Below are positions 1 through 64,000 of a DNA stretch of 64,000 bases, one piece after another. The stretch comes from Octopus bimaculoides. Lineage: Eukaryota. The stretch lies in assembly GCF_001194135.2 (NCBI RefSeq), contig NC_068985.1, positions 109,345,925 to 109,409,924 of the forward strand, written 5' to 3'. How positions within the stretch are numbered: position 1 is the stretch's first letter; every line of letters begins with the position of its first letter. Under the pieces are notes generated by a model. The model was not told the origin of the DNA. It saw only the letters and a list, made by a program, of their open reading frames with translations, and made no database searches. The position numbers and the translations under genes were made by a program.

Positions 1-13435: not shown

Positions 13436-13490
13436 GTCATCATCATCGACTTCGTCGTCGTCGTCGTCGTCGTCGTCATTATCATCATCT
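13205..13490. repeat. Imperfect (CAT/CGT)n low-complexity tract
   Basis: Read directly from the sequence; it explains the spurious ORFs here. Confidence 0.9.
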
Positions 13491-13863
13491 TCAGTGGGCA
13501 CGGGGTATGTAGTGGAATCTCATGTCGATACACGTCTCTCTGTCCTTATTGATTTTTTTTATTATTCTCTCTTTTAAACACAAAACTGATAATATCTAGT
13601 GATATTTATTGCATAACTAAATCTAAAAGTGTCATTTTATAGATATTCTTAAATTACCAACACTGTAACTCTTCATATTTATTTTAATACTTGTCTATAA
13701 TTGTCTGGTCGGAGTAAGTTTAACTACGGTGAAACCTGTGGTTAATAAATATCAATATTAATGTTTAATCAAACTGAAATATGGCTGCTGGGGAATAATT
13801 GCTAGTTGGGTTTCGACTGCAGTCAATAAACACAACGTATCTTTTTTCAGATAGAGAGAGAGA

Positions 13864-13915
13864 TACGAAGGGGTGCTGAAAAGTTCCTCGCTTTGGGTAA
13901 AAGAAAATACGGGAA
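13864..13915 (+). mobile_element. Isolated mariner-like terminal fragment
   Basis: TA-CGAAGGGGTGCTGAAAAGTT resembles a mariner TIR start; no partner end seen. Confidence 0.4.
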
Positions 13916-13924
13916 TATAATTTA

Positions 13925-14323
13925 CTATTTTACTCTTTTACTTGTTTCAGTCATTTGACTGTGGCCATGCTGGAGCACCGCCTTTAGTCGAGCAAATCGA
14001 CCCCATGACTTATTCTCTGGAAGCCTAGTACTTATTCTATCGCTCTCTTTGCCGAACCGCTAAGTAACGGAGACGTAAACACAACAGCATCGGTTGTCAA
14101 GCGATGTTGGGTGGACAAACACAGACACACACACACACATACATATATACGCAGATACCTATATAAGATGGGCTTCTTTCAGTTTCCGTCTGCCAACTCC
14201 ACTCACAAGGTTTTGGTCGGCCCGTGGCTATAGTTGAAGACACTTGCCCAAGGTGCCACGCAGTGGGAATGAACCCGGAACCATGTGGTTGGTAAGCAAG
14301 CTACTTACCACACAGCCACTCCT
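13925..14323 (-). mobile_element. tRNA-derived CORE-like SINE, family B (internal CA/TA microsatellite), full length
   Basis: Head AGTGGCTGTGTGGTAAG...GGTTCATTCCC, CORE-like CCTTGGGCAAGTGTCTT and tail GACTGAAACAAGTAAAAGAG; about 10 copies in the window. Confidence 0.85.
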
Positions 14324-14908
14324 CATCTCTCAGATTCACACACACTTATTGCAGCGATCGTTAAGGTTTACTAAACCCTGTAAAAGAACTCGGAAGTTTG
14401 GGCCATCAAGCAGGCCTTTTGTGATATCCTTTAAGACAGGAACTTTTTCGCATACCCTTATATGTTGTCATTCACTAGTATTAATGCATCAATTTTTTTC
14501 CCGAGTCCCTATGACACAAAATATTGGTCACCAAGTTTCCATAGCGTATAAGTGACCAAGATCACATTTCCTTTCGGAGTCGATAAATTAAGTTCCAGTC
14601 AAGACCTGGAGTCGATGTGATCGACTTCCTCATCCACCAAAATGTGAAGCTTAATGCCTATAGTAGAAAGGATTATTATTATTATGTAGTTTTTTTCTTC
14701 TTCTTTCTTCAAATTTTCTTCCATTTCTCGCCGAGTGTTTTCCATACACCTAGGGCAGAGAAGTTCATTGTATGCATTCCCAATTTACACACGCAAATTC
14801 ACATGTAAAATATGTATCTAAAAACAATAAATAAATAAATTCATAAATGGATATTGTTTTCACAGCGACAATGCTCTTCTCAGTACATGAGTCGTTCCAG
14901 TTAACACG

Positions 14909-14980
<72 letters not shown>

Positions 14981-14989
14981 CGTTATTTA

Positions 14990-15170
14990 GGCGTTGAGCT
15001 GGCAAAATCGTTAGCACCCCGAGCAAAATGAGTTCAAATTCCGCCGAGGTCGACTATGCCTTTCATCCTTTCAGAGTCGATAAATTATGTAGCAGTCAAG
15101 TGATGGGGTCGATGTAAGCGACTTAAACCGTCCTCCGAAATTGCTGACCTTCTGCCAAAATTGGAAGCCA
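14990..15170 (+). mobile_element. SINE family A copy flanked by (ATT)n and (TAG)n
   Basis: Head plus central domain. Confidence 0.8.
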
Positions 15171-15171
15171 T

Positions 15172-15251
<80 letters not shown>
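15172..15251. repeat. (TAG)n microsatellite
   Basis: Read directly from the sequence. Confidence 0.95.
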
Positions 15252-15980
15252 AGTGTTGTTGTTTAGGAGTAAAATAAAATGTGCCAGAATCAAGATTTAT
15301 AGATAAATGTTAGCTATCAGCAATCAACAGCGTATAGTCACCTGGAGTTATTTAATCAGTGGATCGCAGGGCATTGTAAAAGAATTTCTGAAAAGGAGAT
15401 AAGAATCCACGATTATTTAAGCAAGAACAATTATTCATGCACCAATAATGGACAGAAAAAAAATATATATGTAGAACAATAACAATAAACTCTACGAGTA
15501 AATTTAGTACGATTTCAACAGTTTAGTGTATGTGCGACGCCATGTTATCGGTTTAACACTGACCAGCGGGAAAAAAGTAACATGTGAGATAGGGATGTTA
15601 TCTTTAAAGAATTCACACGTTTTTTTTTTTTTTTTTTTTTTATCAACTTGAATTGTAAATCATGTTCTATAAAACTAACTTGCAAGGCGCGTATGTATCA
15701 TTCTTTTGATAAATGTACGTAAATGTGAATGAAGTTTTGACCATTTGATCAAACGATAATCAATGCATTAATTTCTTCAATAATGTATTTTACCTGTGGG
15801 TTTTTTTTATTACACACACANNNNNNNNNNNNNNNNNNNNNNNNNNNNNNNNNNNNNNNNNNNNNNNNNNNNNNNNNNNNNNNNNNNNNNNNNNNNNNNN
15901 NNNNNNNNNNNNNNNNNNNNNNNNNNNNNNNNNNNNNNNNNNNNNNNNNNNNNNNNNNNNNNNNNNNNNNNNNNNNNNNN

Positions 15981-16011
<31 letters not shown>

Positions 16012-16920
16012 TAATATTTTATTTTATATCTGTTTTTGATAGATTTGTTTGTTTTATTCAATTCAGTGATTTGTCGAAAAGTTTCCACAGACTGGACTTT
16101 GTTACTACAGAAAGTATTCTTCTACTTTAACATATTGTTTTTTGAAAGAATATATGGCTGTAGAACCACATGTGTATAAATGTGTGCACACACGTTTACA
16201 TACATACATACATATAGACATACATACATACATACATACATGCATACAAACACACACATACACATATGTGTGTGTATATATGTATATATGTATAAATGGG
16301 GGGGGTGTTTGTCTGTGTGTATGTGTGAGTGCATGAGTATATGCGTGTGTGTCTTTGTGTCTGTGTGTCTTACTGTATGTACGTATGCATGCATGTATAA
16401 TCACACGAATACATGTAAAATTTTAATTAGTATTGGTTTTTGAGTATGAATAGTTATACCATGGATTAATTCAGGAAGCTCTTCATGTTTGGGGAGTTTC
16501 TTTTAAACCTCAGTATCATCACCAATCTACTTACAGACGGTTTCATAGACACTCAAGGCAGAGAAATATTACACATCAACCGAACGTGAAGACCTCATAT
16601 ACTGACCGGAATCGCAATTGCTCCTCTTATCATGGTGAGAAGGAAATAGTTACTAAAGGAATTTTCAATTCGTACTGAGAAGGAGATGTTTTCGCTGTGG
16701 CTTAACTTCTTGCTTGAGTATGGAGAGTTGGGAGAAGTAGGGTTAATGAAATGTTAGCGTTTACACTTTTGGAGAGTGTTGCAAGGAGGAAAATATATCA
16801 GCTTAATCGTATATTCAGTCAAGATATCTAACCAAGATATTTATATCTCTCGTTAGACACCACTTTGCTTGCACATCAATATGACGAGAATTTTAAAATC
16901 TATATAGTGTTAAAAGAAGA

Positions 16921-17100
16921 GAGCTGGCAGAAGGGTTAGCACGCCAGACAAAACGCTTAACGTATTTCTGGAAATTGTTTACGATCTGAGTTCTAATTGC
17001 ACCGACATCAACTTTGCTTTTCATGTGTCAAGAAAATAAAGTACTGGTCAAGTTTGGGCTTTGATGTAATTGACTCTTACCCACTTCTGAAAACTGCTGG
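16921..17100 (+). mobile_element. SINE family A copy (diverged)
   Basis: GAGCTGGCAGAAG.GTTAGCACG head and a degenerate central domain. Confidence 0.7.
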
Positions 17101-17794
17101 CTTTGGAGTCTGCTATAGACCGGCGTCCCGTTCAAGGGAATGTTGCGATCTTTTGTGACTTGTAATCAATGGGAACTGTGCAACTGGCTTTTTGAGCGCT
17201 AGGACTCGAAAATTTTTTAAATACAACGTTAAGGGTAATTACTTCTTATACACACAATATGGTTACTAAGATTGTACGCTACAGCAGAGAAAACCGTACA
17301 CCAACGCAACCTCTGTCCGTGGCGCTCACTTGTAATTGAGAATATCAGACAACCTATCCACAAAGAGTGTTCTACGTGTTCAAAACTGGTATATGGTATG
17401 ACTCTTACACCACCAAGCGTTATCATGAGGAACTACACTGCCCACAAAGTTAATGATTTCAAGGGCAGTTTCACTTAGCATATACATTGCTTTAGGTTCT
17501 GGAATACAACTAGTCTCGCTCACACTCTCTCTTTCTTTCTTCCTGTCTTTGTTTCTTTGTTTCTTTCTTTGTTTGCTTTTCATGTGTCAAAATAATAAAA
17601 TATCTGTGTCCCGTTCAGGGGAATGTTGCGATCTTTGGTCAGTTGCACTTTCTTTCTTTCTCTGTTTATGTGGAATACGCTGGACTAAGAAAGCAACCTG
17701 TTCAGTATAACAAGATGTATATGTGAGAAATATAACCAGTCTAAAAACTATTGTCTTTATCTTTCATACATACATACATACATACATACATACA

Positions 17795-17825
<31 letters not shown>

Positions 17826-17923
17826 CCGTACATACTACACTAAAATATTAAAATATTCATCACAAGTGAATTGGAAATGTGTGTGTGTTTATGCTTTTCT
17901 GTAGTATCTATATTTGTGTGTGT

Positions 17924-18300
17924 GGAAGCGCAATGGCCCGGTGGTTAGGGCAGCGGACTCGCAGTCATAGGATCGCGATTTTTATTCCTAGACCGGGCGT
18001 TGTGAGTGTTTATTGAGCGAAAACACCCAAAGCTCCACGAGGCTCCGGCAGGGGATGGTGGCGAACCCTGTTGTACTCTTCCACCACAACTTTCTCTCAC
18101 TCTTTCTTCCTGTTTCTGTTGTACCTGTATTTCAAAGGGGCCAGTCTTGTCACACAGTGTCACGCTGAATCTTCCCAAGAACTACGTTAAGGGTACACGT
18201 GTTTGTGGAGTGCTCAGCCACGTTAATTTCACGAGCAGGCTGTTCCGTTGATTGGATCAACTGGAACCCTCGACGTCGTAAGCGACGGAGTGCCAACAAT
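17924..18300 (+). mobile_element. tRNA(Arg)-like-headed SINE, family C
   Basis: Head GCAATGGCCCGGTGGTTAGGGCAGCGGACTCGCAG has an A-box and a TCG anticodon-like loop; a ~300-nt non-tRNA body follows. Confidence 0.7.
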
Positions 18301-19089
18301 AATATTTGTGTATATCTGTGTTTCTGGGGAAAGAAAGTAAGAAAGATAAGTAAACATATTGATAATATCTGACGAATAAAACTAAGTGAAATTTTCTCGA
18401 AGTGAAGAAAATACTAACTGAACACTTTCCAGACGTCTGGTTTTTTTTTTGGTTTTTTTTTTATTTTATCCAATGTCATGGTATGAAAATCAGTTATCTT
18501 GCATTGTTTTGTTTCTAGGCTGCATTTATTTTGTATGTCTATAATTGTGTTTTCAGCAAAAAAATTACAATATACTATCGATCACCTAATTAAAATACTG
18601 CCTTCATTTTATTTTAAATCATCTACATCCACTATAAATTTATATTTTGCGACCGTTTTCATTTTTTAGTTTCTTTTTTGCTAACATTTTCCATCCATTT
18701 TACCGATTTCCTTTCCGTTTTTTTAATATTTTTCTTTCTCTTATTTCCTTCATATTTTATGTATCATTTTTTTCTTTTTACATTTTCTTATTTTCTTCTA
18801 AAGCTATTCTCAGCACTTCTCCCCCTCTCTATACCGCCTACTTCTATTTCAGCTGCCGCATCATATTCACCTTTGATTCTCTGTATTGATCATATATATT
18901 TTTATTACTCGTATTTTGTCTACTTCCTCAGTTCGACGAACTTTTTTCTATAGTTACTTATTTTGCTGGATACAATACATTTCGCTAAACAGAAATCTTA
19001 TACACCACCATCTTACATTAAATATTATTATCTTAAAGCTTACGACAAGATATAGCCGGAAGTAGAAACAAGAAACTCTGTTCTGATTC

Positions 19090-19474
19090 ATGGTGTCTAA
19101 ACACTACACCAGTGATTCTCAAACGGGGTTCCACATGAACCTGGGGGTTCCATATAAGATTTTGTTTTTAAAACTTATGTACAATAAATGGGTTATATTT
19201 CTACAAAACACAAAATATCTTAAAACTTTTTTATATACAATTCCTAATAACATTTGTTAATAAAATTATTATAGGATTTTTAGGCATCAAAAGGCTATGA
19301 GGTTCTACCCGAGTACAATTGAAATCAAAGGGATCCTTAGGCAACAATATGGTTGGGAAACACTGCACTTCACTATAGTTTTTCAAATGCACTGAAATAT
19401 CTTGTATGTTATTAGCTGCAGCAAGAGTTCCCTGCGAAGACAAGAAGTTTATTGAATGGAACAAATACAGCATG
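19090..19474 (+). pseudogene. Decayed S-crystallin/sigma-GST first coding exon interrupted by a hAT MITE
   Basis: With the MITE and one TSD removed it reads ATG GTG TCT AA- ACA CTA CAC TAT (MVS-TLHY) ... TEISCMLLAAARVPCEDKKF--IEWNKY. The family pattern is MPSYTLHY...AEICRMLFAAAGV.Y.DKRFEFNEWDKY. The donor position reads ATATGA. Confidence 0.7.
19110..19365. mobile_element. hAT (Charlie-like) MITE, 256 bp
   Basis: TIRs CAGTGATTCTCAAAC and CAGTGTTTCCCAACC (12/15); 8-bp TSD CACTACAC (19102-19109) / CACTTCAC (19366-19373). Confidence 0.85.
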
Positions 19475-19606
19475 ATATGATTAACCTGGTCTATAGCTTG
19501 TAGGTGTTGCATTTAGTAAAGCGATAAGATCTGCGTCAGAACATCAGTGATTCAGTTTAATTTCGAGGCACTATATCAGCACGTTCGATATTTGGCAATT
19601 GATTGT

Positions 19607-19746
19607 CGCTCTTCTTGTTCTTCTTCTTCTTCTTCTTCTTCTTCTTCTTCTTCTTCTTCTTCTTCTTCTTCTTCTTCTCCACCTCCGCCTCCTCCTCCTC
19701 CTTCTCCTCCTCCTTCTCTTCTTCTTCTTCTTCTTCTTCTTCTTCT

Positions 19747-19781
<35 letters not shown>

Positions 19782-19790
19782 TTCTTGTCA
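19607..19790. repeat. (TTC)n/(CCT)n microsatellite
   Basis: Read directly from the sequence. Confidence 0.95.
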
Positions 19791-20967
19791 TTAATGTCGT
19801 TGTTGTTCTAATATGAATGTCGGCAGTCGTTGACTTCATTTCAATGAAAGCAGCTATCATTAGTTATTATTGTTGAAAATTTAAAGGCACTGACATGTGA
19901 GATCATCGGGATATGATGAGTGTAGTGATGTTAAGCAGCGTGTAGATGGATGGAGCTTAACAATTTTCCCGTGAACAGAAGCCTATCTTGTCCAGTACAC
20001 CATCGAGATAGTGTGAAAGCTATCAGACTCAGGATAAAAGGCAGTGGACTCAGTTGTTACATATGTAAGAAAGCAAGTTGAATGCATTTTTTAAAACAAG
20101 TAGCAGAAACTCAAGAGACCACGCCAGGCATATGTATCTACAATAACAACAGGACTCAGAAATGAAGAGCACGGCCACTATTATATATGCTTTTGGAGTT
20201 TCACCAGTTGCAGCCCTGAATATTGGCAGCCAATACGGAAGCAAACGAAGTAGATACATTTTTAGCACGTCTTCACCAACGGCAAACAAAGAACGAAAAA
20301 CCAGACGGTGAACTTTCCTAGCGTTACTAGACTCAAAGTCTACATGCAACAGCATCGACATAACATTTTGTGGTGATGGAGGAGGCGATGGAGACTAGAA
20401 GAGGGTGAAATATGTTGGATGCATGAAGGAAAGAATAAAAGGTAAAATCATGGGTGACTTCAAACAAAAGGCAAGCATTATACCGGAAGTTCTTCATGAA
20501 GAGTTTTACACATTTAGGAAAAGATCAAACTTCGTAGAAAATCAGCGGGAAAATCCCGGCTTCTTTGATTTAATTCTGCTGCGAACAGTGGACAAATAAA
20601 ATATTGCACTATTTGAGGAAGAGTGGGAGAACAAGTACCAGGCTTTACTAGATAATAAATAGCTTTCCATCTCCACTTGAATTGTATCTCGACAGCAAGG
20701 GACCATAAAGCTGACGTTATGCTCATTCAAAGGTCGATGATCCAGAATATGATTACTTGAGTACTTAAATCCAATACTTTCATTTTCACATGGTGTTCGT
20801 GCAGATGTATTCGATGAATTATTAAACTTACAAAATGATACGCAATCTAATGTAGATTCAGTATAAAGGGCATAAAATATCGTGTCTAAATATATTTTTG
20901 TCTACTCTAGGTACACCGCTCGAAATTTTTGGGGAGGGTGCTAGTCTATAAGATCGATCCCGGTGCG

Positions 20968-21143
20968 GAACACATCCGAGACACCCCGGTCTAGCACCAT
21001 TTCCGCTCTACCGGTCATTCTCTACAACACCTGTCTGTGTTCGGATTGTCCTTGCACAGGGCCATCCGGACTCCCGTCTTTGCCGTGAACAGGGATTAAT
21101 CTTCTCGCTTCGCTACTTTGCGATGCATTGGCTCAACTCTCCT
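20968..21143 (+). mobile_element. Penelope-like GIY-YIG endonuclease C-terminal relic
   Basis: TPV*HHFRSTGHSLQHLSVFGL../..RLCREQGLIFSL...HWLN matches the PVA.HF...GHS..L.V...E..LI..L......GLN end of Penelope-like ORFs. A long C-rich tail runs to about 21720. Confidence 0.6.
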
Positions 21144-21859
21144 CCCCTCTTCGTCTAACCCTCCTCCTTTCTCCTCTCTTCTTCTCACACCTACTTCATC
21201 CCACCCACCTCTCCTCTCTTGCTCTGACACCTGCTTCATCTCTTCACTTCTACCCACCTTCTCCCTTCCACCCTCTCCCTTCATCGTCACACATTTCTCG
21301 TTAACCCACCCCTACACATTCCAGCCCCACCATCCCTATACATCCCATACCCACCCCAACCGTTACACCCCAACCTTGCTTCCCCTACTCTCGCCTCCCC
21401 TACACTCCAACACCACCACACCACACACCACCAAACTACACTCCATCACACACCAACACCATGCTACACCACATCACACCACCCCGCACACACTGGCACT
21501 GACCACTTCCCAGCAAACACACCATCATCAATACACCTTCAAATGAACACACGCACACGTCAAGGTCACCAGCCCCCTTCCACACGGCCTCACATACACA
21601 TGCACGCGCACCTTTGTTTTGGGATCACCACTAATCTATTATCTCCCCTTCTTTCTAGCTCTCCTGTGTGACCCCTCTGTCCAGTATACTTCATGATCGA
21701 TCGCTATCCACTAAACATTTTTCATTTTCTCTCCCTGTTTATTTCTGCGTTCCTTTCTGTCGCTGCCTTTAGCAATGTAATTCTTTTTTTCTATTATTCC
21801 TTTTATTTAATTTATTTTTCTTATTATTTTCCTTTGTAAGACAACTATTTGGCACAAGT

Positions 21860-22050
21860 GTTAATACCCCGTGAAAAATGCTTTAAGGCATCTCATCCGA
21901 CCATACAGGTTTAAATGACGCCGAGGTCAACTTTGCCTTTCATCATTTAAGATTTAATAAAATATATACCACTTGAACAATGGGGTCGATTTTATCGATT
22001 CACCCTCTACCCGGCGCCAAATTGATGACCTTGTGCCAAAAATGTGAAAG
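21860..22050 (+). mobile_element. SINE family A copy (diverged)
   Basis: GCCGAGGTCAACTTTGCCTTTCATC central domain. Confidence 0.7.
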
Positions 22051-22489
22051 TATTTCTTTATTACTTTGTTTCTCCATGCTTTGTCAAGAGAAAATTCAAT
22101 GTTTTACTTTATTATTTTTTTTAAAGTTGACTTAGTAGCTAAATATACTTTCAATAATTGAAAGGGCAGACTTGAGACTGCGTTCATCAAACACTGAACA
22201 CGATATTGGAAAATTTATCATCCGGGTGAGGAATACCACAATATTGTATAATGCTAATTAATTTTTCATTAAATCTATATAATTTATAAATTAAATTTAT
22301 ACATTCAGTCATTAAGTATACGATATAATTAATGATTAAATAAGTTATCCGATTTTGCTTTGCATTGTGTTGTGTTCCGGTCACTTATTTACAAATCAAT
22401 TTGCATTAATGATGCTAATTTTTAATTACTTATGAGTGCAAATATGCTAATACTAATGACTTTCAATTTGCATAATAATTTATTATTAG

Positions 22490-22660
22490 AATATTTGACA
22501 AAACGCCTCGAGCCATTAGTTCCGACTTCCAGCGTTTTACTTTCAAATCTTGTTGAAGTCAACTTTGCTTCCAAACTTTCGTCGGTCGGGAAATAAGCTA
22601 CAATCATGGGCAGCAGATTTCCAGAAGCGTTAGGGTGTCGAACGGAATGTTTTGAGTATG
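22490..22660 (-). mobile_element. SINE family A copy (highly diverged)
   Basis: Partial reverse-complement match to the family A head and centre. Confidence 0.45.
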
Positions 22661-22796
22661 GAATGATTTCACACAACCGTTTTGGTGTCGCCTATTTGGC
22701 GTCGTTCATTCGACGCTGACTGATTTGACATCGTATTTTAATATTTCTCTCGTTATATTCTCTCTCTTTCCATTTCTCTCTCTTTTTCTCTCTCTT

Positions 22797-22850
<54 letters not shown>

Positions 22851-22959
22851 TTCCTCTCTCAGTTTATATGTGTGAGCATATTTCTCATTGTGGACAGAGA
22901 GTGTTGATATCACTCGTGTTAAATTAACAAATTGTAATAGCTCTCCCTCTCACTGCAGT

Positions 22960-23165
22960 GAGCGGGTAGAATCGTTAGCAGGCCAAGCAAAATGCTTAGC
23001 GACATTTCGTCCGTTTTTACATTCTGAGTTCAAATTTCGCCGAGGTTGATTTTACCTTTCATCTTCTCTGGATCGATAAAATAAATACCAGTTGATCACT
23101 GGGGTAAACGTAATTGAATTAGCCGCTCCATCGAAATTTCTGGCCTTGTGCCATAGTTTGAAACC
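22960..23165 (+). mobile_element. SINE family A copy
   Basis: Head, B-box GAGTTCAAATTTC and central domain. Confidence 0.8.
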
Positions 23166-23589
23166 AATATTTCTTCCTCTCCCCTATCCCATACACTTGT
23201 TTCGACACCATGGTAGAAATTAAATTTAGAACCGAAAAGCCTGAAAATATTCCGTTCTCACAATTTCTCTAATTCACCGACGTGGACAAGCAACGTTAAT
23301 TATTTTCCCCAGAATGGACGAAATTTGGGGTTGAGCTCACATGGTCTGGACTTGAAATTTGGAAGGAGAGAACTGGAGCAAATAATGCAAGGCATTGAAT
23401 TTTCCAATAGAATTTTATAAATACTTGTATCTTATAAATGCAACTGCAAATTGGTCACGATGCATTGTAGTCGCGTGCCAAGCACTTGCTTTCGGCAAGA
23501 AGGCAGAAATTAAACTTAGAACGCAAACCTAGGAAAGATAGTTTTAATAATTTCTTCAATTCACTAACCTTGTCTAGTAATAATAAATA

Positions 23590-23800
23590 TATGTTTGAAG
23601 GTTTGGCACAAGACTAGCAATATCGAGGCGGAGGGAAGGTAAATCGGTTGCACCGACACCAGTGCCCAACTGCTAATTATTTTATCCACTCCGAAAGGTT
23701 AAAAGACGAATTAGACCTCAGTGAAAATCGAACTCAGAACGGAAAGATGAACGAAATGATGCTAAGCATTTTGCCCGGCGTGCTAACGATTCTGCCAGAT
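23590..23800 (-). mobile_element. SINE family A copy
   Basis: Reverse complement of head and central domain. Confidence 0.75.
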
Positions 23801-23889
23801 CACTTCCTTTATAACAAAAGATATTGGTCATGAGAAATGAAGTTGAACTAGTATGGGTTTGAACTTGGGAACAGCGGGTTGGAATAAGT

Positions 23890-24110
23890 AATCGTTTATC
23901 TTTTACGTGTTTCAGTCATTGGCAGGGTGGAGCTTTGAATGATTTAAACGGACAATCGATCTTAGTAGTTACTCTTTAAAGACTTGTACTTCTATCTATT
24001 TCTTTTTCGCCACCATCACCAACACTAATCTCCAGCCGCTAAGTTACGAAGACGTAACCGAGTCAACATCCGTTTTCAAGCAGTGGTAAGGACAAACACA
24101 GACACATACG
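23890..24110 (-). mobile_element. SINE family B, 3' portion
   Basis: CCGCTAAGTTACG and CTTGTTTCAGTCATT-like motifs. Confidence 0.65.
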
Positions 24111-24390
24111 GACATATATACGCATGTATATATATATATAAGTTGATCTTACCATGCCTCAAGAGCAGAACAAAAGGACCACGTGCGCATGCAAGAAATA
24201 ACAGTAAACTATGAATGTTATTCTTAATTTTAATTTCAATTTTATTTTATTAATAGCCCTCTTCTCTTCTCACATATTTTATACTCATTTTTGATAAGGT
24301 TTTTCAAAAAAAAAACGAAACATGTAATGTAAATCAATTAAAACACCCAATTTCTTTTTTTAAAGTGGCATTTTCATTTTTCTTTATCTT

Positions 24391-24428
<38 letters not shown>

Positions 24429-24529
24429 GTATATATGCACAGGTATGTATGTGGGTAAGTATAATGCATGTATGTAAATATGTATATGTATAGGAACGGG
24501 TCCTATAATTTTTGTCGACCAAAATCCCT

Positions 24530-24650
24530 GACAAAGCGTTGGTCGGCCAGGCGCTGTAGTAAAAAAACATAAGCCTCCAAGGTGCAGCGCAGTATGACTG
24601 AACCCGAAAGTAACTAGTCGCATTCTGTGCTTCTTAATCACACAGCCGTG
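24530..24650 (-). mobile_element. SINE family B, 5' portion
   Basis: TTGGTCGGCC...CCAAGGTGC..GCAGT..GACTGAACCC motif. Confidence 0.6.
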
Positions 24651-25472
24651 CTTGCAAGTTATGTCATCGCTCGAAAAAAATCTACAAATCTCCTTTCTTG
24701 ACACATAAATATTTGAAAGAGGGCCCAAAATACACTTTAAGAAACCCTGTACTATTGCATTGCAACAACAAGCAATCATTTTAGTAATAGAAAAGACCCT
24801 ATTAATTTTAAAATCATTCAGAGGATATCACTTGTAACAATTTTCAAGATGGCCGTAAAACTATTTCCGCTCTTTAAACAACAGTAACTTCCGCGAACAT
24901 TAAATAATAATTCGACGATAAAGTCATAAGCCTAACCCGTGAAATTAGGCAATCAGTGCATCTTTAAATATCAAATATTATACATATATCTTTTTATAAT
25001 GTTTACTGAGACATCAATCGATGGATTTTTGCGCTTTTTGTTATATGGTTTCTTTACTTATTTTTGAATTTTTGTTTTGTTTTTGTTTTTACTTTTGCGG
25101 GTGTTTTTTTTGTTGCTTATTAGGAAAGTGTTGATAAAAAGTGACGTTTACTTTTGTTTGATGAATGAAAATTATGGGCAATAAATCAATCAATTAACTT
25201 TTGTTACTGACACTTCTTATCGATCTCACAAATAAATACTTAATACTACATATACGTATATCTGTATAAATACATACATATATATATATAGATATATGCG
25301 TGCGTGTGTATGAGTGTATATATGTGTATATATATACGTTAGTGTATGTGTGTCTTTGTCTACATACATCTATAAATATATGTTCATTATCATATTTGTG
25401 TATCTATAACATTACTCAAAAATTCAGTAGATATATGCATATACTACGTGTTGCTTTCATAGATGAAAAAAT

Positions 25473-25568
<96 letters not shown>

Positions 25569-26099
25569 CGTGAGGTGTATATANNNNNNNNNNNNNNNNN
25601 NNNNNNNNNNNNNNNNNNNNNNNNNNNNNNNNNNNNNNNNNNNNNNNNNNNNNNNNNNNNNNNNNNNNNNNNNNNNNNNNNNNNNNNNNNNNNNNNNNNN
25701 NNNNNNNNNNNNNNNNNNNNNNNNNNNNNNNNNNNNNNNNNNNNNNNNNNNNNNNNNNNNNNNNNNNNNNNNNNNNNNNNNNNNNNNNNNNNNNNNNNNN
25801 NNNNNNNNNNNNNNNNNNNNNNNNNNNNNNNNNNNNNNNNNNNNNNNNNNNNNNNNNNNNNNNNNNNNNNNNNNNNNNNNNNNNNNNNNNNNNNNNNNNN
25901 NNNNNNNNNNNNNNNNNNNNNNNNNNNNNNNNNNNNNNNNNNNNNNNNNNNNNNNNNNNNNNNNNNNNNNNNNNNNNNNNNNNNNNNNNNNNNNNNNNNN
26001 NNNNNNNNNNNNNNNNNNNNNNNNNNNNNNNNNNNNNNNNNNNNNNNNNNNNNNNNNNNNNNNNNNNNNNNNNNNNNNNNNNNNNNNNNNNNNNNNNNN

Positions 26100-26146
<47 letters not shown>

Positions 26147-26457
26147 CATACATACATACATACATACATACATAGATACATACATACATACATACATACA
26201 GGTATAACGCCAGTGTTACAATGGTGGTAGCTGATGAAGGAAATGTTCTCTATGTGGCCTGTGTTTTCTGTATTCTCTTTATCATTTTGTCTACGTTTTG
26301 TTTGCAACGTCCTGTGCCCAGATATGCATATATATATACAGGTAGATGTAGGTATGTACATACATGTACGAATATATGCATATACTCATTTATTATTTAT
26401 ATGTATATATATATATATATATATTGTTTTAGCAGCAGTAGTATTAGAGAAAGGAGG

Positions 26458-26566
26458 CGAAGAAGAAGAAGAAGAAGAAGAAGAAGAAGAAGAAGAAGAA
26501 GAAGAAGAAGAAGAAGAAGAAGAAGAAGAAGAAGAAGAAGAAGAAGAAGAAGAAGAAGAAGAAGAA
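26458..26566. repeat. (GAA)n microsatellite
   Basis: Read directly from the sequence. Confidence 0.95.
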
Positions 26567-26639
26567 TGCGGTAGTAGTATGACAGTAGCAGGATGTTGGT
26601 GGGATACTCTTAAATGGTCATGTGACCTAAAAGTGACCC

Positions 26640-27736
26640 GTTGTGGTTGTAATAGTAGTGATTGGAATTGTTCTGAATAAAGTCATGTGAAGTGACTGTT
26701 TTGAATATATCGTTATTAATATTTGCGTGGGTGTTATTCTAAGGCCTTGGTGATAGTGTCATTTGTGGTAGATGCATTCAAAAGGGGTTCATATTTTGTA
26801 ATAAAGAATGAGTTTTTACTAATGTGCTCACTACACGTTGTATCGTCCCTGAATTGATAGAGGGGGAAAATTCTGAAGGCTGATTGTTTGTTATTAGTGC
26901 AAATATCGATGTGTTCGCTGAATGCTATTTCTATGTTTTTCGGAACTTTGATCTGGGATCTGTGCAGAGCCATCCTTTGACGTAGACTACCTTTGGTTTG
27001 GCCTATGTATTGCTCTTCATACCCAGAGAAGGTTAATACATATATCAGGTTCTCCGAAGAACATGTGAAGTTGCGTTTCACTGTGAAACGTTGTCCCTGT
27101 TTGAAAGAGAACTCTGATCCCTCAATTATGTTGACGCATATACCACAGTTAGGTCTTCCGCAATCTTTTACTAATGTCTTCAGTTTTGTTGTTGAGCCTA
27201 TTCGGACTTGTGTTAGGAGAATGTTCATAGATTTGGGCTGTCTTTTGCTCTTTATGTTGGAGTGCGTTTGGAGGATTAAATTTATTCTGTGATCCCTATT
27301 TTAGTAGGGGAATTCTTTGGAGGATGGTGTTGAATGCTTCATTGCTAAGAGGGTTGTGTGAGGAGATGTATGGTAGAGCTTTTGGTTCTAAATTCTTTCA
27401 TTTGGGATGTCTGAGTTCGTGGATGTTGGGTTGTGGGGCACATTGAAAGCATATATCAATTAGTGATGGTGGGTAGTTCTTGTTGATGAGTTATCATTTA
27501 GTTCATGTAGTCGTGTGTCCCTGGTGCTTGTATTAGAAACTATAGCATAAATCCTTTTTGTTAGGTTGAAAGGGATATTCAGTGTGTCTGGAGTGGAATG
27601 AGTTGAACGGTAGATATTGCTTGGTGTCCGTGGGCTTATAGTATATATCTGTTTGTATTTTGCTGTTAGATCTCTTAATGAGGATGCCGAGCAAAGGAAG
27701 TGATGGCTATATTCCAATGTTTTAGCATTTTCCACC
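26640..27736 (-). mobile_element. Penelope-like retroelement (Neptune-type), RT C-terminus plus GIY-YIG endonuclease, 5' end lost at a gap
   Basis: NIPFNLTKRIYAIVSN...RLHEL (RT C-terminal region), CGRPNCGIC Cys cluster, FTCSSENLIYVL..YIGQT..SLRQRMALHRSQI (GIY-YIG), ending YEPLLN. Confidence 0.9.
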
Positions 27737-27749
27737 TTGTCTTATTTTC

Positions 27750-27783
<34 letters not shown>

Positions 27784-28116
27784 NNNNNNNNNNNNNNNNN
27801 NNNNNNNNNNNNNNNNNNNNNNNNNNNNNNNNNNNNNNNNNNNNNNNNNNNNNNNNNNNNNNNNNNNNNNNNNNNNNNNNNNNNNNNNNNNNNNNNNNNN
27901 NNNNNNNNNNNNNNNNNNNNNNNNNNNNNNNNNNNNNNNNNNNNNNNNNNNNNNNNNNNNNNNNNNNNNNNNNNNNNNNNNNNNNNNNNNNNNNNNNNNN
28001 NNNNNNNNNNNNNNNNNNNNNNNNNNNNNNNNNNNNNNNNNNNNNNNNNNNNNNNNNNNNNNNNNNNNNNNNNNNNNNNNNNNNNNNNNNNNNNNNNNNN
28101 NNNNNNNNNNNNNNNN

Positions 28117-28153
<37 letters not shown>

Positions 28154-28637
28154 GCTCGTGATGTAGTGGTTATGCTGTATTTTTAGCTTCAGTCAACCGT
28201 AATAGATCAAACTTACGATGAAATGTATTCCAATCGTGACCATCCCGTGTTTATTCTTATGTACAGTGAATATAGGAACATGATTAGTTGTGTTTGTATG
28301 TTCGAGTGTTTGTAGCGTTACTGTTGAAGTCATTTTAGTGGAAAAGCGGACAACGAAAAACAAGTATGGTTGCCAGAGATATTATATTTGCCTGTAAATC
28401 TCCTTATATAAATCCAATTTTCCTATTGAAAAAGCTATCTTGGTGACGGTAAACAAGAACATTACACAAACACACATAACATTTAGTAACTGAATGGACA
28501 TGTGATATACTTTTACCTTTCCACATACCCTAGAGCACTCCGACACACGCACACACACACACACACACAAATAAACACATACACACGGGCGCTCGCACTC
28601 AGACACGTGCATTTTCGTATGTATGTATGTGTGATGA

Positions 28638-28712
<75 letters not shown>

Positions 28713-28881
28713 TGTGTGTGTAGATATATGTATATATGTATTTATGTATATATATATAAATATCTATATATATATGTATATATATGTGTGTATGTACGTA
28801 TGTATGTATGTATAGATAGATAGATATATATAGAAATAGATAGACAGATAGATAGATAGATAACAGGTAGCTAAAAAGATT

Positions 28882-30139
28882 TTAGGTTGAGTGAAAAGTA
28901 AGTATTGTTTTGAACCATGAAGAATTTGTACCGGGTTTTTGCAGAATTGTCTGACAATACAGACATAGATTTGCCCAAATACAACAATAAATTAACATTG
29001 ATATTCGTTTCATCTTTGTTACAGTCATCTGAAATGGAGCTGTCAAGGCGCGATATTCGAGTAATTTTGCTATTCAACTTCAAAAAAGTACGTAATTCAG
29101 CTGAAACTGCTTGCGATATCAACGAAACGTTTGATGAGAAAATGAACGGTGAGAATTTAGCTCGAAAATGGTTTAAACGATTTTGCAGTGGAGACCCGAG
29201 CCTCGAAAATCGTGAGCGTAGTGGACGCCCATCTGTCACCGACGACGGCCAATTACAGACCGTCATTGAGAAAGATTCACGTAAACTCACTCGAGAAAAC
29301 TGGCAAAACAACTTCAAGTTCGGCAGAAAAATTCCCTCAACCATTTGCATGAGATCGGAAAATCAAAAGTGCGTGGCAAATGGGTACCACACAAAGTGAA
29401 TGAAAATCAGAAAATGTGCAGATATGAAATTTGCTCGTCGCTTCCTCTCCGAAACGAGACCGATCCATTTCTCGACCGGATTGTAACTTGCGATGAAAAG
29501 TGGATTCTTTACAATAATAAAAAACGCACTTCGCAGTGATTGGACCAAAATAAAGCACTGAAAACCTTCCCTAAACTCGAGCTCTTCAAAAAGATGGTTA
29601 TGGTGACTGTTTGGTGGTGTACTGCTGGATTCATCAACTATAACTTCATAAAAGCCGGAAAATCCATTACTGCAGAAACATATTACCATGAAGCTGCCAA
29701 AATTAACGAAAAACTGCTATTTTGCTGTCTCAGACTGGTCAACAGAAGGGAGCCAATCATTCTTCATGACAATGCTCGACCAAACGTTTCACTAATGACG
29801 CAGCAGTTGTTGAGGGAACTTGGTTACGAAGTTCTTCCCCACCCAGCTTATTACCCAGATCTTTCTCCTACCGACTACCACCTTTTCAAGCACCTTGATG
29901 ACTTCCTGCGATAGAAAGAGTTCAAAAATCAAACCGATGCTGAAAATGCGTTGAAAGAGTTCATCAACTCTAGAACTCTAGACTTTTATGTTATCGGAAT
30001 AAACAAACTTGTAACTCGTTGAGAAAAAATGTGTTGATTGTAATGGTACTTACTTTGATGAATAAACTTGCCGCGTTATTGAAATATATTGAGATGAAAT
30101 CCATGTTTCAAAACGTTGCTTACTATTTACGCAGCCTGA
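28882..30139 (+). mobile_element. Full-length decayed mariner (DD34D, Hsmar1/SETMAR-like); transposase relic 29034-30065
   Basis: TIR-like ends TTAGGTTGAGTGAAAAGTAAG and rc TCAGGCTGCGTAAATAGTAAG. Motifs WFKRF, RSGRP, WVPH, TCDEKW, HDNARP and HPAYYPDLSPTDYHLF are present; frameshift near 29300 and internal stops. Confidence 0.92.
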
Positions 30140-30142
30140 AAA

Positions 30143-30193
<51 letters not shown>

Positions 30194-30709
30194 TATAGAT
30201 AGTTAGATAGATAGATAGGCAGGCAAGCAAATTGATAGATAGAGAGAGAGAGAAAAGAAAGAGATAGAATGAGTGAATGAGTGGGGGAGATAATGAGAAA
30301 GAGAGATTTTGATACATGTATGTATGCATGTATGTATGTGTGTGTGTGTATGTATCTAAATGTGTAAATTTATCCTCAGCAACTCAGTTTAATTCCAAAT
30401 CCTAACCGGCATATAAACACTAACCACACGCCGACGGTTATTAGAACACGTACGACTTTATTTCTGTTTCCTTATTAGCACATCTCTTCACTTTGCTTTT
30501 CTTCCAACAAACCACAGCTTCCCCGCGTATCTCACAATATACTCTGAACTACGGGTTATCTATGAAGCACTTTGCATCCATCCTGTTCATCTGGAGCTTG
30601 AAATTCAAATAATTAGATGTGAGATGCCAGCTGCAGTCGCCATAAAGTTGTTTCGACCCTTGGCATTGAATATTGTTTTGAACATCGCGACCATCCCTAC
30701 GAAATCTAT

Positions 30710-30741
<32 letters not shown>

Positions 30742-30831
30742 ATAGATAAACACATACATACATACATACATACATACAAATATACATTAATGTAAATACA
30801 CACACACATATATACACATATATACATATAT

Positions 30832-30886
<55 letters not shown>

Positions 30887-31513
30887 TATCATACATAGAC
30901 ATAAACCTGAATATTTGTTTATAAATACCCACGCACACACACAAATATATATATATTTAGAGAGATGAAAATATATCTATATATACATAGAGACATGTGG
31001 GTGTGTGTATGTATGTATGTATGTATGTATGTACGAGATGTGATCCGAAAAGATCTTTGTACACGCTGTTGGTAAGAATGTACACTGCGTGTATATGTGA
31101 CATAAAGCAGATGAACAACTCGATCAACAAAATTTATTAATCAACGTACGTTATGCATTTTCTCCCATATCGAATTAGATGGAGATCTCGATAAGATCAC
31201 TACAGCAATATAACACTGTTTAGCAAACGATGATTGCTAATTATGCGATTATAAATTGACAGGTATATAAGCATTGAAAAGTTAAATCCGTACTACACAG
31301 GTTTGCAAGCCAATCTGAAATTGTCTTACGTAACTGAAAGATATATATTCTTGGGTCCGATTGCTTACACTTGGTAGTTAATGTTGCAAGGAGACGAGTG
31401 AAAATTTTAATAATTTCGGTTTCGTGCCACAGTGGAATGGAAGGAGGAAGCAAAGCTAGCTCAAGTGACCAATGAAAATCATATGTAGATATGTAGATAT
31501 ATTTTGGGTTTAC

Positions 31514-31564
<51 letters not shown>

Positions 31565-31566
31565 TA

Positions 31567-31750
31567 TATCTGTAAAAATATGTAACACTTATTCAGTAGC
31601 CATGATAAAACTCCGAGTTTCGGATGCCAGGGTGGGAGCCCACGCCAACATCTCTTCAGTTATCCGGACAATTGGCATCCGAAACCCTGGCATCCGAAAC
31701 TCGGAGTTTTATCATGGCTGCTGAATAAGTGTCACATATTTTTACAGATA
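31567..31750. mobile_element. 184-bp foldback element: 67-bp arms (65/67 identical) around a 50-nt core
   Basis: 31567-31633 is the reverse complement of 31684-31750 with two mismatches. Confidence 0.95.
31604..31664 (-). ncRNA. Type-I hammerhead ribozyme with intact catalytic core
   Basis: GAUAA-CUGAAGA-[GAUGUUGG..GUGG GCUC CCAC..CUGGCAUC C]-GAAA-CUCGGAG-UU-UUAUC. Stem I is 5 bp, stem II is long, stem III is ACU/AGU, and the GUU triplet predicts cleavage between 31609 and 31608. Confidence 0.8.
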
Positions 31751-32177
31751 AATTCCTCTATTTGCATATTATCGAGATCTCTTACTTTCTTTTGTTGTCC
31801 TTCCTGTGAAATATATANNNNNNNNNNNNNNNNNNNNNNNNNNNNNNNNNNNNNNNNNNNNNNNNNNNNNNNNNNNNNNNNNNNNNNNNNNNNNNNNNNN
31901 NNNNNNNNNNNNNNNNNNNNNNNNNNNNNNNNNNNNNNNNNNNNNNNNNNNNNNNNNNNNNNNNNNNNNNNNNNNNNNNNNNNNNNNNNNNNNNNNNNNN
32001 NNNNNNNNNNNNNNNNNNNNNNNNNNNNNNNNNNNNNNNNNNNNNNNNNNNNNNNNNNNNNNNNNNNNNNNNAGAGATTTGTTCCGAGTTTTTTTTTTCT
32101 TTTGCAGGTTATTTCGCATGCTTTCAACGAAAGTGACATCCAAATCACGTGTAAACTGTTCCTCTCTCCAGAAAAGG

Positions 32178-32296
32178 AAAGATTTGGCTGTTATTTCTTG
32201 CACGCCTTGCTACCACGTAACAGTTATTTCGGCTTCTTTATCGCAGATAGCTGTTACATGGTAGCAGGGTGTGCTAGAAATAGCAGCCAAATCTTT
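32178..32296. repeat. Hairpin: 50-bp arms (44/50), 19-nt loop
   Basis: 32178-32227 pairs with 32247-32296. Confidence 0.9.
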
Positions 32297-32509
32297 GAAC
32301 GTGAGATATGTTGAGTGCACTCGACAAAACCTATGGAAAGAAATTATTTCAGAACGAGGTTACGAACGGGTCTTTAACAAAATATTTATAAAATATGCCA
32401 AAAAAGATTTTTGTAATAGTATTCACTTCAAAATAATTAAAAAACAAAAAATATTGTTTGTTTAAAGAAAGCTAGAATATAAATACTTACTCTACAGACA
32501 ACTTACTTA

Positions 32510-32768
32510 TTCCATAGGTCTCTTTGCCGAACCGCTAAGTTACGGGTACGTAAACACACCAACGTCAATTGTCGTGCGACAAACACAGACTCACACATAT
32601 ATGTACGACGGGTTTCTTTCGGTTTCCGTCTACCAAATCCACTTACAAGGATTTCGTCGACCCGAAGCTATAGTAAAAAACACTTGGCCAAGGTGCCACG
32701 TAGTGTGACTGAACCCGGAATGATGGATTTGGGAAGCAAGCTTCTTACCACAGAGCCACTCCTGCGCC
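32510..32768 (-). mobile_element. SINE family B copy
   Basis: Head and CORE-like domain on the reverse strand. Confidence 0.8.
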
Positions 32769-32959
32769 TATATTTATAAATATATATGTATGTGTTGCTC
32801 CAGTATGGCCGCAGTCAAATGACTACAACAAATAAAAGAATAAAAGAATAAAAGAATGTATAAGTAAATTAACATACATGCATGCATAGATACACACATA
32901 TATTTGTGTGTATGTGTGCGTGTGCGAGAGAAAGAGAGAGATCCATATATCAGTGAGTC

Positions 32960-33075
32960 TACGAACTAGTCTCCACGTAACACCTTGGACATGTATTTTC
33001 TACTATAGACCCTGGCCGACAAAAGCCTTGTGAGTGGATTTGGTAGATGGAAACTGAAAGAATCGCGTTGTTTAC
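32960..33075 (+). mobile_element. SINE family B internal fragment
   Basis: CCTTGGACATGTATTTTCTACTATAG...GTGAGTGGATTTGGTAGA.GGAAACTGAAAG. Confidence 0.75.
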
Positions 33076-33129
33076 ACACCAGACACACACACACACACAC
33101 ACACACACACCCACACATACACAGACACA

Positions 33130-33202
<73 letters not shown>

Positions 33203-33333
33203 GAGAGGTTTGAGTATCCAGAAGATACAAAACGGCAGTTAAGGCTATGTAAATGCTACGGAAGGACCGCTGTTAGACTCCCCGTTCGATTATAGTGTGA
33301 GTGAGGAGTCTAACTCGGGTCGTGTGTGTGCGT

Positions 33334-33434
33334 GTATAGGTTAAATAATATGAGATAACAAAGCCAAGGCATTGTAGAATTTCTTGGACAATTTATAAAG
33401 AGAACGGTAGTCTTACACCTGTTTAATGGATATA
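33334..33434 (-). repeat. Inverted partial copy of the hammerhead-tail element at 34202-34302
   Basis: The 101 nt align ungapped to the reverse complement of 34202-34302 (about 84% by eye). Confidence 0.9.
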
Positions 33435-33435
33435 C

Positions 33436-33684
33436 TCTTTTACTAGATTCAGTCATTTGACTGTGGCCATGCTAGAGCACCGCCTTTAGTGCAGCGCATC
33501 GACTCCAGGACTTATTCTTTGTAAGCCTAGTACTTATTATAACGGTCTCTTTGGCCGAACCGCTAGGTTACAGGGATCTAAACACAACAGCATCGGCTGT
33601 CAAGCGATGTCGGGGGGACAACACACACACACAAACACACACACAAACACACACACACACACACACACATACACACACACACAT

Positions 33685-33700
<16 letters not shown>
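33436..33700 (-). mobile_element. SINE family B, 3' half (runs into a gap)
   Basis: TTCAGTCATTTGACTGTGGCCATGCT...CCGCTAGGTTAC motifs. Confidence 0.8.
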
Positions 33701-33725
<25 letters not shown>

Positions 33726-34178
33726 NNNNNNNNNNNNNNNNNNNNNNNNNNNNNNNNNNNNNNNNNNNNNNNNNNNNNNNNNNNNNNNNNNNNNNNNNNN
33801 NNNNNNNNNNNNNNNNNNNNNNNNNNNNNNNNNNNNNNNNNNNNNNNNNNNNNNNNNNNNNNNNNNNNNNNNNNNNNNNNNNNNNNNNNNNNNNNNNNNN
33901 NNNNNNNNNNNNNNNNNNNNNNNNNNNNNNNNNNNNNNNNNNNNNNNNNNNNNNNNNNNNNNNNNNNNNNNNNNNNNNNNNNNNNNNNNNNNNNNNNNNN
34001 NNNNNNNNNNNNNNNNNNNNNNNNNNNAGGTAATAGCAGAGTTCAGTATAAGAAGTTTATTTGGAAAGGGAGAGATATATTTTGGAAAGGGAGTAATATA
34101 TTTCCTACATGTCTCCCTTTCTAAAACAACTTCTTATATTTAACTGTACTATTTCCTTCTATTTAACTCTCTCATATC

Positions 34179-34226
34179 GTTTCTGATGATGAAATATCTT
34201 TTATATCACTGAAACAACTGTAAGAC
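34179..34226 (+). ncRNA. Minimal type-I hammerhead ribozyme motif (core intact, stems II and III decayed)
   Basis: GUUU-CUGAUGA-[UGAAAUA..UAUAUCA CU]-GAAA-CAACUG-UA-AGAC: stem I GUUU/AGAC, GUA triplet. Confidence 0.65.
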
Positions 34227-34439
34227 TACCCTTCTCTTTATAAAATGTCCTAGAAACTTCACTCTGCCTTGGCTTTGTTGTCTCATTTTATTTAATCTAT
34301 ACATAAATGCATGTATGTATGTATGTATGTATGTATGTGTGTATTTATGTATGTATCTATGTATGTATGTATGTATGTAAGCATACATATATGTAAATAT
34401 ATATATGTATGTATATAAGTATATATACGTGTGTGTGAG

Positions 34440-34565
34440 TTTGTGCATGTGTCATTATGTCTGTGTTTGTTCCCTATCAATGTTTGATAAAAGGTGTTGG
34501 TGTATTTACATACACTAAATAGCGGGTCCGCAAAAGTGACCGATAGAATAAGTACTAGGCTTAGA
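34440..34565 (+). mobile_element. SINE family B tail fragment
   Basis: AAAAGTGACCGATAGAATAAGTACTAGGCTT. Confidence 0.65.
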
Positions 34566-35374
34566 TTGTAAGCCATGGAGAAAAAAAAACAAAAAAACTT
34601 TCAAGTAAAAGAAAAAATAATAACACAATAATACTGCAAATCCTCCAAGCTCAAACCCTATTCACTTATGCATGTATATTCCTATTAAGAAGCTACCGAT
34701 CCAAATCGGCTGCCAAGGATGCTAAATTTTATGTCCGAACCTCCCTCAAATAACACCCTTACTTGGATAAAACGCCCAATCGTCGGTAGGCTCTACTAGA
34801 ATATTGATGGATCATTGATTATTTTTAAGCAATTATTTATATTTAACGTTATTTTATATGACTTTAAATGACACAAAACGACTGCATAATATAAACAATA
34901 ACATCAATGACTAAAATGACTAAAATGAATGTATTTAGTTGTCTTTATTGTCTTGTTAACATTATAGTTCCATCGTTTTTGAAATCGTTGATTTTATTTC
35001 TAATAATATTATTGTTAATGTAGAAAACAGACACATCATTTTACAATTTAATGGCTTCAAATTATCTCCTTATCACTTTTGCTAACATTATAAACAGAAG
35101 AAGAAGAGTGACTACCCAAATACAGTTATTTAATTGGTGGTTTAGTCTGTTTATTGTTGTTGTTATTTATTACAGTGTTCTATTTGACTTTCGCTATGAT
35201 TATTTGGTCGAAAGTCTGTATCCAATATAATAATAAAGAATATCTTTTTATACTACATTGCTCTCATCAAATAAAGCAACGCAGGTGGTGTCTTGGAAAG
35301 GCACTTAATTGCATATACATACATACATACATAAATACTGACATACATACATACATTTTATTTCTCCTTTCAAA

Positions 35375-35411
35375 CCGTTCTGTCGAAAAGCGTACGCTCG
35401 AAGCGTCAAAC
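35375..35411 (+). ncRNA. Degenerate hammerhead-like motif
   Basis: CUGUCGA-A-AAGC GUAC GCUC-GAAG-CGUC: two core substitutions; partial stem II and the GUC triplet are retained. Confidence 0.4.
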
Positions 35412-36079
35412 TCTTTTCTATTCCTCTCGAGCATCAAACTAATACACCTGCTTGTTGTTCCCTCGCCTGTCTTTGTGTATGTATGTATGTATGTATGTAT
35501 ATATGTATGTATGTGTGTATGCATGCATGTATGTATGTGTGTATGTATGTATGCATGCATGTATGTATGTATGTATGTATGTATGTATGTATGTATGCAT
35601 GCATGTATGAATGTATGCATATGTGTATATGTATGTATATTTGTAGATATGTATGTATGGCTGGATGCAAAAATAAACATATGAACGTATGTGTGTCAGA
35701 TCAGATGTGGTAACAGGGAATCTTCTACAACCAGTTGCATGGACGGCTTGCCAGTGATAAAACAGATTCCGCCACCAAGTTAGTCTGTTGAGGACGGCCA
35801 TATGAAAACCAATAGAACTAAAATTAAGAAAAGTGACAAGTATCGATGACCCCAGTGTAGATTCAAAGACTAATAATAATACGGACCCTCAGTAATTCTG
35901 GATTGATATCCGGAGTGTTGGAAGGCCTCCGGGAGTAAGGCTTTCCTCAGCTTTTGTCCCTCTTATATTAAACCAGATACACAGGAAATGGCATTGGACA
36001 TTTTGGGTCAGTTTGTTTACGCTTGATGATTCGGAAATAAATTAGATTCAGCAATATCGTATCAGAATTTTTAACTCAA

Positions 36080-36630
36080 GCGATGAGCTGGCGAAATCGT
36101 TAGCTTCGAAAACAAAATTCTTCTTTGTCATTCCCAGCACCAATGACGCCGAGGTCGACTAAACGTTTCAAACTCAACAAATTAGGGACCCGTCACAGTC
36201 AAACATTAGAGACGACGTGATCGATTATCCCACTCCTTTAAAATTGCTGGACTTGATCCAAAATTTGAGACAGTTATTGCTACCGTGAGCTGGTAGAATT
36301 TTAATATGCCGGACAAAGTGCTTAGCGGCATTTCTTCCAGCTTTACAATTTCAGTTAAAACTCCGATGAGGTCAACTTTGCTTTCCATCCTTTCGGAATC
36401 AATAATAACTGCTAGTCTTCAGCCAAAATTTAAGAGCATTATGGCTATTTTAATTAAGGCAGCGGCATTTCATCCGGCTTCTTACGTTCCCAGTACAAAT
36501 GCTACCGTGATCAACCTTGTCTTTCATTATTTCGGCTGGATAAAATGTGTACCATTTGAGAACTAGAGTCTATGTAATCGACTTAACCCTCCCCTCAAAA
36601 TTTCTGGTCTTCAACCAAGATTAGAAGTAA
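36080..36630 (+). mobile_element. Three head-to-tail SINE family A copies
   Basis: Heads GATGAGCTGGCG (~36083), GTGAGCTGGTAG (~36285) and a third body from ~36450, each with a central-domain remnant. Confidence 0.7.
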
Positions 36631-36963
36631 TTACTATTTTAATTTCTATATTGACACGCTAGTACAATGATCAACATGAACAAGGCTACAATAAAGCTGA
36701 CCATTTCAAATCTGTTGTACTTTCTGAAACAATTAGAGCCATCACCATCTCTGTTTACAGTTTCCTTTTGACTATACCCTTCTCTGAAATAATTTTGGTA
36801 TGTTAGAAATCGTTATTATTTATATTGTAAAGGTGCCGAGACAATAAAGCGCCAAGCGAAATATTTTTAACGATCCACTTTCATCTCTGTAGACTCCAAG
36901 TTCAGATTTCACAAGGGACGACTTTGCTATTCAATAATCTGTTGTTCATATGGACATATACCA

Positions 36964-36994
<31 letters not shown>

Positions 36995-37994
36995 CATACG
37001 CTTGTATATACACACATACATACACACACACACACATATGTATATACACACATACATGCACTCACACACATATAATCCAAACAATACGCCCACGCATACA
37101 GGTGTATATAGGTGTATATATATATTTTGGAGTGTGAGTGTGTACATGTATACATACACACACATATTTGCGTATATCTGTATAACGTATAAATATATAT
37201 NNNNNNNNNNNNNNNNNNNNNNNNNNNNNNNNNNNNNNNNNNNNNNNNNNNNNNNNNNNNNNNNNNNNNNNNNNNNNNNNNNNNNNNNNNNNNNNNNNNN
37301 NNNNNNNNNNNNNNNNNNNNNNNNNNNNNNNNNNNNNNNNNNNNNNNNNNNNNNNNNNNNNNNNNNNNNNNNNNNNNNNNNNNNNNNNNNNNNNNNNNNN
37401 NNNNNNNNNNNNNNNNNNNNNNNNNNNNNNNNNNNNNNNNNNNNNNNNNNNNNNNNNNNNNNNNNNNNNNNNNNNNNNNNNNNNNNNNNNCACACATACA
37501 CACACACACAAACACACATATACACATGTAAGCACATATGCATTAATGTATGTTTCTATCTAAACACATACATTCACATAAACAATACATTATAGTTTCG
37601 ATGCGCCATACAGGTCAATAGAGTTCAATTTCAAAGTAAAACGTGAAGCAATATTATCTTCGCTTAATCTGTAAATAATAAGACATTTGTCTCGGCTGAA
37701 GATCTAAAGCATTGACTTAACAACAGATCGAACAGAGAGATAATTATGGCGGACTACTAAAAGCATAGAAAGTACTTTGCTCCCACAAATCATTGATTTT
37801 CCCGGTAGCTAGACAGTATTGAGATAAAGGTTCAATACCCGATTTTGTTAATATATTTAATGTTCTAGGTATTGTCATTATTATTATCATCCTCGCTGTC
37901 TCTATTGCTGTGGTGTTCTTCGGTTATTTAACTGGGTTGATGTTAGGAAAAATTTCTGATATCATATAATGCTTTGATAAATTTCATGGTTGCA

Positions 37995-38730
37995 GGCAAC
38001 GAGATGGTAGAACACCGGTTAAANNNNNNNNNNTGCTTATCGCATTTCCTCCAACTTCACGCTCTGAGTTCAAATTCCACCGAGGGCAACTTTGCATTTC
38101 ATCCTTTCGAGGTGAATAAAATAAGTACCAACGGAGTACTGTAGTCAATGTACTCGAATTACCCTCTCTCCTGGATTATTTTGGTACTAGAAGGCGATGA
38201 GCACAAATTTTACCGTGGTCGACTTTGTCTTTCATACCCTTTTTGGGTTCGATGGAATAAGTACCAGTTGGGCACTGGCGAGAATGTAATTGATTAGCAA
38301 TCTCCTCAAAAATTTCAGACATTTTTGATGAAAATTCTTAGCAGCAGTTATTCTGGCTGTTCAAATGCCGTCTAGGTAGAGTTTGCCTGTCATCAATTGA
38401 GAGTAGATAAAAAAATACCAATTGAGCATGGGTGACGATGTAATCGATTAATCTTGAACCATAAGATTGATTGCCTTGTGCTAAAAATTAGAAAGAATTA
38501 TTATCATTAAAGCGACGAGCTGGTAGAATCTTTTTTAGCACACCGGACAGAATTCTTAGCAGAATTTCGTCAGGCTTTACATTTTGAGATTAATCTCTAC
38601 CTAGGTCAGCTTGGCCTTTCCTCCTTTCGGAATCAATAAAATAAGTTCCAGTTGCGTACTGGTGTCGATGTAACTAACTACCCTGTCCCCGAAATGTTAG
38701 ACCTCTTGACAATGATACAAACGCTTATTT
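37995..38730 (+). mobile_element. Four head-to-tail SINE family A copies
   Basis: Central-domain/ATAAGTACC motifs recur at about 38090, 38215, 38380 and 38600. Confidence 0.7.
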
Positions 38731-40109
38731 TTCTCCTTATTGCTGTTCTTGCATGTGCTATTTCACATTCATTTATATGTAAACATTCATGTATATATTT
38801 GCTCCGAGGTTCACTCTTCCTACAAAGAATTATTTCACATTCTCGCAGTTTTCAAATTTCTAAAGATATCCACACACACCCACACACACACACCCCCCCA
38901 CACACACACACACTTGCACACGCATACACGCGCGTACTCACACAGTGAAACAGACGGATACACATGTAAGTATCTCGGTTATAATTGTAATGCCGCCGAG
39001 GAGACTTTGCATTTCTTTTTTTCGACTCGATGAAATAGATACCAGTTGTGTACTGGGATCGATATAGCTTGATTAATAATTGATTTAGATTCGAACGGCC
39101 CTGGAATGTGTCGCTCCTCTACACCCACCTCTATACAGGTTATACAGCAAGTCCAAAACTGCCGCTTTCATAAAAGTATTACCTGTGGCAAGCCGCCCGC
39201 CGCCATCTAGCTCCCAAACTCGAGATCACCTTTACCAATAGCTACTTATTCAAACTCGGCTGCCATTACTCACGTCTTGCGTCTCCAATACAATTAACAA
39301 CTTCTACCACAACCATTTACTCTACCTCTGCAATACATAATACAAAGATAATAATAGCAGCAACCACACGCAGGAACGAACCTACAACTCTTATAGCCAC
39401 TATACAACAACTAATTCAAACTCATACATTCTAACAGCAATAAACCAACAACCGACAGACAGACATCAGGTCACAATCGCAAAGGTCCCTTGATAGATAA
39501 ACATCAGACATTATGAATGATTGGACAAATAAAGGAGAAAATGTCAGGGTCTAGAGTAAAGGCTGCTTGGTCTGCCTACTTGTCTGAATTACTAGTTATT
39601 TAGCAGACTGGACGATGTAGATGTGTTAAAAGAAAAAGGATAATTGCAGCCTTGTTGGCTCTTAGTTCCAATATTCGTTTGCAAATTACTGCTTTCTGAT
39701 CGTAGTTAATATGTTTTCTTGCTTATAGGCCTCTGACATTTGGCGCCTTACTTTTTTTTTTATCATTATTATGTTGCTCCGATTTGTGATTAATTCTCTT
39801 TCGATATCAAAGTTACTCGGAGCCAAACATATATATTGCTCTCATTAACTGTCCCTCATTCCCTTTCTCTGTCGCGGTCTATCGCTTTCTGCCACTCTTC
39901 TGCCAACATCCACTGTCTCTTTCACTTACATTCACTACTTGCGCGCGTGTGTCTGTGTGTGCGTGCGTGTGTATGTGTGCACGCACGTGCGTTGTGTGTG
40001 TGTGTACGCACGCGTCTATATAAATACATCAATCTGTGTGCATCAATCTGTGTGAACGTATATTTGGATGTATGTGTGTGCATATATATACGTTTTTGTG
40101 TGTGTATGT

Positions 40110-40141
<32 letters not shown>

Positions 40142-42643
40142 NNNNNNNNNNNNNNNNNNNNNNNNNNNNNNNNNNNNNNNNNNNNNNNNNNNNNNNNNNN
40201 NNNNNNNNNNNNNNNNNNNNNNNNNNNNNNNNNNNNNNNNNNNNNNNNNNNNNNNNNNNNNNNNNNNNNNNNNNNNNNNNNNNNNATATATACATACATA
40301 CATACACATACATATTTATACATATATATAAAGAGAGGGGGAGAAAGAGGAAGCGAGAGGAGTGTTCTCTTTATCACGTTGATCTGACTGTATATATGGT
40401 GTGCGTGTATGCGCGCACCTGTGTTCTGTATGTCCACACCATGTTGAGTGTGAGTGCGCGCGCATTTGCACACGTAATATATTAGGCTTAATTTTTAATT
40501 AGGAATTAACGTTTTTCCAATAAGAGATCAACCTGTGATTAATATACATTTAGTTCTGTGTGTCGAAAGGTGTTGATTTACATCGTCGAGGCTAACTAAT
40601 AAAGATGGCATTGTATGTTCAAATCATATTTTAATGTCCAATAATAATGTTTAAAGACATCATTGTGGACAGTAGCAGCAGAAGGTATTAATTAATTTGC
40701 TTGACATCTATTTGAAAAAAATGATTTGCAAAATCTGACTCCGTTATTCTGACTGGTAATTTTCCAGTTTTCACATTTGTGTTTGGAGTTCATGAATATG
40801 TTTAATTAATTTTAAACAAACATTTTCTGATAACGATATTAAGCAATTTTAATTGAAAGATTTGTGATTTTCGGTGTCACTCGATATCTTGCCACCTTTG
40901 GCTACAGTGGAGTAAATGTTCGTGGGAATGAGCAAACGGACTATGTATTGAGATTTAGTCTCAAGATCGTGTTCCCAACTGCACAGAAAGCAGAGACAGA
41001 GAAAACAGAATAAGGGGGTGGCACGTTTGATATGGTTGGACTTCGAAGAACAGTTACGGTAAGAATCAACTTGTTGGATTTGTAGAAAGCAGTGGTGATG
41101 ATAATGTGATTCAAGAAATGTATATCCAGAAAATGGAAGGTGGAATAGTGGACGACAAAGGAAAAATACAAAAGAAGGGTGAAAGATCTGATCAAACGAG
41201 TGAATTTTGCGTAATTTGAAGTGAGAGGTATAAATCCTTTAAAAAAGCATGTCATTTTAGCTTCACGATATTCCTCCTTTACCCCACATCCTCTCTTATT
41301 GCTCTGCATCAAAAAATGTCGGGCCTAACTGTTGAATATTTTCATACATCTTCTAAGTACGGGGAGATAAATAAGTAGTTTGTATGTAATTATAATGTAA
41401 GCAAATTCGTACGCTGCTTAGTTGGTCCCTGTCAATTGCACGTTGATTCAAAACCACAAAAGGATATCTCTCATTTCAAATTATCAAAGAGAAACCATTG
41501 TGTTGTGTACTGTCAAAGAATTGACGATTCCCTTACTACATGCTTATGGAGGCTAAAAATAAACCCTTATGTCAGAGTGTATCCATTGTATATATTGTTA
41601 TATGCTGCTCGTCTCTCAGGTGATGTACAGAACATTGGTAAACTCTCCCTGGTTAAGGTTCTGATTAAAAATGTAACTAATTCCATTGACTCCAATGTTT
41701 ACATTTTCATGTTTTTTTTCCCATGAAAATCAAAAACTCCGTAGAGAAGATCCCTTTGTTTACAGAGATACTAACAGTGTATGTGTGCTAAAAGACATAA
41801 GGATAATTTACATTTTTAACATTGATTAGATGGCCTTTTGATATTTTACTGTATTTGGTCAGACTGAAATTAGCTAGTTTAGGTTTTTATGTTTCCCCTT
41901 ATGCAACCAAATCCATTTTAGAATTTATGATGAAACCATTAATTTAATCATAAACGTTATATTGATTACTAAATCTACATGCCAGAGGTTATATTGCTGA
42001 TTACCCGAAGTGAGTGATATACGTATGTTGTATCTGGCTCAGAACTGGCAAACTACATATTCTTGTAGTAAGAGATGAAGGTATTGTGTATATGGTACGT
42101 GATTTGAGAAGTACATTGTAGACAAAGTGATCATTTTAAGCACAAGGTCGAACAGCAACTGAGAACCTTGTCCTTGAAACTTCTGATTTTCCCGCGTTTT
42201 CATATTTACATCGATAGTTTCGCGGGCAAAATCACCGAAATTTTCTATTCATCGTACCCCTGGCAATTAGGCCGATGTCACCTAATATACTCTGGCCTAT
42301 ATCTCAGAACACAACTACACGGTTTAAGTTCTAAACTCCGCTGTACAGTTAAAATTATAAAGAAAATAGCAGTGAAGTGCAGGGTTAATTAACAATTTTA
42401 CTGTGTCTACAGATATATATATTTTACCCAAACAAGGTCGTTTTCTTATCTCGCTTCTCTAATAATCAGGAGAAAAAGGAATGACGATGACCCTTGGAAA
42501 GCCCTCTCTGCCTTTTGAGGAAGTGATATCTAGGTATACTGAACAAGAAGTCTGGCCCCAAACTATGCAACAGAGAGTGTGAGTTTTTCTCACGTTATGA
42601 ATAATTATAAGATAGTAGTCTCACAGTGGTAAGTATTCTTTCT

Positions 42644-42671
42644 CTGATGGAAGTCTATCAAGACAAGAAAC
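42644..42671 (+). ncRNA. Possible hammerhead-like remnant
   Basis: CUGAUGG-AA-GUCU AUCA AGAC-AA-GAAAC; stems I and III are not evident. Confidence 0.25.
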
Positions 42672-43001
42672 AATACATATCAATCCTATCTTTCCTGTAC
42701 ATCTAAGAAATAAAAAAAGAACGCGATGTCAACAGATGATGTATTTTAAAAACAGATGTTTAATCTAAGATTATATAATGTAATGTGTGCATGCATACAT
42801 ATGCAGTGTATACATATATATATATATACATATANNNNNNNNNNNNNNNNNNNNNNNNNNNNNNNNNNNNNNNNNNNNNNNNNNNNNNNNNNNNNNNNNN
42901 NNNNNNNNNNTATACATATGTATATGTATGTACATATATATATATATACATATAAATATAAATATATATGTATGTATATGTATGTACACACACACATGTA
43001 T

Positions 43002-43038
<37 letters not shown>

Positions 43039-44100
43039 CATAGATATGTATATATATACATACATGCATACATACATAAAGAGAGAGATAAAAAATATGA
43101 GGAGTACATTATACACACACACACACACACACATACACACATACACACACACACACGGAAATACAAAAAGTGTAATCGACTGACGCAGATTAGGTTTTGT
43201 TAGGTTTCATCGGTATATTCCAAAGAAATTTATGTTATACACACAAACATATACACGCACACACATAGATATATATTTATATACACGCTAGACACTCACA
43301 CACACGCACACTCATATATGTATATATATCTGATATATATACATATGTGTGTGTTTGTTTGTGGTTGTGTATTTGTATATGCGTGCGTTTCTGTGTGTGT
43401 TTATGTGTGTGTGTGTGTGTGTGTGTGTGCGCGTGTGTGTGTGTGTGTGAACGTGCATATAACTGCACATTGAGCCTCTATATCCAATCAGTGTCTAAAT
43501 CCGAAAACAGCCCGAAGGAAACGTAGCTTAGAAAATATAAAGACTAAAAAGAAGTCACTGTTATAGCGTTGTAATGAAATTCTTAACCGACAGGAAAGCT
43601 CACTCGAGATGGAGAGAGGGGTAAATTCTAGGATTACAGAAGAGGCTGGAGGAATTGTGAAATGCCTATATGGTATTGAAAAATGTCATGATTATGAGAA
43701 CAGTTTTTGCATGATTTATTTTTCTTAGTTTCCATTTGAGGAACGCTAACGTTAAGTAGATATGAAGCTGTTAATGTTAAGCAAGCATTATGTTGTGTAC
43801 AAGAGTGGTCCTCAATCTGTTTTACATCTCGGTGCAACAGACTGCAACAGACTGCATGCTCTTGCGCTTAACAAAACACAATGAAGTGCATAGTATATAA
43901 TTTAAATATGACACTTATACAATATATATGATCAATATCGAACACACATACACAAGGTATGCGTTCTGCCAGTTCGTGAGAAGGCTGTGATTTATAGGCA
44001 AAAGAGACCATATCCTCGTCAATTAGCATAATGGGAGGACCTGGAAATCATAGACAAACGAAACAACTGACAGCACGTCCTGTTGCAGGAGTGGTAGACT

Positions 44101-44298
44101 TTAATGTTTCGTCATATTTGTGACTTGTCAATATCGCGTACCCGAAACGAGACCTGGGGTAAGCTAAATCGCTGTCTATGACTATATGGAAAATGCTATG
44201 AGAACTATGTGCTGGTAGTCATAGGCAGCGATGTTTCTTCGTCTGGCCACGCTTCGTGCACGCAGTATTGACAAGTCACAAAAATAACGAAACATTAA
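44101..44298. mobile_element. Foldback/MITE-like element, ~84-bp arms
   Basis: TTAATGTTTCGT..TTTGTGACTTGTCAATA...ATCGCTG.CTATGACTA is mirrored at 44216-44298. Confidence 0.8.
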
Positions 44299-44606
44299 TG
44301 CCTATAGTTGTTGTAACGGGACCTGATATATGTTATCTCGCTTGTCTATGACTTCCAGGTGTTTTAACACCAGGCGAATATGAGAATATGCTCTCTTACG
44401 CCTACAAATCACACCCTGCCCAAAAACTGGCAAAACACATGCCTTATGTTTGTGTGTTCGATGTCGTTTATATCTCTTTGGCTGCTTCTCGTTCATATAT
44501 GAATGTAATTCATATATCAGATATGTAATGCATATATAATTCAAAAACACCCTAGAGACTGCGAATCTCAATAAGATAGAACCTTTTTAAAATTTCTTCT
44601 CTTCTT

Positions 44607-44672
44607 GCGGCCTGGTACCAACTGATCCACGGCCAGTTACTGGTTCGCGGCCCGATGGTTTTGTCACTTCTG
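44607..44672 (+). mobile_element. hAT-like MITE terminal fragment
   Basis: GCGGCC.GGTACCAACTGATCCACGGCC...CGCGGCCC subterminal pattern ending in ..CTG. Confidence 0.35.
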
Positions 44673-46574
44673 TACAGGATATCTTTATCATGTCTTATGT
44701 AAGGAATATTCGACTTTCGGAATGTTAAACAGGCAAAAGTGGAAATAGAGGTAAAAATTTAAAGACCCCTGGTCAAGAAACTAACCACTTTATTATATTA
44801 ACACGTGTGTGTGTGAGTGTGTCTGTGTTTGTATTCTAGTACTAACTGGGACGAAATGATTGTCTAGAGTATATTCAAGTTCTTTATTCCTATTTATGAC
44901 ATTGATATTCGGGGGTCAAGGGGGCCCAGATGAAATGATTGTTTAAAAGAGAGCGTTATAATTTTCCGTGTTCCTTATGGTATTGATACTCTGGGACAAA
45001 CTGCCTTGATGTTAAGTGGACGAGAAAGTGTAACACCTTGTTCTAAAGCTTTGATGAGTTTTTCAATCGTGCGGTATGATTCGCAATTAGACAAATTTGA
45101 TAGTCTGTGTTTTTTAACAATGCTGTCAGTTTAAATTTCATTATTCAAAGATTTTATTAACTAATATTATCAAAAGTATTACAAATAATCTGTAGTAACA
45201 AAGCTGAATAGATGGAAAATCTATATTTTTACCGCATAGTTTACTGCGTTTGTATTAGTATTCTACATACATACCCATGCGTGATTAAGGTCTTACAGCT
45301 ATTAGAATTTTTAAACAATACATATTATTTAGTATTATGATTGTATGGTTTATGATAAACTAACTGAGAACTTAAACAGAATCGAGATTTGTTGTAGAGA
45401 AGGATTTTTCACAAGATGCTTGTTTCATACAATAATATGGCGAAGACAGGCTGGTGGGAATTTCTGTCCATTTAGTTGGAACGTAAAAGGAAAATAAAAT
45501 TCACGGAAATAATTTGTTTTGAATATAGATGCTACATAGAAAGACGAATAGCTGAATAAATGTTTACTGAAACAATATATACATAGCCTTGAAGGTGACA
45601 CAGTGCGTTTATACTGTTCACACATTTTGAAGTTTACAAATATTTCCCTTGAAATATAGAAAACTTCTGAACAATGGAAGAATCTATAAGAACTTCATAG
45701 TTTGTAGATTAATCTAAGCAATGAAAATATATTACAGCTGTGTGTTTAAAAAAGAAAACATGTAACGTTTTAGTCTATCTCCTAAATTCATTATATTTGC
45801 TAATTAACGTTGTCGTCGTTGAATTTATATTTTAGAGTAGCTCCCAGCAAGTTCAGTTAATTTGGTTTGATAATTCTATTTATTGCTGGCAAACTGACAT
45901 CAGAAATAAACAAAAATTTCATATTAAAGAGTAAAAAACCCAAAAAAAAACAATCAAAATTCTTCTTGTTTATTGCTTTAGAAATAATTCTAAAATATTC
46001 CCTAGATTCTATCAAAGATGTCGACAATTATTTTACTAAATAACAAACATTCGCTTTAGATTTTAATNNNNNNNNNNNNNNNNNNNNNNNNNNNNNNNNN
46101 NNNNNNNNNNNNNNNNNNNNNNNNNNNNNNNNNNNNNNNNNNNNNNNNNNNNNNNNNNNNNNNNNNNNNNNNNNNNNNNNNNNNNNNNNNNNNNNNNNNN
46201 NNNNNNNNNNNNNNNNNNNNNNNNNNNNNNNNNNNNNNNNNNNNNNNNNNNNNNNNNNNNNNNNNNNNNNNNNNNNNNNNNNNNNNNNNNNNNNNNNNNN
46301 NNNNNNNNNNNNNNNNNNNNNNNNNNNNNNNNNNNNNNNNNNNNNNNNNNNNNATTTATGTTTTCTCCATTTACTTCTCTTCTTTTTTATTGTACATAAT
46401 CAGCAGCATTCGCGAGGAAAACAACATACTCTTAATCATCATCAACAACTGAAATTAACACACACCAGTATTCAGCTCCGACTCTTTACATAAGGATGTC
46501 ACACCCTGCCTGGGTTAGCATCCTTTCCAAGAAGTTTCAAATATCGGGGAAACGGTCAAAGTATTATAATTAAA

Positions 46575-47100
46575 GGTGATAGGCTGGCTGCATCGTTAGT
46601 ACGCTGGGCGAAATGTCTACGGTATTTCGTCAATTATTATTATTATTATTGTTCAGTAGTTTTATTTTTATAACGTGCGTTCACTTCACTACCGAGCGCA
46701 GCTCTGTGTGCCTTGGGTATGTGCTGTGGTTTGCTGTGGTGCTCTTATGTTTACTGTATTGAAAGTGTTTTGCGTAGAATGTGTGCAGTACCCAGTAGTG
46801 CAATTTTCTGTATGTTATATATATTTGTAAGTCCTGGTGTTTTTGTTATGTATTTGTCTGAATATTTTTTTATTATACCTAAGGTACCTTCTATGATAGG
46901 AATTGTTTCTGTTTATCTTTATTATTATTATGTTTAGCGGTATTTCCTTTGCCGCTACGATATGAGATGAAACTCCGCCTAGGTCCCCTTTAATCCTTTC
47001 GAGATCGATTAAATAAATACAAGTTACGTATTGGCGTCGATGTAATCAACTTAATCCCTTATTCCAAATTTCAGGCTTTGTGCCTATAATAGAAAGGATT
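46575..47100 (+). mobile_element. SINE family A copy split by an insertion at ~46630-46930
   Basis: The head ends at CGGTATTTCGTC (46620-46631) and the body resumes at TTAGCGGTATTTCC (46934-46947). Confidence 0.7.
46640..46915 (-). mobile_element. 3' end of an R4/Dong-like non-LTR retrotransposon with (AAT)n tail
   Basis: TIPIIEGTLGIIKK...IQKIALLGTAHILRKTLSIQ*. Confidence 0.8.
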
Positions 47101-47129
47101 ATTATTTTTCCTTCGTTACACAGTGTAGG

Positions 47130-48375
47130 TAAAAATGTACCGGAGTCATTAGTCATCTGTCAAGTCACAACAAGGACCTCAGACAGCTAATACTTTCCGT
47201 AAGATCTGCGATGTGCCCAATAAGGCTGCCTTTTGCAAGACATCAATCCTGCATGGGATTTCCAGTTGCCTTAAAATGTCTTGATGCTTCAATGGGATTG
47301 AACTCAACGCTCCGATCATCACTGGTATCACTTTAACATTACCCTCTCACGTTCCATAGTCTTGCCATTTCCACTTCCAATTCGGAGTACTTGGTGATTT
47401 TTTCAACCTCTTTACTCACAACATTCATGTCATTTGGTATGGCTACATCAATGATCTGACAGTATTTGTATCTCTTATTCAATATGACAATAACCGGCCG
47501 ACGATGTTCAATTACACGATCCGTCTGAAAATCATAGTCCTAGAGTATCGTTACTTTTCCATCCCCCTACATAACTTTACTTGGTACCTGCTCATACCAG
47601 TTCTCTGTTATTTCATATTGGTATTTACGACATAAGAGCCAATGAAAATATACACGCACTTTATCGTGGCGATGCTTCTATTCTTTTTGTGCAAGGCTCC
47701 GACATCAACTTACCAAGTGGATCATATTTTCCACACTCTTTCTACAGAGTCCGCAATTTTCGGTGTCAGAAGTTTTATAGATGTTATACTTCACTGAAAT
47801 AGTAGCGAGAGTCTGTTCTTGTGCAGCAATGATCAGGCTTTCGGTGGTACGCTTCAAATCACCTCGCTCAAGCCATACCTACGATGCTCGATTATCCTTA
47901 ACGTCTTATGTATTCATTTCAAACTCTCCATGCATTCTCATTTCAAGAAGGTCTTCTTTTCGCTTCTCCTGAGCTCTTTGTTTCAATTCTTTCTTGCCCC
48001 TCATTTCATCTGCATTTACACCCATATCTTTCGCGGCATATTGCAGCAGGTCTTCATTACTATTTATCAAATACTCGAATACTCGGCAAGCGTTCTCCTT
48101 TCACTCCTTATACAAAGATCTAAACTAATTAGTCCTCTACCACCATTCTTTCTTTTCATATGCAGTCTGTTTACGTTTGCTTTAGAGTGTAGCGCCCCAT
48201 GCAGCGTCATCAACTTTCTCGTCCTTCTATCCAGTGTTGATATTTCCTCCTTAGTCCATTTGAGGATGGACGCACTATATCTGACCACCTCAACTGCCCA
48301 GATATTCATTGCGGTAATCAAATATTTGGTATTTAGGATTTTTGTGCCTTTAACCAGCCGCACACATGCGCACAT
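47130..48375 (-). mobile_element. 5'-truncated R4/Dong-like non-LTR retrotransposon (RT C-terminus, CCHC knuckle, restriction-like endonuclease)
   Basis: AMNIWAVEVVRYSASILKWT..LDRRTRKLMTLHGALH..GGRGL; CGLC..E..IHLVS.C..LA..E..RHD; DFQTDRVIEHRRP..IIDVAIP.D..KE.EKITKY; LQKAALLGTSQILR. Confidence 0.9.
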
Positions 48376-48809
48376 GACCCGATGGTGTGCAGGATGGTAA
48401 CATGAAGCATCAACAAGGCGCCAGCAAAAATTTTAATGTTCTTCTCATTTCCTCTGCCAAATTGGACAAAAAAGATTTTCATGAAATATTATACGCTACT
48501 TACAATACATAATTAGTGTCAATATTTTATCGTCAGAAAATGGTCTAAATCAAAGATAAAACCCAGTGCAGTATACTCATATCTCATTGATCTGCATTTT
48601 GGGTGTGCCCATAGTCGGCCTCTGAAATTTCTTTTAGTCAACAGCAATTCGTAGATCCTGGTTAATATTTGTTGCAAATTTGGAGGAAAACGACGGGATA
48701 CTCTTCAGCTTACGGGCTTTAACGCTGCAAACAATGCGGTTTATCTTTCCCTGGGCGTGCATTAGGAAAGACGTTGAAAGCATTTTTTACCCATGAATCC
48801 ACGAACGCT

Positions 48810-48915
48810 ATGTAAAGCATTTGTAAAATTTCGTTAAAATCGGTTGGTGGACCTTGAGTTTTAACGACATGAGAAACACACAGACAGACACACATCCTGT
48901 GTTTAATATATATAT
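48810..48915 (+). mobile_element. Possible Helentron/HINE-like 3' end
   Basis: AAATTTCGTTAAAATCGGTTG...ACAGACAGACA...TAATATATATATA layout; pattern resemblance only. Confidence 0.3.
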
Positions 48916-50060
48916 ATAAATTACTATGATGAATGATTTGTAAGTTCCTTATTCTAATTGGATTGTATCGCTTGAGGAAAAACAAATTTTTAATTTTAAT
49001 TTTTTTATTTTTATACTGAATCCTTTGTAAGTTTCTTGTAGTGAGACTTAAAGTTTGTTATTTTAATTCTATAATAAGGTGGGCTTTTGGGAAAAAAAAT
49101 TAGTGGATTAATTCATAATATTTCGTATTAGATCCAGTGAAAATATTTGTATTTACTATAAAATAGATCATTATATTCATAAATATTAAATATTAATTAT
49201 GGGTTAAAAATAAGCTATCTTCATTATGCTAAATGATTATGCTTTATAAATACATTCATTTAATTTATTAATTAATGATAATAATCATGGTAATAATAAT
49301 ATATGAATAATTTTACATAATGCCATATTGTGATCAAAAACATTTATTTCCGTGTAAGTATTTCTGATCTTTTTTTTTTTTTTTAATAGCTAATTTATTT
49401 ATAAATGTATATACTTTTACTTAGAAGAATATATATTTTTTCCTCTGATAAACTAATTTAGTATTCGCTCTAGAAATTGTGCAAGTATGAATAAGTAGAT
49501 TACAACAATTATTTTATACAAATATATATTTGTGAATAATTGTAAATATGTGTATTAATTGTGATACAAACTAAGCTTAATAATTTTAATAATTTTTAAA
49601 ATAATTTTGTGTACTTTATAGCTTGTATTCTTATTGCAATAATCTAATTTAGTTACTTCTGAAAGACAGTAAAATTTTGAAATATATCATTTATAGTTTA
49701 TGATCGCTTCATCTAAAAAATAACATAGGTTACATTCATCGTAGATCTATATCTTATGTTTGTATTTTTGTTTATTTACATTTACGAAATTCCCCCTTCG
49801 ACAATTTACGTAAATAAGGACCATTATTTGTTAGTTATTTTCAATAGTATTTATTCCAATAACTTCTAATTTAGTTACTTCTAAAAGACTTGGTAAAATT
49901 TAGATATTTCTTATTTATATTTATAGTTTATTATTTCTTTATCTAAGAAATAATATAAGTTATAATTATCGAAGATCCATGTCTTTGTTTATTCTAATCA
50001 GTATTTTGCAATCTGGCAGTTCTTTTACATGTAATTCCGCCTGTCTTTTAAATCAAAACA

Positions 50061-50132
50061 CTGAAGAGACTTGAATACATAGATATGACTTGTTTATAAA
50101 TCAAATGTTATGTATAAGCCGAAACAAATTGT
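50061..50132 (+). ncRNA. Hammerhead-like remnant with long stem II
   Basis: CUGAAGA-GACUU.AUACAUAG...UUAUGUAU-AAGCC-GAAA-CAAAUUGU. The triplet is GUG and stem I is absent. Confidence 0.45.
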
Positions 50133-50586
50133 GGGCCTTTTTGTTTTTATAATATTTTTTATGTTATTTTATATCGTATTTATAGTATATTATATTATAA
50201 TATGAATAAATTGTTAGATTATCAATTGTATTTCTCTATTTAATTTATTGTTTATATATATATATATATATATATATNNNNNNNNNNNNNNNNNNNNNNN
50301 NNNNNNNNNNNNNNNNNNNNNNNNNNNNNNNNNNNNNNNNNNNNNNNNNNNNNNNNNNNNNNNNNNNNNNNNNNNNNNNNNNNNNNNNNNNNNNNNNNNN
50401 NNNNNNNNNNNNNNNNNNNNNNNNNNNNNNNNNNNNAGTAAAAGAATTAAAGAGTACAAGAATAACACTCATACATACATATATACATACATACATACAT
50501 ACATACATGCATACATACATACATACAGACATATATATATTTGTATATGTGCGTATGAATATATGTATTATATATACATGTATATA

Positions 50587-50623
<37 letters not shown>

Positions 50624-50679
50624 ATGTATGTATGCATATATGTATGTATGTATGTATGTATGAGTGTTATTCTTGTACT

Positions 50680-51070
50680 CTTTAATTCTTTTACTTGTTT
50701 CAGTCATTTGAATGCGGCCATGCTGGAGCACCGCTTTAGTCGAACAAATGGACCCCAGGAATTATTATTTGTAAACCTAGTACTTATTCTATCGTTCTCT
50801 TTTGTCGAACCATTATTTTACGGGGATGTAAACACATCGGTTGTGAAGCGATGTTGGGGGGACAAACACAGACACACAAACATACATACATATATATATA
50901 CGTATATCCGACGAGCTTCTTTCAGTATCCGTCCACCAAATACATTCACAAGGCTTTGGTCGGCCCGAGGCTATAGTAGAAGACACTTGCCCAAGGTGCC
51001 ACGCAGTGGGACTGAATCCGGAACCATGTGGTTGGGAAGCAAGCCATTTACCACACAGCCACTCCTGCGC
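50680..51070 (-). mobile_element. SINE family B, full length
   Basis: Complete head, CORE-like domain and tail. Confidence 0.88.
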
Positions 51071-53519
51071 TCATGAGTGTGTATATTTTCTTCAAGGAAA
51101 CGCTTCACACTCGAAGTCTAGGCTTACTAGCCAGCATCAATGAGTGCGACAAGAGCTAGTAAACCGAAATTCCAAAGTCCCTATTAACCTTTTTCTTTGA
51201 TAAGTGTATATTCTACTAAAGTTTATTGAATAATCCTTCAATTTAATGTAAAAATGTTTAATAATGCCACAGTAAGAGAAATGGAAATAAAGAAGAGGAT
51301 ATAGTGAAATGCAAACAAATTCCAAGGTAACTGACCAACTATGAACAAAATCCAGAACGACAGGCCTATATAAATGAAATAAGAATAGTAATGCTGGAAG
51401 CTGTATATGCCAATCAACAAAATCACTACAAGCCACGTCAGTGACCAGGTTACAGTCGCTGCAAGGAATATTTTGGCAATAAGTAATATATTTAAAAATG
51501 AAGTGAACAGCATTTGTGTATTTTTGAATGACTAATATGTGTCTTCTATGCTGTAATCGTGTAAGCTTCAATACATGGTCACCGATCAAATCACATGCCA
51601 AGTACATCTACCTCAATAGTCTCCCTCTTTTATTTCTCGCGCCCAACTCCTGAATCTAACTTACCTCAACACCACCACCTCGTGTTGCTCGTTGCTTACA
51701 AAAAATATCTGACCATTTACCATGTGTATTAATAACAGCTCTATCATATAAAATCGGTTTTTTAGTAGCTCACAAAAGCGTCAGTTTCTAGCTAGATAAA
51801 GTCGTGCATTAGCAAACAAAATAGTTTGAAAGCATAAATGTGCAGCAGTAGAATGAGCTATAAGGTCTACCAAACATTAAATTTAATAACGTTTACTTAT
51901 TTACTAAAACTATTTCTTAGAAACATAAAATATATAAAATAACAAAAAAACTTTCGCGATTGGAACTTTATTCAGTGTCAGCCTTGTGGCTGATACAAAC
52001 ACTTGCGTTGTTTAGTATTTGTGTGCAACATTATTTGCGATAACGTTCACCTTTATTTACGTTATCAAGATAACTGTGAGCTTTTGGTATTAAGTTAGCC
52101 AAATAAAGCTAGATTCAACACGATAAGAAGTGGGAAAAGCAATAATATGATCATTGTAAATGTTCAATATTTATGTTGTTAAAATGAGTCCAAACAATGC
52201 TATAAGAAGTTTATATGCACATGACCGTATGCCTGGGAGTTACATTTGTGTGTGGTCCTTTCAGAAAGTTTTGTGACCTTAAGAGGTCTCATATTTATCA
52301 TGTAGTCTATATAATGTGGTATGGACCCACTGCTTGAAAATTACTGATCAAAGTCATAGATAGTTATTTATTTTTATATATGAAGAATATTTATTTGTTT
52401 TAAATACCACTACTTCTAGTTCTTGTTAAACCTTGGGTAATTTCAGATGAAGAAAACCCACAAGCAAAGACATTTAAACAACGACAGTCTGTTTGTTTGT
52501 TTTTTTGGTGGGGGTGTTAGGTATACTAAACTGCATAATCTAATGTATCCATTTTGTAATTGGATTTAGTTGCCATTTTTAACAAGTTACATCGTGGTTT
52601 CTTCATTGACCCGTATTCAGGGTGCCTTGAATTGTTACCACGTGATTTCATAGCACAACATGCGTTATTATCGAGCAAGATTTTTTAAAAATACATTTTG
52701 TTATTCTATAGTAGTGAATACAACCTGAATAATATCTGTGCAGTGTCTAGTGTCACTTATTTTCGGACACTTGACATTTCTTTCTGTAATATCTCTCCTG
52801 TATAAAGTTCTTTTTTTAATGTGCAGATTTCAACCTTCACATCTTTATATATAGGTCTTAATACTCTCTTTATTTCTTACAGATATATTGTCATGTGTTA
52901 AGTGAGATTTTCTGGCTCTCGACGAATATCAACAAAGCAGTTTCAAATACAGAAATTCAATTCTTGCATTAAGAGCAAGAAGGCAAGGTCGCTTCAGAAT
53001 AAATTTTACAGACACCGTAGTGCCATGAGCTAAGGCAAAAAGATTGAGAAATTATTGTATGCCCAAATCATTATTATACTTTTAGATTCAAGCTGAACAG
53101 ATGCTACCGTATGCTAAATGAATTTGTATATGATTCTGGTCCGCTATGTAGTTCGATGTACCTCTTATTAGGAAGAAATATCAGGTGGTTTTACTTATGC
53201 AGTGGCTACATTAGAGCAGGACGGCTGATGGACAAGACTGAGCGTATTAACGGTGAAGTGATCTCTCACTGGCCAAGTGCAAATTAATTTCATTTCATCG
53301 GAAAGAAATTTTCTGTGAAGTAAGGAATAGCAGCATTTGAGAAACATTTGTTTTTTCATTTTGATGTAGTTATGTTATTGAATCATTCCCTATTTCTTTG
53401 GCGGAAAGTAATACAAGACACGTGGCTTTCCTTGATAGTGAATCTTTCACTTGCAATTTGGCTTGTATTGTTATTGGTATATACGATTGTCTCACCGTAT
53501 AGTTTCTTGTTCAACCCAT

Positions 53520-53553
<34 letters not shown>

Positions 53554-53855
53554 ATATATGCGTATGTGTGTGTATATGTATGTTTATATGCGTATATGCA
53601 TTTACGTATGTATGTATATATGCATTTACGTATGTATGTATACATGCATTTATGTATGTTTGTATATATCCATATATGTATGTATACATGTGTGCTGGTA
53701 TGTATTTATCAGTGTATGTATATGAAAACATTGACTGGAGAATCCACAGATCACTGGTGTTACAACTAAGCAACCATCTGAATAAAAATTTGCTATATGC
53801 AACAGTAGCATTATTAGATTAAAATAGCTATTTGCGCATTATGCTTGATGCAGAT

Positions 53856-53888
<33 letters not shown>

Positions 53889-54760
53889 CGCACACATATA
53901 TATATATATATTTACAGATTTATCTTTATAGATAGACATGCATATACATAGTATATATACTGTACATATATATGTATTTATATATTAGTACATGCGTGTG
54001 CATGTATGTGAAAAAATTCTATATCATATTTTCGTATTATATACGTAAGCGTATATCTGAAAGTGTGTGTATAGATTTATATATGTATGTCAGTCTGTGT
54101 GTGCCTATGTGTGTGTGTGTGTCTGTGTATGTGTATGTGTATTTTAGTGTGTTTCTATATGTGAGCGTGTGTGTGTGAGTGTGTGTGTTTGTCTGTGTGC
54201 GTATGTTCGTGCAGGCGTGTACTTATATGTATCTGTGCACATATATGTACATACGTCTATGTTTCCATACAAGTTTCTACACAAATGTGTATACGTATTT
54301 GCATATATCTACTTAATTTTGTGGGCCTATGTATGGGTGTCTTATATATGTCTGACTAGGCGTATCTATATGTTGATATATATATATATATATATTATGT
54401 ATATGAACAAGTGTTAAAGTTGTTAGCCGAGCACAACCACTAGAGAATAACTCCGGGGTAAAATGATGGTGACCAGTGTTCTATTCACAATGTAGTTAAC
54501 TCCCTTGGTATTCACACCAAAGTGTTCCAAGAGACACAGGAGAAATTATTTATCTCTTAATAATGTAATAGCTTAAGGGTTGTTTACGATATTGAAACCA
54601 AGGTTTGCTGCAATATTTGCAATGATATTTAAATACAATTCTTCGCAGTAGCAACAAATAAATTTTGCAAAATTACTTAGCAGCAAAAACTCCACCTGGC
54701 AGTGTAATCATCATAAATACCAATAGTAAATATACATGTAAGTATATTTGTTTGCACATG

Positions 54761-54795
<35 letters not shown>

Positions 54796-55400
54796 CGCGC
54801 GCTTCAGCAAATGCTTATGTGTGTGAGTTTATATTTATAAATATATTTATGAGTATACATATGTTTTAGCTGCATGGTGTACAGACATACACACACGCAC
54901 ACACACATACACACACACACATAAAATTAGATATTGACAGAAGAATTGTTTTAAATAATGTTTCTAACATATTGCTCTATTGAATGAAATAATGCCTATA
55001 CACAAAGTTATGAAATATTGTTCGTATATTAGTTGATAAAATCTACATCAACAATTGATCTTTCATGTTATTTACTAACATATTACAGCAAATAAAATAT
55101 ATAAAGCGCCAGAAAATAATGATTGTCTGTGTCTTCAAACACTTTTATTTCTGTAAGTTACTAGATGGGAGAAAGGCCATCGACCTTTGTATCTCCCGTC
55201 ACACTCTTGAGATTGATGTGGCGGAAACCCAGTCTGAACATTCGTAAGTCAATATCTGTATGATGAACGTTAGCGAGTATTAATCGAGTTTGGTTCGAAT
55301 GGCTTGCAAAGAGGTAAAATACGAAATGCGCTAGACGCCCAGAGATATTACTATAGTGGGGTTAAACCTGGTAGCTTTAAAAAGCCTTTAAATAGCCATT

Positions 55401-55870
<470 letters not shown>

Positions 55871-56725
55871 TACAGGTTAATGACTGAAAAAAATATATAT
55901 AAAAGGAAAAGATTAATTCGTCTGCTGTGAAGATACGAAGATTCTGAAGTTTGAAGTAATCCCCTATTCTGAAGTCTTAAGATACGCTTTCAAAGTACCG
56001 TAAAGGAAGTTCAGTTTCATTTCATCATAACGTTCTACCTCTCTCTACACTGTTTTCGAAGTAAGGCTTAATTCAACTTACCAGCACCCACCTCTCACCG
56101 TTGCGTATAAAATTATATATTGGATTAATCGCATATAAACAGTTTGACGCTTAAATGCTAAATGTATATTAGAGAACGAAGCTTTTTTGGAAATTCCCCT
56201 TGAGGGTTACAGTCGATAAGTAATATGCGACGATAACTAGATTAAATATATATATTTTTTCCATAGAAATATAAATCATGTTACGTAATATGTATTTATA
56301 TTTCCAACATTATAGAAAATTTTCTTTCTGCTCCTGTATGTATTTGCATGTGTATGTTTGTTTGCAAGTATATACGCACCTGTGTGTCTGTGTGTATGTG
56401 TGTACGTGAATGCGTTTTTGTATGTTTTCTGATCCTAGCAGCTATACATGAAATTGCATGCACCACAGTGAGATATCCTTTTTTTTGTTTTTGCTTTTCT
56501 GAAGCATAGCTTTTATTCAGACATATTGTGTTGATTCCGAAAACAGCATTCTGACTGCCTGAGAAAAATTATATCGCTTGTATGTCTCATTTTGATCCAC
56601 CGAAGATCTCTCCTGGCGAACACACATCCCTTATATAACGGAAACTGCAATAAACACAACAACACTGATCTTCCACTTCAACGCCCAATAACAAATTCTT
56701 CTCCTATCACCCCTCCCTTAAAATA

Positions 56726-56860
56726 TTGGTTTCAAATTTTGGCACAAGGCCAGTAGTTTCGGGGCTTGGGGTAAGTCGAATATATCTACCCCAGTACTCA
56801 ACTAGTATTTATTTCATCGACCTCGAATGGTTGAAAGGTAAAGTCGACCTGGGCGGAAAC
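56726..56860 (-). mobile_element. SINE family A, 3' portion
   Basis: AAAGGTAAAGTCGACCT.GGCGGAA on the plus strand. Confidence 0.75.
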
Positions 56861-57654
56861 TTTCCTTGAAACATTGTTTCACTACATATCTCACGTTAAA
56901 CCTGCAACGGGTTATTGCTCTCATATTTGGAGTAGTACTGGTAACACACACATGGATATTCTAGACTGCACGTATAGAAATGCTACTTAACTTTTGACAC
57001 ACGCTCTCTCTTCTCTTAGCTATTACTACTTTAACTGCAGTGGCCTCACGTGTATAACTTCTTCTCGAGTCCTCATATTATGACCCTCACCCCGCACTAT
57101 ACTAACAACGGCTATGAGCCTTTCTTTCTAAAATACCCGTCTCCTGGAATTCCATTCTCGCACATTTTTCTTGTAACTGTCAACATATACCTCTTCCATT
57201 GGAACGTTCACTTACCCGTATTTTGGAGGATCTGCATAAATGGTAGATACATCCTTATTCTAATAAAACAAACACATTTTTAAAAATATTGTATTATTGG
57301 TTATAATTGATCTTAATACTAAATAGGCACTTATTCATCGAACCTCAAGGAATGAAAAGCAGAACCAATATTTTACCTCAACGTACATTGACGTATTAAA
57401 TAGCACAATATATTGCATTTGAATCTCTACTGGTTCTTCCTTCTATCACCTTTTATATTGCTATAATAACTGTCACATAACACGAAATAGCACAGCTTCA
57501 TACTATAGAAAGCTATAATTATATATATTTGTATTGCAGTGTAATCATAGTGTGGCGATATTTCTAACGTAAGTATACTAAGCGTTGTAACTAATTGTTA
57601 TAAGTAAACTAAGCGTTTTGCCCTTTCTTTATGTATTGCTGCTAATCATCCTCA

Positions 57655-57779
57655 ATTATCTATCTTTTATCTTGTTTGTCATGGGACTGCGATAATGACA
57701 GGGCACTGCCTTGAAGATTTTAGTCGAAGAAATCGACACCAGTAGTTCTTCCTTCCTTCCTTCCTTCCTTCCTTCCTTC

Positions 57780-57825
<46 letters not shown>

Positions 57826-58270
57826 AATTTTACATCTGCTACTTATTTTACATCTGGTGTCTTTTGCCGAACTGTTAAGTTACAGGGACATAAAAAAAGC
57901 GTGACCGGTTATCAGGTGTTGGAAGAGGGAAAAACGCAAACACAAACACGTACACACACAAATACACACATGCAGAAACATACACACACAAACACACACA
58001 CTCATATACACTCACTCACAAACACACATACACAAAGACACACACACACACACACATACACGCTCACTCACAAACACACAAAAACCCACGAAGATATACA
58101 TGGACGACGGGCTTCCACAATTTCTGCCTATCAAATACAGTCGTAAAGCATTGGTTGGCCTGAGACAATAGTAGAAGATACTTGCCCAATTTTCCGCCTG
58201 GTGAGACAAAACCCAAAACCTCGATGTAGGAAAGCGAGCTTTTTAACCACAAACACCCGTCTCTGCGCCT
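57655..58270 (-). mobile_element. SINE family B (diverged, microsatellite-expanded)
   Basis: Tail, CCGAAC.G.TAAGTTAC and head motifs occur in order. Confidence 0.7.
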
Positions 58271-58489
58271 ATATCTGTTCATGTATATTAGTTAGATAAA
58301 CCCATTGTTTATTGCAAGACTGGATATCCATAACAGCTTCAGCTTTAACCAATATGGTATTGTGGTAACTAATAAAATGTGAATACATTTGAATTACATT
58401 GAATTTTCAATGTCGTTTAAGTGAGTAAATACAGAAAGATACATTAATGAAAAACGAACTGATGAAATAATGTGTGTGTTAGTGTGTGT

Positions 58490-58720
58490 GAAGGCACATG
58501 GTCTAGTGGTTATGGTTTTGCACTTATGATCGATAGCTTGTGGTTTCGATTCCCAGACCGGTGATGCGTTGAGTTCTTGAGCAAAATGTTTTATTTCACG
58601 TTGCTGCAGTTCAGTCAAATATAAATGGCAACCCTACGTTGTACTGACAAAGCCTTTAACAATGTCTGGATGCGAGGAAACACATTGTGACCGGTGGTGT
58701 ACAACACATGCGGAAGTCTG
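58490..58720 (+). mobile_element. tRNA-headed SINE, family D (related copy at 62470-62640)
   Basis: ATGGTCTAGTGGTTA...GGTTTCGATTCC...TTGAGCAAAA..TT.ATTTCACGTTGCT. Confidence 0.65.
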
Positions 58721-59281
58721 TCCGGTACGGTTATAGTCTCTGTGTGTGTATGTTTGTACACTTACGCATATATAAGTGTATGCGTGTACACTTACACATA
58801 CTTGTGTGTGTGTATGTATGTGTGTGTACACTTACATATACATATGTGCGTGTATGCTTTACTATCGTTTCATTGAATTTATTTTGATGAGTCGTTTTAT
58901 CTAGGATATTCGGATCGATCAACAATACGATAAAAGTAACGTGACTGAAACATAAATTACTAAAAAGAAGAGAGTTCATGGGAACTAATCACTAACAGCC
59001 AAAATAACGCAACATGAGAAAGAAAATATCGACTTGAGAGATTATACTATGACTGCAAAATTAGAGAGAAGATATTCGAAGATATCCTAAACTATTTATT
59101 TTCTTCATTATAACGAATTAAAAATCGAATAGAAGCTTAGTGAAATCTGGAAATTCATTAAATTCGATTCTCGGAGCGTGCTTTAAAGGAGATAGCATAC
59201 ATCTCCAAAGTATTCTTCCCTCAACAGTACACACACACACACTCACACACACACGCACACACACACATACACACACATATA

Positions 59282-59330
<49 letters not shown>

Positions 59331-59799
59331 CTATATATCTATATATCTATATATATATGTTTTTATGTCGAGTTACAATAAAAAACATTTTATATTAATC
59401 TGCAAGCCTTACTCTGCTTTTTTGTAGGGTACTTATGCATCATGCTTTTAAAGAAGAGTGCTGACAGCGACTTCTAAGTCTGTATACGTACGTATATAAG
59501 TGTGTGTATGTCCAACCTATGTTGTACATATAGAGCTAATTTCTCTGTAGATTGAGAAACATGAACAACCTTTATGGAGTTTCAGAATATTATTGGGTTC
59601 TCACCGGAGATGGTTGCATCAATTTGACCAAGCCAGGACAAACGAGCAGTCAGTCTACTCGACAATTACAGTAGCTACAGTAAACTGAGGCTTCTAAGTT
59701 TCATACCGCGTTATACTTACATGTATGTTTTAACTTTGATAACTTTGACAGGTTTTGAACAGTATAGTCCCAGGCCGTATCTAACTTAAAAGCACCGTC

Positions 59800-60245
59800 T
59801 GGTGAAGTATTTTAGTCATATATGGGTCACCATGGCCCACTCTAGCAAAGGGTTATTATGGTTGGAGACATATCCGGGTGTAGGTGGTTAGTCCGAGATC
59901 TTTTGAAGAAAATTTTTCAGTGAACTTGAATTCAATGGATCAGTTTCCGTTTTGACGTATTTCGGTATGGTGTTAAAGAGAACTGGACCGGTTGAGGTAA
60001 AGTATTTGTGGCGGATGTGTTCTGAGGACGGTTTTTGTAGTGGGAGGATATCACGGTGGCCAAGTCTTGGGTGGATTTTTAAAAATTGTTGCCAACATCA
60101 TTTGTGCAATATTGATGGAATATTTTTCACATCACACAAATGATGTAGCGCTCCCGGCGGCGTTGAAGAAAGCAGAGATTGAGTTTTTTTTAGTTGACCC
60201 AAATAGTCAATGCCTGCCATGCAGTCTATTTTTCATGTTAATTTG
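59800..60245 (-). mobile_element. CR1-like LINE 3' end (decayed)
   Basis: DY..QLKKLNL..LQRRRERYII..M*KI...TGPVLFNTIP...FK..EKFLQKI.D*PPTPGYV..NN.LLEW. Confidence 0.8.
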
Positions 60246-60559
60246 GTATAAATATACATTACTTTTTATAACCTATGAGACTTAAAACAAATTTGGTTAC
60301 CGCTTTACGGTTTTATTAATTACTATTTATAAGTACCAAAGACTCCAAGGAGAAATAATAACACGATATCAACAGGCTTCGTGCTAGATAAGATGTTTAT
60401 CGTAGTCACCAGTGAAAATGATAATTTTCTATTGGTTTAAAATCTATGCTAAGCGGCACTGAAACTTGGGTAAGATTGTATAAGAAGTAGTTGATACCTA
60501 TATTCAAAAGCAATCTGATTGCAATGATTAAGTATCGATTGGTTAATTTCCAGTCCTAA

Positions 60560-60860
60560 ATGGGAAATCTAGCCCTTGAGATACAGTTTTTGCTGACTAA
60601 CGACAGTAAAATGAACAGGAGAGATCATCAATGATTGTATGATTTAGAAATTAAAGCTAATTTGTGAGTATTAGTGTCAAGTTTTCTAAGATTAGAGATG
60701 GGTGTAAGGTTTCCAAAATATAGGTCGTTTAAACTACTGCGAAATGCTTTAAATGCACTCCACTCAATTTATCCGACCCTAGATGTTACGGGATAGTAGC
60801 TAAGAGATATTAGTTTAGGAGTATTCAAATTTTCAGACTATATGCTAGACCAGTCCTATT
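60560..60860 (-). mobile_element. Possible highly decayed CR1/L2-like LINE 3' fragment
   Basis: Weak similarity to the T..HKL...S....HF.V terminal pattern. Confidence 0.3.
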
Positions 60861-61005
60861 CTCAGTTATTACCATTATGAACGCATAAAATATATATACG
60901 ATGGTGGGTTTCCAGAAGACTTATGTTGTTCTCGAAAAATATAATTGAAACATAATTGTTAGCAGTTGAGTTGAGGAGGAAGACCATTGATCACATGAGT
61001 CAGAT

Positions 61006-61234
61006 TTAACTATTTAGCATTTAAACTGGCCGTATTTGATCCAAATATTCGACCTGTTTTATATTAAAAATGGCCAGATCAGGCCTGTCACAACTACACT
61101 ATAATCTCATTCTAAATATAAGCGACCACATCATCGAAATCCGGAAGGTACGGGATAATGCATGATTAATTCAAGACATTTTGTATAAATAAAGTATTGC
61201 ATTTGTTTGAGTAATCTAAATGCTAAAGAGCTAA
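61006..61234. mobile_element. piggyBac-like MITE
   Basis: TTAA-CTATTTAGCATT left end and AATGCTAAAGAG-CTAA right end (degenerate TIR/TTAA). Confidence 0.55.
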
Positions 61235-61548
61235 AATAACATGAATTCAGCTATTCCGAGGAGTAGAAGTTATTGTAGTGACATCAAAATAGAATGAGCA
61301 GGTAGCAATCGTGTGTGTAAAATATCAGAATTTACTGTGCACCAAAATTATAGCTTCTTCGGAGCTTCTAAAAGTAGAAGGTGATGCACAAGCAGTCAGC
61401 TCTGGTTGCACTGCATCCTATAGCAGAAACAGTTGTAATTTAATGGAGTTCATTGCATTATATTATGTTCCTTTATCTTTTATTTAGTTTCGAGCTATTC
61501 TCGGACTCTGCTCCCGCCCCCTTTTCCTTCTCTGGACTTTTCCTGTTT

Positions 61549-61573
61549 CCGATGAAGAGCCATGCTCAAAACG
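61549..61573 (+). ncRNA. Degenerate hammerhead-like motif
   Basis: CCGAUGA-A-GAGC CAU GCUC-AAAACG: one substitution in each core strand, perfect 4-bp stem II. Confidence 0.45.
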
Positions 61574-62206
61574 CCACTCCTGCTTTTTCATCTAAAACTT
61601 TCACTGAGTGTAAATCGAATATATTCACCGTGTACGTCCAGTTGGTTTTGATGTTTTTTTTTTGTGTTTCTTTTACATTTTTTATTTACTTACACGCGTG
61701 CGCGCGTTCGCACACACACACACATTTTATGTATATATGTATATATCTGTCACTCAATCTATCTACCTATTGCGGGTAAATATACAAATATATGTATATT
61801 TGTATGTATAACTTACAACACAAAATAGTGAGCTACATAACATATTGCGACAAATTTGTTGTTAAGAGAAACGTCACTCCCACGAGACCTCAATAAACTG
61901 AATGTTCAAAGTGACAATATTATATATGTATCAGCATGAAAAATTTACTATGGTATACTGCATTAAACATATGAAAAACAAAATGCACAGAATATATATT
62001 GTAAACGTAGAAATAGCTGCTATAACCCTCTACGCATTTGTAATTAATGAATAAATACTTTCACTGGTTTGTATTGTTATTTTTATTATCATAGGAACTT
62101 CAAAGTCAACAATGATTATTGACTCAATTTATCGCTCGGGTGGATAGTTTACTACACACATACACACGCACACGCACACACATGCGTATATATGTATGCA
62201 TCATGA

Positions 62207-62261
<55 letters not shown>

Positions 62262-62469
62262 NNNNNNNNNNATATATATATATATACATGTATATGTATA
62301 TATATATATATATATACATGTATATGTATATATATATGTACATGTATATGTATATATATGTACAGATATGTATATATATGTATATATGTATGTGTGTATG
62401 TGTATGTTTGTGTGTGTGTGTTTGTGTGTATATCTCTGTCTGTCAGTGTAGCAGTGTAGTGAAAGAGCA

Positions 62470-62640
62470 TAACATAGTGGGTAGAGGTGTTGCATTCATG
62501 ATTGCGTTGTAGTGGTTTCGATTCCGAAGACTGGTTGGTCCGTTGAGTTCTCGAGCAAAACACTTCATTTGGCGTTGCTCTAAGATCATTTCAATATTTG
62601 ACGTTTGGCAAACTTGGGATTGAGCTTATGTGAACGCTAT
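62470..62640 (+). mobile_element. SINE family D copy
   Basis: GTGGTTTCGATTCC...GAGCAAAACACTTCATTT..CGTTGCT. Confidence 0.6.
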
Positions 62641-62775
62641 AAAAAAAATGACCTCTGTGTTTCTTTAGCCAGAAATTGCTCAACGATCCTCCGATGTCTA
62701 TATATATATATATATAGACTACAAATGTATGTATGCATGAATGCATATATGATTGTATGTATGTGTGTATATGTA

Positions 62776-62808
<33 letters not shown>

Positions 62809-63044
62809 TTTTTTTATTGCAGTTCTCCAAGTCATATGCTGGTCAGTGATTAATTAGACTGCGGCGAAGATTTCGTTTAGTCACATCTCTTAGTTATAAC
62901 TAGACTACTGTAATCTTATATATTTCTTACCACAAGCTGGAAATAACAAGCTCTCTTCTTAATTAATTCTGTTAGTAATGCAGCTGCTTTGACACATCAT
63001 GTATAAATCTAAAGCTCATTCTCTCTGGCAGAAATCAGTAAACT

Positions 63045-63180
63045 CTTTGCCTTTCATCCTTTCGGGGTCGATAAATTAAGTACCAGTTACCCATTGAGGT
63101 CGGCATAATCGACTTAATCATTTTGTCTGTCCTTGTGTGTCCCATCTGTGTGTAGCCCCTTGTGAGCAGTAAAGAAATAA
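63045..63180 (+). mobile_element. SINE family A, 3' portion (tail variant shared with 1222-1448)
   Basis: CTTTGCCTTTCATCCTTTCGGGGTCG...TGTCCTTGT.TGTCC...AGTAAAGAAATA. Confidence 0.85.
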
Positions 63181-63741
63181 GAAACATTTCGATTTTTTTT
63201 TGTTTAACTATTGGCAATTAATTTATAGCAGTTCTTATAACTTCAATAAATTTGAGCTAAATATATTTAAATCAAACTGAAATTCTGAACATATCATATA
63301 CCTTAAATTAACCCTGCAACAGAATGACATTCCGTTCAGAAGATTTGGTGTGACCATGGAAACCTGATAACCGGCCCTATGGGTTTCGGATCTTGGAACA
63401 ATATTATCCAAGGGGGTTTCCTTACTTATAAATACCATTGATTATGTCTGTCTTTTATAATTCATGTCTGTTTATCAAAAGGAAGCAACATTATGCCTAT
63501 ATGAAGGTGTGGCATGCAGCTTGACACACGGGTTTACAGTGATGAGCATAATCACGTGATAATATACACTCATATAAACACGCACCGAGAAATTCTCATG
63601 TATATATATATTATACAAATAAATTCACACTCATCTGTAAATACAATCATATGTGTGGGTGCGTGCGCGTATGTGCACTTCGTTTTTGTATTTGGTTTGC
63701 TAGATTCTTTAAGTGAGTTCGTGTGTTGAAGCATATTTTGT

Positions 63742-63965
63742 TGTGTTTGGGGAGTGTCATTCTGTTTTTATGCGTTACTAATTAGCACACGCAACGGTTC
63801 GATTTCCACTCATTTACTTATTTATTTATATTTTAACAACTATTGAGGAGGTTGCAAGAAGCAATGAAAATTTTAGAAACAAAAATGAAATAATAATTGA
63901 GTGGAAATCGAACCGGTGCGCGTGTTATTTAATAAGGCATTAAAACAAAATGACTCTCCCCAGAC

Positions 63966-63968
<3 letters not shown>
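63742..63968. mobile_element. Foldback/MITE-like element, ~70-bp arms
   Basis: Perfect inner 18-bp inverted repeat CGGTTCGATTTCCACTCA / TGAGTGGAAATCGAACCG; imperfect pairing extends outward to TGTGT.TGGG. Confidence 0.85.

Positions 63969-64000
<32 letters not shown>

What the first reader, a model, noticed from the sequence alone, without database searches (positions are those of the whole stretch)
31567..31750. Young 184-bp foldback element carrying an intact hammerhead ribozyme
The minus strand of 31664-31604 has every conserved hammerhead nucleotide (CUGAAGA, GAAA, GUU). Stem I is 5 bp, stem II is a long two-part hairpin with one bulged C, and stem III is near-palindromic. The ribozyme's 3' half plus 37 nt of tail is repeated in inverted orientation (65/67 identity), preceded by an extra TGGCATCCGAAA. 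Inverted partial terminal copies are a known Penelope insertion signature. A full transcript would fold into a 67-bp hairpin that sequesters the ribozyme, a possible conformational on/off switch (inference). The low arm divergence suggests a recent event.
Basis: partly seen in the sequence, partly recalled or inferred. Interest (0 to 1): 0.9.

Follow-up and report, generated by a model that had tools for sequence, protein, structure and literature searches.

The report
Truncated Penelope hammerhead with inverted twin
A 184-bp hairpin-shaped repeat carrying a hammerhead-ribozyme motif is most likely the dead stub of a Penelope-like retrotransposon insertion together with its usual inverted partial twin: real, but an already described and ordinary kind of feature in animal genomes.

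Summary
Arms 31567-31633 and 31684-31750 are 65/67 complementary. The minus strand of 31664-31604 carries every hammerhead core nucleotide, with a 5-bp helix I, a long helix II and an odd-palindromic helix III. A generic hammerhead descriptor finds only this site in the window (0.02 expected by chance). Rfam Hammerhead_1 aligns it over the full model but scores 13 bits against a threshold of 34. The anatomy matches published Penelope-like element (PLE) insertions. The ribozyme lies about 40 nt from the 3' boundary. The copy is extremely 5'-truncated (117 nt). A second, inverted 5'-truncated copy (67 nt) ends at the same 3' terminus. The element abuts a (TA)27 tract. The PLE protein is reported to nick and extend both DNA strands from one internal RT start site, which explains the head-to-head geometry. 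A decayed PLE ORF lies 4.4 kb away, so such elements live in this genome. I found no other copy in the window or in any searchable collection. Covariation, variable truncation points and a MITE alternative therefore remain untested. The "on/off switch" idea has no support: the hairpin looks like an insertion by-product. A single PLE-type hammerhead needs a partner to cleave. New member of a known kind; low interest.

The parts
31567..31750 (.). Whole 184-bp foldback: a long copy (31683-31567, minus sense) plus an inverted short copy (31684-31750, plus sense)
31604..31664 (-). Type-I hammerhead motif, 61 nt: helix I, CUGAAGA, helix II, GAAA, palindromic helix III, GUU, helix I
31653..31659 (-). 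Core box CUGAAGA (C3-A9)
31622..31652 (-). Helix II: 8 bp, a C.C mismatch, 4 bp and a GCUC loop, with one extra unpaired C next to G12
31610..31621 (-). GAAA box (31621-31618) and the odd palindrome ACUCGGAGU (31618-31610), which can form helix III between two copies. The predicted cut is between 31609 and 31608.
31567..31603 (-). 37-nt 3' tail after the ribozyme, ending ...UUUUUACAG(AUA). This is the presumed 3' boundary, i.e. the RT start site. The last 3 nt could instead be target-derived.
   Evidence: PMC11167929 for the concept
31684..31750 (+). Inverted 5'-truncated copy: the last 30 nt of the hammerhead plus the 37-nt tail. It lacks the CUGANGA box, so it is not a ribozyme.
31665..31683 (-). 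19-nt leader upstream of helix I (UUCGGAUGCCAAUUGUCCG). With 31684-31685 it contains a second copy of the 13-mer, which is complementary to the 3' strand of helix II plus GAAA. It is either junction filler or native sequence.
   Evidence: note 2 as corrected in note 3
31515..31569 (.). (TA)27 microsatellite abutting the 3' boundary of the long copy: an AT-rich target

Best explanation
The foldback is a dead-on-arrival retrotransposition product. It was made by a Penelope-like element, or by a non-autonomous hammerhead-bearing RNA that a PLE mobilised.

Proposed sequence of events (inferred):
1. The PLE endonuclease cut both strands at the AT-rich edge of a (TA)n tract.
2. Both free 3' ends primed reverse transcription of the element's RNA from the same internal start site, about 40 nt downstream of the hammerhead cut site.
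3. Both cDNAs aborted early, after 117 nt and 67 nt.
4. They were joined head to head, perhaps through the 2-nt AC/GT overlap at 31684-31685.

This leaves two inverted 5'-truncated copies that share the same outer terminus. The hammerhead is the PLE-type variant whose helix III is only a palindrome. Such ribozymes need a second copy, and probably the element's protein, to cleave. At this locus there is one complete motif and one half motif on the opposite strand. There is no ORF, and a read-through transcript would fold into a 67-bp hairpin. The locus therefore most likely has no ribozyme function.

Shown: the sequence anatomy and its non-random nature. Inferred: the double-priming origin and the present-day inactivity.
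For: Motif:
- The hammerhead core and helices are present and unlikely by chance.
- Its features match the published PLE hammerheads: helix I of 4-5 bp, a long helix II, a possible G10.1-C11.1 pair and a palindromic helix III/loop 3 (PMC4209133).
- A dimer of the motif gains an intermolecular palindrome helix: -46.3 kcal/mol against 2 x -16.2.

Insertion architecture:
- Both arms end at exactly the same terminus and differ only in how far they extend 5'.
- The literature describes high 5' truncation, an inverted 5'-truncated copy adjacent at the 5' end, a (TA)n/microsatellite target bias and a hammerhead near the 3' end (PMC8557442).
- The purified PLE protein cleaves and extends both top and bottom strands, with the same internal RT start site on each, and prefers AT-rich DNA. 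Its insertion boundary lies about 55-90 nt downstream of the hammerhead cut site (PMC11167929). Here the distance is 38-41 nt.
- The element abuts (TA)27.

Genomic setting:
- PLEs exist in this genome. An RT C-terminus, a CX2CX2C linker and a GIY-YIG ORF lie at 26734-27735 on the minus strand.
- Cervera & de la Pena already reported pairs of such motifs 100-700 bp apart on opposite strands, and mostly solitary motifs taken to be truncated PLEs.
Against: - No RT/EN ORF is attached to this copy. The nearby PLE remnant has no hammerhead in its 3' flank and is not demonstrably the same family.
- No second copy could be found in the window or in any accessible collection. The diagnostic pattern of a shared 3' end with variable 5' ends is therefore untested.
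- The Rfam score is far below threshold.
- The usual unpaired base between A9 and G10.1 is absent. An unpaired C sits on the other strand instead.
- The duplicated 13-mer at the junction is not explained by the simplest joining models.
- A 2-bp TA duplication can be drawn around the element, as for a Tc1/mariner-type MITE.
Confidence: 0.72

Rival explanations
1. A miniature inverted-repeat DNA transposon (MITE). It would have 64-67-bp terminal inverted repeats and a TA target-site duplication, and would move by cut-and-paste. The hammerhead-like centre would be incidental.
For: It is 184 bp with long, near-identical terminal inverted repeats. If the ends are set at 31569/31748, the flanks read TA...TA. 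A Mos1-like mariner sits 1.4 kb away.
Against: The mariner's TIRs (TTAGGTTGAGTG...) are unrelated to the element's ends. A 2-bp TA match next to a (TA)n tract is close to uninformative. No 3-, 4- or 8-bp duplication fits. The 'TIR' is not separate from the interior: it is the 3' half of a hammerhead that the interior completes, which a MITE does not predict. A chance hammerhead has about 0.02 expectation per window.
Confidence: 0.12
2. A remnant of a non-LTR retrozyme. That is a tandem-repeat element whose hammerheads cut out a small circular RNA. Here it would be reduced to one monomer plus a rearranged piece.
For: It is a type-I hammerhead in an AT-rich non-coding repeat of about the right unit size. 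Solo monomers are reported, and retrozymes are proposed to be PLE derivatives mobilised by PLEs (PMC7229834; bioRxiv 10.64898/2026.07.22.740005).
Against: There is no direct or tandem repeat at the locus. The second copy is inverted, not head to tail. The hammerhead is the minimal PLE type rather than the canonical type with loop-loop contacts. If the source RNA was a retrozyme mobilised by a PLE, the insertion mechanism is still the one in the best explanation. This rival therefore differs only in which template RNA was copied.
Confidence: 0.08
3. A purpose-built ribozyme switch. The inverted arm would be a selected regulatory partner that sequesters the hammerhead until the hairpin is opened.
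For: The hairpin (-127.6 kcal/mol) would indeed outcompete the active fold (about -8 kcal/mol). A 13-nt leader complementary to helix II/core exists even without the inverted arm.
Against: No conservation data exist. The geometry is what a known insertion mechanism produces by accident. A 67-bp perfect duplex is effectively irreversible and is more likely a dsRNA/Dicer substrate than a switch. The monomer lacks a stable helix III in any case.
Confidence: 0.03
4. A chance hammerhead look-alike inside an unrelated hairpin (for example a miRNA-like or hairpin-RNA locus), or a palindromic short-read assembly artefact.
For: Rfam miRNA models hit the hairpin weakly (mir-3126 38.6 bits, mir-358 35.8 bits), while the hammerhead model scores only 13 bits. 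The scaffold is gap-ridden, with an N run 68 bp away.
Against: The miRNA hits are far below their thresholds (80 and 65 bits) and simply reflect any long hairpin. An artefactual palindrome would be perfect and symmetrical, whereas this one has 2 mismatches and an asymmetric 50-nt centre. The descriptor test argues against chance. The coincidence with four independent PLE hallmarks is hard to get by accident.
Confidence: 0.05

Closest known systems
Minimal/atypical type-I hammerheads of Penelope-like elements (Cervera & de la Pena 2014, PMC4209133)
   Same: All core nucleotides are present. Helix I is 5 bp. Helix II is longer than the canonical 4 bp. A G10.1-C11.1 pair is possible. Helix III is reduced to a small palindrome that can only form a real helix between two copies. 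The motif occurs as a solitary copy and as opposite-strand pairs.
   Different: Helix II is unusually long (8+4 bp with a C.C mismatch). The conserved unpaired base between A9 and G10.1 is missing, and an unpaired C lies on the 3' strand next to G12 instead. The cleavage triplet is GUU. No attached pLTR or ORF is seen.
PLE insertion architecture: 5'-truncated copy plus adjacent inverted 5'-truncated copy, 'tail', AT/microsatellite targets (Craig et al. 2021, PMC8557442; Frangieh et al. 2024, PMC11167929)
   Same: Two inverted copies share one 3' terminus. Truncation is extreme. A (TA)n tract sits at the boundary. The hammerhead lies a few tens of nt inside the 3' boundary.
   Different: Both copies are tiny (117 and 67 nt), so the product looks like a MITE. 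There is no partial tandem (pLTR). No one-sided 30-40-bp tail is discernible. A 13-nt duplication sits at the internal junction.
L1 twin priming (inverted, truncated LINE-1 insertions; cited from my own knowledge, Ostertag & Kazazian 2001)
   Same: It works alike. The second DNA strand also primes reverse transcription on the same RNA, giving an inversion joined with microhomology.
   Different: In L1 the second priming is internal on the RNA, so the two pieces are adjacent segments rather than duplicates. Here both pieces start at the same RNA position and are therefore duplicates. The enzyme family is also different (GIY-YIG/PLE RT).
Non-LTR retrozymes (Cervera & de la Pena 2020, PMC7229834)
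   Same: A type-I hammerhead in a short, AT-rich, non-coding repeat, probably PLE-related.
   Different: There is no tandem arrangement, the hammerhead is not canonical, and there is no evidence of circular RNA.
MITEs of the Tc1/mariner (Stowaway-like) kind
   Same: The size, the long terminal inverted repeats and a possible TA duplication.
   Different: The termini are unrelated to the local mariner. The arm is continuous with a ribozyme motif. There is no evidence of a family.

Membership tests
Hammerhead ribozyme, type I (Rfam RF00163) | Conserved core C3 U4 G5 A6 N7 G8 A9 / G12 A13 A14 / A15.1-U16.1 / H17 | tested here: met
   CUGAAGA, GAAA, and A...U followed by U17, read directly. All are aligned to the model consensus.
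Hammerhead ribozyme, type I (Rfam RF00163) | Three helices around the core, with helix I open | tested here: inconclusive
   Helix I is 5 bp and helix II is 8+4 bp. Helix III is only 2-3 bp with a loop of 3 nt or less as a monomer. A full helix III forms only between two copies.
Hammerhead ribozyme, type I (Rfam RF00163) | Score at or above the curated gathering threshold | tested here: not met
   13.1 bits against 34. No hit at gathering threshold over the whole window.
Hammerhead ribozyme, type I (Rfam RF00163) | Self-cleavage at H17 | not testable with these tools
   This needs in vitro transcription of monomer and dimer constructs.
Hammerhead ribozyme, type I (Rfam RF00163) | Helix covariation among homologues | not testable with these tools
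   No homologue was retrieved.
PLE-associated min-hammerhead (PMC4209133) | Short helix I (4-5 bp) and enlarged helix II (6-8 bp or more) | tested here: met
   5 bp and 8+4 bp.
PLE-associated min-hammerhead (PMC4209133) | Palindromic 15.2-16.2 / loop 3, giving a dimer-forming helix III | tested here: met
   ACUCGGAGU is an odd palindrome. Cofolding gives an intermolecular helix.
PLE-associated min-hammerhead (PMC4209133) | Unpaired nucleotide between A9 and G10.1 | tested here: not met
   G follows A9 directly and can pair with C. The unpaired base is a C on the 3' strand.
PLE-associated min-hammerhead (PMC4209133) | Located in the pLTR of an element encoding RT and a GIY-YIG endonuclease | tested here: inconclusive
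   There is no ORF at the locus. A decayed PLE ORF lies 4.4 kb away on the same strand, but it is separated by a mariner and has no detectable hammerhead.
PLE insertion (PMC8557442, PMC11167929) | Inverted 5'-truncated copy adjacent to the 5' end, with both copies sharing the element's 3' terminus | tested here: met
   Arms are 65/67 identical, have identical outer ends and differ in inner extent.
PLE insertion (PMC8557442, PMC11167929) | AT-rich / (TA)n target | tested here: met
   (TA)27 at 31515-31569 abuts the element. The other flank begins AAATT.
PLE insertion (PMC8557442, PMC11167929) | Copies across the genome share the 3' end and vary in 5' truncation, with some joined to the ORF | not testable with these tools
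   The source genome is not in any searchable collection.
MITE (TIR DNA transposon derivative) | Terminal inverted repeats | tested here: met
MITE (TIR DNA transposon derivative) | Target-site duplication of a fixed length | tested here: inconclusive
   Only a 2-bp TA or AT can be drawn, inside AT-rich sequence. No 3-, 4- or 8-bp duplication fits.
MITE (TIR DNA transposon derivative) | Termini shared with an autonomous transposon | tested here: not met
   The only transposase-bearing element in the window, a mariner at 28880-30141, has unrelated TIRs. Other partners are untestable.
Non-LTR retrozyme | At least two head-to-tail repeat units, each with a type-I hammerhead | tested here: not met
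   No direct-repeat family was found at 31300-32000, and no tandem array other than (TA)n.

The most novel reading that the evidence does not exclude
The 13-nt leader GUUUCGGAUGCCA, 8 nt upstream of helix I, may be native to the master element rather than junction filler. If so, this PLE family would carry a built-in 'ribozyme-off' alternative helix that pairs with the 3' strand of helix II and G12-A14. Alternatively, the 184-bp foldback itself may be a propagating, hairpin-shaped, hammerhead-bearing non-autonomous element. Either reading would mean a structurally regulated hammerhead in an animal retroelement.
Probability: 0.08. Interest if true: 0.5.

Novelty: new member of a known kind. Interest (0 to 1): 0.2.

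Why it matters
It matters little on its own. PLE-type hammerheads occur in the thousands per animal genome, and inverted truncated PLE copies are textbook for this class. The locus is a compact natural example of the outcome predicted by the 2024 in vitro finding that a PLE protein primes on both DNA strands from one RT start site. It shows that such events can produce MITE-like foldbacks that repeat annotators may misclassify. If transcribed, the 67-bp perfect hairpin could be a source of double-stranded RNA. The junction 13-mer is the only unexplained detail.

Tried and rejected
(1) Rfam at gathering threshold over the whole window gave nothing. Rfam with E<=10 on 421 nt gave only hairpin-driven miRNA look-alikes.

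(2) I looked for a second copy in the window with a 27-mer allowing 3 mismatches, blastn at word size 7, and nhmmer --max. Only the two arms came back. My first blastn run was swamped by the (TA)n flank.

(3) Exact and gapped DNA pattern scans of IMG/VR, JGI metagenomes and GTDB genomes gave 0 hits.

(4) I translated the element in five open frames and searched the 5.8-billion-protein set, hoping that spurious ORFs had been called over other copies. There were no hits.

(5) I used the neighbouring PLE endonuclease ORF to fetch comparison PLEs. This gave two short TARA contigs and one JGI contig (L001-L003). None has a hammerhead by descriptor or by Rfam, so they could not serve as comparators. 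IMG/VR held no PLE.

(6) Snap-back priming on the 13-nt self-complementarity, as the origin of the inverted arm, is rejected as stated. It predicts one copy of the 13-mer, and two are observed (note 2).

(7) A mariner-derived MITE is rejected for the local mariner because the TIRs are unrelated.

(8) An ORF starting at the AUG at the base of helix II, as in the Anolis PLE, is rejected. That frame closes after 20 codons in both arms.

(9) Identifying the host by searching the literature for repeat-sequence strings gave no hits.

(10) Supplementary sequence files of the two key PLE papers are not held.

Full report
**What the sequence shows.** The window is AT-rich (about 33% G+C), extremely rich in microsatellites and broken by 15 runs of N. 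It is a short-read scaffold of an animal genome. At 31567-31750 there is a 184-bp foldback. Arms 31567-31633 and 31684-31750 are 65/67 identical as reverse complements, with two transition differences, and are separated by 50 nt. A 27-mer from the arm occurs exactly twice in the window, once per arm, against 0.00 expected.

**The hammerhead.** The minus strand of 31664-31604 reads GAUAA-CUGAAGA-[helix II]-GAAA-C-UCGGA-G-UU-UUAUC.
- Every hammerhead core position is present.
- Helix I is 5 bp.
- Helix II is 8 bp, then a C.C mismatch, then 4 bp and a GCUC loop, with an extra unpaired C next to the core.
- Helix III is the odd palindrome ACUCGGAGU.
- The predicted cut is between 31609 and 31608.

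**Is it more than chance?** A generic type-I/minimal-hammerhead descriptor was run on both strands. It requires [CU]UGANGA, helix II of at least 4 bp with up to one unpaired base at either end, GAAA, a closed helix III, UH and helix I of at least 4 bp. It finds this site and no other. The mean is 0.02 hits per window in 200 first-order Markov simulations. At the observed stem lengths the count is 0 of 200. The bare core pattern has a second match at 34183, but it has no helices. Rfam is lukewarm. Nothing passes at gathering threshold. In a 75-nt search, Hammerhead_1 is the best family and aligns over the whole model, but scores only 13.1 bits against 34. The main reasons are that the 29-nt helix II is scored as an insertion and helix III has a 1-nt 'loop'. 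I take the motif as real but atypical. It cannot be called a member by Rfam's own criterion.

**What kind of hammerhead?** Cervera and de la Pena (PMC4209133) described the hammerheads of Penelope-like elements (PLEs). These have helix I of 4-5 bp and a helix II larger than usual. G10.1-C11.1 is conserved. Helix III is reduced to a palindrome, so the ribozyme can only work as a dimer, and in vitro activity is low. The motifs are mostly solitary and were interpreted as truncated PLEs. Some occur as pairs 100-700 bp apart on opposite strands. The present motif meets those features except one: the usual unpaired base between A9 and G10.1 is absent, and an unpaired C sits on the opposite strand. 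Cofolding two copies gives the expected intermolecular palindrome helix, at -46.3 kcal/mol against -16.2 per monomer.

**What kind of element?** The two arms share exactly the same outer end (...UUUUUACAG[AUA] in the ribozyme sense) and differ only in how far they reach inward. One reaches 117 nt, through the whole hammerhead and a 19-nt leader. The other stops after 67 nt, in the middle of helix II. That is the geometry of two 5'-truncated copies of one RNA placed head to head.
- Craig et al. (PMC8557442) list the structural hallmarks of PLE insertions. [quoted passage not shown]
- Frangieh et al. (PMC11167929) showed that a purified PLE protein nicks and extends both DNA strands. Reverse transcription starts at the same internal RNA site on both, and AT-rich DNA is preferred. 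The genomic insertion boundary lies some 55-90 nt downstream of the hammerhead cut site.
- Here the boundary is 38-41 nt downstream of the cut site, and the element abuts (TA)27.
- PLEs are present in this genome. A decayed ORF lies at 26734-27735 on the same strand. It has the RT C-terminus, a CX2CX2C linker and a GIY-YIG domain, and is 51-58% identical to two PLE proteins from TARA metagenomes.

I therefore read the foldback as an abortive double-primed PLE insertion, or a PLE-mobilised one. This is a known kind of object.

**How it works now.** Most likely it does not. There is no ORF. Only one complete hammerhead is present and it lacks a stable helix III. The second arm lacks the CUGANGA box and lies on the other strand. 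A transcript through the locus folds into a 67-bp duplex at -127.6 kcal/mol, whereas the active monomer fold is worth about -8 kcal/mol. If transcribed, the hairpin would more plausibly feed a dsRNA/siRNA pathway. This is inference and was not tested.

**Age.** Two differences in 67 nt give a Jukes-Cantor distance of 0.030 between arms that were identical at birth. That is young relative to the decayed PLE and mariner nearby. With only two events the estimate is very imprecise.

**The unexplained detail.** The 13-mer TGGCATCCGAAAC occurs twice in direct orientation at the junction, at 31673-31685 and 31688-31700 on the plus strand.
- It may be filler or slippage created when the two cDNAs were joined.
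- Or the master RNA may natively carry GUUUCGGAUGCCA 8 nt upstream of helix I. In that case the long copy alone folds with this leader paired to the 3' strand of helix II and the GAAA box. The two cDNAs would then have been joined through a 2-nt AC/GT overlap.

Simple snap-back priming predicts one copy of the 13-mer, not two. Only other copies of the family can decide.

**Rivals.**
- *MITE.* This is the serious alternative, given long TIRs, 184 bp and a possible TA duplication. However, the TA is uninformative beside (TA)n, and no longer duplication fits. The only transposase-bearing element nearby, a Mos1-like mariner at 28880-30141, has unrelated TIRs. A MITE also gives no reason for the arm to be the 3' half of a ribozyme completed by the interior.
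- *Non-LTR retrozyme remnant.* This fails the defining tandem arrangement. At most it would change which RNA was copied, not how.
- *Chance or assembly artefact.* These are unlikely for the reasons given above.

**Limits.** I could not retrieve a single homologue. The window has none. IMG/VR, JGI metagenomes, GTDB genomes and the protein collection gave nothing. The PLE contigs I did fetch carry no hammerhead. Covariation, family structure and the MITE-versus-PLE test therefore remain for whoever holds the genome.

**Host.** The two abundant SINE-like repeat families in the window look to me like those of octopus genomes. That is recollection, not a test, and a literature string search found nothing. 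If it is correct, recently active PLE families have been reported in Octopus vulgaris (PMC13282606).

**Verdict.** New member of a known kind; interest 0.2.

Noticed in passing
window 26734-27735 (minus strand): A decayed Penelope-like element ORF. It has RT C-terminal pieces (..DIYYKPTDTKQYLPFNSFHS..), a CGRPNCGIC linker and a GIY-YIG endonuclease, and is 51-58% identical to two TARA metagenome PLE proteins. It is cut upstream by an N gap (27784-28116). Its 3' flank runs into (TTC)36 at 26459-26566, with no hammerhead detectable.
   Followed up: partly
window 28880-30141 (plus strand): A Mos1-like mariner. It has HTH_48 and Transposase_1 domains in three frameshifted ORFs and roughly 40-nt TIRs (78% complementary) beginning TTAGGTTGAGTG. 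It is flanked on both sides by (ATAG)n.
   Followed up: partly
window 1218-1392, 2483-2683, 5568-6065, 15029-15173, 22951-23175, 23582-23805, 38034-38669, 46930-47109, 56721-56858, 63045-63186: An abundant SINE-like repeat family of about 150-220 bp, with copies 70-87% identical. It contains ...GTTCTGAGTTCAAATTCCGCCGAGGTCGACTTTGCCTTTCATCC.... From memory it resembles octopus SINEs. The host identity is not verified.
   Followed up: partly
window 13923-14323, 32504-32767, 33433-33645, 50676-51070, 55401-55755, 58105-58251: A second interspersed repeat family of about 400 bp with an internal (AC)n/(AT)n microsatellite. It begins ...TCAGTCATTTGACTGTGGCCATGCTGGAGCACCGCC.... Its copies often end in microsatellites, which may seed part of the window's microsatellite load.
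   Followed up: no
window, whole; N runs listed: Very high microsatellite density (133 TRF rows in 64 kb). Most of the 15 N gaps are bordered by microsatellites on both sides, so they look like unresolved repeat tracts. Locus structures near gaps, including the one 68 bp from the foldback, deserve long-read confirmation.
   Followed up: no
L001 about 1700-1745 and L002 783-825: Two TARA PLE contigs share a conserved 3'-UTR block, CCATGATTATC..ACAGAG..GTGAAACCGGT(C/T)GG. It contains GAAAC, a CCGG palindrome and UC (half of a hammerhead-like core) but has no CUGANGA box or helix I. L002 also resembles the foldback's GAAAC..CGGAGTTTT. Its meaning is unknown.
   Followed up: partly
window 7312-7577 vs 8083-8356: A 270-bp inverted repeat pair, 83% identical and about 500 bp apart. 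This is another foldback-like structure and was not examined.
   Followed up: no
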